This document shows, in pieces, positions 1-64,000 of a stretch of 64,000 nt of DNA; position 1 is the stretch's first letter; every line of letters begins with the position of its first letter. The stretch covers positions 7,226 to 71,225 of the forward strand of contig CAZJNH010000004.1 in assembly GCA_964547425.1 (NCBI GenBank). The letters run 5' to 3'. Under the pieces are notes generated by a model, which worked only from the letters and a program-made list of their open reading frames with translations, did no database searches and was not told where the DNA came from. The stretch comes from an uncultured Candidatus Saccharibacteria bacterium. Lineage in GTDB: Bacteria; Patescibacteriota; Saccharimonadia; UBA4664; CAZJNH01. The position numbers and the translations under genes are program-made.

Positions 1-14
1 TGCTAACTAGGTTC

Positions 15-548
15 TTGAAGCGACAACAAGGGTTCACACTGTTAGAGCTTCTTATCGTCATCGTGATCATCGGTATCCTCGCGGTCATTATTGTTCCGGG
101 TCTGTCCAGCGGTCCGAAGAGGGCCCGTGACGCCCAGCGCAAAGCTGACATGCGCGGAGTCAAAAACGCTCTAGAGACTTTCTACAACGACAACAACTCC
201 TACCCGGTTCAGACCACTACTGCCAGTACAACCGGCTTGACGGCCACTGCGTTGATCAACGCTACCACCGGTATCGTCACCAACTACCTGCCGGCGTTGC
301 CTTGTGACCCGCGCTCTAGTGTTAAGACCACGACGACAACCTCAACTCTCTGTACCGACACCGTAGACGGTTCGAACACCCTGCGTTATCTGTACAAGTC
401 AGCCGCCGCTGGTGCTGCCTACCGCGTATGTGCCACCCTCGAAAACGCGCAAGATGGCGATGATGGTAACACTACTTCGAACGTTTCCGAAGGTTACTCG
501 GTCACCAGTATCAACGGTACTGCTCCTGGTACTCTCTGTACCACCTAA
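15..548 (+). CDS. pilA: type IV pilin (prepilin-type N-terminal cleavage/methylation domain), paralog 1
   Basis: The TTG-initiated leader is MKRQQG|FTLLELLIVIVIIGILA, with G at -1, F at +1 and E at +5. The body is Thr/Ser-rich (TTTASTTGLTATAL, KTTTTTSTL) with C-terminal Cys residues. It is about 75% identical to the ORF at 2896. Confidence 0.8.
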   Translation: MKRQQGFTLLELLIVIVIIGILAVIIVPGLSSGPKRARDAQRKADMRGVKNALETFYNDNNSYPVQTTTASTTGLTATALINATTGIVTNYLPALPCDPRSSVKTTTTTSTLCTDTVDGSNTLRYLYKSAAAGAAYRVCATLENAQDGDDGNTTSNVSEGYSVTSINGTAPGTLCTT

Positions 549-555
549 TCACTAG

Positions 556-594
556 CAACTAAACTAAAAACCTCTGCCACCCGCGGAGGTTTTT
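556..594. terminator. bidirectional rho-independent terminator between convergent pilA and GT-C genes
   Basis: The sequence aaaaacctctgccacccgcggaggttttt forms a GC stem flanked by A-run and T-run. Confidence 0.5.
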
Positions 595-599
595 AGTTT

Positions 600-2225
600 C
601 TAGTGGGTTCGGCGGAGCAAAATGTAGCTGTAGGCGCCGATCCGGGAAATGGTTTTGACACTGTAGTGGGGCTTAAGCTGGGAGAGCCCCTCGTCGTTCA
701 CGATCGCCGTTTTAATCTGGTCGTCTTTGGTCACATCGGCAACGTCAGCTAGCGTGCTGGCCTCGAAGACCGGTCGATCAGTGTAGGTTAAAACTACGAA
801 GGATGACAAGGTTTGCTGCTCAGTGGGGTAAACCACAATCGGGCCTGGTGGAGCATACTTAGCCTGCCTGGACAGTTCCGCTACTGGCTGGGCATTTTGA
901 ATATAGTCAGCCGTGTAGAGCCGGTACTGTGAGGCAAAGGGGTAGACCGAGACACCGACTAAGATCGCACCCGAGAGTACCAATCCCGCTTTGAGCCGTG
1001 AGGAGTCGAACTGAAGAAAGCAGAAGGCCACCGCTCCCGAGAGGACAAAGATAACCGCGAGCAACGCGGTGTTGGAGCTAACCGTAAACGGGCAGGTGTA
1101 AAGAGCTGCCAGACTAGCCGCGATTAAACCGAGGATGGGTACCAGCCGCTTGCCTCGAAAAGCGTTAACTACCGTGACCGCCACCATAATCGCCAGAGCC
1201 GGGTAGGCCGGCGCGGTGTAGTGGATGATCTTGGTTTTAAGCAGTGAAAAAAATACAAATACGACTACCGTCATCACTAGTAACAACCGCTGGGGGCCTT
1301 TTTTACGCCAGTTCTCCACGATGGAGCCGGCGAAGCCGAATGGGAGCAGGAAAATCCAGGGGTAGAGCCGCGAATACAGGATTTCTAAGTAGTAGCTATT
1401 GCCACGATTGACGATAAAACCGACAGAGGCGTTGGAGTTGTAAGGGTCAACCACCGAGTCTTTAATCCGTTTCCATATGTGGAACCCAAAATAACTGTCC
1501 CAAAACTGGTGTCCCCACTGCATGAGTTCGGCGAAGTGCCAGGGCGCGGTGATGGCAACCGCGATGCCGCCGGCGATCCACAAATGCTTGCTGCGTAAAT
1601 ACTCTTTAATTTCTCCGTTCCAAGCCCAGACAAGTGCCAAAATGACGGGGATCAGTAGGGCCGTTGGGCCTTTAGTAAGAGCGCCAAGGCCAATAGCCGC
1701 CCCGAGCAAATAATAGAATTTGGGGCTTTCTTTGAGCCGCAGGGCAAAGTAAAAGGCCAGCCACCAGAAGAAAATCATCGGGCCGTCGAGGCGGCCGATG
1801 CGGAAAACATGGATTAGGCCGAAAGAAGTTAAAGCGACGTAAGCAGCGGCTAAACCGACGGTTTTGTCGTAGAGCCGTTTGGCGATGGCGTAGGTCAAAA
1901 CAATCGTGCCAATACCGGCCAATCCAGAGGGCAAGCGCGACCAAAACTCGATTTGGCCGGGGAGGCGGATTAGCAGGGCCTTGAGCCAAATAATCAGAGG
2001 GGGTTTTTCGAACCAAGGTACCAAGGAGCCGTCGGGGTTAAAGCGCCAGAACAGCGTGATCCAGTTGCCCGTTCGGTTGATGTTGTGGGCGACTTGGTGG
2101 TAGATCATCTCGTCACCGTCAAAAAATCGGTAACTGCCGAGCTTATATAAATACGCGCCGGAGCCGGCCAGTACTAGTAGCAATTCCGCCCAGTATCTTT
2201 TGGCCAGCTTCAGCGCTGATTGCAT
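600..2225 (-). CDS. GT-C fold glycosyltransferase, family 39/83-like (protein O-mannosyltransferase / ArnT-like)
   Basis: A 541-aa polytopic membrane protein. The N-terminal loop carries the DGDE motif (FFDGDEMIYHQVAHN) typical of PMT/ArnT-type enzymes. Many TM helices. Confidence 0.65.
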   Translation of the reverse strand: MQSALKLAKRYWAELLLVLAGSGAYLYKLGSYRFFDGDEMIYHQVAHNINRTGNWITLFWRFNPDGSLVPWFEKPPLIIWLKALLIRLPGQIEFWSRLPSGLAGIGTIVLTYAIAKRLYDKTVGLAAAYVALTSFGLIHVFRIGRLDGPMIFFWWLAFYFALRLKESPKFYYLLGAAIGLGALTKGPTALLIPVILALVWAWNGEIKEYLRSKHLWIAGGIAVAITAPWHFAELMQWGHQFWDSYFGFHIWKRIKDSVVDPYNSNASVGFIVNRGNSYYLEILYSRLYPWIFLLPFGFAGSIVENWRKKGPQRLLLVMTVVVFVFFSLLKTKIIHYTAPAYPALAIMVAVTVVNAFRGKRLVPILGLIAASLAALYTCPFTVSSNTALLAVIFVLSGAVAFCFLQFDSSRLKAGLVLSGAILVGVSVYPFASQYRLYTADYIQNAQPVAELSRQAKYAPPGPIVVYPTEQQTLSSFVVLTYTDRPVFEASTLADVADVTKDDQIKTAIVNDEGLSQLKPHYSVKTISRIGAYSYILLRRTH

Positions 2226-2294
2226 CCCAAATAGTGTAGCAGATAACGAAAAACTCTAAGAACTAAGTACTAAACCCTAAGTAAGATTAAAGAT
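2226..2294. repeat. left arm of palindromic element (copy A)
   Basis: The sequence aaactctaagaactaagtactaaaccctaagtaagattaaag has its reverse complement at 2676-2742 and recurs at 12136-12269. Confidence 0.6.
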
Positions 2295-2630
2295 CTAAGA
2301 AGAATGTTTTTCGAGGATAGCACCGAAAATCCTAGTTAGACTCCGAGCCTCTTCGATCAGGGATTGGTCGGAACGTAACAGCCTTAACCAGAGAGCGCTT
2401 TCTTTTGCTTCTTTCCGACAGATCTTGATTCGCAGGATATAGTCCTTATTACTCAACGCTTCGACAGCTTCGATGAAATTGGCGGCTACGGAACCTGAGG
2501 ATCGCACCAGTTGCTTGGCATCCTCTCTCGCAACAATGGACTGAGGTTGTCTTTTAACTAGATCTCGACAATCTTGCGCGAACTTAAACGTCCTGTCTTC
2601 TAGTCCGTATTTTTGCTCGGTTGCTTGCAT
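2295..2630 (-). CDS. four-helix-bundle protein (23S rRNA intervening-sequence-protein family)
   Basis: 111 aa. The segment LVRSSGSVAANFIEA and the overall pattern match the small four-helix-bundle family often found inside intervening-sequence hairpins. It lies between the inverted arms of the element. Confidence 0.6.
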   Translation of the reverse strand: MQATEQKYGLEDRTFKFAQDCRDLVKRQPQSIVAREDAKQLVRSSGSVAANFIEAVEALSNKDYILRIKICRKEAKESALWLRLLRSDQSLIEEARSLTRIFGAILEKHSS

Positions 2631-2742
2631 TCAAGCATTTTAATTTGGTCTCCGAATGAAACTCAAGCATTACTTTAATCTTTATTCTTTGACCTTACTT
2701 AGTCCTTAGAGTTTAGTTCTTAGAGTTTGACCTGTTGCACCA
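2631..2742. repeat. right arm of palindromic element (copy A)
   Basis: The sequence ctttaatctt..acttagtccttagagtttagttcttagagttt is an imperfect reverse complement of the left arm. Confidence 0.6.
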
Positions 2743-2895
2743 GGTAAGTTTCTGCTACTATACTGATAGCGGTTACGTTTCAGATTTTTAGTTAATTCTT
2801 CATAAGAGGCGGACATCATTTCTCTAGGTAAGCGCAATCAAAACAGGAGGGGTTTTTGGCTGGAACATGGAATCAAACATGCCCACGGGTTTACC

Positions 2896-3405
2896 TTGCT
2901 TGAGCTGTTGATCGTTATCGTAATCATTGGAATTCTTGCAATTATCATTGTTCCCGGCCTCGCCAGCGGCCCAAAGCGCGCTCGCGACGCAAATCGTAAA
3001 TCTGACTTGCGCGGCCTCAAGAACTCCCTCGAAACTTTTTACAACGACAACAGCTCCTACCCGGTACAAACCACCACCGCCAGCACCACGTCCCTTACCG
3101 CCACCGCTTTACTCAGCTCTACTACTGGTGTTGTACCAAATTATCTGCCGGCTTTCGAGTGCGACCCGAGATCAAGCGTGAAAACCACCACCACCACCTC
3201 CACTCTTTGTGTCGACACGGTTGACGGCTCCAATACCCTGCGTTACCTCTATAAATCGGGTTCTTCAGGTTCTTCTTACCGCGTCTGCGCGACGCTTGAG
3301 AACGCTCAAGACGGAGACGATGGCAACACAACTACAAACGTGTCCGAGGGGTACTCCGTGGTCAGTGTGAACGGTACCGCTCCCGGCACCCTCTGCACTA
3401 CTTAG
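2896..3405 (+). CDS. pilA: type IV pilin paralog 2 (start codon anomalous)
   Basis: The product (…HAHG)FTLLELLIVIVIIGILAIIIVPGLASGPKRARDANRK… is collinear with paralog 1. An AGGAGG Shine-Dalgarno sits at 2845-2850. There is no in-frame ATG or GTG before the G|F cleavage site. The only in-frame candidates are CTG at 2860 or ATC at 2872, or the TTG at 2896 which would delete the leader. Confidence 0.7.
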   Translation: MLELLIVIVIIGILAIIIVPGLASGPKRARDANRKSDLRGLKNSLETFYNDNSSYPVQTTTASTTSLTATALLSSTTGVVPNYLPAFECDPRSSVKTTTTTSTLCVDTVDGSNTLRYLYKSGSSGSSYRVCATLENAQDGDDGNTTTNVSEGYSVVSVNGTAPGTLCTT

Positions 3406-4398
3406 ATGGCAAGATTGGGACGAATTTTCAAACACCTCCGCGACCAACGCGGTTTTACTTTTATTGAGGTCATAACCACATCTGTAATCATCGGCATCGG
3501 CTTTACGGCCATCTTTGAAACCTTTATTGCCGCCAACAACCTGAACCGCCAATCAGCTCAGTATCTGGCCGCGTCCAAGTTCGCCCAAACCGAGCTCGAC
3601 TACTACCGCAGCCAGCTGTTCACTACCGACGTCACAGCTACTAGCGAAACCGACAGCACAAGTTTACTTAGTGGCAGTACCGACGTTTCCGGCTCAATGC
3701 CCAGCTTACCTGGGGGCACCGCAATTAGCTGCTCCTCGGCGGCATCAGGCACCTTAGGCAAATACGCTTGCGTAACTGTCGCGGCTGTCGAGACTGGGAT
3801 GTACCGTGTCACAGTGTTTGTAGGTTACCGCGAAGGCGGGACGGCCGAAAGAACGGTGCAGTTGAGCACGTACGTCGCCCAAAACGGCGTCGGCACCAAT
3901 CCCACCGTCTGGAATTATTACTTTGATCATTCCGATGCAGGACCAGCGAGAAGTATATTCACCCAGCCATCAACCTGGACCAATTCCTCAAACGCGGTTG
4001 ACGGAAGCATAGCGACCGCCTCAACGAATTCAAGTGGTCCCAGCTCCTGTTCGGTGTCTCAGAACGGTTTCACCGAGAACGGATGTATGTTTATTTATGG
4101 AACTAATTCGCCGCCACAGGGCGGAACGGGTATTACAACGGTCAAGGCACGGATATACGGCTCTAACTCTACCGCATACATCTATCAAGGTTGTACGAGT
4201 GGAACTTCCTGTTGGGGGACGGCTTTGGCAACCCTAACAATGCCCAGCGGTAGTGCTACTTTTGGTAGCTGGGTTACATTATCTGCGCCCAGTGGGGGTT
4301 GGACTTGGCCGATTTTGAAACACCTCGTCTTGGGAGTAAACGGTTGCTCTACGGTTCCTTGCTCGATCTCAGAAGTTCAACTCCGGGTGTTCCAGTGA
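3406..4398 (+). CDS. minor pilin / pseudopilin (prepilin N-terminal domain), 330 aa
   Basis: The N-terminus is MARLGRIFKHLRDQRG|FTFIEVITTSVIIGIGF. The body is Ser/Thr-rich with a C-terminal Cys pair. Confidence 0.7.
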   Translation: MARLGRIFKHLRDQRGFTFIEVITTSVIIGIGFTAIFETFIAANNLNRQSAQYLAASKFAQTELDYYRSQLFTTDVTATSETDSTSLLSGSTDVSGSMPSLPGGTAISCSSAASGTLGKYACVTVAAVETGMYRVTVFVGYREGGTAERTVQLSTYVAQNGVGTNPTVWNYYFDHSDAGPARSIFTQPSTWTNSSNAVDGSIATASTNSSGPSSCSVSQNGFTENGCMFIYGTNSPPQGGTGITTVKARIYGSNSTAYIYQGCTSGTSCWGTALATLTMPSGSATFGSWVTLSAPSGGWTWPILKHLVLGVNGCSTVPCSISEVQLRVFQ

Positions 4399-5078
4399 TG
4401 AAATTACTGCGCAACCAACGCGGATTTACGTTGTTGGAGATGACAATTTCGACCGTTATGTTTAGTGTCTTGATCGTAGTTATCTCCGGGATGGTTTCGA
4501 TTGGAATCACCAATTTCGTGCAAGGAGATGCCTACAACCAAGCCCAAAACGAAGCCAATGTGATCCTAAATGACATTGTCAGCAACATTCACCGCGGCAG
4601 CTCGGCAATCAATGCATGCTCCAACTACAATGACGCTCATCGTACCGATTGTAGCTTTGCCCTTTCTGGCTTCACCGTAGATATTCCGGCGCTCGATTCC
4701 AGCGGTAATGTCCTATATACCGATAACACCCATCGCACCATTTGCACCAACGAAGTTGTCTACTTCGGTTATATTGGTACGGGAACGGGCGGTCCTCTTT
4801 ATCGCCGAAGTATTGAGAGCTCTGGGAGTCCCTCAAGTTGTACGGCAACCAACGCGACAGTCAACAGCTGCCAACCCGGAGGAGGTTGTAGTGCCACAGA
4901 CTCTACTTTGGCCAGAAACTTTTACGCGTTGACCGTCACCGACTGCGCCGGAAACGCGAGCCTGACTAACAAGACATGTTTGAAGCTCGTCCTGACCATC
5001 AAGAAAAAAGTCAGCGGCCGCACCATTACACTGAGTTATACCAGCTACGCTACCCTAAACAGTAAAGGAACCGTGTAG
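4398..5078 (+). CDS. minor pilin (prepilin N-terminal domain), PilW/FimT-like
   Basis: The ATG at 4398 overlaps the upstream stop (TGATG). The N-terminus is MKLLRNQRG|FTLLEMTISTVMF. The ORF-track start at 4299 is probably too far upstream. Confidence 0.65.
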   Translation: MKLLRNQRGFTLLEMTISTVMFSVLIVVISGMVSIGITNFVQGDAYNQAQNEANVILNDIVSNIHRGSSAINACSNYNDAHRTDCSFALSGFTVDIPALDSSGNVLYTDNTHRTICTNEVVYFGYIGTGTGGPLYRRSIESSGSPSSCTATNATVNSCQPGGGCSATDSTLARNFYALTVTDCAGNASLTNKTCLKLVLTIKKKVSGRTITLSYTSYATLNSKGTV

Positions 5079-7780
5079 TGAATAAATGGTTCAGCAGAGG
5101 AGTCTTGAGTGAGCCGGCCGCGGTCGTCATCTTCGCGTTTATGATTATTGCGCTGGCTGTTGGCACTGCCGCGACCAGCCAGTGGACTTACTCCCACAAA
5201 AGCGCTTACGACACCATGGCAGTTGCTGCCGCTCAGGCCGGGCTTGATCATGCCATCTTGAAGCTCAATACCGACGAGAACTACTTTTCTGGGCCTTTAG
5301 CCTCCGGCGATACTGGCACCGGAGCGGGCAATAGCGAGGTGTCCCTGGAGCAAACCCTCTCCTCCTCAGGTCAATTTACGATCACTTACATAATCGCCTC
5401 GGTGAGCGATGGTAGTGCTTACAGCCAAACAGGTTACGAAAAGAACGTAACGGTTCAAGGGCGTGTCTACCAGAACAGTACCGGTAAACTACTTTCCAAA
5501 AGGGATGTCAGCGCTGGTCTTGAAGTTGGCTCCCAAAATTTCCCTTATCAGGTCCAAGCCGGGTATGGGCATATCACACTTCAAGACATCTCCACAGTTA
5601 ATACCACAAATGCCAACGGCCGGATCTTTAGCAACGGTAGTATCCGTATAACCAACTCCGCCGTTTTAAAAGGCTACGAAGTTGGAGCTGGCGACTTCGA
5701 ATGCCCGCTCGCGGGTGGAGCGACTTACCCGACTGGCGGTGCTGACACCGGAGGCCGCTGCACAGCCGCCCAGCAAGTAGCCCTTCAGTCTTATGCTGGC
5801 TCTCCAGGTAGCAGTACTTTGCTTCATTTAGCTCATGGCGCGAGCGATATATCCGGAGGTTTTACTCCTAATCCACCAACCGATAATGTTGGAACCGTAG
5901 TCCCAATGCCTGGTCAAACAGGATACGGAACAAACTACCCCAGCTGGCCGGACGATAGCCGCAACGGTGTAATTAACTCCATCGACACAGCATTAACCAA
6001 CGCCCCTCAAAACTGCGGTAGCACCGCCAGCTGGGTTAGCTTAGGTAACATTCATATTACCAACGGGTTTAGCCTAAACGGCAGCTGTGTTCTAACCATC
6101 GGTGGCAATATTTGGGTCAATAACAATATAGCCAGTACTGCTGCAAACACCTTTATAGTTTCAGACACCGACAAGAACGGGAACCCAATCCGCCGTCCCT
6201 TGATTGTGATGGTTGATGGTGCCACAAGCTCGGGATTCTCAGCCACGGATAACATCCAGCTGTTTGATAACTTTCACGTTACGCCTAACAAGTACGGAAT
6301 GGGTATAATTTTTGAAAGTGAGTACTGTGGCAGTGGTTGTGATCCTAGTATCGGGCCGGCTATACCAAGCAGTACGTTTTATAGCTCTACTTCAAACAGA
6401 ACTATTGACATTAACACAGAGGCTACCCAGGCTGCGCCAACCAGACAGATTACTTTGGATCAATCGGTACTTTTTGCCAAATGGGGCTACGTTGGCTTTG
6501 CCAACAATTCTGGCGGCACAGACCATGCTATGGTCAGGTCGCCTTATTGCATTGACGCGGTTGGCCAAAGTGTAATATTTCCTACGGTGGTTACCGGTTC
6601 AGATCTACATACTATTGATTGCTCTTTTTCCGGCGCCAGCTTAACGGGCGCCTCATACGTCAACTTGGGTCAGCTAAGCGGCAAAGTCTTTAAGGTCGGC
6701 GGCTACAAAGAAACCGCCGGCGGGAACTACGCCACTATTAATGTCATCGATACCTCTGGCGATGCAAACGCCAATCCGGGTAACGGAGATGGTGCTGTTA
6801 CGGTTGGCACCGACGGATTCCCGGTTGGCCACTACTACGATCGAATCTTCCACTGCTCAAACATATACTGCACGTTCAAGACAAACGTGGGCGGCGGATC
6901 CTACTCAAATAGTACAGCCAATATTGGGAGTGACAACTTACCGATAACGACCGATTCGTACTCCTGGCTTGATGCGAGTCATTGTAATAACGTTTCTTGC
7001 TCGAGTAATGCTAACTCATCAGTAGATTCAGGAAGCGCTGTGGGTTACCACAGCGATACGGCTATTGGAAGCGATGGATTCCCAGTAATTGCTTATAATG
7101 ATAGCACCGGCGCTATTAAGGTTGCGCACTGCGGCAACGTGTCGTGTTCGAGCGGTAACACAATTACCCCCCTCGGAGCTGCGCTCGGGTTCTCTGTCTC
7201 AATCGCGAAGGGCAGCGATAATTTACCGGTAATCTCATACCTAGGGCCGTCAAGCACTTATCCTCTAAAAGTAATTCACTGTGGCAATGTTTTATGCTCA
7301 AGCGGAAATGTAACTACTTCCGTTGACCCCAATCCTAACGCCAGTCTCAGTGGAACAAGTATTACAATCGGTAGTGACGGTTTTCCAATCATTGCTTACT
7401 TTACCAGTGGCAACACTTTGAGGGTTGCGCATTGCGTGAACGTATCATGTTCGAGTGGAAATGGCATTGTGGCCGTTGGTTCTAATAATCTTTCATCGGA
7501 TCCGGTGATTATTATAGGTAGCGATAATTTACCGAAAATCTTCTCCTACAACTCTGCTGATAAGCAAATATTAGTTGCATATTGCACAAACGTAAGTTGT
7601 ACTACCTGGGTCCGCCCGTTCGCTGCCGTCGTAGGCGGACCACTTGATGTCAGCTCAGGATCGTGGACCCCACATATAGGGGTTGCACTTGGGAGCGAAG
7701 GTTTTCCAATACTCTTTTATTACGATAATGTCTTACGTCAGTTCAGACTTTTACGTTGCGTAACCCAAACCTGTACCTAG
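5078..7780 (+). CDS. PilX_N-type pilus-associated large protein (putative tip adhesin) with C-terminal tandem repeats
   Basis: The N-terminus has a TM helix plus an AVAAAQAGLDHA motif like the PilX N-terminal domain. The 900-aa product ends in seven repeats of about 50 aa each (…IGSDGFPVIAY…L+VAHCGNVSCSSGN…). Confidence 0.6.
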   Translation: MNKWFSRGVLSEPAAVVIFAFMIIALAVGTAATSQWTYSHKSAYDTMAVAAAQAGLDHAILKLNTDENYFSGPLASGDTGTGAGNSEVSLEQTLSSSGQFTITYIIASVSDGSAYSQTGYEKNVTVQGRVYQNSTGKLLSKRDVSAGLEVGSQNFPYQVQAGYGHITLQDISTVNTTNANGRIFSNGSIRITNSAVLKGYEVGAGDFECPLAGGATYPTGGADTGGRCTAAQQVALQSYAGSPGSSTLLHLAHGASDISGGFTPNPPTDNVGTVVPMPGQTGYGTNYPSWPDDSRNGVINSIDTALTNAPQNCGSTASWVSLGNIHITNGFSLNGSCVLTIGGNIWVNNNIASTAANTFIVSDTDKNGNPIRRPLIVMVDGATSSGFSATDNIQLFDNFHVTPNKYGMGIIFESEYCGSGCDPSIGPAIPSSTFYSSTSNRTIDINTEATQAAPTRQITLDQSVLFAKWGYVGFANNSGGTDHAMVRSPYCIDAVGQSVIFPTVVTGSDLHTIDCSFSGASLTGASYVNLGQLSGKVFKVGGYKETAGGNYATINVIDTSGDANANPGNGDGAVTVGTDGFPVGHYYDRIFHCSNIYCTFKTNVGGGSYSNSTANIGSDNLPITTDSYSWLDASHCNNVSCSSNANSSVDSGSAVGYHSDTAIGSDGFPVIAYNDSTGAIKVAHCGNVSCSSGNTITPLGAALGFSVSIAKGSDNLPVISYLGPSSTYPLKVIHCGNVLCSSGNVTTSVDPNPNASLSGTSITIGSDGFPIIAYFTSGNTLRVAHCVNVSCSSGNGIVAVGSNNLSSDPVIIIGSDNLPKIFSYNSADKQILVAYCTNVSCTTWVRPFAAVVGGPLDVSSGSWTPHIGVALGSEGFPILFYYDNVLRQFRLLRCVTQTCT
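6780..7780 (+). repeat. 7 x ~150-bp in-frame tandem repeats inside the PilX-like gene
   Basis: The HC(x)NV(S)C(S/T) motif recurs at about 6851, 6981, 7130, 7278, 7430, 7579 and 7751. Each is preceded by IGSD(G/N)(F/L)P. Confidence 0.7.
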
Positions 7781-7802
7781 AGAACTTCACAGGTTCTCAA
7801 TC

Positions 7803-7811
7803 TGGTATAAT
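7803..7811 (+). promoter_or_regulatory. extended -10 promoter (TGGTATAAT) upstream of pilM
   Basis: TGGTATAAT matches the TGn + TATAAT consensus, 30 nt before the pilM ATG. The same 9-mer lies upstream of rmlB at 51411. Confidence 0.5.
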
Positions 7812-7841
7812 CAAAAGTGCTAATGCTATAGCAGATACCGA

Positions 7842-8900
7842 ATGAAAATCCCATTAGTGTACAGGCAGGGCGCTGTTTTTGGCTGTGACATTGGCAGCCA
7901 GACGGTGAAAGTAGTTGAATTGGGCGGAACTTATAAGAAGCCCAAGGTTGTTGGGTATGGCTACGCGCCGTTCGACCCAAAGACCATGGTTAAGGGCGCC
8001 ATCGCTAACCCCGAGGCACTGGCCAAGACGGTTAAAGCCCTGATTACCAAGCCTCAAACCGGGCAGATCAATGCCAAGAGGGTGGTGTCATCGATCCCCA
8101 TCTCCCAAGTCTTCGTTCGAACGCTGACTTTACCGCCGATGGACGCGGCCGATTTGGCCCAAGCCATCCAGCTGGAGGCCGAGCAGTACATTCCGGTGCC
8201 GGTAAGGGACCTATACATCGACCACGAAATCCTATCCCATAAAGTGGTGGGCAAGGAGTCAAAACTCGAAATCCAGATGGTGGCAGCTCCGCGCGCTATT
8301 ATTGACTCCTACATTCGCCTGTTCGACGCTTTGGGTTTGTTTACCGAGGTCATCGAGATCGGCCAGTCGGCCATCCTGCGCAGTTTGTTTTATAACGCCG
8401 GTGACATTACCCTTCTGGCGGACTTCGGTTCGGAGCTAACCGACTTTGTCGTCAGCGACCACGCTATCCGTTTAAGCTCCACTGTACCTGTAGGCGGAAA
8501 CAAATTGACTCAAGCCCTGCAAAAAGAGCTCAAGGTCACCGCCCAGCAGGCGGATGAGATCAAAAAACGTTACGGAATCGGTGAAAGCGGCCTGCGAAAG
8601 GAAATCCTAAAAGCGCTTAAAGATCCGTTAGATAGTTTGACCCACGAGATCTCCAAAGCCATCAAGTACTACCACGACCGCAGCGAAAACAACCAGTCAA
8701 TCCAGAAGATAGTTTTGTCCGGCGGCAGCGCCTATTTGCCCGGCTTAATGGAGTATCTAACCCAAACCTTCCGGCTGCCGGTAGTAATCGACGACCCGTG
8801 GCAAAACGTTAAGTTCGAGAAACTGCCGCAGCCATCGCCGCAGGAGAGGGCAATGTATACGACAGCGGTCGGGCTTGGGATTTTGGGGTTAAAGACATGA
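7842..8900 (+). CDS. pilM: type IV pilus assembly ATPase-like protein PilM
   Basis: Actin/FtsA-like fold. The N-terminus is VFGCDIGSQTVKVVEL, and the length of 352 aa is typical. Confidence 0.8.
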   Translation: MKIPLVYRQGAVFGCDIGSQTVKVVELGGTYKKPKVVGYGYAPFDPKTMVKGAIANPEALAKTVKALITKPQTGQINAKRVVSSIPISQVFVRTLTLPPMDAADLAQAIQLEAEQYIPVPVRDLYIDHEILSHKVVGKESKLEIQMVAAPRAIIDSYIRLFDALGLFTEVIEIGQSAILRSLFYNAGDITLLADFGSELTDFVVSDHAIRLSSTVPVGGNKLTQALQKELKVTAQQADEIKKRYGIGESGLRKEILKALKDPLDSLTHEISKAIKYYHDRSENNQSIQKIVLSGGSAYLPGLMEYLTQTFRLPVVIDDPWQNVKFEKLPQPSPQERAMYTTAVGLGILGLKT

Positions 8901-9436
8901 TTAATTTATTGCCGCCGGAAATTAAGGGCCAAATCGCTTTTTCTAAACGCAACGCCGCGCTAGTGCGGATCATTGCCGCGTTCGTCGCCTCCAGCGGAAT
9001 ATTGGGCGCCCTGCTGGTTTTTGGCTCCAAGAGCCTGGATGCCCAGGTGGTATCCGTCCAGCACGACTACGACAACCAGAAAAAGTCCTCGCCCGACAAC
9101 GGCAGTATCACCGCCCTGCAAGCCGTTAACCGCCGGTTAGCCATTATCCAGTCGCTTAACAACTCAAAACACCATTACTCGGCGTTGTTGCGAAGCCTTA
9201 GCGCCGCCATGCCAAGGGGCGCATACTTTTCGGTGATCGACCTGGCTGGAGACGACAAGCCGCTTAAATTAAGCATTCAGACCACCTCCTACTCGATCGC
9301 GACCAAAGTAAAGGATGCATTACTTAAATCGAAGCGGGTCGCGGGGGTAGACCTTGAAAGTATTGCCAAGGCCGACGCCGGCGGCGGCTACACGGTAGCG
9401 GTCACCATCGCTTTAAAACCGGGAGCTTCAAAGTGA
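8897..9436 (+). CDS. pilN: type IV pilus assembly protein PilN
   Basis: The MINLLPPE N-terminus is characteristic of PilN. It has a single TM helix and overlaps pilM by 4 nt. Confidence 0.75.
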   Translation: MINLLPPEIKGQIAFSKRNAALVRIIAAFVASSGILGALLVFGSKSLDAQVVSVQHDYDNQKKSSPDNGSITALQAVNRRLAIIQSLNNSKHHYSALLRSLSAAMPRGAYFSVIDLAGDDKPLKLSIQTTSYSIATKVKDALLKSKRVAGVDLESIAKADAGGGYTVAVTIALKPGASK

Positions 9437-9978
9437 GCCCGCGCCAATTCTTCTTCGGCTTAATTTCCCTTACCATCGTGGTTTTAATTGGCGGAGGCTA
9501 CTTCTTTTTCCATGCCACAAATAAATATAGCCAGGGTAATAAAAAACTGGACAGATTGCTGGCAGACATTAAGGTGCTGCAAGACCAGTCGCAGCGCCAA
9601 CGCCAATTAAAACACGATTACGACCATAAAGTGGTACCTAAACTACCGTTACTCGACCGGGCTCTGCCCAAAGATAAAGACCAGGCCTTAGCCACCCAGC
9701 AAATCAGCGATCTGGCGGCCAAAAATGGCGTCGCGTTCACGAACATCCAGTTCACCCCCAGCCAAGGCCCGTCTGCTACCAGCCAGACCCAATCCGCCAA
9801 CGGCGTTTTGGCGTTGCCGATCAGCTTTAGCACTACCGGTAGTTATAACCAAATCCAGGAGTTTTTGCAGGGTATCGAAAACTTTCCCCGGGAGTGTGAC
9901 ATCGTCAACGTAAGCTTGAGCGCGTCGGAGAATACCGTGTCGGCCAACTTAATCGTAAATATGTATCTACTGCCATGA
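9433..9978 (+). CDS. pilO: type IV pilus assembly protein PilO-like
   Basis: It sits at the position of pilO, with an N-terminal TM helix and a coiled-coil segment. Confidence 0.55.
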   Translation: MSPRQFFFGLISLTIVVLIGGGYFFFHATNKYSQGNKKLDRLLADIKVLQDQSQRQRQLKHDYDHKVVPKLPLLDRALPKDKDQALATQQISDLAAKNGVAFTNIQFTPSQGPSATSQTQSANGVLALPISFSTTGSYNQIQEFLQGIENFPRECDIVNVSLSASENTVSANLIVNMYLLP

Positions 9979-10241
9979 CTTTTAAACTGAAACTCAGTTT
10001 GCCGAAGGTCGATTTCCAGCGCTACCTGGGGCCAGGAATTTCGATTCTGGTTCTGCTGGCTTTTATGTACGTGGCGTTCTTGATCCGCGGCAGCCAAAAC
10101 CCGCAGGCCGATCCGGTGTACTTAAAACAGCAGATCGACAAGTTCGACCAAACCAAGATCCAGATCAAAACCGCCCAGCTTAACGCTCTGGGCAAAACGC
10201 CGGCCTCGGTTTCGCCGGGACGCAACCCGTTTAAACCTTAG
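9975..10241 (+). CDS. small membrane protein, possible PilP-like pilus assembly component
   Basis: An 88-aa protein with one TM helix, overlapping pilO by 4 nt. Assigned by operon context only. Confidence 0.3.
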   Translation: MTFKLKLSLPKVDFQRYLGPGISILVLLAFMYVAFLIRGSQNPQADPVYLKQQIDKFDQTKIQIKTAQLNALGKTPASVSPGRNPFKP

Positions 10242-12135
10242 CCGGCTTCGCTAGATTCTTTTGCGCCCAAGTATGGTGGCGGACTATTGCCCGCGCTCCA
10301 ACGGCGCTCCACAGCTGAACCTTGTTCATCGGCCCTTCGGCCCTCGATTGGTCGTTGTAAAAGTGGGCTTTGCCGTTTTTGTGGTAGTGAAGCTCCGTCG
10401 CGCCGATTTGGTTGATGGCCGACAAACTGGCTTCGGCGGTTTTTACTAAGGTTTCTTGGAGCAGCTGGCAGGTTTTTTCGCTAAACCGACTGGACTCGAG
10501 CTGGCGGACTAGACCGGCGGTGACAAAGGCGGTTTGTTTGGTCCAGCTGACGCGGCCGTGATAATCCAGGGTGGAGTAACCGTCTTTGGCACCAACCAGC
10601 GTCGGACCGGCCGGAGTGTAAAAGTATTTTTCACTTAACAACCGGCGGCAGAAACTGTCGAGGTCAGCCTCGGTCGGTTCACCGTAAAACAGGTCGTAAG
10701 CTTCGTCTGTGTGGTTCACCTCCAGCGTGCGGTACTGCAGTTTGCCATCTTCGGATTTGATGTCGTAAAGCGCCAGCGCCATGGCGGTCTCCCCGTCCCG
10801 GTTAATAAAGCGGTAGAGGTCTTTGACCTTTGACCATTTGGCGACGAGATGGGTTAGGGTCGCTTCCGGAAAACCAAAGAACTGGGCATGCTGTTTGATC
10901 AGCTCGAGTGCCTGGGGGTAAAACACCGCGTTAACGTCGTACGGCGCGATGATCGGGTGGACCATCTTGAAGGCCCGTTCGCTGTCACGCCAGTTGCCGG
11001 CGCCGTAGTACTCTTCGCGCCGGTGGCGGCGAAACAGTTCGGGAATTTTTTTGAAGGTTATCAGGTCGTTGGCGGCGGCTTCGGATACCAGATAATGAGC
11101 TGAGCGCTTTAACCTTTCTTGGTCGTGCTCCGAGAAGTCGCTAGGCTTAATCCGCTGCAACCCCAAAATGTAGTGTGGCTCGATGTCGATCATATTGCGG
11201 ATGATGTACATTTCCTGGACCTTTTTGACCAGATCCTGCATTAGCCGGCCAAGGCGGCTTTCGCGCTCCAGCAAATCGTCGAGGCTACCAGGGAACTCAT
11301 CGGCCTGCCGGCTTTTTTCGGCCTCCAGCTCGCCGGTGATGTTTTCGTGCCAACCGATGCCGACGGGATTAACCAGCGCCAAAGCTTTGCTGTACATATA
11401 TCGCCTAACATTAAGCAGGAGGTCGCCTTCACCTAGGTCCGCGGATTCCATCCAGTCGCGAGGAAACACCGTGCCGTAGTCGAAACCGCTGGTACGGTCG
11501 TTGCGGATTAAAAAATCTATCTCCCCAGACAGCCGGTTCATCAATCCGCCGCGATCGGCCGACGAGTTCACTCGGGTTTTGGCTACCGCGTGGCTAACTT
11601 CCGGCCGCGGCGGTTTGGGGTTGTCGGTCGTCAGCTTGAAGCTGATCGGTTTAGCGGTTCGGCTTTTTAGCCAGTAGCCATGGTGTGACTGCTGGCGGTG
11701 AACCTCGACCGATTTGTCTAAAGTGATTTTAACCCCGTACCAGGTGTTTTCGTAGAACCGGCGGTAGGTTAATTCAAAACCCCGCTCGGTGGCCTCGCCG
11801 CCGACGAAGTGCGGCAAAATGGCATCCGGATGCCGCCGCATTACCTGGGCAAAGGTTGGTTTCGGTTTGCCCGGCGGCTCAATCAGCCCGCGTACTCGCA
11901 GCATCGGCCCGATAGCCGGATCGTGGAAAAAAAGTTTCGAGTGTTTGAAGCGACCGCTAATTTTGACTTCGCCGCTGGCCAGCAGTTTTACATCTTCAAC
12001 CTCAAAGTCAGCTTGGTTTAATCCAACGGTTGCAAAGTAGAGGTGGTTGTCGGGTCCGGCGATCCGCAGCTGCTCATGCTCATCGATGTCGATATAGTAG
12101 GCGGACTCTAACCAAAGATTGTCATCAATTTTCAT
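10231..12135 (-). CDS. large conserved hypothetical protein (possibly (alpha/alpha)6-barrel glycoside-hydrolase-like)
   Basis: 634 aa with no signal peptide. The fold assignment is weak and rests on the C-terminal region only. Confidence 0.3.
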   Translation of the reverse strand: MKIDDNLWLESAYYIDIDEHEQLRIAGPDNHLYFATVGLNQADFEVEDVKLLASGEVKISGRFKHSKLFFHDPAIGPMLRVRGLIEPPGKPKPTFAQVMRRHPDAILPHFVGGEATERGFELTYRRFYENTWYGVKITLDKSVEVHRQQSHHGYWLKSRTAKPISFKLTTDNPKPPRPEVSHAVAKTRVNSSADRGGLMNRLSGEIDFLIRNDRTSGFDYGTVFPRDWMESADLGEGDLLLNVRRYMYSKALALVNPVGIGWHENITGELEAEKSRQADEFPGSLDDLLERESRLGRLMQDLVKKVQEMYIIRNMIDIEPHYILGLQRIKPSDFSEHDQERLKRSAHYLVSEAAANDLITFKKIPELFRRHRREEYYGAGNWRDSERAFKMVHPIIAPYDVNAVFYPQALELIKQHAQFFGFPEATLTHLVAKWSKVKDLYRFINRDGETAMALALYDIKSEDGKLQYRTLEVNHTDEAYDLFYGEPTEADLDSFCRRLLSEKYFYTPAGPTLVGAKDGYSTLDYHGRVSWTKQTAFVTAGLVRQLESSRFSEKTCQLLQETLVKTAEASLSAINQIGATELHYHKNGKAHFYNDQSRAEGPMNKVQLWSAVGARAIVRHHTWAQKNLAKPAKV

Positions 12136-12269
12136 CGTTATACTTAGGGTAACACTTCAAACTCTAAGAACTAAACTCGAAGTACTGAGTAAGTTTCAAG
12201 AGCAAAGTTCAAAGACTTAAAACTTATATCTTTAATCTTACTTAGAGTTTAGAACTTAGCTCTTAGCTC
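12136..12269. repeat. palindromic element copy B (arms adjacent, no cargo)
   Basis: The sequence caaactctaagaactaaactcgaagtactgagtaag … ctttaatcttacttagagtttagaacttagctcttag has the same arm sequences as 2226-2742. Confidence 0.6.
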
Positions 12270-13298
12270 TTACAGCAATGAGGCTTGGTCGGAGTTTTCG
12301 CTGGGGTTTTTTAAGCCGAGGTGGCTATAGGCTTTTTTGGTGACTTTGCGGCCGCGGGGGGTGCGTTCGAGAAAACCGACTTTAAGTAAGTAAGGCTCAT
12401 AGACGTCTTCGATGGTCGAGCGCTCTTCGGAGCACAATGCGGCGATGGTGTCGACACCGACCGGACCGCCGCCATGGTTTTTGATGACAGCCTCGAGCAA
12501 ATGGCGGTCAACCTCCTCTAGACCAAGCGCGTCAATTTTGAGCAAATCGAGAGCTTTACTCGCCAAATCAGCGGTAATTTTACCGTCACCCTTCACCTGG
12601 GCGTAATCCCGGGCACGGCGGAGCAGGCGGTTGCCGACGCGGGGGGTCAGGCGGGAGCGGTCGGCCAGAAGTTTGGCCGCCTCCGGTTCGATGTCGGCTT
12701 TGAGGATCCGGGCGGAGCGGCCGATGATCTTTTCGATTTCAGCCGGTTGATAATAGTTTAGTCGATGGACCATGCCGAAACGGTCGCGCAAAGGGCCGGA
12801 GATCGCCCCGGCTTGAGTTGTGGCACCGATGATGCTGAATTTTGGCAGGTCAAGGCGCAAGGACTTAGCCGAAGGGCCTTTGCCGAGCACCAGGTCGAGG
12901 CTGAAATCTTCCATCGCCGGATAGAGAATTTCCTCGACCGTTTTGGGCAAACGGTGGATTTCGTCGATGAATAAAATTTGGCCTTCCTCGATGCTGGTTA
13001 AAATCGAGGCCAGATCGCCGGCGCGCTCGATAGCGGGGCCGGAGGTAACTTTTATTGGGGTATTCATTTCGTTGGCGACGACGTGGGCGAGAGTAGTTTT
13101 ACCTAAGCCCGGTGGGCCGTACAGCAAAACGTGGTCGACCGGTTCCCCCCGTCCTTTTGCGGCAGCAATTGCCAGCTGGAGGTTGTCTTTGATGGTGTCC
13201 TGCCCAATGTAATCTTTGAAAGTATGCGGCCGCAGGGTTTCTTCGAGCTGGACCTCGCCGACTTCGATTTCTCCGGGCGTTGAGATACGCTCAATCAT
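12270..13298 (-). CDS. ruvB: Holliday junction branch migration helicase RuvB
   Basis: AAA+ protein with Walker [10 protein letters not shown], and RuvB-wide similarity including the C-terminal winged helix. Confidence 0.95.
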
Positions 13299-13843
13299 TT
13301 GGCTAAGCTCCTTAGAGCCTGCTTGATCCGCTCTTTTTCGTCGGAGACCGAAGCCGGTATTGAGGATGCCGCTTCGGCGGCCTGGGAAGGTGAGTAGCCG
13401 AGACCGACTAAGGCTTGATAAGTGTCATCGGTCGCCGAAGCGCTGGGAGTCAGTTTGCCCTTTAGATCAACGATCACCCGCTCCGCGGTTTTTTTGCCAA
13501 CTCCGACTACACCGGCAAACAGCTCGGCGCTGCCGCTTTGGACCGCTTGCATCACCTTGTCCGGCGAGCCGGCTGAGAGAATCGAAAGCGCCGATTTGGG
13601 ACCAACACCACTGACGGACAACAGTTTCATAAACAGCTCCTTAGCTTCGTAACTCGAAAAGCCGAAGAGAGAGTAGGCGTCTTCTTTGATGTTTTCGTAA
13701 ATATAAAAGCTGGCGCGGTCGCCAACTTTGGTTTCCTGCCAGTCCGGTAGGGTGAGGTAAATTTCATACTCAATCGAGCCGGCTTCAACCAGGGCCACCC
13801 CCGGCAGCTTTTCGGTCACTTCCCCCTTAATCCGTCCTATCAT
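13295..13843 (-). CDS. ruvA: Holliday junction DNA helicase subunit RuvA
   Basis: The N-terminus is MIGRIKGEV. The HhH motifs ([10 protein letters not shown]) and length are typical. Confidence 0.9.
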
Positions 13844-13862
13844 ATGGGTTAATTATACCTGG

Positions 13863-14852
13863 TTATAGGTTCTGGCCGTAGTAGATAATGTCTTCGATTA
13901 AGTAAACGCAGCGCTGGCGGATTTGCTCGTCGCCAAGAAATACATGGTAGTTTTTGAGCTTTTGGCAGCCTACCAGTACCAGATAAAAATACAGCCGCTG
14001 TTTAATGTTAGGGTCAAATTTTTCTTCGTAAAACTCTATCAACCAATCGAAGAAACGATTGGCCTTCGAAATTTCTCGCTTACCCTCCCAAAAGTGGCCG
14101 TTGTCGTCGAGTCTGACGTGGTCGAGCATTACCCTTAAACAGGCTATGTCCTCGAGATAATCGGCGGTTTTAACCGTTTCCCAGTCAACTAAATAGACCT
14201 CGTCGGTCGCGATAATTACGTTCCCCCACCACAGGTCATTGTGAATCAGCGATTTTTGAACATCGAAACGCCGGGGATACTTTTTTAAGTAAGCCTCGGC
14301 ATTGTCTATCACTTCGGTCAAAGCCGCCGATTTTTCTGGAAGTATTTGCCCGCACATCTCAAGTACCGGCTTCCGATAACGTTTAAGCCGCTTTTCCAGC
14401 ATGGCGGGATCGGCGTGGCGGCGGCGCTTAATTTTATGCAGCTCCATTAGGTGGTCGGCTAAATGTTCACAAACCCGCGACGATAACGACTCGGAGTTGA
14501 ATTCCTGGCCAATCGGCACTTTGGTAACGATGATGTCGGTACCAAGTGAATTCTCGTAGTGGCGACTGGTTAGCGCCACTTCTGGTGGCTTGGTTAGCTT
14601 TTTCAGGTTCCTTATCTCACGCAAAAACGAGTCTGGCCTAGTATAGTTTTTTAGTACGTAATACTGATGGTTAATGAGCAGCGAAAAGACGCTTGAATGC
14701 TCCCCTCTTCCAATTAAGCCTATTGGTTGAATCGCCTCCACGGAAATGCCGCGCCTCTCAAGAATCGGAACCAGTTTGCGCTCCAGTTCTTCGAGCTGTT
14801 CGAGCTCCTTAAGGTGCTCCGTTTCTTCCTTGGTCGCCAGTTTTCTAGACAC
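13863..14852 (-). CDS. phosphotransferase (APH/choline-kinase-like protein-kinase fold)
   Basis: Brenner motif IHNDLWWGNVI (HxDxxxxN) and VDWE (DxE). It overlaps the 3' end of ruvC by 8 nt. Confidence 0.6.
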   Translation of the reverse strand: MSRKLATKEETEHLKELEQLEELERKLVPILERRGISVEAIQPIGLIGRGEHSSVFSLLINHQYYVLKNYTRPDSFLREIRNLKKLTKPPEVALTSRHYENSLGTDIIVTKVPIGQEFNSESLSSRVCEHLADHLMELHKIKRRRHADPAMLEKRLKRYRKPVLEMCGQILPEKSAALTEVIDNAEAYLKKYPRRFDVQKSLIHNDLWWGNVIIATDEVYLVDWETVKTADYLEDIACLRVMLDHVRLDDNGHFWEGKREISKANRFFDWLIEFYEEKFDPNIKQRLYFYLVLVGCQKLKNYHVFLGDEQIRQRCVYLIEDIIYYGQNL

Positions 14853-15333
14853 GGCTTTTTACACCTTTATGGCTGTGGGCGTGGGTGATGGCGATAGCCA
14901 GGCCGTCGGCGGCGTCGTCTGGTTTGGGAATTTCCGGCAACCCAAGCATGGTTTTAACCATTTCCTGGATCTGCTTTTTGTCGGCCCGACCGTAGCCGGT
15001 GATAGCTTGCTTGACCTGAAGCGGGGTGTACTCATGGACTCCCAACCCGGCCTCGGCGGCGGTCACAATCACCACTCCCCTAGCCTGGCCGACGGTCATA
15101 GCGGTCGTGACGTTGGCGGCGAAATATAAGAGTTCAACCGCGAATTGGTCGGGTTTGAATTCTTTGATCAGTTGGGCGAGCTCTTTTTGGATCGTCAGCA
15201 ACCGACGGGGCATTTCTTCACCGGCTGGCGTCGTAATAACTCCCGCCGATACGAACTTTGCTTTGCCGACCTGCCAGTCGATTACCCCAAACCCGGTCGT
15301 CGCTGTGCCGGGATCGATGCCTAAGATTCTCAA
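14845..15333 (-). CDS. ruvC: crossover junction endodeoxyribonuclease RuvC
   Basis: N-terminus MRILGIDPGTATTGFGVID with RNase H-like catalytic Asp residues. Confidence 0.9.
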   Translation of the reverse strand: MRILGIDPGTATTGFGVIDWQVGKAKFVSAGVITTPAGEEMPRRLLTIQKELAQLIKEFKPDQFAVELLYFAANVTTAMTVGQARGVVIVTAAEAGLGVHEYTPLQVKQAITGYGRADKKQIQEMVKTMLGLPEIPKPDDAADGLAIAITHAHSHKGVKSRV

Positions 15334-16067
15334 GAAGAAACCTCGTCCATAATTTCGGGAGCGATGTCCATGTTGGAATGTGTCGCCGTCACGTCTTCCA
15401 GCTCCTCCAATGCTTCAAGCATCTTGATGGCAGAACGGGCGGTTTTGGCGTCGTCGATTTTAGCCGGTTGCTTCGGTGCCAATACAAGCTCGGGCTCTTC
15501 GACGGTGTATTTTTCGTCGAGAGCTTTTTTGACGGATTCAAAATTAGTTGGTGTAGCGTAAACCCGCACCCCATCGTCTTCTTCGAAAACGTCATCGGCG
15601 CCGGCCTCGATGGCGTCCAACTCCGCCGCTTCTATATCCGAGGATTTAACAAACATCTGCCCTTTTTGGTCGAACTGGAACGCCACCGATCCGGGCGCGC
15701 CAAGATTGCCGCCGTGTTTAGTGAACGCGCTCCTAACTTCAGAGGCGGTGCGGTTGCGGTTGTCGGTCGCAGTTTCGACCATTACGGCAACGCCGCCGGG
15801 ACCGTAGCCCTCATAGGTAATCTCTTCGATCTGTCCGCCGCCCTCGCCGGTTCCTCGCTTAATTGAACGGTCGATGTTGGCGGCCGGCATATTGGCCTCT
15901 TTGGCTTTTTGGATTGCAAGCCGCAGGCGGAAGTTTTTTTCCGGGTCACCACCATGTTTGGCTGCGACAGCAATAGCGTTCGCGAGCTTAGTCCAGGCTG
16001 CGCCTTTGCGCGAGTCGGTAATAGCTTTCTTGTGCTTGATTTGGGCCCATTTGGAGTGTCCAGCCAT
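15330..16067 (-). CDS. yebC: YebC/PmpR family DNA-binding transcriptional regulator
   Basis: N-terminus MAGHSKWAQIKHKKA. The length is typical. Confidence 0.9.
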   Translation of the reverse strand: MAGHSKWAQIKHKKAITDSRKGAAWTKLANAIAVAAKHGGDPEKNFRLRLAIQKAKEANMPAANIDRSIKRGTGEGGGQIEEITYEGYGPGGVAVMVETATDNRNRTASEVRSAFTKHGGNLGAPGSVAFQFDQKGQMFVKSSDIEAAELDAIEAGADDVFEEDDGVRVYATPTNFESVKKALDEKYTVEEPELVLAPKQPAKIDDAKTARSAIKMLEALEELEDVTATHSNMDIAPEIMDEVSS

Positions 16068-16142
16068 GCGAGTATTTTACCTCAGAAAACGCTCGCTCCT
16101 ATAAGGGTTAAGTTTTCATAAAGCTTACGCTAAAATAGGGGT

Positions 16143-17000
16143 GTGACTCGCAGCCAAAAACTAAACCTGATCTTTGTGGCACTGCTGGTCGTGGCCTACG
16201 TGGCCGCGTCTATTATTACTCCGAAGCAGGCCTCTAACACGTACCATTTATCTCATGCCGCCATTGCTTTGCTTACCGTCAGCATCTTGGGGCTTTGGGC
16301 TCTGACCTGTTTTTTCGGAATTTTTGCCTGGCTAAGGCTCGACCGTTACGCCAATTTGCTGGCCGGCAAGGATCAACAAGCCTTTAGCCGAATCGGTTTG
16401 GGCGTGTTGCTTCTGGCGTACGGCCTGATAATTTCGTCCCTGGCTTCGGCCGCTGCCTTACCCAAAGAACTTAGCACTTACATCAACATCGTTATACCGG
16501 TTTTGGGTTTTTGGTATTTGCGGATAGGCACCAAAAGTTTATCGGTGTCTGCTCAGGCCGCACTCAGTCTCAAGTCTAAGCTGCTAACGGTTGGCCCACC
16601 GGTACTGTTATTAGGAGTTTTTTACGTCTTCCTGGCACTTTCCAATTCGACACCTAAGGGACCTCATGGACCGCTGCTACTGATAAGCACTGCGCTGGTC
16701 ATAGCGACATGGACCCTGGGCCTGCTAGCGGCTTTAAATATCGAAAGAGCCACCCACACTAGTGAGTCAGCCATACCAGCCCGCCCGCTAGCTCTGCTTT
16801 ACAACGGAATTTTAACGATGACCGGCGGCTACATCATCCTCGACGCGCTAATATCGCTTGGCAATGACCGCATTGCGTCCCTTCCGCTGCTCGTCGTCGT
16901 GGCGCTTATTTACGCGTTTATCGCCGTGGTCGGCCTGGGCTTTTATATCGTGTCGGCTAGCGCCCGTCAGCTAATCGCCGCCAAACGGCAGAGTCACTAG
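16143..17000 (+). CDS. polytopic membrane protein, function unknown
   Basis: Roughly 8 predicted TM helices. GTG start. Confidence 0.4.
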   Translation: MTRSQKLNLIFVALLVVAYVAASIITPKQASNTYHLSHAAIALLTVSILGLWALTCFFGIFAWLRLDRYANLLAGKDQQAFSRIGLGVLLLAYGLIISSLASAAALPKELSTYINIVIPVLGFWYLRIGTKSLSVSAQAALSLKSKLLTVGPPVLLLGVFYVFLALSNSTPKGPHGPLLLISTALVIATWTLGLLAALNIERATHTSESAIPARPLALLYNGILTMTGGYIILDALISLGNDRIASLPLLVVVALIYAFIAVVGLGFYIVSASARQLIAAKRQSH

Positions 17001-17001
17001 C

Positions 17002-18063
17002 ATGCTGCTGATTCAAAAAATGGTGCTTACACTCCTAGCGGTAGCACTGATCCCGGTCTTTTTGGTAGCCTCACTTTTTTATTTTACTGCTCCGTCATCG
17101 TTCAAGGGGTTTGGCGACATATTCCTGGTCGCTCTCTTCATACTATCTGTAGCTATAATTTTCGTGGCGTTCTATCTGGCACGCCGGATTAACGAACCGA
17201 TCCTTGGGTTATCGGTAGCGGCCGATAAGATGCGGGATGGGGATCTTTCCGCCCGAGCCAAGGTGGGCACCAAAGACAAAGACGAGATTGGCCAGTTGGC
17301 CTCTACGTTTAACGCTATGGCCGAGAACGTTGAGCGGGTCGACGAGATGAAATCGGAGTTTGTGCTACTAGCCTCGCACCAGCTGCGAACACCGGCCACC
17401 GCGGTTAAGGGTTTCATTTCTATGTTATTAGACGGATACGCCGGCAAACTTGATGGTAAGAACCGTAAGATGCTGAAAGCGGCATTCGAGGAGAATGAGC
17501 GGCAAATCAGCGTTATCAACAGTATTTTAGACGTTGCCAGACTGGAGTCGGGTGAGCTGTCGCTGGTGAGGGAGACACAGGATATTGGCGCCATCATCGA
17601 AGCCAGTGCCGCTGGGCAAATCCCGATTTTAGCTGCCCAAGACCAGAAGATTACCGTCAAGAAACCTAAGCAGCCAGTCAAAATATCTGTCGATGGAGAG
17701 AAACTACGGTTAGTGCTCGACAACTTAATCCACAATGCCAGTAAGTACTCAGACCGGGGAAAACATATAACCATAGAGTTAAAGAGTGATGCTGGGCATG
17801 TGTATATCAGCGTAACCGACGAAGGAATTGGCATCGCCCAAGCCGATCTTCCTCGCTTATTCAAGCGATTTTCGCGGATCTCAAGCCCTCAGACGGCCGG
17901 TATCCAGGGCGCCGGGGTGGGCTTGTATTTGGCGGAGAGGCTGGTAAAAATGCATAAGGGACAGATTCACGTTCAGTCGCAACCGGGCAAGGGCACGACC
18001 TTTACGATCGAGTTGCCTAATATTAAGGAGGAGCCAAAAAATGCCGCGGATTCTAGTAGTTGA
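17002..18063 (+). CDS. sensor histidine kinase (HAMP-HisKA-HATPase_c)
   Basis: Two TM helices, a HAMP domain, the H-box ASHQLRTPATAVKGF and the G-boxes GIGIAQ / GAGVGL. Confidence 0.85.
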   Translation: MLLIQKMVLTLLAVALIPVFLVASLFYFTAPSSFKGFGDIFLVALFILSVAIIFVAFYLARRINEPILGLSVAADKMRDGDLSARAKVGTKDKDEIGQLASTFNAMAENVERVDEMKSEFVLLASHQLRTPATAVKGFISMLLDGYAGKLDGKNRKMLKAAFEENERQISVINSILDVARLESGELSLVRETQDIGAIIEASAAGQIPILAAQDQKITVKKPKQPVKISVDGEKLRLVLDNLIHNASKYSDRGKHITIELKSDAGHVYISVTDEGIGIAQADLPRLFKRFSRISSPQTAGIQGAGVGLYLAERLVKMHKGQIHVQSQPGKGTTFTIELPNIKEEPKNAADSSS

Positions 18064-18406
18064 GGATTACCCTAATTTGCAATTATTGTACAAAACCGTA
18101 CTTGAAGCCGAGGGTTTCGAAGTCACCTCTGCGAGCGATGGGAATGAAGCCCTGGAAAAGGTACGGGAAAATGAGCCGGATCTAATACTGCTCGACCTAT
18201 TGATGCCGCGCCAAGACGGACTGCGGTTTCTGCGGGAGTTTGATGCCAAGGAGCATCCCGAGGTTAAAGTTATAGTTTTTAGCAATATGGCTTCGCCGGA
18301 ACTATCTAAGGAAGCCACGAGGCTGGGGGCCAGCCAGTACCTGGTAAAGGCCAAGTACACTCCCAAACAGATGGCTGAGGTCATCAAAAAATCTCTAAAG
18401 TCGTAA
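18041..18406 (+). CDS. single-domain response regulator (receiver only)
   Basis: The D…D…K receiver pattern (ILVVED…LILLDLLMP) in 121 aa. It overlaps the kinase gene. Confidence 0.8.
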   Translation: MPRILVVEDYPNLQLLYKTVLEAEGFEVTSASDGNEALEKVRENEPDLILLDLLMPRQDGLRFLREFDAKEHPEVKVIVFSNMASPELSKEATRLGASQYLVKAKYTPKQMAEVIKKSLKS

Positions 18407-18470
18407 CCCTCCGGGTTCTCGCCTCGGTGTCCTCCCAAGAAAAATTCCGAGACAAGCTCGGAGTTTTTCT

Positions 18471-18546
18471 TGGTGGGCCGTCCGGGGCTCGAACCCGGGA
18501 CACGAAGCTTAAAAGGCTCCTGCTCTACCAACTGAGCTAACGGCCC
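18471..18546 (-). tRNA. tRNA-Lys(UUU)
   Basis: GGGCCGTTAGCTCAGTTGGTAGAGCAGGAGCCTTTTAAGCTTCGTGTCCCGGGTTCGAGCCCCGGACGGCCCACCA folds as a cloverleaf with CCA encoded. Confidence 0.85.
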
Positions 18547-18597
18547 GCACCATAATAAGTTTAACCGAAGTATTATACCTATATCTGAACTAAACGA

Positions 18598-18628
18598 AAA
18601 CTCCCTTGATGGGAGTCTTCGTTTTTTA
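18598..18628 (-). terminator. rho-independent terminator downstream of the aaRS-like gene
   Basis: A gaaaactccc…gggagt stem is followed by a T-run on the minus strand. Confidence 0.45.
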
Positions 18629-18632
18629 GTGA

Positions 18633-19490
18633 CTAGTTATTGTTGTTGTTCACGAGGCCTCCTTTCTGTAGGGCGCTAATCATTCGCGTTAGCCCGATAC
18701 CTCCTCCGCAGCGCGGGAAGAATTTGAGCTGGAAGAATTCGTCCAGTTCTTTCTCGACCCGCTTTTGTCCGAACAGTCCGAAAAGCGTCTCGGCGTACTT
18801 ACCTTCGCTGATGCTGTAAAACTCTTTGTTCATTTCTTTGATGTCGGTGCTCCTTTCGGCGCTACCGATCGTTTCGTTGCCGTAAAGAATGACGTCGATT
18901 TTATAAGCATGGTCGTTCCCTTTTTTCTTCATGTTCCAAAAAGGCGAGGTCGAGCGGGGGAAGTCCCGGCAGAAGACTACCGGGCCAAAGTCGTTTTGCA
19001 TCCGGTTTTCGTGCTCATGCGTAAGCTCATCGGTCCGGTAAGACCGTTTCAGCTGATCGTAGGTTTTGTAGTAGTAGCCGGTTCGTTGGCCGAAGCCGAG
19101 GTGCTCCAACAGCGCGGTTTCGAACTCGACCAGGTCCTTGATGCCGCCTTTGAGCTCAAATTCGAACATCGGGAAGATTAATTTATGTCTTCCCGGTATA
19201 GGATTTTGTTCGTTCCGATAGCTGGTGCTAACGCAGAAGACACCGGGCAGGTCGGGCTTTGTTAATAGCTCGTACTCCAGCCACATTTGCCCCGTTTGTG
19301 GCAGCGGCCACTTTTCTCCGGCGTAGTCGTAGGTGGCAACCGTTCCCGGATCTTCGCAAGCCGCCAAGATACTGAGGCGGTCTTGAGTACTGACTTCGTA
19401 GAAGCCTCGCGCTAGGCAAAAGTCGCGCAGTTGATTAACCACCTGGCTAAAGGCCAAGCTGTCTTCGACCCCTTTGTAATTAGTTAACAT
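18633..19490 (-). CDS. class II aminoacyl-tRNA-synthetase-like catalytic-core paralog (EpmA/AsnA-type amino-acid ligase)
   Basis: Motif 2 YRNEQNPIPGRHKLIFPMFEFE (compare FRNE…HNPEFTMLE) and motif 3 GGGIGLTRM. It lacks an anticodon-binding domain, and at 285 aa is too short for a full aaRS. Confidence 0.5.
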   Translation of the reverse strand: MLTNYKGVEDSLAFSQVVNQLRDFCLARGFYEVSTQDRLSILAACEDPGTVATYDYAGEKWPLPQTGQMWLEYELLTKPDLPGVFCVSTSYRNEQNPIPGRHKLIFPMFEFELKGGIKDLVEFETALLEHLGFGQRTGYYYKTYDQLKRSYRTDELTHEHENRMQNDFGPVVFCRDFPRSTSPFWNMKKKGNDHAYKIDVILYGNETIGSAERSTDIKEMNKEFYSISEGKYAETLFGLFGQKRVEKELDEFFQLKFFPRCGGGIGLTRMISALQKGGLVNNNNN

Positions 19491-19637
19491 TTTTCCTCCT
19501 TTTAGTTAATTTGGTGCATAAAAAAACAGCCCCGATGGGCTGTTTTTGAAAAAAACGCTCCTCGCCTTCACAGCTTAGAGTGTCTTAGTTTATGCATTTC
19601 CGGATACGTTAGCATAACCGAAATGCTAATGCAACAG

Positions 19638-20138
19638 TTAACTGTGTTTGGCGGGAATAAAGTTTTCGCCGACTACAGCTATCGGTACGGCGACAAGCCA
19701 GACTAAGCGGAGTGCGTAGATCCAATGGGCAATAATCGATTCATTTATGATTCGTGAGGACTGCTGAGAGTCGAGAAACGTCAGCACGCTGGAAATAAGT
19801 AGCGCGGCGGTTAGAACGGCGAGAATGAGCGTCACCGTAGTGCCGCCGTGGTTTTTACTTTTGTCGCGGTGGCCAAATTCGAGGATCAGAACCGGGATCA
19901 CAAACAGCGCCAGTTTAACCACGGTCAGGCTGAGATGACCGCCGAGATCGAAATGGAATTTATGCAGAAGTGTGAAAGCGCCGTCGGCGAAGGTCAAAAC
20001 CATGACTAGCCCAACGAAAGCCGAGAGTGCGAAGGTTTTGAGTTTACTTTGGCCCAAAATCAGTCCGTAAAGCAAAACCAAACTCAAAACTATCGCCATT
20101 ACCGTGTTAGTATTCAGCACCAAATTCGGTATACTCAT
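19638..20138 (-). CDS. membrane protein, function unknown
   Basis: 166 aa with 5-6 TM helices. Confidence 0.4.
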   Translation of the reverse strand: MSIPNLVLNTNTVMAIVLSLVLLYGLILGQSKLKTFALSAFVGLVMVLTFADGAFTLLHKFHFDLGGHLSLTVVKLALFVIPVLILEFGHRDKSKNHGGTTVTLILAVLTAALLISSVLTFLDSQQSSRIINESIIAHWIYALRLVWLVAVPIAVVGENFIPAKHS

Positions 20139-20230
20139 CCATTCTCATTATACCGCTTATCCTTAAACCCACCTTGTAATTTTCTAACCTGAAAAGGGTT
20201 ACACCCTTAACAGATTGGGGGAATACAAGG

Positions 20231-20854
20231 TTAGCGGCGCCAGAAGGGGCGGGACTGTTCGGCGTGGAGTTTTTTGAGTTGTTCGTAGAGGGCTTTTTCA
20301 TCTTTGGATAGCCGTGATGGGACCTTCACGCGGTAGATAACGGTGAGGTCGCCTTTGCGGCCGCCGCGGGTGGCCCGGCCCTTGCCGCGAAAGACTATGC
20401 CCTGGCCGTCTTGGGTGCCAGGCGGAACCGTTAATTCGATGCTTTCGCTGCCGATTTTGACCTTGAATTTGTCGCCTAAAACGGCTTGAGGGATGGAGAT
20501 TTCGACTTGGGCCTGGACGTTAGCCATAGCGGTTTCGAACATCTGCGAGAAGATGTCGCCAAAACCTCCGCCGCCGAAGCCGGAAAAATCGAAATCGTTT
20601 GGATCGAACCCGCCGAAACCGCCCTGGCTACCTGCTCCAACACCAGCATGACCGAACTGGTCGTACTGCTCGCGTTGCTTGGGGTTCGACAAGACAGAGT
20701 AGGCCTCGTTCACTTCCTTGAACTTCGTCTCATCCCCACCCTCTTTGTCCGGATGCAGTTTGTGCGCCTGCTTGCGGTAGGCGCGCTTAATTTCGTCGGC
20801 CGACGCGGATTTGGCTACTCCCAAAATGTCGTAATAGTCACGCGTTGTGGCCAC
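20231..20854 (-). CDS. dnaJ: DnaJ-family co-chaperone (J domain + G/F region, no zinc finger)
   Basis: J domain with the HPD motif (YYDILGV…HKLHPDK) followed by a GGFGG-rich region. 207 aa. Confidence 0.8.
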
Positions 20855-20867
20855 GCCGGCCTCCTAA

Positions 20868-22796
20868 TTATTTGGTCTCGGTGTTCTCTTCAGGCTTAGC
20901 TTCGTCGGCAGGTTTGTCTTCGGCTGGCTGCTCCGGAGCAGTTTCAGCGGTCTGTTCTCCATCCTCCGACTTCTGATCGGCGTCTTGCTCTGAGCCTGCC
21001 TGCGAGTACATCGCGGCGCCGACTTTTTGCATTTTTTCGCTCAAGTCGTTGCCGGCTTGTTCTAACTCTTCCTTGTTTTCACTTTCGAGTTTGAGTTTGG
21101 CGTTAGCGATCGCTTCTTCCAACGCTTTCTTGTCCTCGTCGGGCGCTTTATCGCCAGCATCCTTCAAGGTCTTTTCGGCAGTGTAGACCATATTGTCTAA
21201 ATGGTTTTTGGCTTCAATCGACTCCCGCTTCTGCTTGTCACTCTCCGCATTTGCTTCGGCGTCCGCCTGCGCCTTTTTGATGTCCTCTTCTTTGAGATTG
21301 CCGCTGCCCTGAATCGTAATGTGCTGCTCCTTGTTGGTCGCCTTGTCCTTGGCGTTGACGTTCAAAATTCCGTTGGCGTCGATGTTAAAGGTCACCTCGA
21401 CCTGCGGAATACCGCGCGGTGCGGGTGGAATGCCGTCTAGAATAAACCGGCCGAGTGATTTGTTGTCCTTGGCAAACTCGCGCTCGCCCTGCAAAACGTG
21501 GACTTCTACCGAAGTTTGGTTGTCGGCCGCGGTTGAGAAAACCTGGCTTTTGGAGGTCGGGATTGTGGTGTTGCGTTCAATCAGTTTCGTCATTACCCCA
21601 CCTAAGGTTTCAAGACCGAGCGATAGCGGAGTAACGTCGAGCAGCAAAATATCCTTAACTTCACCGGCCAGCACTCCGCCTTGGACCGCGGCGCCGATCG
21701 CCACGACTTCGTCAGGGTTTACGCCCTTTAACGGTTCCTTCCCAAAAATTTCTTTGACTTTGGCTTGGACCGCCGGCATACGAGTCATTCCTCCCACCAA
21801 GATGACTTCGTTGATGTCCGATGCCTGCAGACCGGCATCCTTCAATGCCGACTGGCAGGGCCCAACGGTTTTGGTGATCAAGTCCCCAACCAGCTGCTCC
21901 AGCTTGGCGCGAGTTAGCTTGTAGGTAAAGTGTTTGGGACCTGAAGCATCGGCGGTAATGAACGGCAGATTCACTTCAGTTTCGGCGGTAGTCGAAAGTT
22001 CGATCTTGGCTTTTTCGGCCGCTTCCTTGAGCCGCTGCATAGCAGCCTTATCGGCGGTCAAATCCACGCCCTGTTCTTTCTTAAACTCATCGACTAAATG
22101 GTTGATGATGACAATATCGAAGTCGTCACCACCCAAATGAGTGTCACCGTTGGTGCTTTTAACTTCGAAGACGCCTTCGCCTAGTTCTAGAATCGAGACG
22201 TCGAAGGTACCGCCGCCTAAGTCGTAGACCGCGATCTTTTCTTCTTTGTTCTTTTCCAAACCATAGGCTAGCGCGGCCGCTGTCGGCTCGTTGATGATCC
22301 GTTTAACCTCTAGCCCCGCGATTTTGCCAGCGTCCTTGGTAGCCTGGCGCTGTGAGTCGTTAAAGTAAGCCGGAACTGTAATAACCGCTTCAGTCACCGG
22401 CTGGCCGAGATAAGCCTCAGCGTCGGCCTTGAGTTTGCCTAGGATCATGGCCGAAACCTCTTCAGGATTAAACGACTTGTCACCCATTTTGACCGCCACT
22501 CCGCCGTTGGCTTTTTCGATCTTGTATGGCATTAACTTCACGTCGCGCTGGACTTCTTCGTCCTCGAATCGGCGTCCGATCAATCTTTTAATCGAAAACA
22601 CGGTGTTTTCGGCGTTAATGACCCCTTGGCGTTTCGCGGCCATACCAACCAACCGCTCGTCGTTTTTATTAACCGCCACGATCGACGGCGTTGTCCGCCC
22701 ACCCTCGCTATTAGCAATGATCGTCGGCTTGCCGCCTTCCATCACCGCCATCGCGGAGTTAGTTGTACCTAAATCGATTCCAATAATCTTTCCCAT
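20868..22796 (-). CDS. dnaK: molecular chaperone DnaK (Hsp70)
   Basis: The N-terminus [13 protein letters not shown] and full-length Hsp70 architecture. Confidence 0.97.
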
Positions 22797-22797
22797 C

Positions 22798-22956
22798 TTA
22801 TTTCTCCTTCTTACTTCTTATCTGCGCTTCTAACTCAGCTACACGCTTTGTTAGATCGTTCGTATGTCTGATTAATTCGTTCCCGCCTTTGTCGAGGGAA
22901 TACACCTCGTAAGCAATCAAGATAATAGCTACCCAAGTTATCCAAATCCAAATCAT
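22798..22956 (-). CDS. small membrane/coiled-coil protein (52 aa) translationally coupled between grpE and dnaK
   Basis: Its ATG overlaps the grpE stop (ATGA). It has a TM helix and the segment [16 protein letters not shown]. Its stop lies 2 nt before the dnaK ATG, and the dnaK Shine-Dalgarno is inside it. Coding status is unproven. Confidence 0.35.
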
Positions 22957-23390
22957 TTCGATCTCCTAACTTTAACAATCGCGTGTCGAATTACTTTGTC
23001 ACCAATCATGTACCCAGGCTGTAGCTCCTCCTCAACGAATTCCTTATCTCCCTCACCCTCGACACTAATGGCCTCGTGGAAATGAGGATCGAAAAGTTGA
23101 TTAACCGTATGTATCCGTTTCACATTTAGGTTCTTTAAGATACTTCTGCCTTGATTATCAATGTGGCTAATTCCTTTCGCCCAAACATCATTTTCTTCAC
23201 CGTTTGGAACCTGAAGCAATGCACGGCCGATACTATCCATTAGCGGAAGCACCTGTAAGATAATTTCTTGTTTAGCGATGTCGGTGAACCCGGACCGGTC
23301 GGCTTCGGTGCGGCGGCGGAAGTTGTCGAACTCGGCCTGCAGCCGCTGTAAATGCTCGGTCAATTCCTTGACAGTTGGTTTTTTAGACAT
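22953..23390 (-). CDS. grpE: nucleotide exchange factor GrpE
   Basis: GrpE-like C-terminal β-domain, and its position in the hrcA-grpE-dnaK operon. Confidence 0.85.
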
Positions 23391-24084
23391 TGATGGCCTC
23401 CTCGAGTTGGCGAGCCGCGTAATCCACCAGCCCCACTACTTCAACGTAATTTTGCCTGGTTGGCCCGATGACGCCTATAAAACTTTGGCCGTATGGTGTT
23501 CGGACTCTGCCGATGATCGAGGTCGCGCCGGCGGCTTTGCCGATCGGGTTCTCGGATCCAATCAGGATACTTACCCGATTCGCGTCCGGAAAGATTTCTT
23601 GCAAATACTCCGGCAGATAGTCGAGCAGCTGGGCGATTTCAAATAGCTGAGTCTGGGTTTGAAACTCCGGATGAGAAAACAGCTGGGACAAGCCGAAGCG
23701 ATGAATGTGATCCAGCCAGGTGGCTATCCCCAAGTTATGGGTGGCCTGGGCCAGCGAGTTGGCGGTGTTTTTGATTGCTTGCTCGGCTTCACCCGAACCT
23801 CGGATTTGGCGCCCGATAACCGCGGCGCTTCTTTTTGAAGCCTCCGGTTGGATGGTATTAACGTACAGCCGGTAACCTTTGTCGGTCGGAATCCGGCCGG
23901 CCGAAGTATGGGGGTGCGTGATCAAACCTTGCCGCTCAAGTTCCGCCATTTCCGAGCGGATAGTGGCCGGGGAGTACCCAAGCAAGTTGGCAATCGCCAA
24001 CGAACCGACCGGTTCGGCGGTTTGGGCGTAGGTTTCGATGATGGTTTTAAGCAGTTGTATCTGTCGTTCGGTCATAATTGGCAC
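23383..24084 (-). CDS. hrcA: heat-inducible transcription repressor HrcA
   Basis: Winged-helix N-terminus [23 protein letters not shown], with CIRCE immediately upstream. The ATG at 24075 is the more likely start. Confidence 0.85.
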
Positions 24085-24103
24085 TCACATTTCACAAGTG
24101 CCA
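24079..24103. promoter_or_regulatory. CIRCE-like degenerate inverted repeat (TGGCACT-N11-AGTGCCA)
   Basis: A perfect 7-bp inverted repeat overlapping the hrcA start. Its half-sites resemble CIRCE (AGCACTC). Confidence 0.4.
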
Positions 24104-24113
24104 TTATAAAAAC

Positions 24114-24140
24114 TTAGCACTCTCCAGTCAAGAGTGCTAA
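24114..24140. promoter_or_regulatory. CIRCE operator (TTAGCACTC-N9-GAGTGCTAA)
   Basis: An exact match to the canonical CIRCE consensus, upstream of hrcA-grpE-dnaK-dnaJ. Confidence 0.9.
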
Positions 24141-24223
24141 TGGGCTATACCTTAAGCATTTACAAATCCATTAAAAACTGGTACAATAGCGCGCATTCGT
24201 GAGGCCTACTCAAAGGAGAAACC

Positions 24224-24898
24224 GTGGCCGGTTACGAAGCAACTATCCAGCAAGCCGATGAACTGCGGATGTACGGCAATCAGAAGTCTGACGCAAGAAG
24301 GGCAATGAAACTCTACGTCCGGGTAGCTCTAGACCCAGACGCCCCAAAGCACCGGCAGCGTTATTGCTGGCAGCAGGCTGGGGTCAGTGCTATTCTGGAT
24401 GACGACCACGGATCGGCCTATTTCTTCCTCCAAAGAGCGAAGGAAGGCGCGACCGACCTGGAACGGGCAAACCTGTTGCGCGACGAGGGCAAGCTGCTGA
24501 TGCAAATGGCCAGTCTCAATGAGGCCGAGCAGGCGTTATCGCAGTCGCTCAGTCTCCTGGAAGACTTGCCAGATCAGGTGGCGGCCAAGGCGATGACGAT
24601 CGACTTCCTTGGCCGGCTCCATTCGATGCAAGGCAATCACGAGCAGGCGTTAGCCGACTTTACGACCGCCTGCGGGTTATTGCTTGTCCAGGGCACGCCC
24701 GAGCTTCGGCTCTACAACCGGCTGAACCTGGCGAGCGAGGAATCCCGAACCGGCGATTGGTTCATGTCCCGGGTCGACGCGATCCAGGCGTACAAGCTGG
24801 CCAAGACGAGTGGCGGACGGCCGCACCGGTTGCGAGCACTCGCCCTGCTGATCGGCGGACACCGGCTCGAAAGTTTGGCCAGAAAACTCTGGCACTAG
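24224..24898 (+). CDS. hypothetical protein, TPR-like helical repeats
   Basis: 224 aa, locally GC-rich. An AAGGAG Shine-Dalgarno and a TGGTACAAT -10 lie upstream. Confidence 0.4.
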   Translation: MAGYEATIQQADELRMYGNQKSDARRAMKLYVRVALDPDAPKHRQRYCWQQAGVSAILDDDHGSAYFFLQRAKEGATDLERANLLRDEGKLLMQMASLNEAEQALSQSLSLLEDLPDQVAAKAMTIDFLGRLHSMQGNHEQALADFTTACGLLLVQGTPELRLYNRLNLASEESRTGDWFMSRVDAIQAYKLAKTSGGRPHRLRALALLIGGHRLESLARKLWH

Positions 24899-24935
24899 AC
24901 CCCAGCGACGACTTCAGTCCGCTGGGGTCGTTGCT

Positions 24936-25721
24936 TTAGAGCTTGATTATTAGCAATGTTCGTTCGTGACCAAATTTGGCGTAGTTTTGCTCGGCCAAGT
25001 CACCTGTCCACTTCGTAAATGCCCGGCCATCAACGAGGTTTTCGAAAAAGTCCGGATGCTCAACAACTCCGGCAAAGCCATCTGAGTAACAAATCACCCT
25101 ATCACCAGCTCCGAGCTCGGCTTCGCCGGACATAATGAAGTGCTCGGCGGCTTTTTCGCCGGTTAGCGCGCCGTACGACGCCGGTTCATCCGGGTTGTTA
25201 CGGTAGTGGCTCCTGACTAATTTACGCCGCTCCGGTTTGTTCCAGTCGCCGTGCTTCGAGTCTTCCGCATTCGTCCAGGGAGCAACACCGTCGGGGCTGA
25301 CAAATTTCTTTTGCCCAGATCTGTCAAAAACCGCAATAAAGCAATCGCCGATGCTTTGCCAAGTTAAAGTATCGTTTTCGATCTTTCCACCGGCTGCTAC
25401 AGTCGCCGCGAAATCATTGATCAGATAATCGACTTTGCGACCAACATTTAGCTCGGCTACCCTGTCGTTGCACGATTTGAGGGAAGCTGACTTGATAAAT
25501 TCTTCGGCACAAACATCGGCAGCCTCTCTTGCCGAGCTGGGGTTGGGGTAGCTTTGCAGCAATTCCTCCCAGCTATAGCCGGTGAAGTCCGTAAACTCTA
25601 GGGGGTCACGAGTGATGCCGTCGGCGACGCAAAACGTGGAGCCGTCGATCGCGTAGGCGTCTTCGGTGGCATGCAGTTTTGCGTATTTCGTGTCGTCAAA
25701 CTGAAAAACTTGATGCCTCAT
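24936..25721 (-). CDS. PP2C/SpoIIE-like protein phosphatase (putative)
   Basis: Motifs AIDGSTFCVADGI and GDRVICYSDGF resemble the PPM metal-binding motifs. Confidence 0.4.
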   Translation of the reverse strand: MRHQVFQFDDTKYAKLHATEDAYAIDGSTFCVADGITRDPLEFTDFTGYSWEELLQSYPNPSSAREAADVCAEEFIKSASLKSCNDRVAELNVGRKVDYLINDFAATVAAGGKIENDTLTWQSIGDCFIAVFDRSGQKKFVSPDGVAPWTNAEDSKHGDWNKPERRKLVRSHYRNNPDEPASYGALTGEKAAEHFIMSGEAELGAGDRVICYSDGFAGVVEHPDFFENLVDGRAFTKWTGDLAEQNYAKFGHERTLLIIKL

Positions 25722-25723
25722 TA

Positions 25724-27505
25724 TTAATCCTGTTTTACTAAAACCATGAAGGCTTCGGGTGGGATATCGACAGAGCCGATTTTTTTCATCCTGGCTTTGC
25801 CTTTTTTTTGCTTCTCAAGCAGCTTGTTTTTACGGGTGACATCGCCGCCGTAAAGTTTGGCGGTAACGTTTTTGCCGACAGCTTTGATGTCTTCGCGGGC
25901 TAAAACCTTTGACCCGACCGCGGCTTGCAGGCTGACCTCGAATTGCTGGCGGGGAATAACTTCCTTTAATTTCTCCAGGACCTTACGGCCTTGCTGGTAG
26001 GTTTCACTGCGATGGACGATCTGGCTAAGGCTGTCGATTCCTTTACCGCCAACCAAAATATCCAGTCTCTGCAAATCCTCAACCTTATACCCAGTCAGTT
26101 CATAACTGTAGGAGCCGTAACCGCTGGTGACGCTTTTTAGCCGATCGTAAAAATCGGTCAGCACTTTAGCTAGTGGAGCCTCAAACATCACAAGTGCTAG
26201 GTCTGGGTTTAGATAATCGACGCCTCCTTGATTGCCACGGACATCATTAATTAGCGTTAAGACTTTTCCTAGGTATTCAGTCGGAACCACGATTTCACCC
26301 ATCATCCAGGGTTCGCGGATCTCGGCGATCCGGCTGGGGTCGGGAAGTTCCGAGGCCGCGCGGACAACTTTTTCGCTGCCGTCGGTTAACTTAACTTCAT
26401 AATCGGTGGATGGACTGGTGACCACCAACTCCTGGCCGTACTCTCTCTCCAGCCGCTCTTTGACGATGTCGAGATGGAGGAGACCCAAAAAGCCCAGCCG
26501 GTAACCGTGTCCCAAGATTTGTGAGTTCTCCGGCTCCGTGGTCAACGAAGAATCGCTCAACTTCAGTTTCTCCAAGGCTTCTTTGAGGGACTGATACTGA
26601 TCAGCCGAGACGGGATAAAACCCGGCGAACACAAACGGCCGGACTTCACGATAGCCCGGCAGGGGAGAAGCGGCCGGCTCGGCAACGGAGGTTAATGTAT
26701 CCCCTACCCTCGCCTCTTCGGCGGCTTTGAGGTTAGTGACGATGTAGCCAATTTCCCCACTAACTAACTTTTCTCCCTTAGTCTGAACGGGTTTAAAAAT
26801 ACCTACCTCGTTAGCCAGAACCTGGCGGTCCGATGACATTTGGTTGAGTTCACTCCCCTGCCCCACCGCGCCGTCAACGATCCTGACAAACAAAGTCACG
26901 CCGCGATACTCGTCGTACTTGGAGTCGAAAATCAAAGCTCTCAGCGGCGCGGCGGGATCACCTGAAGGAGCCGGGACTTTTTCCAGTACACGAGACAGAA
27001 TCTCCCCTACCCCATCCCCCGACTTAGCCGAAATCCGGATCACTTCGTTTGGCTCGCACCCAATTAATTTAGCCAGCTCCTCCGACGCTTTGTCCGGGTC
27101 TGCCGCCGGCAAATCTATCTTATTGACGGCCGGGATCAATACCAGCCCCGCAGCCTGAGCCAGATGAATGTTAGCTAAGGTCTGGGCCTGCACGCCTTGG
27201 CTAGCATCAACCAGGACGATCGCTCCTTCGCAAGCCGCCAGCGACCGCGAGACTTCGTAGCTAAAATCAACGTGGCCTGGCGTGTCGATTAAGTTTAGGG
27301 TGTAGCCCTGCCAATCCATCGTCACCGGCTGGAGTTTGATGGTGATCCCCCGCTCCCTTTCCAGGTCCATACTGTCGAGCAGCTGCGCTTTCATATTACG
27401 GACCTCAACTGTGCCGGTCAGCTCTAGCAAACGATCGGCCAGCGTCGATTTGCCGTGGTCGATGTGCGCGATAATGCAGAAGTTGCGGATTTTGTCTTGG
27501 GTCAT
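25724..27505 (-). CDS. lepA: elongation factor 4 (LepA)
   Basis: N-terminus IRNFCIIAHIDHGKSTLADRLL and full-length LepA. Confidence 0.95.
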   Translation of the reverse strand: MTQDKIRNFCIIAHIDHGKSTLADRLLELTGTVEVRNMKAQLLDSMDLERERGITIKLQPVTMDWQGYTLNLIDTPGHVDFSYEVSRSLAACEGAIVLVDASQGVQAQTLANIHLAQAAGLVLIPAVNKIDLPAADPDKASEELAKLIGCEPNEVIRISAKSGDGVGEILSRVLEKVPAPSGDPAAPLRALIFDSKYDEYRGVTLFVRIVDGAVGQGSELNQMSSDRQVLANEVGIFKPVQTKGEKLVSGEIGYIVTNLKAAEEARVGDTLTSVAEPAASPLPGYREVRPFVFAGFYPVSADQYQSLKEALEKLKLSDSSLTTEPENSQILGHGYRLGFLGLLHLDIVKERLEREYGQELVVTSPSTDYEVKLTDGSEKVVRAASELPDPSRIAEIREPWMMGEIVVPTEYLGKVLTLINDVRGNQGGVDYLNPDLALVMFEAPLAKVLTDFYDRLKSVTSGYGSYSYELTGYKVEDLQRLDILVGGKGIDSLSQIVHRSETYQQGRKVLEKLKEVIPRQQFEVSLQAAVGSKVLAREDIKAVGKNVTAKLYGGDVTRKNKLLEKQKKGKARMKKIGSVDIPPEAFMVLVKQD

Positions 27506-29079
27506 CGCAGCTCAAGCGGCCGCGTTACCACCTGCATCAGCCGGTCGATCACTTTGCGGGCTTCGTGGAGGTCAAGTAGATACGACGGCACTAGGTACGC
27601 CGCCAAGCCAATTACGGCAATCACGGCGAACTTCGGCGCGATGGTCCGAAAGCCAATATCCCCGGCGTACAGCGGCAAAAACCGCGCCACCAAAATATAA
27701 ATTGCGCTAGCCATTATGGTGTTGGCAAGCAGCATCTTAAACACCGCTGACATGATAGTTGATAGGCCAATGTTGCCGAGGCGTTTTTTGAGGATCGCCG
27801 ATAGCACTACGGTCTCAAGCGCCGCCGCGATCGATTGAGCCATCGCCAGTCCGACCACCCCAAAGCGGTGCGCCAGAATTATGCTCAAGACAATGTTGAG
27901 CGAAATGGCAAAGATGCTTAGGATCATCGGCGTTTTGGTATCCTGCAAAGCGTAGTACATCCGGCAGACCAAAAAGAAAAAGCTTTGGAAAACGATGACG
28001 CCAGCGAACCAGCCCAAAGTTGACGCGGTGGTCGGGTCGCCGAATCCAAATAGCAGCCGCACGATGTAGCCGCGCAGAATAATCGCCATTGTGCCCGCCG
28101 GGATGACAAGGAAAAGGATCAGCCGGCTGTTATAGACAAAATCCTCGATTAACTTTTCCCGACCGGTTTCGTTGGCCCGGCTGGCCATACGGGGAAACGC
28201 GGCGGTAGCGATGGCGCTGCCAAAGATCGCCAGCGGCACGTTTTTGAGGTTGTTGGCGTAGTAGTAGGCGGTCAGTGAGCCTTTGGCCAAAGTCGAACCG
28301 ATGACGGTTTGGGCGGTGTAGTTTATCTGGTCGATCCCCTGGTCGATCGAACGCGGCACCATTAATTTGATAACCCGGCGGACATCGCGGCGGTGGAAAT
28401 GGAAGCTAGGCCGGTACTTGTAGCCCAGCCCGGTCAGCCCAATGAGCTGGATCGCCGCCTGCAAAGCCGCGCCCAGCACCACCCCCCAGCCAACGCCATA
28501 GATCGAGTGGCTGCGGCTGAAAAAAACGATTCCGACGATAATGCCGACGTTATAAAACACTCCCGCCAGCGCGTAAAACAGGAAACGGTTGTAGGCTTGC
28601 TGGATGCTGCCCCAAACACTGGAGACCGCGAACAAGGTAGGCGTTAGAAGCATAATCCGGGTCAGGTTAACTGTGATGTGGTGACGGACAGGATCAAACC
28701 CAGGCGCGATCAGGTGTGTTAGAGGGTCGGCCAGAACAAAAATAACCGCCGCGATTATGACGGTCGCTACCACCAGCAAATTCAGCATTGCCCCCGAGAA
28801 CTGCCAGACCTCTTCGTGCTCTTCTTTAGATAAGTGAGTCGACAGTACGGGAATAAACGCCACCGCGAAGGCGCCGGAAACGAGTAGGGTGAACAGCAGT
28901 TCCGGCAATCGGAAGGCCGCGGTATAGGCGTCGGTTAGGGCACCGATGCCGAAGTGGGCCGCCAGCAAGCGGTCGCGTAAGAGGCCAAGCAAGCGGCTGG
29001 CTAAATACGACCCTGATATTAAAAAGGCCGCCGATCCTAACGAGCTTCGGCGATTTAATCTCTCAAATAACTTTCTCAT
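27502..29079 (-). CDS. murJ: lipid II flippase MurJ
   Basis: 525 aa, about 14 TM helices, with the MurJ N-terminal signature LGLLRDRLLAAHFG. Confidence 0.85.
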   Translation of the reverse strand: MRKLFERLNRRSSLGSAAFLISGSYLASRLLGLLRDRLLAAHFGIGALTDAYTAAFRLPELLFTLLVSGAFAVAFIPVLSTHLSKEEHEEVWQFSGAMLNLLVVATVIIAAVIFVLADPLTHLIAPGFDPVRHHITVNLTRIMLLTPTLFAVSSVWGSIQQAYNRFLFYALAGVFYNVGIIVGIVFFSRSHSIYGVGWGVVLGAALQAAIQLIGLTGLGYKYRPSFHFHRRDVRRVIKLMVPRSIDQGIDQINYTAQTVIGSTLAKGSLTAYYYANNLKNVPLAIFGSAIATAAFPRMASRANETGREKLIEDFVYNSRLILFLVIPAGTMAIILRGYIVRLLFGFGDPTTASTLGWFAGVIVFQSFFFLVCRMYYALQDTKTPMILSIFAISLNIVLSIILAHRFGVVGLAMAQSIAAALETVVLSAILKKRLGNIGLSTIMSAVFKMLLANTIMASAIYILVARFLPLYAGDIGFRTIAPKFAVIAVIGLAAYLVPSYLLDLHEARKVIDRLMQVVTRPLELR

Positions 29080-29099
29080 TAACTAGATTATATGCCAGC

Positions 29100-31001
29100 T
29101 TACGAAGCGGCGGGCTTTTGACGTAGTTTACCTTTGCCTTTGGTGGCCGGTTCGTCGGCGGTGTGTTCCCCGACTTCCTGGGTTGGCGACACCGAACCTT
29201 TTGGCTCTCCCATTAGTTCGAGGAAAGCCGGGCCTTCAATGGTTTCTTCTTTCATTAACCGCGCGGCAATCTCCTTAACCTTCGGCTTGTACTTCGCCAC
29301 GACTGTGTGGGCACGGCTGGTGGCTTCGTCGATCAAACCGGCTACCTCTTCGTCGATCATTTTGGCGACGTCTTCAGAGTAGTTTTTCATTTCGGAAAAG
29401 TCGCGGCCAAGGAAAATGGCGTCGGATTGCGAGCCGAACACGCGGTTACGCAGTTTAGCGTTACCGCTCATTCCGTAGTCCATCACCATCCGCCGGGCTA
29501 AACCGGTAGCGTTTTGGATATCGTTTGAAGCACCGGTAGTAATCTCGTTGTAGAAAATTTTCTCGGCGACACGGCCGCCCATCATCATTGCGAGCTCGTC
29601 CTTAAAATCGGCCACGGTGTGCATATGCTTGTCCTCGGCCGGCAAGCTCCAGGTAAATCCACCAGCGCTGCCGCGGGAGACGATCGAAACTTTGTGGACC
29701 GGGTGGGTGTTGGGCAATACGTGCGAAACGATAGCGTGCCCGGCTTCGTGATAGGCGGTAATCTCTTTTTCCTTAGCATTCAATACGTGGCTTTTGCGTT
29801 CCGGGCCGAGCAGGACTTTTTCGACGGAGTGATGAAGATCCTGCTGGGTAACCTTCTTGCGGTTAAAGCGGGCAGCGAGGATGGCTGCTTCGTTCATTAA
29901 GTTGGCCAAGTCAGCGCCGGAAAAGCCGGGGGTTTTTTTGGCGATTTCATTAAGATCGACTTCGGGTGCCAACGGTTTGCCTTTCGAATGAACGTCCAAT
30001 ATATCTTGGCGGTTTTTGAGATCCGGAGCGTCAAGGGTCACTCGCCGGTCAAAGCGCCCTGGGCGCAAAAGCGCTGGATCCAAAACGTCGGGCCGGTTGG
30101 TGGCGGCCATGACGATCACGTTGGTGCCTTGCTCGAATCCGTCCATCTCGGTCAGAATCTGGTTTAGGGTTTGCTCGCGCTCGTCGTGACCCCCGCCCAT
30201 GCCGGTACCGCGCTGGCGGCCGACAGCGTCGATTTCGTCGATGAAGATAATGCAGGGCGCGTTTTTCTTGGCCTTCATAAACAGGTCGCGGACACGAGAA
30301 GCACCAACACCGACGAACATTTCGACAAACTCCGAGCCGGAGATGCTAAAAAACGGCACTCCGGCTTCACCGGCCACCGCCCGGGCGAGCATCGTCTTAC
30401 CGGTTCCCGGAGGCCCGAACAGCAAGACGCCTTTGGGGATTTTGGCTCCCAGCGCTTCAAATTTGCTGGGATATTTTAAGAACTCGACGATTTCCGATAA
30501 TTCCTGTTTGGCCTCCTCCGACCCGGCAACGTCGGCGAAGGTTACCTTCTTTTTGTCGCTGCCGAATAGGCGCGCGCGGCTTTTGCCGAAGCTCATCGCC
30601 TGGTTACTGCTGCCCTGAGCCTGGCGCATCATAAAGTAGAAGAAGCCGATGATCACAATAATCGGCAGTAAGGTTATGGCGATGTCGAGGAAACGGCTCG
30701 AACCGGACACCGGGTTTTTGACGTTGACGGTAACCTTGCGCAGGTCTATCCCATAATCACTAAGCTTCGCGGAGTCTTCTTTGTTGGCCGACTGCTTCGG
30801 CGCGCTGCCATCTTTTAAGGTGATGAGCAGATGGCTGCCGGTGACATCGATGTGGTCGACTTTGTTGTCGCTAACCTCGTTGGCGACTTGGGACAGGTTG
30901 ACCTCTTGGGTCTTGGTCTGGGTGCCAGACATGACAAATAAAACCGCTAAGACTAGCAGTCCGACAACTAGAAAAATAAATTGCTTCTTCGGTACCTTCA
31001 T
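29100..31001 (-). CDS. ftsH: ATP-dependent zinc metalloprotease FtsH
   Basis: AAA Walker A GPPGTGKT, second region of homology, and the HEAGHA zinc motif. Confidence 0.97.
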
Positions 31002-31005
31002 TTAA

Positions 31006-31950
31006 TCACCCGCGTTTTATCAGATTGGAAGCCGCTGCCGCCCGCGGCAAAGCAACTGCCACTCTATCATAGCGGACTTCGAGTGACAACCGTCCGGCGA
31101 CGTCCCTTTTAATGCCCGTCCGCCCGGTTTTGGCCGACAGCGCCAGTTCCGTTAACTGCTTCCTGGTTAACTGCAAACCGGGTTCAAGCTGCCGGATCGC
31201 GGTTAAAAGCAATTCGGCGATGACCGCCAAGGACTGCTCGCGCATCCAGCCACGCGCGAAGCTAACACCTCCGGGAATCGGTTTGATCAGCTCCTCAAGC
31301 TGGCGGTCCAGTTCCTTACTGATTACGGCGGATAATCGCGCGGATTCTCGGTAGGATTGGAGTAGTTCGGGGAGCGCCCGTTCGGCAAAGATTAGTAGTT
31401 CCCGGCGTATGAAGTTGCGGCTGATATCGAGGTTTGAGTTAGTGCTGTCTTCACGCCAGGGCAAACTCTGGGCGGCGGCATAATCGGCGATTTCAGCTTT
31501 GGTTACTTCCCTAAAGGGCCGATAAATTCCTGGCCGGTCCGTAGCCGATAAGCGGCCCCGGCGATCGGTTCCCCTGGCCAGGTTGAACCACCCGGTTTCG
31601 AGCCGGTCATCGGAGTGATGAGCGGTGATAACTCCCGCAGCGCCGGTCTGGGCGGCCACACTATAAAGGAAGTCGTACCGTTGGCCGCGAGCAGCCGCTT
31701 CGCTATCGATAGTAGAGTTAGGTTTGCCCAAATAGGTTGGTAGACCCAGAATTGTCGCCAGCGACTCAACAGCTTCGGCATCCAGTTGCGAATCGGCTCG
31801 CCAGCCATGGTCAAAGTGGGCCACAACCAAATCGAGATCCCGCCGTTTGGCGAGGATATCAAGCAGAGAAATCGAATCTACTCCGCCAGAGACAGCCACG
31901 ACGTACTTCCCGGCCGGCGGGTATTTAACACGAGTCAAAAGCATAACCAT
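31006..31950 (-). CDS. tilS: tRNA(Ile)-lysidine synthetase TilS
   Basis: PP-loop SGGVDS. Its position upstream of ftsH is conserved. Confidence 0.85.
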   Translation of the reverse strand: MVMLLTRVKYPPAGKYVVAVSGGVDSISLLDILAKRRDLDLVVAHFDHGWRADSQLDAEAVESLATILGLPTYLGKPNSTIDSEAAARGQRYDFLYSVAAQTGAAGVITAHHSDDRLETGWFNLARGTDRRGRLSATDRPGIYRPFREVTKAEIADYAAAQSLPWREDSTNSNLDISRNFIRRELLIFAERALPELLQSYRESARLSAVISKELDRQLEELIKPIPGGVSFARGWMREQSLAVIAELLLTAIRQLEPGLQLTRKQLTELALSAKTGRTGIKRDVAGRLSLEVRYDRVAVALPRAAAASNLIKRG

Positions 31951-32006
31951 ATTTTACCAGTAAAAGGTTCGGTCCCGTCGCCTTGTGGGCAACGGGACCG
32001 ATCGAT

Positions 32007-32465
32007 CTACAGCACCGCGCTGACGGCCAGCGCCTCGTACGGCGTCAGGAATTCCCCTACGGCCTCAAGATCACGCTCGATCACTTTGAACTCCGGTGCG
32101 GTGATCAGTACGAAGATCTTGTCGTGGATCCGCTCGGCGTTGTGAATCTTGATTCGCTTCGCGGAAAGGTGGCCGTTCCTGGAGAGCGTCAGCTCAACGT
32201 ACTGTTGAGGCCAATACTCTGAGGGTGTTACCGGGAAGTCCGGGCAGATGCCGTACTCGACTTCTTTCCCATCCTCGTCCTCGAACTGAGTTGGAAAGAA
32301 GAGATTCTCGTAGTCATGCTTGGCATGTACGAGATTCAACGCCGCATCAAGCACCTGCTCGCTTTCGTTTAGTGCGTTACGAGGATTGAGCGGCGGTCGG
32401 GGTGTAAAGCGTGGGTCCCATCGCGCAGCTGCTATTTCGGCTGGCGTAAGGCGTCGGATTCCCAA
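32007..32465 (-). CDS. hypothetical protein (GC-rich)
   Basis: A 152-aa ORF with no recognisable motif. Confidence 0.35.
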   Translation of the reverse strand: MGIRRLTPAEIAAARWDPRFTPRPPLNPRNALNESEQVLDAALNLVHAKHDYENLFFPTQFEDEDGKEVEYGICPDFPVTPSEYWPQQYVELTLSRNGHLSAKRIKIHNAERIHDKIFVLITAPEFKVIERDLEAVGEFLTPYEALAVSAVL

Positions 32466-32636
32466 GTAGTTCCTCCTTGCCGGGTATCAAAAAACCGCTT
32501 CCCTAGAAAGCGGCCGGTGCTGGGGTGCATGGCAAACCGAGAGCGAAGTTAATCACTATTCGGCTTGTCACTGACACCTCATGACCTAATTATGATGGCA
32601 GCATAAGCGGTATGTCAATTTTGTTAAAAAAGAAAC

Positions 32637-33226
32637 CGCCCGCCTTCGTACTCATGTTCGGGTTTCCCCGATCACAAGCCTCCGGCGGGCGGGTTCAGAA
32701 GGAGCAGAAACTGGATGGACCTGACGGACCGAGATCACAGATCGAGATTCGTCCTTTCGGACAGCCTCTGTAGCCGCAACACGGACCGCCTGGACTTTGT
32801 TTAGCGCTACCTTACGGTGCATTCCCTTGTGAGGTTTGCTCTTTGGGGCAGCCTGTGGTCTTACCTTTCCCCGTTATCTTAGCGACCGAAGTCACCTTGC
32901 CGGTTCCAGTTATCCCACACTCTCCTGAGCTTTCGCTCCCTCCAGGCTATCCTCGTTGAGCCTTAGCTTCCGACGAATCGGCTTAGCGTTGGCTCGAGGT
33001 CCAGCTCCTTCTCCTTCTGAAGTCTCGTAAGCAACGGTGCCAGCTTCAGCCCGGAGGCTAAAGCAGGCATCGCTGCCTACAAAACTGGTGTAAATTGCAA
33101 AGAACGTAAGCGATAGGATATCAAAACGCCAATGGCGCGCTATCGTCAGGACCTTCAAAAATCCAGCCTAAAACGCTTATTTTTTTATGTAAATTTTTAA
33201 AGCTTACGCTTACTCACTCAACAAAA
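32637..33226 (-). ncRNA. candidate large structured noncoding RNA (class unassigned)
   Basis: Roughly 590 nt with no ORF of 100 aa or more on either strand. It ends at a strong terminator (CCGCCCGCC…GGCGGGCGG TTTCTTTTTT on the minus strand) and sits between tRNA-Met and a protein gene. Confidence 0.35.
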
Positions 33227-33301
33227 TGGTGGCTGTGGGTGGATTTGAACCACCGACCAACGGCTTATGAGTCCGCTGCTCTACCACTGAGCTACACAGC
33301 C
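33227..33301 (-). tRNA. tRNA-Met(CAU), elongator type
   Basis: GGCTGTGTAGCTCAGTGGTAGAGCAGCGGACTCATAAGCCGTTGGTCGGTGGTTCAAATCCACCCACAGCCACCA. It has U4-A69 as in tRNA-Met, with one A31·G39 mismatch in the anticodon stem. Confidence 0.75.
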
Positions 33302-33467
33302 GCACTGGCGGTCGGGTTGGATGGTGGCTCCGCCACCTCCCTGCGGTGCTCGGTAAGAACTAATCAATCTTACTTCTTACCTGCGCTCCTCGTCCACCGA
33401 ACCTGCGGTTCTTCATCCAACCAATCACTAAACAAGGCCCACATCCGGATTAACCGGCTGCGGGCCT

Positions 33468-33542
33468 TGGTAGCGGGGGTTGGATTCGAACCAACGACCT
33501 CCGGGTTATGAGCCCGACGAGCTGCCACTGCTCTACCCCGCG
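33468..33542 (-). tRNA. initiator tRNA-fMet(CAU)
   Basis: CGCGGGGTAGAGCAGTGGCAGCTCGTCGGGCTCATAACCCGGAGGTCGTTGGTTCGAATCCAACCCCCGCTACCA. It shows an unpaired 1:72 (C·U), A11:U24, and three G-C pairs closing the anticodon stem. It is near-identical to E. coli tRNA-fMet. Confidence 0.85.
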
Positions 33543-33587
33543 GCACAACATAGCAATATAGCACTTTATATCTGGAGGGTCAACGCG

Positions 33588-33968
33588 TCAGCCAAAGAGG
33601 AAGTGCCACCACTGTACCCAGTTAGCCGTTTTGGAGGTTTTTGTTTTAGCGGCCTCGGCTGGCGTTTGAGTGGCGGAGATTTTATCCCTCGGCAATATAA
33701 CTAGGGTTTCGCCGGGTTTTTGCAAGCCCAGTTTAGCCCTGGCAGCCTTTTCTTTATAGGCGTCGGTTTTGTAATACTCAATCTGATAGCCCAGCTCGGC
33801 GTTGTCTTCCTTTAGCTGGGAGACATCTCTTTGTAATTGCCCAATCTGCCCCTGAAGACTGGCGTTGTTGCGCACGGTCTGGACTAAAATGATTGCTAAG
33901 TAGATCGAAGATATTACTCCAGCTAAGCTAACAAACTTGTTGACCACGCTCTGATTTGGTTTCACCAC
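33588..33968 (-). CDS. septum formation initiator family protein (FtsB/DivIC-like)
   Basis: A single TM helix followed by a coiled coil (LQGQIGQLQRDVSQLKEDNAELGYQIEYYK). Confidence 0.6.
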   Translation of the reverse strand: MVKPNQSVVNKFVSLAGVISSIYLAIILVQTVRNNASLQGQIGQLQRDVSQLKEDNAELGYQIEYYKTDAYKEKAARAKLGLQKPGETLVILPRDKISATQTPAEAAKTKTSKTANWVQWWHFLFG

Positions 33969-34037
33969 TTAATTCTAACTTAAAACCATAAGCTTCTATA
34001 TTAAAGAAGTTGTTTGCTAAACTTAAGCCACCGCTGT

Positions 34038-34113
34038 GGGCCGGTAGCTCAGCGGTTAGAGCAGCGGGCTCATAACCTGTTGGTCGTAGGTTCGAATCCT
34101 ACCCGGCCCACCA
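34038..34113 (+). tRNA. tRNA-Ile2 (CAU to lysidine), or second tRNA-Met
   Basis: GGGCCGGTAGCTCAGCGGTTAGAGCAGCGGGCTCATAACCTGTTGGTCGTAGGTTCGAATCCTACCCGGCCCACCA. The C4-G69 and C5-G68 acceptor pairs are those preferred by TilS. Confidence 0.7.
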
Positions 34114-34273
34114 TTTTCCATCAGATTGCACAACGATTTGGCAATTATCTCTCGGTTACCGTTCCGCTTATGCTTAATTAAATCTATCTCTTGAAGGGCC
34201 AAGCGTATCTGTCTGACATACATCACGATGCGCTCGCCGGCGAGGTTGGTTAAGTTAGACGCCTCATTAACAT

Positions 34274-34588
34274 TTGGGAGGCGGTATGGCTCAAGACGGC
34301 CAAACCAAAGGCCCAGGCCGCGGATGGCACAAAGACCCGGAAGGGCACGCCCGAGCCGGTAAACTGGGTGGTGAAAAAGTCCTCGAGGAGCGAGGCAATG
34401 AATTCTATGCCGAGATCGGCCAGCAAGGCGGCTCGGTCAGCCCAGGTAACTTCAAAAACGACCCGGAAAGAGCTAGCGAAGCTGGTAAGAAAGGTGGCCA
34501 AAATAGCCACGGCAGCGCAAATCAGACCAGTATCGAAAGCCGCGAGCAGGATCAGTTTTACGAAGAGCTCAACCGTAGCCTGGAGTAA
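34274..34588 (+). CDS. KGG-repeat general stress protein (YciG-like)
   Basis: Repeated units DPEGHARAGKLGGEK and DPERASEAGKKGGQ. Confidence 0.65.
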   Translation: MGGGMAQDGQTKGPGRGWHKDPEGHARAGKLGGEKVLEERGNEFYAEIGQQGGSVSPGNFKNDPERASEAGKKGGQNSHGSANQTSIESREQDQFYEELNRSLE

Positions 34589-34633
34589 AAAGAAAAGCCC
34601 CCGGTGTGGGGGTTTTTCTTTTATCGGTGTTTT

Positions 34634-34831
34634 TTAGCCTTTTTTGAGGATCGGCAGGCCGGTGCGGGAGTTTTCGATCACCTTGTAGCCGTCAGGCAGT
34701 TCATCCATGGCGCCGGGGCGAACGTCGCGGGCGAAGAAGTAAATCCGCTGTTGGCGGCCGCCCTTTAGGGTTACGTCCTTCATGTGAAGGTTGTAGGTCT
34801 GACCTTTTGAGTTGGTGTGCTGAAAAGCCAT
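34634..34831 (-). CDS. small hypothetical protein (65 aa)
   Basis: A compact, basic β-rich sequence following the bidirectional terminator at 34593-34625. Confidence 0.35.
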   Translation of the reverse strand: MAFQHTNSKGQTYNLHMKDVTLKGGRQQRIYFFARDVRPGAMDELPDGYKVIENSRTGLPILKKG

Positions 34832-34901
34832 TGTTATTCCTTATTTACTTGATATACCCAGATTAAGCTAAGCTCAACAGGTTTGTCAATCTGTAAAAAC
34901 T

Positions 34902-35516
34902 CTAATTTTGCGGCGTATTTTGCGCCTGTTTTAGCTGCTCAACCAATTCCGTCGAGTTAAACGCCACTCTATAAAGGATAAAACACAGTGCCATATCAAG
35001 CGCGCCCAGAAGAACCGGGATCACCAAAGTCACTAGTGCTATGCCCTTCCCTGAGCTTAAGGTCTGATGAAAACTCCGCAAAAGCATCGGTACCAGCCAC
35101 CAGCGGTTTAAGCCTAATAGGACGAGCAGCAAGATTAAAAAACCGCTTTTGAGCAGAGGCGCGGTCAGCCGGTCAAACAAAGAGCCTTTGTTGGCGTACT
35201 CCGACTCAACGACGATTTCATTGCGGGCTTCGATGACGGCGTTAATAATCGCCCAAACGATGGTGTAGGCGATCAAACCCACTCCGCTCCAAAAAATCAC
35301 GATCACGGCTGTGCTGGCGACCGGAATCCTTGTTAAACCCCCAAGAATACCGAGGTAATCGCCGCTTTGGACATCCGATGATATCATCGCCCCTGAGACC
35401 CGGTAGATCACCAGCGCAATGTTGATACCGGTAAACACAAACAGGCTGACTAATAGATAAGTAATCGCTTCCAGCGGACTAGGTAGGACAAGCGATCGCC
35501 AGGAGGTTCTAACCAT
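34902..35516 (-). CDS. membrane protein, function unknown
   Basis: 204 aa with 5-6 TM helices. Confidence 0.4.
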   Translation of the reverse strand: MVRTSWRSLVLPSPLEAITYLLVSLFVFTGINIALVIYRVSGAMISSDVQSGDYLGILGGLTRIPVASTAVIVIFWSGVGLIAYTIVWAIINAVIEARNEIVVESEYANKGSLFDRLTAPLLKSGFLILLLVLLGLNRWWLVPMLLRSFHQTLSSGKGIALVTLVIPVLLGALDMALCFILYRVAFNSTELVEQLKQAQNTPQN

Positions 35517-35542
35517 AAGTAGAGTATATATGAAGGCCGGTT

Positions 35543-35863
35543 TTAATGCCTACGGCGACCGTGACGGATGAGATATAGGAGGATGGAAAATCCGGCGCCG
35601 TAAAGAGCACTGAAAACGATTAAGCCGACCGCGACCCCGGGGTTGAAGTTGGTAAACAAAGTATGGAAGGGCGCCAGCGCGAAGGAAATTTTTTCGTCCC
35701 CCATCACCTTTGGGCTGCCCAGAACCGTGACCAGCAGGTTGAAATTAAACAGCCAAAGTATCAGCCATAGCACCGACAGCGCAAGTAGCGTCGCCAGTAC
35801 GGAGTAAGACGGGATGAAGATGATGTGAAATGCGGTAGTTAAACGAGACTTAAAAGAGCTCAT
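35543..35863 (-). CDS. small membrane protein
   Basis: 106 aa with 3 TM helices. It overlaps the dsbA-like gene by 4 nt. Confidence 0.35.
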   Translation of the reverse strand: MSSFKSRLTTAFHIIFIPSYSVLATLLALSVLWLILWLFNFNLLVTVLGSPKVMGDEKISFALAPFHTLFTNFNPGVAVGLIVFSALYGAGFSILLYLIRHGRRRH

Positions 35864-36516
35864 AGCTGCGCCTCGATGGCCGGTTTCACGACCGAATAAG
35901 GCTGTAAGCCCTGAACCGCCTGCCCGCCGATCTCGAAGATGGTTAAGCCAAAGCCGGCTCGGGCGGCATCGTTAACTTCATCACCAACGATCCCTTTGTA
36001 CTGCCCGCTATCCAGGCATTTGTCGAACTGCGGTTGGTTGATTAATTCATAAGAGCTGGCGGCCAGGCGCTTGAGGTGACTGGCATCCAACGCGCCTATA
36101 TTGCGTCCTGTTAGACCACGAGACCAGAAGTTATTGTTCATATAGATTAAGGTCGCGTCAAAAAACTGCGGGAAAAAGCCTTGATCGTTGGCACAGCGAG
36201 TAGCTTGGGCCGCCTGCAGCGACTCTGGTCCGAGGCTTGGGTCATTTACCCAGTCGATTTTGACCTGGCCGGCATAGTCGCGGCGGACATCGGCCAGAAC
36301 CGAAGCATAGAAGCGGCTGCACTTGGAGCACTGAAAATCACCATAGACCCGAACCGTTAGTTTTGCCTCGGGCAGGCCAATGATAAGGGCTGGGTGCGAC
36401 GTAGGCGGAGTCATATCATCCATGATCGGAGGGGCAGGTTTTGAAGAGCCGCCGACCTTTATGATCAAGGCTGCTAAGCCGAGCACCATGCCAATTATCA
36501 GTAAATACTTTTGCAC
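35860..36516 (-). CDS. DsbA-family thiol:disulfide oxidoreductase
   Basis: N-terminal anchor plus a thioredoxin fold with the active site VYGDFQCSKCSRF (CxxC). Confidence 0.75.
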   Translation of the reverse strand: MQKYLLIIGMVLGLAALIIKVGGSSKPAPPIMDDMTPPTSHPALIIGLPEAKLTVRVYGDFQCSKCSRFYASVLADVRRDYAGQVKIDWVNDPSLGPESLQAAQATRCANDQGFFPQFFDATLIYMNNNFWSRGLTGRNIGALDASHLKRLAASSYELINQPQFDKCLDSGQYKGIVGDEVNDAARAGFGLTIFEIGGQAVQGLQPYSVVKPAIEAQL

Positions 36517-36587
36517 CGCCCAATTTTAACAGGTGAAGCGACTAAGCTATAATGCCTATAAACATTATGTTAAGGAGGGCGCGAAAA

Positions 36588-36716
36588 ATGGCATACGGTA
36601 AAAAATCCAAGAAGTTTTGGATAGTGGTTTATTTGATTGCCGCTGTAGTTATTTATGGAGCAATTTATTACTTCATCAAGCATCACGGTGGCAGTACCGG
36701 CGGTAGCCTCTACTAA
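36588..36716 (+). CDS. small membrane protein (42 aa)
   Basis: A perfect TATAAT lies at 36547-36553 and an AAGGAGGG Shine-Dalgarno 8 nt before the ATG. The product is MAYGKKSKKFWIVVYLIAAVVIYGAIYYFIKHHGGSTGGSLY. It is absent from the ORF track because it is under 60 aa. Confidence 0.45.
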   Translation: MAYGKKSKKFWIVVYLIAAVVIYGAIYYFIKHHGGSTGGSLY

Positions 36717-36720
36717 GTTC

Positions 36721-37398
36721 CTAGGGCCAGTTATAGCCTGGGAAGTAATCTGTCTTAATGTCCCGTTCTGGGACATTAAGCTTTTTCAGGGTAGTTTCGA
36801 AGCCTTCAACCATCGGTTCGGGGCCGGAGATCCAAAAGGTTGGATGGTCGGGCAGGAATTCTTTTAGTAACGCTTCGTCGATCCGCTGAGGCTCAACCAG
36901 ATAACGGGTCCGAAACTCCGGATGGCGCCCCGCCATTTCCTCCAGCTCAGTTTGAAACACAAACTCGTCGGTGCGGTTGCCGTAGAGCAAGCTGACATTC
37001 AGCGGCTGGCCGTCATGGTCGAGCTGTTTGAGGATCGACCGGTAAGGTGTAATCCCAATGCCGCCGGCGATAAAGACATGCTGCTTGGTTGGGTCATCCA
37101 TTATAAAATCACCGCCGGTTTTGATTGCCTCGATACTCTGCCCCGGCTGCAGGCCATCTAACGCGTGCTTAAAAGTCGATCCCTTCGGACTCAGCCGAGT
37201 AGTAATCCGAGTCGCCCCCTCAAACGGCGCGGCCGAAATAGTGAAAAACCGCCGGTCCTTGCGGTCATCCGGATGCTCATGGGGTAGCACGTAAATACAG
37301 TACTGGCCGGCCTGCCAAACCAGTTCCGGATTGGGTTTAAAGAAAAACGAAGTGGCGTCTCCAGCTTCCGGCGATTTATGGTCGAGGATGAGCTGCAT
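36721..37398 (-). CDS. FAD/NAD(P)-binding oxidoreductase (ferredoxin-NADP reductase-like)
   Basis: RFFTISAAP (RxYS-type FAD motif) and FIAGGIGITP (NAD(P) motif). Confidence 0.7.
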   Translation of the reverse strand: MQLILDHKSPEAGDATSFFFKPNPELVWQAGQYCIYVLPHEHPDDRKDRRFFTISAAPFEGATRITTRLSPKGSTFKHALDGLQPGQSIEAIKTGGDFIMDDPTKQHVFIAGGIGITPYRSILKQLDHDGQPLNVSLLYGNRTDEFVFQTELEEMAGRHPEFRTRYLVEPQRIDEALLKEFLPDHPTFWISGPEPMVEGFETTLKKLNVPERDIKTDYFPGYNWP

Positions 37399-37815
37399 TT
37401 ATTGGACTACGATGGTTCCCATAATCCCGGAGTCCAGGTGGTCGTGGTAACCCCAGCTGCCCTTTTTGACGAAGGTAAAGCTGTAGCTCTCCCCTTTACC
37501 AAGGCCCTTACCGGCATCAAACCCAGGCAAGTCGGTGTGGGTCGGGTGAGGATTTGAAGCCGGCCAAACTGGCGTGTCACTGTTGTTGGTAAAGGTTACC
37601 GTAGTACCTGACTTAACGGTTAGGGTGGATGGTGAAAACGAACTGCCGTCGAAGGTTACAGTGTTACCGTGCGCGGCCGGAGTGGCGGCGGTAGGAGTAG
37701 TGGTAGAAGATGCCGGAGTTGCCTGAGGTGTGGCGGTCTTTGTCCGATGAGTTGCCCACCAAGCGCCTCCGCCCAGAACTGCCAGTACGATGATCGTAAT
37801 TACTGCTTTTTTCAT
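37399..37815 (-). CDS. secreted cupredoxin-like domain protein
   Basis: A signal/TM anchor and Thr/Pro-rich linker precede a β-sandwich ending in the His cluster WGYHDHLDSGIMG. Its stop abuts the start of the oxidoreductase gene. Confidence 0.45.
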   Translation of the reverse strand: MKKAVITIIVLAVLGGGAWWATHRTKTATPQATPASSTTTPTAATPAAHGNTVTFDGSSFSPSTLTVKSGTTVTFTNNSDTPVWPASNPHPTHTDLPGFDAGKGLGKGESYSFTFVKKGSWGYHDHLDSGIMGTIVVQ

Positions 37816-37833
37816 TCTAAGTTCCTCCTTAAT

Positions 37834-38625
37834 TTAGTCTGTCTGGCGAAAAGCTAAGGTTGAAAGCCCGATCAGAACGAGCGCGAAACCGATCGTTACC
37901 AGAAGATCTAACCCAAGACCGGAGTGGCTGCCGACCCTCAGATAAAGCTGGCTGGCTTGAGGCGGCAGATTCGAGGTCGAAAATACGACCCGGCGCAGTA
38001 TGTCGACGGCGTAGGAAACCGGATTAACCTTGGAGGCAATATCGAGCCAGCGCGGCAAATTGATTAACGGGAAGACGGCGCCGGACAGGAATATCAGCGG
38101 AAAGGTGATGAACTGGAAGATGTACTGGCCGGAGTCGATCGAGCGCAGCCGGGCAACTATCGTTACACCTAGCGCCGATAGGGCCAAGGCCATCAAAAAC
38201 ATCGCCGGAATCAGCTCAACTACCAGCCTGACACTTAGGTGGATACCGACTAGCGGTGCGAAGATGAGAATAGTTAGAGCCTGGATACAGGCAGTAGTCG
38301 CGCCGCCAAGCACCTTACCGACCGCGATGGCTGTTCGGGGAATCGGCGCTACCAAAATTTCTTTTAGGAAGCCAAACTCCCGGTCCTGCAGGATCGACAC
38401 AGCGGCAAACGACGCCACGAAAATCAAGTTCTGGGCGATTATGCCCGGAAAAAGGAATTGGACAAATTTGATGCCTGGGATCGGCAAAGCCAGTGAAGAC
38501 GAAATACCATTACCGAAAATCAACAGCCAGAGGATTGGGAACGACAGGCCGGAAACGACGCGGATTTTGTTGCGCCAAAAACGCAGAATGTCACGGTACC
38601 AGATAATGAATATGCCTTTAATCAT
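37834..38625 (-). CDS. ABC-2 type transporter permease
   Basis: 6 TM helices in ABC-2 family topology. It overlaps the ATPase gene by 4 nt. Confidence 0.75.
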   Translation of the reverse strand: MIKGIFIIWYRDILRFWRNKIRVVSGLSFPILWLLIFGNGISSSLALPIPGIKFVQFLFPGIIAQNLIFVASFAAVSILQDREFGFLKEILVAPIPRTAIAVGKVLGGATTACIQALTILIFAPLVGIHLSVRLVVELIPAMFLMALALSALGVTIVARLRSIDSGQYIFQFITFPLIFLSGAVFPLINLPRWLDIASKVNPVSYAVDILRRVVFSTSNLPPQASQLYLRVGSHSGLGLDLLVTIGFALVLIGLSTLAFRQTD

Positions 38626-39425
38626 CGCCTGAACATCCCTCCGCCGGTTTTATAGTCGGCCTTAGCTTGGTCGGAATGGGCCAACTCTTCGTCACGGATG
38701 CCGTGGCCGGTTGATTTGATAAATACTTCATCCATACTCTTGGCTTTAAAGTGCTGTTTTAATTTCGCCGGGCTGGCTAGCGCCACCAGCTCACCTTGAT
38801 CGATGATGGCAATACGGTCGCAGTTATCGGTTTCAGGCAAATAATGGGTGGTAGCAAAAATCGTAATTTGTTCTTTGTCCCGCAGAGCTTTGAGGTACTC
38901 CCAGATCGAATTGCGGGTTTGGGGGTCGAGCCCGATCGTCGGCTCGTCGAGGAACAATACTTTCGGATGATGAAGCAAGCCGCGGGCGATCTCGAGGCGC
39001 CGTTTCATTCCGCCCGAAAAAGTTTTGACGGCTTTGTTGGCACGGTCGGACAACTCTACAAACTCCAACAGCTCCGTCGCCCGGCTTTTGAAAACTTGTT
39101 TGGGAACGTTGTACATCTTGGCGTGGAAGTATAGGTTCTCCCAGGCGGTCAGTTCGACGTCGAGCGCCGGATCCTGGAAAATAATGCCGATTGAGGAGCG
39201 CACTTCGCTTTGCTCGTGAACTACGTCGTGGCCGTTGACCTTGGCCTCCCCGCCGGTCGGGTGGAGCAAGGTACAAAGCATACTGATGGTCGTGGTTTTA
39301 CCGGCACCGTTGGGACCGACGAAACCAAAGATCTCGCCCTTTTTGACGGCGAAGGTTACGCCCTTAACGGCTTGGAAGCCCTTATATTCCTTGGTCAGAT
39401 TTTTGACTTCGATGGTGTTTGCCAT
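38622..39425 (-). CDS. ABC transporter ATP-binding protein
   Basis: Walker A GPNGAGKTT, signature LSGGMKRRL, and Walker B LFLDEPT. Confidence 0.9.
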   Translation of the reverse strand: MANTIEVKNLTKEYKGFQAVKGVTFAVKKGEIFGFVGPNGAGKTTTISMLCTLLHPTGGEAKVNGHDVVHEQSEVRSSIGIIFQDPALDVELTAWENLYFHAKMYNVPKQVFKSRATELLEFVELSDRANKAVKTFSGGMKRRLEIARGLLHHPKVLFLDEPTIGLDPQTRNSIWEYLKALRDKEQITIFATTHYLPETDNCDRIAIIDQGELVALASPAKLKQHFKAKSMDEVFIKSTGHGIRDEELAHSDQAKADYKTGGGMFRR

Positions 39426-39448
39426 GAATTGTCAGTATACCAAACCGT

Positions 39449-39994
39449 TCAAGCCCCTGGCTTTAGCTTGGCGGCAAATTTTTCCCTCAGTTTTTGTAGC
39501 TTCGGATTAATCACCAGCTGGCAGTAGGCTTGGGCGGGGTTTTTCGCAAAATAATCCTGATGGTACGCCTCAGCGGTATAAAAATGTTCGAGAGGTTTGA
39601 TTTCAGTCACGATCGGGTTTGGCCACAACTTGGCCACATCAGCTTTAGATTGCTCGGCTAATTTATGCTGCTCCTCGTCCTGATAGAAAATCACCGACCG
39701 GTACTGCGGCCCAACGTCGCTCCCTTGTCGGTTCGGAGTGGTCGGGTCGTGAATCGCCCAAAAAATGTCTAAAACATCCTCGTAGGAAATAATTTTGGGA
39801 TCGTAGAGGACTTTAACTACCTCAGCATGGCCGGTGGTTCCGGAACTAACCTGCTCGTAGGTTGGGTTCGCTTTTTGGCCGCCGGCGTAACCGGAGATGA
39901 CATCTTCGACGCCGTTAATTTGGCGAAACGAAGCGTCCAGGCACCAAAAACAACCGCCTCCCAAAATGGCGGATTCGGTAGTGCTCATGCTCAA
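39449..39994 (-). CDS. msrA: peptide-methionine (S)-S-oxide reductase MsrA
   Basis: Active site GGGCFWC. Confidence 0.9.
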   Translation of the reverse strand: MSMSTTESAILGGGCFWCLDASFRQINGVEDVISGYAGGQKANPTYEQVSSGTTGHAEVVKVLYDPKIISYEDVLDIFWAIHDPTTPNRQGSDVGPQYRSVIFYQDEEQHKLAEQSKADVAKLWPNPIVTEIKPLEHFYTAEAYHQDYFAKNPAQAYCQLVINPKLQKLREKFAAKLKPGA

Positions 39995-40539
39995 ACGCCA
40001 GTCCGGCCGCGATCAGGATGATCCTTGATATACCGCTGGCGGCATTCGTTAATCGCCTCGGCGACGTCTAAGGCATCGGCAATGGGCTTAAAGACAAAGT
40101 TCTCCTGCTCACCAGCGGTTTCAACTTCGATCTCACCGTAATTAAGTAAAGTAGCAAATACTCCCTTACGGGTACCACGCACGTCCTGGATTTGCTCCAG
40201 ATGCAGCTTGTTAACCGACCGGTTGAATAGTCCAATCTGGTCGATCTGCAGGTAGTGTTTGTTGGTTAAGATAATTCGGTTTTGCAGAAATATGTAGAGG
40301 GCAAAGAAGAAAGTAGCTACGGTTAAGACAGCAGCGATCATCAGAACAAAATTAATCGTTGCAGCCGAGATGGGGAGCGGCAGGCTACCCGAGTGGCCGG
40401 CCACAATAACACCGATCACCGGCAGTACCAAAAGCACAATCCCGGTGCTAATAGCAATCGGCAACAGGTTGATGATGTGACGATAGCGCACGAAGACGAT
40501 CTGCTCGTCCGGCTCAAGTTGTAGGTAGCTGGCTGTCAT
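39991..40539 (-). CDS. membrane protein with bacterial PH (YdbS/YdbT-like) domain
   Basis: Two TM helices followed by a bPH-like domain. It overlaps msrA by 4 nt. Confidence 0.5.
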   Translation of the reverse strand: MTASYLQLEPDEQIVFVRYRHIINLLPIAISTGIVLLVLPVIGVIVAGHSGSLPLPISAATINFVLMIAAVLTVATFFFALYIFLQNRIILTNKHYLQIDQIGLFNRSVNKLHLEQIQDVRGTRKGVFATLLNYGEIEVETAGEQENFVFKPIADALDVAEAINECRQRYIKDHPDRGRTGV

Positions 40540-40586
40540 AGCGAATCAAGCATAGCAAACAAGCCTGGTAGCTGGTAGGTGGGTTT

Positions 40587-41321
40587 TTACAAAGCCGTAA
40601 AGTGGATGGCGAGGTAGATTACCAGGGCGCCAAGAATGTTCATCAGTCCGGTTAGAGCTTTCGGATGGCGATGATGGCTTTCGGGCAGCAGGTCGCTGGC
40701 GCCGATATAGAGGAAGAAACCGCAGAAAAGCGCCAGGACCAAACCGAGTTGGGAATCGGATAGCGAGAAGAAAAAGGTTGAAACCACTCCCAGCACGGGC
40801 GCGGCGGCGTCAACAATCAGCCATCTCATCGCCCTTAAATTGCGGCCTTTGTGCCGCAAAACCAAGCCAACTGTATTAATTCCATCCGAGAAATCGTGGG
40901 CCAACACCGCCGCCGCCACGATCGCCCCGACCTGTGGTGAAACCTTAAACGCCAGCCCAATTCCAACTCCGTCAAGGAAACTGTGGATCGACAAGCTGGC
41001 GGCACCAAGATTGCCGCGATGGTCATGGCCTTCATCGTTATCCGAATGCGGGTGAAGTAAAAGCACCCGGTTTAAAAACATATAGGCGAAAAAACCGAGC
41101 GCGACGATCGCCGTTACAGTCGATTCCGTGTGCTGCTTCGAGCCCAAATCAAGAGCCTCCGGCAATAAGTCGAATAATGCTACGCCCATGACCGCGCCGG
41201 CGCTGAAACCAAGCACCAAATGAAGTTTATCCTGCTTCCATAAAGCAAAAATCCCGCCGATGGCGGTCGCTATAAATGCGGCAACCCCAAGAATAAGCGC
41301 CATATACATAATTAGTATCAT
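40587..41321 (-). CDS. ZIP family metal (zinc) transporter
   Basis: HSFLDGVGIG and HDFSDG ZIP signatures, and a His-rich loop HPHSDNDEGHDH. The start was moved to an internal Met because the longer ORF overlaps the next gene. Confidence 0.75.
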   Translation of the reverse strand: MILIMYMALILGVAAFIATAIGGIFALWKQDKLHLVLGFSAGAVMGVALFDLLPEALDLGSKQHTESTVTAIVALGFFAYMFLNRVLLLHPHSDNDEGHDHRGNLGAASLSIHSFLDGVGIGLAFKVSPQVGAIVAAAVLAHDFSDGINTVGLVLRHKGRNLRAMRWLIVDAAAPVLGVVSTFFFSLSDSQLGLVLALFCGFFLYIGASDLLPESHHRHPKALTGLMNILGALVIYLAIHFTAL

Positions 41322-41344
41322 AGCGTATAAAGTGTCACGAAAGA

Positions 41345-42502
41345 TTAGCGGTAGTAAGTGGTTGGGTGGGCGAACGCTAAAGTACCGCCACAAATGCCGG
41401 TTTGGCGTTCGATTTTGAGCTCGGTCGTAGAGGTCATCTGGATTAGTACTCGATTATTGCCCCGCACCGGCTGAGGGCCAATGTAGTTGTTCGGACCGTT
41501 CTGGGCATAACAGTAGATGGTCGGTCCGGGAGTAACTGTGCTAAATTCCCGGCTAAGAGTGCCGGAACTACGAGGGGTAAAGTTGAGTATTCCAGTATAG
41601 CCACCCAGGGATCCCATCGAAATTGCGCCGATAGTTGGGTCAGTGTTTTGGTGGACGAGCGCCAAACTCTTAGACCAACTCTCTACCCCACTGGCTGAAC
41701 CTTTGAACGAGTACCAGTTACCCTGGAGCGTACCCGGCTTGTCCTGGTCAACCTCACCGCAAACCGGCGCAACCGTCCGCTTAAACCGGCTCATCAGCTC
41801 GGTTTTGACCGGCTCCGAGAATAAACTAATCGGGCAAACCGTGTGGTCGGCTTTGCCGTAACGTTTCGGGTTGGCATAAACCAAGGCCGGTTGCCGTTTG
41901 TCTGCGACTCCAAAATCAAAGCCGTAGGCCGCACCCTGCCCAGCCGTGCCGACGATTTCACCAGGTTGGAGTAATACGTCGGTGTCGCTGTTGCAGTAAC
42001 GGTAGGTGTCACCCGGTCTTGGATGAGTGTCCTTACAACTGCCTTTTTGGTTGCCGATCACGGCGGCTAACTTTGGGCCCAGTTTGTTGATGTGGTCAAA
42101 GTTGGCTGAAACTCCGCGGCATGGCGAGAAAAAAAGATGGTAGTCGTCGGTTCTGATCTTGCCGTTTATGTATACGGTTTGCCGGTTGGCTTGGGTGATG
42201 CGAATTTTGCCTGGAGCGCGAACGGCTATGGCCGGAGCGGTTGGGCCATGTTTGGCAAAAACATAGTAGATGTGGTCGGTTGGAACGGTGTGATCTGGAG
42301 GCCCTAGATTACCCAGCGGAACTAGGTAAGAGAAGTCTGTGGGCGCCGTTGGGGCGGTGGTAAAAACCGGGCCGTTACCGCAACCACCAAGCTCGAGTTC
42401 GGGCTTTAGCTTGGGCCAGACCAAAATACCTAGAGTAATTAGAATCACAACCGGAACCAGGAATAACCATTTCCATTTGTTACGGCGTTTCTTGGTAGCC
42501 AT
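41345..42502 (-). CDS. Cys-rich secreted/membrane-anchored hypothetical protein
   Basis: An N-terminal basic region plus TM anchor, then about 10 Cys residues. No known domain recognised. Confidence 0.4.
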   Translation of the reverse strand: MATKKRRNKWKWLFLVPVVILITLGILVWPKLKPELELGGCGNGPVFTTAPTAPTDFSYLVPLGNLGPPDHTVPTDHIYYVFAKHGPTAPAIAVRAPGKIRITQANRQTVYINGKIRTDDYHLFFSPCRGVSANFDHINKLGPKLAAVIGNQKGSCKDTHPRPGDTYRYCNSDTDVLLQPGEIVGTAGQGAAYGFDFGVADKRQPALVYANPKRYGKADHTVCPISLFSEPVKTELMSRFKRTVAPVCGEVDQDKPGTLQGNWYSFKGSASGVESWSKSLALVHQNTDPTIGAISMGSLGGYTGILNFTPRSSGTLSREFSTVTPGPTIYCYAQNGPNNYIGPQPVRGNNRVLIQMTSTTELKIERQTGICGGTLAFAHPTTYYR

Positions 42503-42578
42503 AAGCGTTATTCTACGCCCTCAGAAGCTCGGTTCCAAAGACAAAGGTTGCAAGAAATAAAAAAATTTAGTAATAATA

Positions 42579-43562
42579 ATGCTAATGCTTATATCTAAAA
42601 AGGCTCTATCAAAGGTTCTGATCGCGGTTACGGCTTCGATGTTCGCTTTAGTATTAATGGCTCGGTTCGCATTCGCTAGCAATATTTCTTACGACCCATA
42701 CGCCGACGCGGTTCAAAGTTTCTCGGCGACAGGGATCACTAACCCCGCCAACGCTGTTGGTGCGCCGGATGGTAACTACACGACGACCGCGGGAGTCAAT
42801 GCCACGGTCACCCTGGATATGGGCTTTGGCGAGGAAGGCACAGGCAATTTAAGGATTTACTTCGGTACGATCCTGGCTGGTGCAACCGTCAAAGTTGACT
42901 TCCTGAACGGCCATTTCGGCGTCATCAAAAGCAGCACCACTTCGCTGATCACTAACACCAGTGCCTCGACAAGAGACTTTCCGTTCAGCTACGCGTCAAC
43001 TCACCAGGGTTACCGCTATGTTCGGATAACCTCCCAAGCTGAAGGCGGAACAAGCTTGGATGCCATCAGGGCCCTCGCCTACGTTGGCAGTACTCCTACC
43101 GTTGACACCGACGGTGACGGTCGGGCAGACCGCTTCGAACAAACTCACGGTACCGACCCGTTGGTGTTCGATAAACCGGTCAGCGCGGGCACCGTTTCTT
43201 CCGGCGGCAACGTCATTGGTGGACCCATTTCATCGGTTACTAACAACAATAGTTCGACGAAGAACATCCTTGAACCGATTATGGATCGGCTTCAGTTCCG
43301 CAAAGGCAGCCGGGTTAACACCGTTTCACCTTCTTCCAGTTGGTGGGACCGTTTCCTGCTGACCATTAGCAGTTATGAACTTTGCTTCGAAGGCTGGTGG
43401 TTCTGGCTCTTTGTTCTAGGCCTGCTAGCTCTGTTACTGCTTGCGTACCTTGTTGGGTACATTTCCGGGGAAAACTGCGAAGCTATAGACCCTGCCAACC
43501 GCAGCGGCCGGCAGAAGTTCCTGCACCGGATGGCCCGCAAAGCCCGCAAGAACAAACTTTAG
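42579..43562 (+). CDS. surface protein, N-terminal signal + C-terminal TM anchor, DTDGDG calcium-binding-like motif
   Basis: Signal peptide, β-rich body, VDTDGDGRAD motif, and a C-terminal TM helix with a basic tail. Confidence 0.4.
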   Translation: MLMLISKKALSKVLIAVTASMFALVLMARFAFASNISYDPYADAVQSFSATGITNPANAVGAPDGNYTTTAGVNATVTLDMGFGEEGTGNLRIYFGTILAGATVKVDFLNGHFGVIKSSTTSLITNTSASTRDFPFSYASTHQGYRYVRITSQAEGGTSLDAIRALAYVGSTPTVDTDGDGRADRFEQTHGTDPLVFDKPVSAGTVSSGGNVIGGPISSVTNNNSSTKNILEPIMDRLQFRKGSRVNTVSPSSSWWDRFLLTISSYELCFEGWWFWLFVLGLLALLLLAYLVGYISGENCEAIDPANRSGRQKFLHRMARKARKNKL

Positions 43563-43578
43563 AAAACTAAATTAACTA

Positions 43579-43612
43579 AAAAGCCCAGAACAATGTTCTG
43601 GGCTTTTTTTTG
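43579..43612. terminator. bidirectional rho-independent terminator
   Basis: aaaaagcccagaacaatgttctgggctttttttt. Confidence 0.6.
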
Positions 43613-43632
43613 GCTCTCGGTAGTGGCGGAAG

Positions 43633-44994
43633 TCAGAACGACTCTGCAGGACCCTCGGGGTTTGAATACCAAAGATTTTCTCCTTTTGATTTTTGAGACA
43701 AAATTTTCCCAGCCTTCCTCAGTCTAAATAAGGTGTCTTTAACCATCCTGCCAGTCAATCTGAGTCCAGCTGGGGCTTCAACCGATTGCATAATCTCGTT
43801 GAACGATCGGGGCGAGCCTCCCAGTAACCCAAGTACCATAATATTTTGATCTTCTTGGGGGAAACGGTTGGCTTCGGGGGAAGCCACAGCAGCTTTGGCT
43901 ACTAGCTGCCTGACCATTTCGGGGTTGCTGATAATATCATGGGCAAGGGCTTTACCTTCAGCAAGGAAAGTCTCTTTTCGAGTCGAAAAGTTTTCCAGGA
44001 TGTTAAGTGCCTCTTGCAGGGTCTCCCTTGACTCTGGTTCAATACTGATATCTGATAACTCCTGCAGATTGTACGTAGGAATGGCTAATCCTTGGTCGCG
44101 AAATCCAGTTAGGATGTAGTTCACATTGCTCCGCAAGCTTTTTTGTTCACTGTACGTTGAGTTCTGTTCAATTACATCATTGACAATAGACTCGGTGGTT
44201 AGCTCAACTCCCTCCTGCTTTGCAAGCAAACTGTTAATACTATCCGCAACGGCTTTCGAAAGTCCTGGCTGCTCAAAGCGAGGTTCGTATTCGGTAATTG
44301 TTTCAGGAAATTCATAACTGGGTTTCAGTCCCTTTGCAGAGGTCGCATCTATTTGGATTAAGCCTACCTGCTCAAGTTGCTGTAGTTGATTTCTGACCGT
44401 ATTACGCGATCCCTGCTCAACCGAGCTATAAAGAGATGCCAGATTTATGGGTAATTCATTTGTTAGCAGCTCCCTTAGGATCTCGATACGGCGATCGGGG
44501 GATCTTTTGTCCGCAGTTTTCGAATGAGTAAGCCCAAAAACTTCTTTGAGACTTTCTTTATGCTCTGAGGAAAATTTAAGTAGGTGCCCAGCCAGCGGCA
44601 CACCAAGCTCCATACCTTTTTCAGTTACGGTGTATCTAGCTCCTTGACCTGTAATCTCCTCTTTCGCTACTAGACCTATGGGGGCAAACGAGTCCTTACA
44701 ATAATCGAACCCCAGGCTTATATTTCCTTTCCACACCAAGTCTTCACCTTGAGTGTTGCGAAAAGCTCGAGCTAGGTCGCTACGGCCAAAGTCCTTTCGA
44801 GGGTGTTCAGCCATGGCCAGGAAAATAATGGCCTTTGCCTCATGATTCCCAACGGCGGATACAAGCTGTCCAAGTTCCTGGTCACTAACACGCTCGGGTG
44901 TAGTTTCGATCTCTTCTTTTTCTAAGAGTTCAGCCGCGAGTTCGCGGTGGCTAAACTTGCTTTGCTCACCAGATTCGGATTCTTGTTCATTCAT
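43633..44994 (-). CDS. hypothetical protein with repeated winged-helix-like segments (low GC)
   Basis: Lower-GC codon usage. Several segments resemble the ends of HTH/winged-helix domains (…QLQQLEQVGLIQID). The start was set at MNEQ (44994) so that the upstream repeat lies outside the gene. Confidence 0.4.
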   Translation of the reverse strand: MNEQESESGEQSKFSHRELAAELLEKEEIETTPERVSDQELGQLVSAVGNHEAKAIIFLAMAEHPRKDFGRSDLARAFRNTQGEDLVWKGNISLGFDYCKDSFAPIGLVAKEEITGQGARYTVTEKGMELGVPLAGHLLKFSSEHKESLKEVFGLTHSKTADKRSPDRRIEILRELLTNELPINLASLYSSVEQGSRNTVRNQLQQLEQVGLIQIDATSAKGLKPSYEFPETITEYEPRFEQPGLSKAVADSINSLLAKQEGVELTTESIVNDVIEQNSTYSEQKSLRSNVNYILTGFRDQGLAIPTYNLQELSDISIEPESRETLQEALNILENFSTRKETFLAEGKALAHDIISNPEMVRQLVAKAAVASPEANRFPQEDQNIMVLGLLGGSPRSFNEIMQSVEAPAGLRLTGRMVKDTLFRLRKAGKILSQKSKGENLWYSNPEGPAESF

Positions 44995-45047
44995 TGTCCA
45001 TATGATAGCAAAAAACGACCTGCCAGGTCGTTTAAGCATAGGGGCTA

Positions 45048-45065
45048 TGTCTCCGGGGGCGAGAT
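45048..45065. repeat. 17/18-nt direct repeat of the tRNA-Asn 3' end (att-like remnant)
   Basis: tgtctccgggggcgagat here matches tggctccgggggcgagat at 45181-45198. Confidence 0.5.
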
Positions 45066-45180
45066 AGCGGCTTCGCCTTCTCCGCTTCGCTACGACGAAC
45101 TCCCTGCTTCGCAGCCGAGTTCTCATCTCGGCCTGAAATCAAAAAGGTGTGGCAATGACGCGAGGTCATTTCCACACCTT

Positions 45181-45484
45181 TGGCTCCGGGGGCGAGATTC
45201 GAACTCGCGACCAATTGATTACACCGATCCCACTGTTTCCAATGAGGGTGGACTATATCATCATCCGCCGGTGGGCGGAGCGGGGCGCTTCCTCTTACGA
45301 GTACTCTCTTGCGAGATAGTCTCTGAACCTTACCCTCGCCTTTAAGAAAAAGACGAGGGGCTTGGCTGCTGATTACCTTATTCTAGGAACTTAGGTTTCC
45401 AGCAATTCACCCCGTTTTTCAAACCCGATTACTCGGGCAAGCTGCCTTTTGACAGTCAACTGCTCTACCGCTGAGCTACCCCGG
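45181..45484 (-). tRNA. tRNA-Asn(GUU) interrupted by a group I intron after nt 36
   Basis: Joining exons 45451-45484 and 45181-45221 gives TCCGGGGTAGCTCAGCGGTAGAGCAGTTGACTGT|TAATCAATTGGTCGCGAGTTCGAATCTCGCCCCCGGAGCCA. This has U1-A72, G73 and the loop CUGUUAA, as in E. coli tRNA-Asn. A rho-independent terminator lies at 45140-45180 on the minus strand. Confidence 0.75.
45222..45450 (-). ncRNA. group I self-splicing intron (229 nt)
   Basis: The 5' exon ends in U and the intron ends in G. P1 pairs the exon CUGU with intron GCAG. The P (AAUUGCUGGAAAC), Q (AAUCAGCAGCC), R (GUUCAGAGACUA) and S (GAUAUAGUCC) elements are all present, and GACUA pairs with UAGUC to form P7. Confidence 0.75.
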
Positions 45485-45514
45485 AACGCCGAGTTATTTT
45501 ATCTTTTTTACGGC

Positions 45515-45826
45515 TTACGGTAAAGAATTGCTTACTCCAGCCTCAACTTCACGATGGCAGTTCGCGCAGAGAAGGATGCACTTATCAAGCTCCTTGAGTA
45601 TCTTTTCCCAGGATCGGGTATAACCTTTGGCGCCAATCCCAAAGTTTTTCTCCTTCGGATATAGATGATGTATTTCCAAGGCACCTTGATAATAGCCATA
45701 CCCGCAAGCCAGACATTTACCCCCCAACTCAGCGACAGCCATAGCTTTTATTTTCTTACGACGTTTACTGACGGCTTGAACCATATACTTGCGGCGGTCA
45801 GCGTAAGTTCGAGTCTCTTTTCTCAC
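45515..45826 (-). CDS. HNH endonuclease (free-standing, possible homing endonuclease)
   Basis: CLACG…LEIHHLYPKE…N…LLCANCH is a canonical HNH zinc-finger nuclease motif. AT-rich. It ends 30 nt upstream of the tRNA-Asn 5' end on the same strand. Confidence 0.7.
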   Translation of the reverse strand: MRKETRTYADRRKYMVQAVSKRRKKIKAMAVAELGGKCLACGYGYYQGALEIHHLYPKEKNFGIGAKGYTRSWEKILKELDKCILLCANCHREVEAGVSNSLP

Positions 45827-45865
45827 ATACTAATTATATCGAGCAAACGAACGAAAAGCGAACGA

Positions 45866-46969
45866 TTATTCTAGCGATTTTTTGGCTTGGGGTAAAGGAG
45901 TTGCGGCTTGCTCGACGGCGCGATAATAGATTTCTTCGTAGCCGTCGGTCATCCGTTGGGCGTTAAAGTTCGTTAGTGCGTGTTCCCGGCAGGCTTTGCG
46001 GTTAATCCGATGGATTTTGCCGATCGCTTCCGCCATGCCTTCCTCGTCGTGGACCACGTAGCCGGTTTTGCCATCAACAATAATCTCCGGAATCGATCCC
46101 ATGTTAAACGCCACGACTGGAGAGCCGCAGGCCATCCCTTCGATCAGAGTAAGCCCAAAGGGTTCGGGCCAAGTGACCGGATGAAGCATACACAAAGCGC
46201 CGCTCATCAGCTTGGTTTTTTCGGCGTCATCGACCTCTCCGACCCATTTAACCTGGCCGTTAAGGTAAGGCTTCACATAGGTGTGGAAGTACTCCATATC
46301 GGCCGGGACGTCTTCGTTTAGCTTGGCGGCGATAATTAACGGGATTCCTAAGGCTTGGGCAACCGCGATGGCGTGGTGGGTGCCTTTTTCCATACAGATA
46401 CGCCCGACAAACAGTAAATAGTTGCCGGCTTTTTGGCCAAACGGATAATGCTGCATCGACAGGCCGTTATAAACCGTACCAGCGGTTTTGATCCGGGTGT
46501 GATGGGCCGTCTGGTTGTGTGAAATCGATACCAGATGAGGGCGGTTGAGTTCCTCGTATACCCGGTCGGTTCCGGCCTCGATCGGCCCGTGCAAGGTCAT
46601 CACCACCGGAGTTTCGGCGATGTTTGCCACCGGCAAACTTAGCATTATGTGGGCATGGTCATGGATAATGTCGAACTCTTTCTGATGTTTGTAGACCAAC
46701 CCAATATTTAACGCTGTGTAGGAGTTAACGCCGTAAAGTTCTTTGACTTTGTCTAGGCGCAAGGCGTGGGGATGAACATACACCAGTTTGGCGGAAGTAA
46801 GGGAGTCGCCGCTGGCAAATAAGGTAACTTCGTGGCCGCGGCGGACCAACTCTTCAGTTAACTCATAAACGACGCGTTCGGTCCCCCCATATTTCTGGGG
46901 CGGAACGCGTTCGACCAACGGGGCGACCATAGCGATTTTTAGTCGACGAGGCTGGGATTCTTTAGGCAT
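45866..46969 (-). CDS. glycosyltransferase family 4 (GT-B)
   Basis: N-terminus KIAMVAPLVERVPPQKYGGTERVV. The C-terminal region resembles the nucleotide-binding domain of retaining GT4 enzymes. Confidence 0.75.
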   Translation of the reverse strand: MPKESQPRRLKIAMVAPLVERVPPQKYGGTERVVYELTEELVRRGHEVTLFASGDSLTSAKLVYVHPHALRLDKVKELYGVNSYTALNIGLVYKHQKEFDIIHDHAHIMLSLPVANIAETPVVMTLHGPIEAGTDRVYEELNRPHLVSISHNQTAHHTRIKTAGTVYNGLSMQHYPFGQKAGNYLLFVGRICMEKGTHHAIAVAQALGIPLIIAAKLNEDVPADMEYFHTYVKPYLNGQVKWVGEVDDAEKTKLMSGALCMLHPVTWPEPFGLTLIEGMACGSPVVAFNMGSIPEIIVDGKTGYVVHDEEGMAEAIGKIHRINRKACREHALTNFNAQRMTDGYEEIYYRAVEQAATPLPQAKKSLE

Positions 46970-47205
46970 ATCAGCGCATTATAACCGTCCAAGCATAGCT
47001 ATCAACTGTGCATTTTTCCAACTCCTAGCCATCTCACCACTCTCATCCAAGTCGTCGCTGCGGATCAGTATTCTACTCCGTGGCTAAGTGCTTAGCAGAC
47101 TGGATTAGCCGCAGGACATCGACAGCCTGCACTTTATCGAGATATTTCAGATCAAAATCATAGTACCGCAGAAATCTGCGGTACCTGGCTCTGATTTTGC
47201 GCCGG

Positions 47206-47350
47206 TTCACCTGGCTCCCCCTCCGGATATTTTTGCCAGTTGAGCAGCCGTAACTGCGGCCGAATCCTTTTCTTTGAGCGACTCGTAGTAGATCATGTCG
47301 TAGATCTTCGACCTAGTGCTCCTCTCGGCCTTGGTTTTTAATTTTGCCAT
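47206..47350 (-). pseudogene. small ORF downstream of lexA, possibly frameshifted in a G5 run
   Basis: A GAGGGGGTG Shine-Dalgarno precedes 47 codons ending inside GGAGGGGGAG. The +1 frame continues for a further 40 protein-like codons (VNRRKIRARYRRFLRYYDFDLKYLDKVQAVDVLRLIQSAKHLATE). Confidence 0.25.
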
Positions 47351-47379
47351 TTTTTCACCCCCTCTTTTTTACTTACTTT

Positions 47380-48003
47380 TTAATACTTGCGGATGACTCC
47401 AATCACAACGCCTTGGATTTGTAGGTTGGCGTCTTTAGGGACAATGATCGGATCCATAGTTGAGTTAGCCGGCTGTAAGCGGATGTGGTCTTTTTCTTTG
47501 TAGTAGCGTTTGAGGGTGGCTTCGCCTTCGACCAAAGCCACAACGACTTCGCCATTTGAGGGGACTTCTTTTTCCTGAATCACCACAAAGTCACCATCCA
47601 TAATGGCGTCTTCGATCATCGATTCACCTTTAACCTGCAAAACATACGAATTGCGGCGTCCGACCATAAAGGGCGGCACGTCCAAGGTTTCGGCGTGGCC
47701 GGTGACGGCTTCGATCGGCTGGCCGGCGGCGATTAAGCCGAGGATCGGCAAACCTACGGCGTGGTCTTCGTCGAACTCTTCGCGTTTGGGTTTGATTAAC
47801 TGGATGGAGCGGGCCTGGCCGACGCCTTTACCGAGATAACCTTTTTCAACCAAAGTCTCAACGTGGCTGGCGACGGTCGCGACCGAGGACATGTCGAGTG
47901 ACGCGGCGATTTCACGGTAGCTGGGCGCGTAGCCGTGCAGTTCGATGAATTGCGTGATGAAGTCCAGGACTTCTTTTTGTCTCTTTGTTAGCGGCTGTGC
48001 CAT
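47380..48003 (-). CDS. lexA: LexA repressor
   Basis: Winged-helix N-terminus and S24 peptidase C-terminus (VKGESM… with a downstream Lys). Confidence 0.9.
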   Translation of the reverse strand: MAQPLTKRQKEVLDFITQFIELHGYAPSYREIAASLDMSSVATVASHVETLVEKGYLGKGVGQARSIQLIKPKREEFDEDHAVGLPILGLIAAGQPIEAVTGHAETLDVPPFMVGRRNSYVLQVKGESMIEDAIMDGDFVVIQEKEVPSNGEVVVALVEGEATLKRYYKEKDHIRLQPANSTMDPIIVPKDANLQIQGVVIGVIRKY

Positions 48004-48033
48004 TGCTTGCCTCCTGCTAGTTCTAAAAAATAA

Positions 48034-48057
48034 TGTTCGCCTTTAGTATGGCGAACA
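48034..48057. promoter_or_regulatory. candidate LexA operator (TGTTCGCC-N8-GGCGAACA)
   Basis: A perfect 8-bp inverted repeat 31 nt upstream of the lexA start. The GTTC/GAAC half-sites resemble the Gram-positive SOS box. Confidence 0.5.
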
Positions 48058-48093
48058 AAACCCGTAACGTCAAGACTTTTATGCTTTCTTGGA

Positions 48094-49902
48094 CTAATTA
48101 AACTGCTTCGTGATCGGGAAGTCGTTGCTGGAGGAGTAATAGGAGTCGATTGTGTCGGTCTTGGTGACTTTACCATCCAGATTCATAACGTCACGCCAAA
48201 ACCGGGTGTGTGAGGGCTTTGTGGCGTCGCTATTGCCGGTGACGAAGACCGGCCCGCGAATCCGCCCGGACTTAGTCTTGGTACCGTAATAATCAAACTT
48301 CAGCGTGGTTCCGGAAATAACGGTCTGGATCAGGATATAGTGGCCGGTATCGTTGACGAACTTCAGGTCGGCTTGCGGGTAAAAAATCGTCGCGTCCACT
48401 CCGGGAATGCCGAAGGGAGCGGTGTAGTAAAACACAGCGTAGGAGTGGTTGTGGCGTTCGGTAATTGGCAGGCCTGCGAGTAGCGCCGCGCGGAAGGCGG
48501 TCGAGGCGACTTGGCACAGCCCCCCGCCGTACTGAAACTCTTCGTGGTTGCCGACAATAACCAGTCCCGGGACAAAGCCTTCGGCTGGGCCAACGTCGCC
48601 GAGGATTTTTCCAAAAGAGAATGTCTCCCCCGGCTTCAGCAGCACCCCGTTAAACTTAGAGGTCCCGACGGTAATGTTGGTAATCCGGTTGGGCGGCGAG
48701 CCGGGAAAGTAGGTTACTCCCTCGCTGATCAATTCTTTAATCCCGAGGTGGTTGAGGTTTTCCTCCGTCACGTCCGGATGGGAAACGGCCACGGTTAAGG
48801 TCAGATCCCGGTCCTCGGCCGGCATATTTAGCGCCTCCGTGATGTCGTTAATAGCCCCGACGCGGTCGAGGGCAATACCGTCCCGGCTGGGCTGAAAAAC
48901 CGTCGCCCGCCCGCCGACGATCGAAAGAGCGGCGTTCTGCCCTTTTTGGTCGACTTTAGCCGCCAGTCCGGCGACATAACCCGCAATAGCGGTTCGATCC
49001 ATTTCGAGATTAACGCCCGGAACCGCGCGGATTACCAGGTCATTCAAGCTCAGGCTGCCGAGCTGGGTGCTTTGCGAAGAGGTAATTTTGATCCAACTGA
49101 TAATGTCCCCCAGCCCGGCGGTGTAGGTAGCGTGGCTGACCTTCAGCTTTAGCGGACCGGCTAAGAATGTGTCGGCCTGGTGTTTGGCGGCTTCGAGTTC
49201 CGGCTTGCCGATCAGGGGATTCAGTACGTAAACCGGCATCACAACCGGCGAGGAGTTTGTGTGCGCCAGATGATCTTTGATCTCGGTGGCGCCCAAACCT
49301 AGATCGAGCCGTCGGCCCGACACCGAAGGGTTAACTTTGACGCTGCCTCCTTTGAAGCTAAGCGTCGCGTCGCTGACCGGTTTATCAACAATATCGGAAA
49401 TGTTGACGATGTATGGCGTCAATTTGGCATTACTGAAACTGTAGACCGCCACGTTAGTGGAGCGCGAAAATAGTGAACGCAGCCTGGAACGGACCTGGCC
49501 CAGGAGCGATCCTTGGCGGCCGTAGTTCATCGCGACATCCACGGTTTTTTCGGTGTCGAACTTAAAGTCCAAACTCGAAACCGGAATATATACGATAGTG
49601 TTGTTATACTTCAGCCCCAGTTGCTGGCCCGAGAAATCGTTGACCTTAGCTTGGACTGCTTTGACAGCGTCTGCCCGGGTCATTCCGCCCAGGTACACTC
49701 CGGCCGCGTTAACTCCCGGAACCACTTTGCCGCTATAAACCTTTTCAAACCCAACCAGCAGTAATCCGGCGATAATAACCAGCGCCAAAACAGCCGCGGC
49801 GGCGGTTTGCCAGCGGGGACGGCGGGGCGGAGCCGGTTCAGCCTGTTCGTCGATCGGCAAACTGTCCGGCAGAGCGTCCACTTTTATGTCTTTCTTGACC
49901 AT
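48094..49902 (-). CDS. VanW/YoaR-family protein (cell-wall associated)
   Basis: An N-terminal TM helix, and a VanW domain with GGGLCQVASTAFRAALLAG. Confidence 0.65.
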   Translation of the reverse strand: MVKKDIKVDALPDSLPIDEQAEPAPPRRPRWQTAAAAVLALVIIAGLLLVGFEKVYSGKVVPGVNAAGVYLGGMTRADAVKAVQAKVNDFSGQQLGLKYNNTIVYIPVSSLDFKFDTEKTVDVAMNYGRQGSLLGQVRSRLRSLFSRSTNVAVYSFSNAKLTPYIVNISDIVDKPVSDATLSFKGGSVKVNPSVSGRRLDLGLGATEIKDHLAHTNSSPVVMPVYVLNPLIGKPELEAAKHQADTFLAGPLKLKVSHATYTAGLGDIISWIKITSSQSTQLGSLSLNDLVIRAVPGVNLEMDRTAIAGYVAGLAAKVDQKGQNAALSIVGGRATVFQPSRDGIALDRVGAINDITEALNMPAEDRDLTLTVAVSHPDVTEENLNHLGIKELISEGVTYFPGSPPNRITNITVGTSKFNGVLLKPGETFSFGKILGDVGPAEGFVPGLVIVGNHEEFQYGGGLCQVASTAFRAALLAGLPITERHNHSYAVFYYTAPFGIPGVDATIFYPQADLKFVNDTGHYILIQTVISGTTLKFDYYGTKTKSGRIRGPVFVTGNSDATKPSHTRFWRDVMNLDGKVTKTDTIDSYYSSSNDFPITKQFN

Positions 49903-49984
49903 AACGTTTTAAGTATATCTGAAACCCCGATCACGATGAATCATTTTGTCCTTGATTGACAAACCGGCCTGGCAATCGTAAGGT

Positions 49985-50560
49985 TTGCCAAGATTCGAGG
50001 CGGAGTTGTTCCTCAACAAGGAGGCAGGCGTGAAGGTCACCGAGTCCGGCATCTCCGGGCTGTACTTCGTTGAGCTCGACGTGCGTGGAGACGAGCGCGG
50101 CAGCTTCACCGAGGTGTACCAGCTGGAAAAGATGGCTGCGGGCGGTTTGCCGGAACTCGGCGCCGTGCAATGGAATCGCAGTGTTTCCCAGTTGGGGACT
50201 TTGCGGGGCATCCACGCCGAGCCGTGGAAGAAGTTCGTTGCCGTGATGTACGGCGAGGCCTTCGGCGCCTGGGTGGATCTGCGGCCGGAGTCCCCGACCG
50301 CCGGCAAGGTTGAAACCTGGCAGCTGGACCGTGGCCATGCGGTGTTCATCACCCGGGGTATCGGTAACGCCTTCCAGGCGCTGACCGAACCGACGGTCTA
50401 CTGCTATTTGGTTAACGACCATTGGTCGCCGGACGTGAAGTATCGCGCGGTGGCGTGGGACGATCCGGCGCTCGCGATCGACTGGCCGATCACCGATAAT
50501 CGGTTGATCCTGTCCGACAAGGACCGGCAGAACCCAACTCTCGAGGAGGTACTGGGATGA
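49985..50560 (+). CDS. rmlC: dTDP-4-dehydrorhamnose 3,5-epimerase
   Basis: Cupin fold with the motifs GLYFVELDVRGDERGSFTEVY and catalytic His/Tyr residues in place. Markedly GC-rich. Confidence 0.85.
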   Translation: MPRFEAELFLNKEAGVKVTESGISGLYFVELDVRGDERGSFTEVYQLEKMAAGGLPELGAVQWNRSVSQLGTLRGIHAEPWKKFVAVMYGEAFGAWVDLRPESPTAGKVETWQLDRGHAVFITRGIGNAFQALTEPTVYCYLVNDHWSPDVKYRAVAWDDPALAIDWPITDNRLILSDKDRQNPTLEEVLG

Positions 50561-51371
50561 AGGTCGTCTATACGGGAGCGAACGGACAGCTCGGCCGAGC
50601 TTTAGGCAAGGTCTGGCCGGAAGCAATCGGCCTTGACCGCGAAGCGCTCGACCTGACTTGGCCCGACTACGCCATCCGGGAAAGGATCATGCAGTACGAG
50701 CCGGATGTAGTCATCAACTGCGCGGCGTACACCAGGGTCGACCTGGCTGAAGTGGAACCGTTCGACGCGCTTCAGATCAACGGCACGGCGGTTGCACCGA
50801 TCGCCGACGCCTGCAACAAACTGGACGCGCTGCTGATTCAGATCTCGACCGACTACGTCCACCCACGCGCGGAGTCGATCTACGCCGAATCCAAGCTGTG
50901 GGGCGAACGGGCGGCTGAGACTTCGAGGCGATACTGCATCATCCGCACCAGCTGGGTGTTTGGGGATGGCAGCAACTTCGTCCGCACGATGGCCGGATTG
51001 GCCGACAGACCGAGCCTTGAGGTTGTCGATAATGAAGTTGGCCGGCCAACGTACGCCGAGGATCTGGCGGCCGCGATCAAACACATTGTCGTCCGCGACG
51101 AAGATCCTTACGGGCTTCTTTGCATCCAAAACGACGGGGATGTGATCAGTTGGGCCGGCCTGGCCAAACAGATCTTCGCCGAGTTGGGTTCGCGAACCAA
51201 AGTGGTTCCGATCCTTGCCTCCGAATGGGGCCGCCGGGTGAAGGAGCAAGGCAAGCCCTACGCCAAGCGTCCCTTAACTTCGACCTTCGACCTCGGCTGG
51301 CTAGAGGAATACGGCATCGCAATGCCCGATTGGCGGCTGGCTGTGCGCCGATACCTCGCAACGCTTGACAC

Positions 51372-51387
<16 letters not shown>
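50557..51387 (+). CDS. rmlD: dTDP-4-dehydrorhamnose reductase
   Basis: N-terminus MKVVYTGANGQLG and an SDR-extended fold. GC-rich. Confidence 0.8.
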
Positions 51388-53699
<2,312 letters not shown>

Positions 53700-54562
53700 A
53701 TGAAGGGCATTATTCTGGCCGGCGGATCGGGCACGCGTTTGTACCCGATCACCCAGGGCATCTCGAAACAGATTATGCCGATCTACGACAAGCCGATGAT
53801 CTACTATCCTTTGTCGACTTTGATGCTAGCTGGAATTAACGAAATCCTGATTATTTCCACGCCGCATGATCTGCCAGGATTCCAGCGTCTGCTGGGCGAC
53901 GGTTCGCAGTGGGGCTGCAAGTTCAGCTACGAGATCCAGGAAACTCCGGGTGGATTAGCCCAAGCTTTCATCATCGGCGAGAAGTTCATTGGCCAGGACA
54001 AAGTTTCCTTAATTTTAGGCGACAACATTTTTACGGATCGAACTTGAGCGAGAAACTCCAGGGCTGCATCAATCCGGCGGGCGGCATTATCTTCGCCTAC
54101 CACGTCTCCGATCCGGAGCGCTACGGAGTTGTGGAGTTCGGCAAAAATATGAAAGCCGTATCGATCGAGGAAAAACCAGCCAAGCCCAAAAGCCATTACG
54201 CAATCCCCGGTTTGTATTTTTTCGACAACGAAGCTATCGTGGCCGCTAAACAAGCCACCCCCAGCGCCCGGGGAGAATTAGAAATCACCGAGGTGCACAA
54301 TTACTATCTCCGAAAAAACCGGCTCAAAGTTGTAGTGATGGACCGCGGCACCGCCTGGCTCGACACCGGCACCTTTGACTCATTAGTCCAAGCCGCCGAA
54401 TTTGTCCGCGTGATCGAACAGCGCCAGGGCCTCAAAATCGGCTGCGTCGAAGAGGTGGCCTACCGCATGGGTTTCATCACCGCCAAACAGCTTAAAGACT
54501 TAGCCAAACCGCTTTTAAAGTCAGGTTACGGGCAGTATCTTGAAGAGGTACTAAATGAGTAA
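53700..54562 (+). pseudogene. rmlA: glucose-1-phosphate thymidylyltransferase, frameshifted
   Basis: The N-terminal 115 aa ([18 protein letters not shown]…LGDNIF) stop after a T5 run at 54028-54032. The remaining 170 aa (YGSNL… to the end) continue in the +1 frame. A T6 run there would restore a full-length RmlA. Confidence 0.7.
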
Positions 54563-56465
54563 AAAAACTACTGCTTCCGGTTTGGGCTTAGACCGCTGGC
54601 TGCTCGGCGGTTTATTGGCGGCGGGGTTACTCAGCCTCGTTCTCCATATATTCTTGCTGCCGCTGTGGTTAGTCTTCCCGGCTGTATGGTTTGTCGCGGT
54701 TAATAGAAAAAATTGGTTAATCAACCTGCCGTTAATGTTTATGCTGAATCTTTGCTTCCTGATCCTAGCGGTCGCAGGTATGTCGTTTCTTCACATCCAT
54801 TTCGGCGCGATTTCCTTGGGCTTGGCAGGTATAGGCCTCAGCTTACTGGGATGGAAATTTAAAGAGAAACTGCGCCCAATATTCGAAACCGGGATAGACC
54901 ACTCGAAATTCAAGGATTTAGTGGCGGTCGCAGTTATTTACGGGCTGTTCGGCGTAGCGTTCGTCGCCCGAGTTGTAAGTGTTTTTCAGGCTCCAGCTCC
55001 GATCCTACACGACCCGGTTGCTCACGCGGTTTGGACCAAAAGCCTGCTGCAGTCCGGCGTCATAAACTTTTTTTACTCCCCTGGACTGCACATTATTTCG
55101 GCGTTCACGACACTGGCCGCCGGCTTAACTATTGCTCGCTCGATCAACCTTGTCACCAATTTCTTGAGTGCCTTCAGCGTACTTAGCTGGGGGCTTGCCG
55201 CCTTTGTGGTGGTAAGGCGTCGCAGTTATGCAGTAGCCGTCGCGGGCCTGACCCTGCTTGTTCCAATCCCCGCTTTACTTTACTTTACGGCCGGAAAAAA
55301 CGCGTTAGTCGTAGCGATCGCCTTCTTGCCTTTGGTGTTCGTTTTACTTGGCCGGGTTTTTGATAAGGCCAAGCATTGGTGGGCTTTGGCGGTCGCACTT
55401 GCGGCCGTAGGTTTTATTCACTACCCGACTTTTGGCTATGTTCTGGTCACGGCTGGGTTGGCCACCGCGGCGGTTTTTGCCCGGGATTTGGCCAGACGCC
55501 GATTTAACATCAAACTGGCACTCCGGCTTGTCCTGTCTTTAGCTTTACCAGCGATCATTATCGCTGGTTGGATCTGGCTTCATCCCGAGGCCAGCACTTC
55601 TGCGACAGGGGCTGCCGTCAGATCCCACGGCGCAGTTCAGGCGATCCGCGACAGCTTGGCAGAGTTTAAAGGATTCATTAAAACCAATGGGTCGAAGGTT
55701 CCTTTAGTTAGCTTTTTGTTTGTTCCGGTTTTATTTATTGGGGCAGTTTACGCCTTAGTCCGCAAGTTTCGGCCAGAGTCTTTGATAGCCTTGGCATTTT
55801 TAGCGGCAGTGTTTTCCATACCAACGCTTATCCGAATTCTGGGCACCAACAATGGTGACATTATCCGATCATCAGGTGTATTGTTGGTCTTCCAGGCCTT
55901 AACTTTGCTGGCTGCTTTTTTGATCAGCGACCAATGGTCTCAGCGCGATTGGTCTTGGATGAAGTGGCCGCTGGTAACGGCAAGTTTGTTGATTGTATGC
56001 GCCGCGGGGGCAAAACAGTATTACGAGTTCAAAAAAGCCAGCCATAATACCGCGGTTGTAGATGCTTATGATCTCGACGCGTTTAGCTGGATCAACCAAA
56101 ACTTAGATGGCGGCGCCAAGTTTATCAACAACGCAACCGTCAACCCCAAACGCCCTCTAGTTATATACCCGACCGATGGCGGCATGTGGCTACCGGTTTA
56201 CACCAGTAGCGCGATTTCGATGGGTTTTGTCGAAGCCGGAAACCAGGCTACCGCCGACCACTACAAAACATATCTGGGCCTATCGGTAAGCCAGTCTGTC
56301 GGCACCACGCTTTGCCGCTTTAAGGCTGAGGGTTACAACTACTACTACCAAGACGTAGGTATTTTTGGGCCATCATTCGATGCCAGTAAGTACCCCCTCA
56401 ACCTGAAGAAAATCTATACCAATCCCGAAGTCCAAATTTACAAGCTCGCCGATTGCCTTAGCTAG
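54555..56465 (+). CDS. large polytopic membrane protein (possible glycan polymerase/GT-C-like)
   Basis: 636 aa with at least 14 TM helices. No soluble catalytic domain was recognised. Confidence 0.35.
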
Positions 56466-57405
56466 TCTCGGCCAGCCGGGGCCGGGCAAAAAAGAGCCAC
56501 AATATAAACAAACTGCTAAATAGTACCGCCCGGTCGATGAGTGAGACTGAGAGCAGCTGCGCTGTCGAGAAACCGACTACACTCGAGGAGAAAATATAAA
56601 TCGCCTCTTTAACACCGAGATTGGCTGGGGTGATGTTAACAAATAGGCTCAGGCTGCCCAGCGTACTCAAAAGCAACAGGCTGGCGAATGAAATCGGCAG
56701 ATGAAGAGCGGTCACGATAATCTTGGTGTCGACGATGGTTAGTAGGACATTGAAGGCGGTAATCGCTATTAGCTGGAGCATCAGGCGTCGATCGTTGGAG
56801 ATTACTCTCCAGCCGTCGTTGACTTGGCGGACCCTTCGCCAGAGTCTGGCGGGGATACCCTTGTTTTCACCAAGCTCAGACCGGCTGCCGGGCAGTTTTA
56901 CAACCGATAGAGCAATCGAGCCGACGAAAATAGCCGCAAACATCAAAAGCAGAGTGTAGTACTGCGGATTCGCCTGGGCCCGCAACAACCATAGGGCCAG
57001 CAGGCCAAAGCTTGAGCTAACTAGAAAAACAATAATGTAGTTACCCGACAAAATCGAAATGTAGTCGGCATAGTCCAGGCCATGTTTTTGTTTCAAGTAG
57101 ATGCCGCGAAAACCGAAACCGGCTCCCACCGGCGCGAAGAAATTACCGACCGAAGCTACTAGCGAAATATAGAAGCTTTCGGCGTATGAGATTGATTTTT
57201 TAAACGGCAGCAAAATCAGTTTGATAAAAACGCCGTTGGAGAAGATGCCGACCAAGTCGATAGCAAAAATAATCAGCAGCAGAGCAATGTTAAGGTGCAA
57301 TAGCGGTGTAAAGTTGTGCTGGTTTAAGCGAAAATAGATCAGAAATAGCGCAATCGGTAACGCGGTCAGAATCAACCGAGCCGGCTTCGAACTTACTAAC
57401 TTCAT
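56458..57405 (-). CDS. flippase-like/lysylphosphatidylglycerol-synthase TM-region family membrane protein
   Basis: 315 aa with 8 TM helices, consistent with UPF0104-type topology. Confidence 0.45.
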   Translation of the reverse strand: MKLVSSKPARLILTALPIALFLIYFRLNQHNFTPLLHLNIALLLIIFAIDLVGIFSNGVFIKLILLPFKKSISYAESFYISLVASVGNFFAPVGAGFGFRGIYLKQKHGLDYADYISILSGNYIIVFLVSSSFGLLALWLLRAQANPQYYTLLLMFAAIFVGSIALSVVKLPGSRSELGENKGIPARLWRRVRQVNDGWRVISNDRRLMLQLIAITAFNVLLTIVDTKIIVTALHLPISFASLLLLSTLGSLSLFVNITPANLGVKEAIYIFSSSVVGFSTAQLLSVSLIDRAVLFSSLFILWLFFARPRLAETS

Positions 57406-58325
57406 TGCTGTCGGTACTGCCGTAATTTTTGCAGCCCATCTTCAAGCGAAATTAAAGGCCGGCCTAATAGTTGTTTCATCTTAGAGTTGTCGGGCTGACG
57501 CCTGGTCATATCCCCTTCTTTCAGAGCGGGTAAATGGACGATCTTTGACTTGGATCCGACGGTCTTAATGATGGTTTCAGCCAATTCCTTGATCGTAATC
57601 TCGGAGTCGTTGCCGATATTGATAACCTCGTTTTCGGTGTCTTTACGGTCAAGTACCTTTATGGTGGCTTCGATATTGTCGTCGACGAAACAGAAGGTCC
57701 TCGTTTGGCTGCCGTCACCATAGACCGTAATGTCTTTGCCTTGTTCGGCGGCGTCCAAAAACTTGGACATCACAAAGTCGGTGCTTTGGCGCGGCCCGTA
57801 GGTGTTAAAAAAGCGGAAAATGGTGAAGTTCAGCCCGAATTCCTTTTGGTAGGATTTTAGGAATGACTCGCCGACGTTTTTAACCACCGCGTAGGGAAGC
57901 CGCGAGTTTAGTGGCGTAGTTTCTTCGTGTTGCGGAAGCTCCACCGGTTCGCCGTACACTTCCGATGACGATGAGAACAGCACTCGTTTTACTCCAGTAC
58001 TTTTGGCCAAATCGAGGACGTTACGAAAACCTTCAATGTCGTTTAGGACCATCACCGGATTTTCGAGAGTCCGTTTTACCCCAACTACCGCGGCGTAGTG
58101 ATAGATGTAATCGAATTTGTGGCTGTGAAAAACCGGGGAGAGATCCCGGAATGAGTTGGCATCCGCCTTGATGAAGGTAACGTTTTTGCCCGAAGGAATA
58201 TTCTCCTCTTTTCCGGTAAGTAAATTGTCGACGATTACGACTTCATTACCGGCGTCTTTAGCCAGTTTCTCAGCCAAGTTACTGCCAATGAATCCAGCCC
58301 CGCCTGTCACCAAAAAATTACTCAC
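57402..58325 (-). CDS. NAD-dependent nucleotide-sugar epimerase/dehydratase (SDR)
   Basis: N-terminus [13 protein letters not shown] and catalytic YAVVK. Confidence 0.8.
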   Translation of the reverse strand: MSNFLVTGGAGFIGSNLAEKLAKDAGNEVVIVDNLLTGKEENIPSGKNVTFIKADANSFRDLSPVFHSHKFDYIYHYAAVVGVKRTLENPVMVLNDIEGFRNVLDLAKSTGVKRVLFSSSSEVYGEPVELPQHEETTPLNSRLPYAVVKNVGESFLKSYQKEFGLNFTIFRFFNTYGPRQSTDFVMSKFLDAAEQGKDITVYGDGSQTRTFCFVDDNIEATIKVLDRKDTENEVINIGNDSEITIKELAETIIKTVGSKSKIVHLPALKEGDMTRRQPDNSKMKQLLGRPLISLEDGLQKLRQYRQQ

Positions 58326-59218
58326 AAGAGTCCTTTCGGCAAATTCGAACGGTTGGTCAGCAAAACGTTGCTGTTAGCCAACGACGCCAATTGCCTGCTG
58401 GTTTTAATTCTTGAGAGTCCAGATTTTCGTTCATCGATTTCAAAGCAGTTTTTGTATAGTTTCATTAAACTTTCGGCGAGATCTTCGGTGTTTGTGCCGC
58501 TTCGCCGAAGCATCCCAGTATCAAACTCTAACAGTAAGTCTACCCCTTTCCCGATGGTTTTTTTGCCTCCGGCCAGTACCTGTCCTTCGTACCCTTCGAC
58601 ATCCATTTTGATCAAATCAACACTTAATTTCTTGTCCCTTACAAAATTATCAATGGTTTCGAGTTCGATTGTGATCTTTTCGCTCCCGGGCTTCGCCGCT
58701 ATCGAATGTGTGCCGATGCTATCCTTTGCCAGGGTAATTTTTGTCTGTCCCCGCTTCTCCCCCAGTGCTTTCGTGACAATCGTAACGTTCCTCGCTTTGT
58801 TATGCTCAACGTTTTTACGCAAAATTGCTATGTTTTCGGGAACAGGCTCGAACGCGTAAACCTTCCCTTTGGCTCCGACACTATCGCTGCCTATAAGAGC
58901 GTAGATCCCTAAATTTGAGCCTACGTCTAGGACAGTCATTCCGGGTTTTAGCAGAGTCCGGTAAGTATTGAGCTCGAGCTCTTCATAGTCCTGGTTGATA
59001 ATGCTGGGAACCATAGATACGTCTTTGGTATGAACATAAAGCTCCTTGCCCCTAAAGTTTATTAATTTTTCTTCCCGTTTGTGGCTGAGCAGGAAGAGCC
59101 GCTTAAACACCCACGAAGTAACTGGGAGTCGGTGTACCCAGGTATTACGAAACATCCGCCGCGCGATTTTAATTAACGCTAGGGTCGCTCTTTCGATTGG
59201 TGAAGGTTGTTCTTTCAT
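58322..59218 (-). CDS. FkbM-family methyltransferase
   Basis: VLDVGSNLGIYAL SAM-binding motif and FkbM-type length. Confidence 0.7.
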   Translation of the reverse strand: MKEQPSPIERATLALIKIARRMFRNTWVHRLPVTSWVFKRLFLLSHKREEKLINFRGKELYVHTKDVSMVPSIINQDYEELELNTYRTLLKPGMTVLDVGSNLGIYALIGSDSVGAKGKVYAFEPVPENIAILRKNVEHNKARNVTIVTKALGEKRGQTKITLAKDSIGTHSIAAKPGSEKITIELETIDNFVRDKKLSVDLIKMDVEGYEGQVLAGGKKTIGKGVDLLLEFDTGMLRRSGTNTEDLAESLMKLYKNCFEIDERKSGLSRIKTSRQLASLANSNVLLTNRSNLPKGLL

Positions 59219-61191
59219 GGCAATATCCTAGTGAGGTAAAAAGTTGTGGTTGGGTAGCTAACGGTTCCGATCGGTTTAGCGCAGGGCAGCGCAAGAGGGT
59301 GGATCGACAAGGCAAATTGAATGTTTGCCTTAACAAACGGGCTGCAGTCGAATTTTACGACGAAGGTGTCCTCGGTGTTAGCCCGGATCGGATCGGCCAT
59401 CGCGGCATCATCAACGAATATCGCATGGCCTTCCCGATTGTAAATGTTTTCGTACTTATTACCCAACTTGCTCCAAACCATCTTGTCGGGATAGACCTGA
59501 GTACCGCCGATTGAACGCCTTCCAGCCAACAATCCAAAATTCTCATACTCCATGGCGTCTGACCCAACCGTCACCCAGCTGTCCGACGGGCCCGACACAC
59601 TCTCCATCCGGCTTACCAACCGACTGTGCGTCAGCTCGCCAAGCCCCTTATATATAGGCAATACGCGGAAGCTGCTAACCGCCGTGAACAAAAACAGCAA
59701 CGCCGCCGCCAAAGTTAGCCGGCCAGCTACAAAAGCCCCAACTATTGCCGAAAACGCTCCGGCTAGCCCTATGATCACGTAGGGATTAGCCAGGAATTTT
59801 GGATAGTGGCCGATGATAAACCAGCCAACGGCAATCAGGATTAAAAAAGTAATCAGGCTAAAAATCGCGGCGGCTTTGTCGAGTTTTGGCTGAGATATCC
59901 CCGCCCTTCTGACTTTTTTAATGAAATACAGCATATGGAGCAGGCCTAAAAAGCCGATTCCGATTACCAGCCGCTTGTTAGGAACCTTTTGCAGAAATAG
60001 CAGTTTAAATAACCCGCTTCCGTAGGGCAGAAAAGCTCTCGCGAAAAACAGCAGGGCTAGCACCTGGAGGCTGGTAAAAATCCAATCCGGCCTGCGCTTT
60101 TTCTTCCATTCATAAAGTTGGAGCATCAGACCGGGAACAATTAGAAACGGCAGCAACAGGATAAAGTTCGAAGCCTCGCTGGGGTTGCGGAAGAAATAGT
60201 GGCTGCGGTATATGCCTTGCTCTATCGGCATCACGAAAGAATCGAAGATATTTAAGGCCTTGAGATCGCCGCTTTCTGCCACCCTGTGTCCGGGATAAAC
60301 CGAGTTGTTAACGGCCGCAATCGCTTTATTGTGGGTGAGCAAAAACAGTACCAGTACCGCTCCAGCAGCGATAACGGAAGCTAGTATCCAGATAGATCTT
60401 TTTAGAAGGGTGCTCCACTCGATCTTTTCACCGTAGCGGCTATGCAATAAATAACCCACGCCGAAGAAAAGTAAGACGACGGCGACAGGAATCTGAAACG
60501 GCGGATATAGGATTAAACCGAAACAGGCGGCGATAAATCCGAGAGCGGCCGCTTGTACCATTCGGCTTTTTGGTAGATTTTTGATTAGCCTAATTGGCTC
60601 GTTGCCAATAATCCGCATTGCCAGAATTGCCATCATGAAACTGTAGGCGGCCGATAAAAACGCCGTGCTTTGGTACCACCACAATTCGAATGGAGATGCC
60701 CCAACCGCCAAGCTAAACAGGATCGCGAAGAGTTTTTTGCCGGGCATTAAGCGCAGCACAAAAAAGTAACAGCTCACTATGAGTAAATACATCAGCAGCC
60801 ACCACCTAAAAGCAAAGGCGGACTCCAGTGGTAATACAAAAAAGCTCCAGTTTTGGGGCTTAAAGATCGTTGACCAATCCTTGGTGGGAACCTCAGCCTG
60901 TAAGCTCAAATCCTGGCCGTCCCCCATATGGGAATTTATCCTCGGAAAGCCTTGCCTGGATTGAGCGACCGTTAACTGGGTGACAACCAACCATTCATCG
61001 GAGCGGATCGTTCTCGCCTTGCCAAAGATAAGGCTTGGGTCTTTGGCGGGTCCGTTTAGGCTCGCCCGATACACTCCGGCCGACGTCCCGCTAACACGCA
61101 GAGCGGCCAGGATAACTACTACGGCAAACAATGCGACGGGAAAGGTCCACACTGACTTTCGCGCCCATCTGCCCAGTTTCTTTATTTGCAT
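59215..61191 (-). CDS. large polytopic membrane protein (YfhO/GT-C-like, function unknown)
   Basis: 658 aa with at least 12 TM helices. It is co-oriented with, and overlaps, the methyltransferase gene. Confidence 0.35.
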   Translation of the reverse strand: MQIKKLGRWARKSVWTFPVALFAVVVILAALRVSGTSAGVYRASLNGPAKDPSLIFGKARTIRSDEWLVVTQLTVAQSRQGFPRINSHMGDGQDLSLQAEVPTKDWSTIFKPQNWSFFVLPLESAFAFRWWLLMYLLIVSCYFFVLRLMPGKKLFAILFSLAVGASPFELWWYQSTAFLSAAYSFMMAILAMRIIGNEPIRLIKNLPKSRMVQAAALGFIAACFGLILYPPFQIPVAVVLLFFGVGYLLHSRYGEKIEWSTLLKRSIWILASVIAAGAVLVLFLLTHNKAIAAVNNSVYPGHRVAESGDLKALNIFDSFVMPIEQGIYRSHYFFRNPSEASNFILLLPFLIVPGLMLQLYEWKKKRRPDWIFTSLQVLALLFFARAFLPYGSGLFKLLFLQKVPNKRLVIGIGFLGLLHMLYFIKKVRRAGISQPKLDKAAAIFSLITFLILIAVGWFIIGHYPKFLANPYVIIGLAGAFSAIVGAFVAGRLTLAAALLFLFTAVSSFRVLPIYKGLGELTHSRLVSRMESVSGPSDSWVTVGSDAMEYENFGLLAGRRSIGGTQVYPDKMVWSKLGNKYENIYNREGHAIFVDDAAMADPIRANTEDTFVVKFDCSPFVKANIQFALSIHPLALPCAKPIGTVSYPTTTFYLTRILP

Positions 61192-61218
61192 ATCGCTAGA
61201 TTATACTTGGTTGGTGAG

Positions 61219-61951
61219 CTATAACCCACCACGGTATTTGTTTAGGCGGTACGCGCTTTTGCGGCGAGTTAAGCCCGGTGATTCTTTTCTGGAAATCGGC
61301 CCCGGCAACTTTAAACTCAGCCGGGAACTGCTGAAGAAATTCAAGAACGGCGTGGCGATCGATTTCGAGGACAAGGTAAAGAATTATTACGATGTGTTGG
61401 CGCCGGAAGACAAACAAAGAATGGAGCTAGTGATCGGTGACTTCACGAAGCATAAATTCAAACAGAAATTTGACTGCGTCGTAGCTTGCGAGGTCATGGA
61501 ACATATCGATGATGACAAGAAGTTCTTAACTGAAATTGCCAAGCTCCTAAAACCAGGGGGGCAAATACTTATTTCGGTACCGGCGCGGCAAAAATTCTGG
61601 ACGGTACACGACGAAGTTGTCGGCCACGTCCGCCGCTATGAAAAAGCGGCGACAGCCAAATTATTTGAGGCTGCCGGATACAAAAACGTACGCGTTTACT
61701 CCTATGGCTTCCCGTTTGTGAATTTTTTCTGGTTCTTGCGGTCCTTCCACGGCAGAATTCAAAAACGGCAAAAGGCCGGCTGGTCGAAGGAGAAGCAAAC
61801 CAAGGAAAGCGGTGTCGGCCAGCTGCCCAAGTTTCTGGATGTATTTGGAGTTGTGGTCAACAAATACACCTTCTACCTGCCAAACATATTGTCTTCCGTA
61901 TTCGACAACTACGATCTATCAGAGGGCTATATTATCGACGCGGAGCGCTAG
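61219..61951 (+). CDS. class I SAM-dependent methyltransferase
   Basis: Motif I FLEIGPGNF, and post-I region VACEVMEHIDD…LLKPGG. The start was moved to the GTG at 61219 to avoid overlap with the convergent membrane gene. Confidence 0.65.
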
Positions 61952-63116
61952 CTTTCACTGCCGTTTGATAAACCTCGACGATAGCTTGATTTCGCCGCTC
62001 GATCGAGAATTGATGGCCACTTTTGAACTTATTTTTGCCGGCGAACGCCATTTTGGCTAACTCTGCGCGGTTGGCAACGCAATAAGTCAGGGTCTTAGCC
62101 AGTTCGGCGTACAACACTTTATTGAAGTTCGGCTTGGTCACCGAATCCATATCAGCCTTTGAAGGAATGACCACTTTTGATAGTAATGAGCTTGGTACAC
62201 GCATCAGTAATCCATCAACCTTGTCGTCCACCAGCTCAGGGATAGCAAACTGGTCGGTCGCAACTACGGGGGTTCCGCAGGAGAGGGAGTCTAAAATGGC
62301 CATGCCGAAGGTGTCTTCTTTGGTCGGCAGGATATAAAGGTCAGCGGGGATAAAAAACTGTTCCGCAATTTCTTTAGTAGAGAAGTTCGGTTCCAACAAT
62401 CTAGCATTCGGCAGTGCGTACTTGTCTACTACCTCCTTGGCATCGGCGGATATTACCGTTAGATCGATAGCGCCACCACCTTGCTGGTTCAAGGTTTGTA
62501 CAGCTTTGAGTAGTTCCTCGAGCCCCTTCAAGTAACATTGGTTGCCGACAAACAGCACCTGTAGCTTGTCGCTGGAGTTTTTGAGGTAAACGTATTTAGC
62601 TTTGTAGCCGTAAGCTTCGGCCGGTTTGAGCGCTGGATAAACGACGTGGATTTTGCCTTTAATCGATTGGTATTCGCCATCATCAAAATACTCTTCTAGG
62701 GTCTTTTTGGCCGCATTACTTAAACAGAATATCGCTTTGCAGTTGGGGTTTTGTAAAAACCGCAGGATTTCCGGCTTTTTGCCCGGATCAGGGACAAAGT
62801 TGCTTAAGCCGGCTACGTGTTCGACATCAACAACGTAAGGTAAGTTCGGCGGATCGCGGTCGATGATGTTGATGTAGTGATAGAGATCGGCCTTGTCGCC
62901 AGAAGCTTTGCGGACAAAAAACAGCTTTTCGGCCAGTCTGATCAGCGACTTTCCTAGCGGAAGTTCCCTAAAGTGGCGGTGCAAGAAAACGAAACGGCTG
63001 ACCAGCTTGCTGGGTTTGGGCAGCAAGTACTCGACTCCGGCCGGCGGATCGTCAACCAGTGACCGGTGAATGCGATGAAGCGATTTGTAATTTCGGTAAA
63101 CTAATCTGACCTTCAT
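61932..63116 (-). CDS. glycosyltransferase family 4
   Basis: The C-terminal motif EDTFGMAILDSLSCGTPVVATD…GLLM is the GT4 EX7E region. Confidence 0.8.
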   Translation of the reverse strand: MKVRLVYRNYKSLHRIHRSLVDDPPAGVEYLLPKPSKLVSRFVFLHRHFRELPLGKSLIRLAEKLFFVRKASGDKADLYHYINIIDRDPPNLPYVVDVEHVAGLSNFVPDPGKKPEILRFLQNPNCKAIFCLSNAAKKTLEEYFDDGEYQSIKGKIHVVYPALKPAEAYGYKAKYVYLKNSSDKLQVLFVGNQCYLKGLEELLKAVQTLNQQGGGAIDLTVISADAKEVVDKYALPNARLLEPNFSTKEIAEQFFIPADLYILPTKEDTFGMAILDSLSCGTPVVATDQFAIPELVDDKVDGLLMRVPSSLLSKVVIPSKADMDSVTKPNFNKVLYAELAKTLTYCVANRAELAKMAFAGKNKFKSGHQFSIERRNQAIVEVYQTAVKASAPRR

Positions 63117-63961
63117 TTAACCTTCTCGATGAGTTTTTGCAGTTGGCTGGCAATTCGGTCGGTAGAGAAACGGTCCTGGTAAAGTTGGCGGCCTCTTTCC
63201 CTTATTTTAAACAGTTCTGCCCGGTGCTGAGCAGCCCATTCAACGGTTTTGGCTAGAGCCTCCGAAGATCCTTGTTCGACAAGCAACACATTGCGGCGGT
63301 CACGAAAACCGACCTCTTCATCGATTTTACCCACGACGGTTGGTTTGGCCATAGCCAAAAACTGGTAGGTTTTGCCGGAAATAACCAGGCGTGACTGCGG
63401 AGTGTTCCCAAACGGCCCGCCCAGGCACAAATCAGCATCCGCGATCATTTTAGGCAGCTCGTCGTACGGTACCCACCCTACTAATTCTACGTTTTCCAGG
63501 TTTTTGTTGATGACGGCAGACCTTAACTTCTCGTATCGCGCGGGCTGGTTTGATCCGCCGACGATCGTGAATTTTATTTCTGGTTTGGAGCGGAGCAGTT
63601 CGGCGGCGCCGAGAATTATTTCCACGCCGTGAAGCGGTAAAAGCGTCCCATAGAAAAAGACCTTAAACTGCTTGGTCTTCTTTGATTTTGCCGCCGGCCC
63701 AAACAATGATTCATCGGCGCCGACGTACACCGTTTCGTATTTACTCACGCGGAGCCCGTAGGACTTGGCTGAGCTTTGAGAGTGCAGTTTGGTATCGCTC
63801 AATATCTTTTGAGAGCGGGCCATAAAAAAAGCCAAATAGCTTCGAAGTAGTTTGCTCAAGAGCGAGTCAGGCTTTAGTATTTGATGCTCATTTACCAGCC
63901 AATTATCCAGATTGATAAATTCGTCGAAAATCAAAGGCTTGCCAGCGGTCAAAATCCGCAC
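63113..63961 (-). CDS. glycosyltransferase family 4-like (C-terminal domain; 5' end may be misassigned)
   Basis: FFYGTLLPLHGVEIILGAAELL… resembles the GT4 donor-binding domain. The gene is short and may start upstream of the called Met. Confidence 0.55.
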   Translation of the reverse strand: MRILTAGKPLIFDEFINLDNWLVNEHQILKPDSLLSKLLRSYLAFFMARSQKILSDTKLHSQSSAKSYGLRVSKYETVYVGADESLFGPAAKSKKTKQFKVFFYGTLLPLHGVEIILGAAELLRSKPEIKFTIVGGSNQPARYEKLRSAVINKNLENVELVGWVPYDELPKMIADADLCLGGPFGNTPQSRLVISGKTYQFLAMAKPTVVGKIDEEVGFRDRRNVLLVEQGSSEALAKTVEWAAQHRAELFKIRERGRQLYQDRFSTDRIASQLQKLIEKVK

Positions 63962-64000
63962 AAGACCGAGGATCTCGTGGCCGCGAAAACCAAGAATATA

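Follow-up and report, generated by a model that had tools for sequence, protein, structure and literature searches.

A predicted HNH endonuclease gene beside an intron-split tRNA-Asn gene belongs to a family resident at tRNA-Asn genes of Patescibacteria and phages

Why does a small gene with an HNH motif lie immediately upstream of a tRNA-Asn gene interrupted by a group I intron, and how are the nuclease and the intron connected? The gene was found in the window, that is, the whole stretch of 64,000 nt that was analysed, as a free-standing HNH endonuclease gene on the minus strand (45515..45826), encoding 103 aa between a GTG start and a TAA stop. Read from the sequence, its motif comprises C38-x-x-C41, H53-H54, N61/N89 and C87-A-N-C90-H91, a complete HNH motif with a predicted Cys4 zinc site. 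In an alignment of 27 homologues (alignment A1), H53, H54 and H91 are invariant, N89 is conserved in at least 90%, and the four cysteines (C38, C41, C87 and C90) are conserved as well. The window protein is full length, contains no frameshift and retains all 31 of the 31 invariant columns of this alignment. The first-pass annotation had described the ORF as AT-rich. A mild lowering is present (46.2% GC vs 51.9% for the whole window), but it is a weak one, given that 9% of 312-nt segments are equally low or lower.

We searched the protein against profile and structure collections. The Pfam HNH profile (PF01844) gave 18.9 bits against a cut-off of 21.4, the Pfam scan as a whole yielded only sub-threshold matches of HNH type, and NCBIfam offered no useful match. 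Five PHROG families named 'HNH endonuclease' matched the protein, with E-values ranging from 1.9e-28 (phrog_2255) to 8e-07. An AlphaFold model computed with the 27 homologues as input (pLDDT 82.6) predicts a long N-terminal helix followed by a beta-beta-alpha core, with strands at residues 50-54 and 83-87 and a helix at 88-95. The top Foldseek matches of this model were all HNH domains (the Cas9 HNH, the Gme HNH nickase 4h9d and Cap5), with probabilities of 0.9-0.98 but weak E-values of ~0.04; structure and PDB sequence searches with the window protein returned generic HNH matches and nothing closer. From these features and the genomic context described below, we infer that the ORF encodes a small HNH DNA endonuclease of the beta-beta-alpha-metal, zinc-bound kind, belonging to a tRNA-Asn homing family. 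A group II intron En domain was also considered as an identity and rejected: the best PDB match, 6me0, aligns only through its C-terminal residues 473-548 (E=6e-4), and 103 aa are too short for the reverse-transcriptase domain of a group II intron-encoded protein.

The neighbouring tRNA-Asn(GUU) gene occupies 45181..45485 on the minus strand as a whole. Its 5' exon (45452..45485, minus strand) ends in ...CUGU, placing U-1 at a break between anticodon nucleotides 35 and 36. A 230-nt group I intron without an ORF follows (45222..45451, minus strand), ending in omega-G, and the 3' exon (45181..45221, minus strand) begins with UAA and supplies the T arm, the acceptor, the discriminator G and an encoded CCA. 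The Rfam model Intron_gpI (RF00028) matches at 45229..45468 on the minus strand with 100.5 bits, covering model positions 1-253 of 253. This match, together with the motif residues, bears out the initial description of a 103-aa ORF with a complete HNH motif beside an intron-split tRNA-Asn. The distance from the HNH stop codon to the tRNA 5' end, previously given as 30 nt, is 29 nt; the adjacency itself stands. With boundaries set by the U-1/omega-G rule, the splice junctions read CUGU/C...GGUG/UAA, and the joined exons fold into a canonical tRNA-Asn(GTT) of 75 nt. The internal guide GCAGC (45441..45445, minus strand) can pair with the exon CUGU, including a U-G wobble. As the P1 loop measures only 4 nt, there is no room in it for an ORF or a trace of one, and by its sequence the window intron is predicted to be a complete ribozyme without an ORF.

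To what extent this arrangement is shared was assessed from the relatives of the protein. An exhaustive search of 1.84 billion cluster representatives returned 24,770 matches at E<=1e-3, of which 6,100 had E<=1e-10. At 60-73% identity there are 1,237 homologues, mostly of ~104 aa, and the named ones come from CPR/Patescibacteria. We sampled 80 loci from species-representative genomes, mostly CPR/Patescibacteria, out of at least 554 confirmed relatives. In all of these but one (79 of 80), the ORF has a tRNA-Asn 5' exon no more than ~100 nt away. Complete exons were recovered in 72 of 81 loci, the window counted; all 69 of those that carry an intron are split at CTGT/TAA with U-1 and omega-G, and the other three are intron-less. 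Of 20 sampled loci checked with Rfam, 15 passed the gathering threshold for a group I intron.

The sampled loci were sorted by the position of the nuclease gene relative to the tRNA and its intron. In class A, by far the largest (66 of 80 loci), the order is 5' exon, a leader of ~35 nt, HNH ORF, ribozyme core and 3' exon, with introns of 498-624 nt; a homologue of the window protein thus resides inside the same intron, which substantiates the link to intron-encoded nucleases that had been suspected from the window alone. Class B, to which the window belongs together with nine of the 80 loci (L008, L034, L040, L042, L045, L047, L058, L059 and L077), has the HNH gene just upstream of a tRNA whose intron lacks an ORF and measures 174-236 nt. 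In the three loci of class C (L013, L023 and L029), 9-17 nt separate the gene from an intron-less tRNA-Asn that follows it. In the two loci of class E (L006 and L014), the gene comes immediately after a tRNA whose intron has no ORF.

In class A, the ORF occupies the P1 loop of the same intron, at the identical insertion site. The guide GCAGC is found 300-340 nt into the intron, within the final conserved codons of the HNH gene (ACG CAG CTT CC for ...AGI-TQL-P), and the ORF tails extend into P2 and P3. We compared the first base of the intron with the base preceding the guide, which stand on either side of the whole ORF. The combinations in class A were G-C in 41 cases, A-T in 12 and a mismatch in five, and the same pair in class B loci was C-G, A-T or G-C. 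This covariation supports a P1 helix that would close around the ORF.

A second large set of relatives was retrieved from phages. IMG/VR contains at least 557 of them, at 44-64% identity and located within tRNA arrays, from which 80 loci were sampled. In 59 of the 80, the immediate neighbour of the nuclease gene is an intron-less tRNA-Asn (anticodon GTT), situated upstream in 33 loci and downstream in 32, sometimes on both sides; tRNA-Asn makes up 72 of the 515 tRNAs (14%) in the sampled phage loci. The phage tRNAs that adjoin the nuclease gene are widely divergent in sequence, and only one sampled phage locus (L082) has a group I intron. Two cultured phages illustrate the layout. Bacillus phage Bastille shows the order tRNA-Asn, HNH gp259, tRNA-Asn, and in Aeromonas phage LAh_6 a tRNA-Asn missing from the annotation precedes HNH gp060 by 15 nt; the two proteins share 52% and 64% identity with the window protein, respectively. 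Labelled 'HNH endonuclease' and uncharacterised, they are true homologues placed directly beside tRNA-Asn, but their tRNA-Asn is intron-less, the phage proteins are often longer, and the setting is a phage tRNA array rather than a cellular chromosome. A more distant homologue in Felix O1 adjoins tRNA-Ile. T5.069, which abuts the tRNA-Asn of phage T5, was considered as a characterised relative and is not homologous to the window protein; with a limit of E below 0.01, no gene of the T5 tRNA region gave a match to it.

The linkage to tRNA-Asn in both genomes and phages, with or without an intron, indicates that the address of the nuclease is the tRNA-Asn gene and not the intron, which is a facultative partner. 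The family has been seen beside intron-less tRNA-Asn, 5' of an intron-split tRNA, 3' of the tRNA and inside the P1 loop. Residence at a conserved target gene combined with a variable position, here four positions, is the mark of a homing gene. The first-pass annotation had regarded a wide occurrence beside intron-less tRNA-Asn genes as evidence against its proposal. Such an occurrence was found in part, in three of the 80 loci from genomes and in 59 of the 80 from phages, and it does not make a housekeeping or restriction enzyme of the protein.

Signals that might govern transcription were then located in the window. A -10-like TATAAT (45833..45838, minus strand) lies 6 nt upstream of the GTG as part of a putative promoter. 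In class A, a -10 box occurs 6-10 nt ahead of the start codon in 51 of 66 loci, against a background of 6%, and is mostly a perfect TATAAT, often with TG just ahead of it. Given its presence before the start codon both in the window and in most class A loci, the nuclease gene, wherever it is located, looks like a self-contained cassette of a promoter and a leaderless ORF; the window gene would then be autonomous, and leaderless or nearly so, if the promoter-like site acts as such. No Shine-Dalgarno sequence precedes its GTG start, and GTG is a poor initiator on leaderless mRNAs in model bacteria. Expression of the ORF may, therefore, be low.

The tRNA appears to have a promoter of its own. A consensus match, TTTACC-17-TAAAAT (45496..45524, minus strand), would place the -35 element TTTACC (45519-45524) inside the last HNH codons (S-L-P) and the -10 element TAAAAT (45496-45501) in the spacer, 10 nt ahead of the tRNA 5' end; transcription from it would begin immediately in front of the tRNA. 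TTTACA-17-TA(A/C)AAT is found at the equivalent place in four Saccharibacteria loci of class B (L034, L040, L045 and L047). No terminator-like site was found between the window ORF and the tRNA. Given this and the promoter-like site at the 3' end of the ORF, co-transcription of nuclease and tRNA is possible and not needed, so that the earlier description of a co-transcribed nuclease goes further than the signals require. A terminator-like hairpin followed by a T run (45013..45033, minus strand), identified by consensus match only, lies ~150 nt downstream of the tRNA and probably ends the transcription unit.

Mobile group I introns have been proposed to arise when a free-standing nuclease and an ORF-less intron converge on one target and fuse, based on two phage systems (PMC3984707). 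The layout of the window, a nuclease gene 29 nt from a tRNA with a 230-nt ORF-less intron, corresponds to the collaborative, or trans, homing arrangement known from phages (PMC3984707; PMC2790892), in agreement with the earlier idea of a trans-acting nuclease. On balance, we consider it probable that the window ORF is a free-standing member of a tRNA-Asn homing-endonuclease family that stands beside an ORF-less intron in collaborative homing. The nuclease would recognise uninterrupted tRNA-Asn DNA, probably around the anticodon loop, the constant place of intron insertion, and would nick or cut alleles that lack the element. Recombinational repair from a window-type allele would then copy the intron at the break, and the nuclease gene would be copied along with it because it lies only ~63 nt away. 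In its own genome, the resident intron would split the presumed recognition site and so confer immunity. The gene and its motif, the class of fold, the intron with its exact splice sites, the tie to tRNA-Asn across the family, the alternative positions and the purifying selection are observed; nuclease activity, the target site, the choice between a nick and a double-strand cut, immunity, current mobility and promoter function are what we infer.

One step of this scheme fits less well than the others. The three genomes and most phages in which the nuclease lies beside an uninterrupted tRNA-Asn weaken the proposal that the intron gives immunity. If the target is indeed the anticodon loop, such genomes must tolerate or evade self-cleavage, be it through an enzyme that only nicks, resistant variants or low expression.

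The evolutionary history of the family was approached through selection and nearest relatives. Across 68 unsaturated pairs from the whole family, which is under strong purifying selection, dN/dS in the HNH core has a median of 0.10. The nearest HNH relative of the window (70%) and its nearest intron core (76%) both come from class A loci. The same applies to three further class B loci and one of class E (L008, L042, L058 and L006): taken together with the window, these have class A nearest relatives at 70-86% for the HNH and 66-77% for the intron core. As these class B and E loci lie nearest to class A, the position of the gene inside or outside the intron must have changed several times, in independent switches. 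Whether the change ran from outside to inside or in reverse received no clean answer from a midpoint-rooted NJ tree, and the distance to phage forms, 53-55% across all classes, did not separate the polarity. Around the window ORF, there is no visible trace of an earlier 5' exon or guide sequence. The occurrence of the family in many CPR lineages, in phages and on at least one contig with archaeal hallmark genes (L073, a DPANN archaeal contig) reflects horizontal spread, and the fact that the nearest HNH and intron relatives of the window are intron-resident copies from other lineages points to horizontal movement in this case too.

A different picture emerges from the four Saccharibacteria loci of class B named above. 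They share flanking genes, including a LexA-like gene upstream, and two further loci (L059 and L077) are close to them and have the same class B layout. Within this group, the HNH genes are mutually nearest and so are the introns. For the four loci, this looks more like the outcome of prolonged vertical descent than of active homing. It raises the question of whether the window ORF, too, descends from a homing gene that is now inherited vertically at tRNA-Asn and kept because of its promoter overlap or some role in the host. The window, like the four syntenic loci, has the LexA-like gene ahead of its HNH and tRNA-Asn genes, and this shared neighbour hints at a Saccharibacteria-like origin of the window; in the syntenic group, both the HNH genes and the introns cluster together. 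Moreover, the -35 box of the putative tRNA promoter falls inside the last HNH codons, so that a deletion of the ORF would damage tRNA expression. However, promoter overlap alone is insufficient to account for the retention of all catalytic and zinc residues and for strong purifying selection, and the nearest HNH and intron relatives of the window are intron-resident copies in other lineages, not members of the syntenic group. We regard such a fixed state as unlikely.

As its alternative, the first-pass annotation had taken the ORF for what is left of the element by which the intron arrived. The absence of an ORF from the window intron, when relatives carry theirs inside, is compatible with a nuclease gene that was displaced during or after the arrival of the intron and is now decaying. 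Decay does occur in the family: in one locus (L036) the ORF is shortened to 51 aa, and at another (L055), a degenerate copy, the tRNA is missing and the intron is reduced to a truncated fragment. The window ORF is nevertheless of full length and unbroken by frameshifts, keeps every one of the invariant positions in a family with a median dN/dS of 0.10, and has retained the promoter-like leader of the family. This argues against decay, and we consider it improbable.

Another possibility assigns the two genes to the host. The nuclease would attack incoming DNA that carries an uninterrupted tRNA-Asn, and the intron would shield the gene of the cell itself; the intron would in that case be the immunity element of a defence system, a device for telling self from non-self. 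Phage tRNA arrays very often hold tRNA-Asn and rival copies of the same nuclease family, the host copy is intact and stably placed, and the host tRNA-Asn is interrupted exactly in the anticodon loop. The proposal is purely conjectural, the neighbouring genes that were examined included none recognisable as of a defence type, and three genomes hold the nuclease beside an unshielded tRNA-Asn, which makes a guarding role quite improbable.

Some intron-encoded nucleases double as maturases (PMC3984707), and the gene adjoins an intron whose splicing it might assist. Homologues are, however, common beside intron-less tRNA-Asn genes, the 103-aa protein shows no RNA-binding domain, and the intron matches the full ribozyme model; a function as splicing cofactor is very improbable. 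It is hardly credible that a generic HNH enzyme, McrA-like and serving in restriction or housekeeping, stands beside the tRNA by chance: JGI labels several homologues 'McrA', and E. coli McrA is weakly matched (6ghc, E=0.039), but this match is confined to the 16-residue HNH motif (residues 79-94), the N-terminal modified-cytosine-binding domain is absent (103 aa vs 287 aa in the solved McrA chain), no restriction-system partner genes lie nearby, and the reading is effectively refuted by the contexts surveyed, as 79 of the 80 loci from genomes and 59 of the 80 from phages have the gene at tRNA-Asn. The family search had been suggested with a grouping among housekeeping or restriction proteins as the adverse result; what it returned, by the survey of contexts, was a family at tRNA-Asn. 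Chance adjacency to the tRNA was likewise rejected.

Collaborative homing at tRNA-Asn, thus preferred for the window, can be set against the systems from which the concept derives. In cyanophage S-PM2, F-CphI accompanies an ORF-less psbA intron, and in phage T4, mobE accompanies an nrdB intron with a defunct I-TevIII (PMC3984707; PMC2790892; PMC6083498). As in the window, a free-standing nuclease gene adjoins a gene with a group I intron whose ORF is missing or defunct, and joint mobilisation with eventual capture of the nuclease by the intron has been proposed. The phage cases concern protein-coding genes and were shown experimentally, whereas the window holds a chromosomal tRNA gene of a CPR-like bacterium, read from sequence alone. 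In the family of the window, copies also occur within the intron, at 66 loci, and next to targets that have none, so that several stages coexist in it, and the window protein belongs to another HNH subfamily than F-CphI, which has a motif of Endo VII type.

Several other homing enzymes resemble the window protein in some respects. I-Ssp6803I, reportedly described by Bonocora and Shub in 2001, is said to be encoded in the group I intron of a Synechocystis tRNA-fMet gene. It is a bacterial homing endonuclease that has as its target the anticodon region of a tRNA gene split by a group I intron, but it is encoded inside the intron, in another tRNA and at another insertion position. I-Ssp6803I is, in addition, a PD-(D/E)xK enzyme and not an HNH one. 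Enzymes of the I-HmuI type and I-PfoP3I (PMC3428280) are HNH homing enzymes associated with group I introns, and the small ones often nick one strand; they differ in residing in phage DNA polymerase genes, in their larger size and in their extra DNA-binding modules, and no close sequence relationship to the window protein was detected. Free-standing nuclease genes set among phage tRNA genes are also known from SegB and the heg genes annotated in the T5 tRNA region. SegB of phage T4, which drives the preferential inheritance of the phage tRNA region (PMC2330249), is a GIY-YIG enzyme, in contrast to the HNH protein of the window.

The intron itself falls into a class already catalogued. Williams 2020 lists the tRNA group I intron class 'Asn.4Ug', with Pam37.Asn.4Ug in the seed alignment. 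It shares with the window intron the tRNA, the insertion after the fourth nucleotide of the anticodon loop, U-1 and omega-G. Genes are mentioned there as something that longer introns (above ~400 bp) 'may contain' (Williams 2020), but that work treats introns only, and the HNH family and its alternative positions are not described in it. Some CPR tRNAs had also been found to carry group I introns (Lui et al. 2021). The Asn.4Ug class, group I introns in CPR tRNAs and the concept of collaborative homing are, thus, already known; literature searches turned up no account of the HNH family, of its tie to tRNA-Asn or of the different positions that it takes.

A single, very large family displays every proposed stage of the merger between an intron and a nuclease at one target, tRNA-Asn. 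This opens the hypothesis on the origin of mobile introns to phylogenetics and simple enzyme assays. More tentatively, with a likelihood that we place a little short of even, the family may be a record of how a nuclease gene has shifted time and again between places next to a ribozyme and within it, making and unmaking a mobile intron across bacteria, archaea and phages.

Two minor observations concern the detection and assembly of these loci. Run with default settings, ARAGORN overlooks the tRNA-Asn gene of the window; its intron mode recovers both ends of the gene but puts the splice sites in the wrong place and labels the gene tRNA-Asp. The intron-mode labels tRNA-Asp and tRNA-Thr at these loci were rejected as artefacts of such misplaced splice sites. 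The element explains why tRNA finders miss tRNA-Asn in these genomes. Furthermore, 31 of the 80 genomic loci have a contig end no more than ~700 nt from the element, an indication that assemblies tend to stop there.

A tRNA-Asn gene interrupted by the same group I intron, with the HNH gene inside it, was found on a contig binned as Woesearchaeota (locus L073, positions 2951-3534; Rfam score of 97.2 bits). The tRNA-Asn at this locus has an archaeal-type acceptor stem (G1-C72), and a set of archaeal hallmark genes, namely those for aIF2-beta, aIF1A, a PNO1-type KH protein and DUF424, is located just upstream of the element. Mis-binning was ruled out as an explanation, since these hallmark genes adjoin the element on the same contig. 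The element therefore appears to have been exchanged between CPR bacteria and DPANN archaea. A similar locus, with the HNH gene downstream of the tRNA, was retrieved from a Nanoarchaeota bin (L014, positions 982-1680), on a contig too short for the same hallmark-gene check.

The CPR-type arrangement, in which tRNA-Asn is split by a group I intron that houses the HNH gene, was also detected on a 22 kb contig from the viral collection (L082, positions 1440-2059; Rfam score of 70 bits). This contig is a CPR fragment that was assigned to viruses, or else it belongs to a phage or prophage with the composite intron. Several phages encode, adjoining the HNH gene, tRNAs with a GTT anticodon that are 82-91 nt in length and have long variable arms, which is unusual for tRNA-Asn. 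Such long tRNAs are present at L085 (1780-1870), L090 (1221-1306), L095 (1084-1170), L098 (1195-1281), L100 (1992-2073), L109 (1775-1860) and L137 (1101-1189), and in some phages the nuclease gene is flanked by two GTT tRNAs.

The HNH and tRNA-Asn element seems to be a point where assemblies break, perhaps as a result of strain-level polymorphism or repeats. A contig end lies within approximately 700 nt of the element in 31 out of the 80 genomic loci. The sole other contig found for the window glycosyltransferase (L081) ends approximately 50 nt past that gene, just before the HNH gene.

Two Saccharibacteria loci with the HNH gene upstream of an intron-split tRNA-Asn have in common a segment of approximately 2.5 kb that starts around 100 nt past the tRNA-Asn gene (L040, 3770-6268; L059, 3700-6201). 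The proteins encoded by this segment, including one of 670 aa with a His-rich N-terminus, are 93-98% identical, whereas the HNH genes share only 68% identity and the regions upstream are unrelated. The pattern resembles an island, or a recombination boundary, on the 3' side of tRNA-Asn in these two loci.

Decayed copies were also identified. In L036, the intron-resident ORF is shortened to 51 aa (2977-3132). In L055 (3001-3511), an intact HNH gene is followed by a truncated intron piece, the tRNA is absent, and a homologue of the window glycosyltransferase (35% identity) is encoded upstream.

Downstream of the window tRNA, the start of a 497-aa ORF is listed at 45126. A terminator-like hairpin (45013-45033) falls within the first 40 codons of the ORF as listed; therefore, translation probably begins at the methionine close to 44994 (MNEQ...). 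Matches of its product were limited to weak helix-turn-helix hits. Elsewhere in the window, a stretch of under 900 nt (33227-34113) contains three tRNA-Met(CAT) genes; the minus strand carries two of them in tandem, and the third is on the plus strand. At L023, where the HNH gene precedes an intron-less tRNA-Asn, an AdoCbl-II (cobalamin) riboswitch match (4092-4169; 37.8 bits) is located approximately 700 nt downstream of that tRNA.
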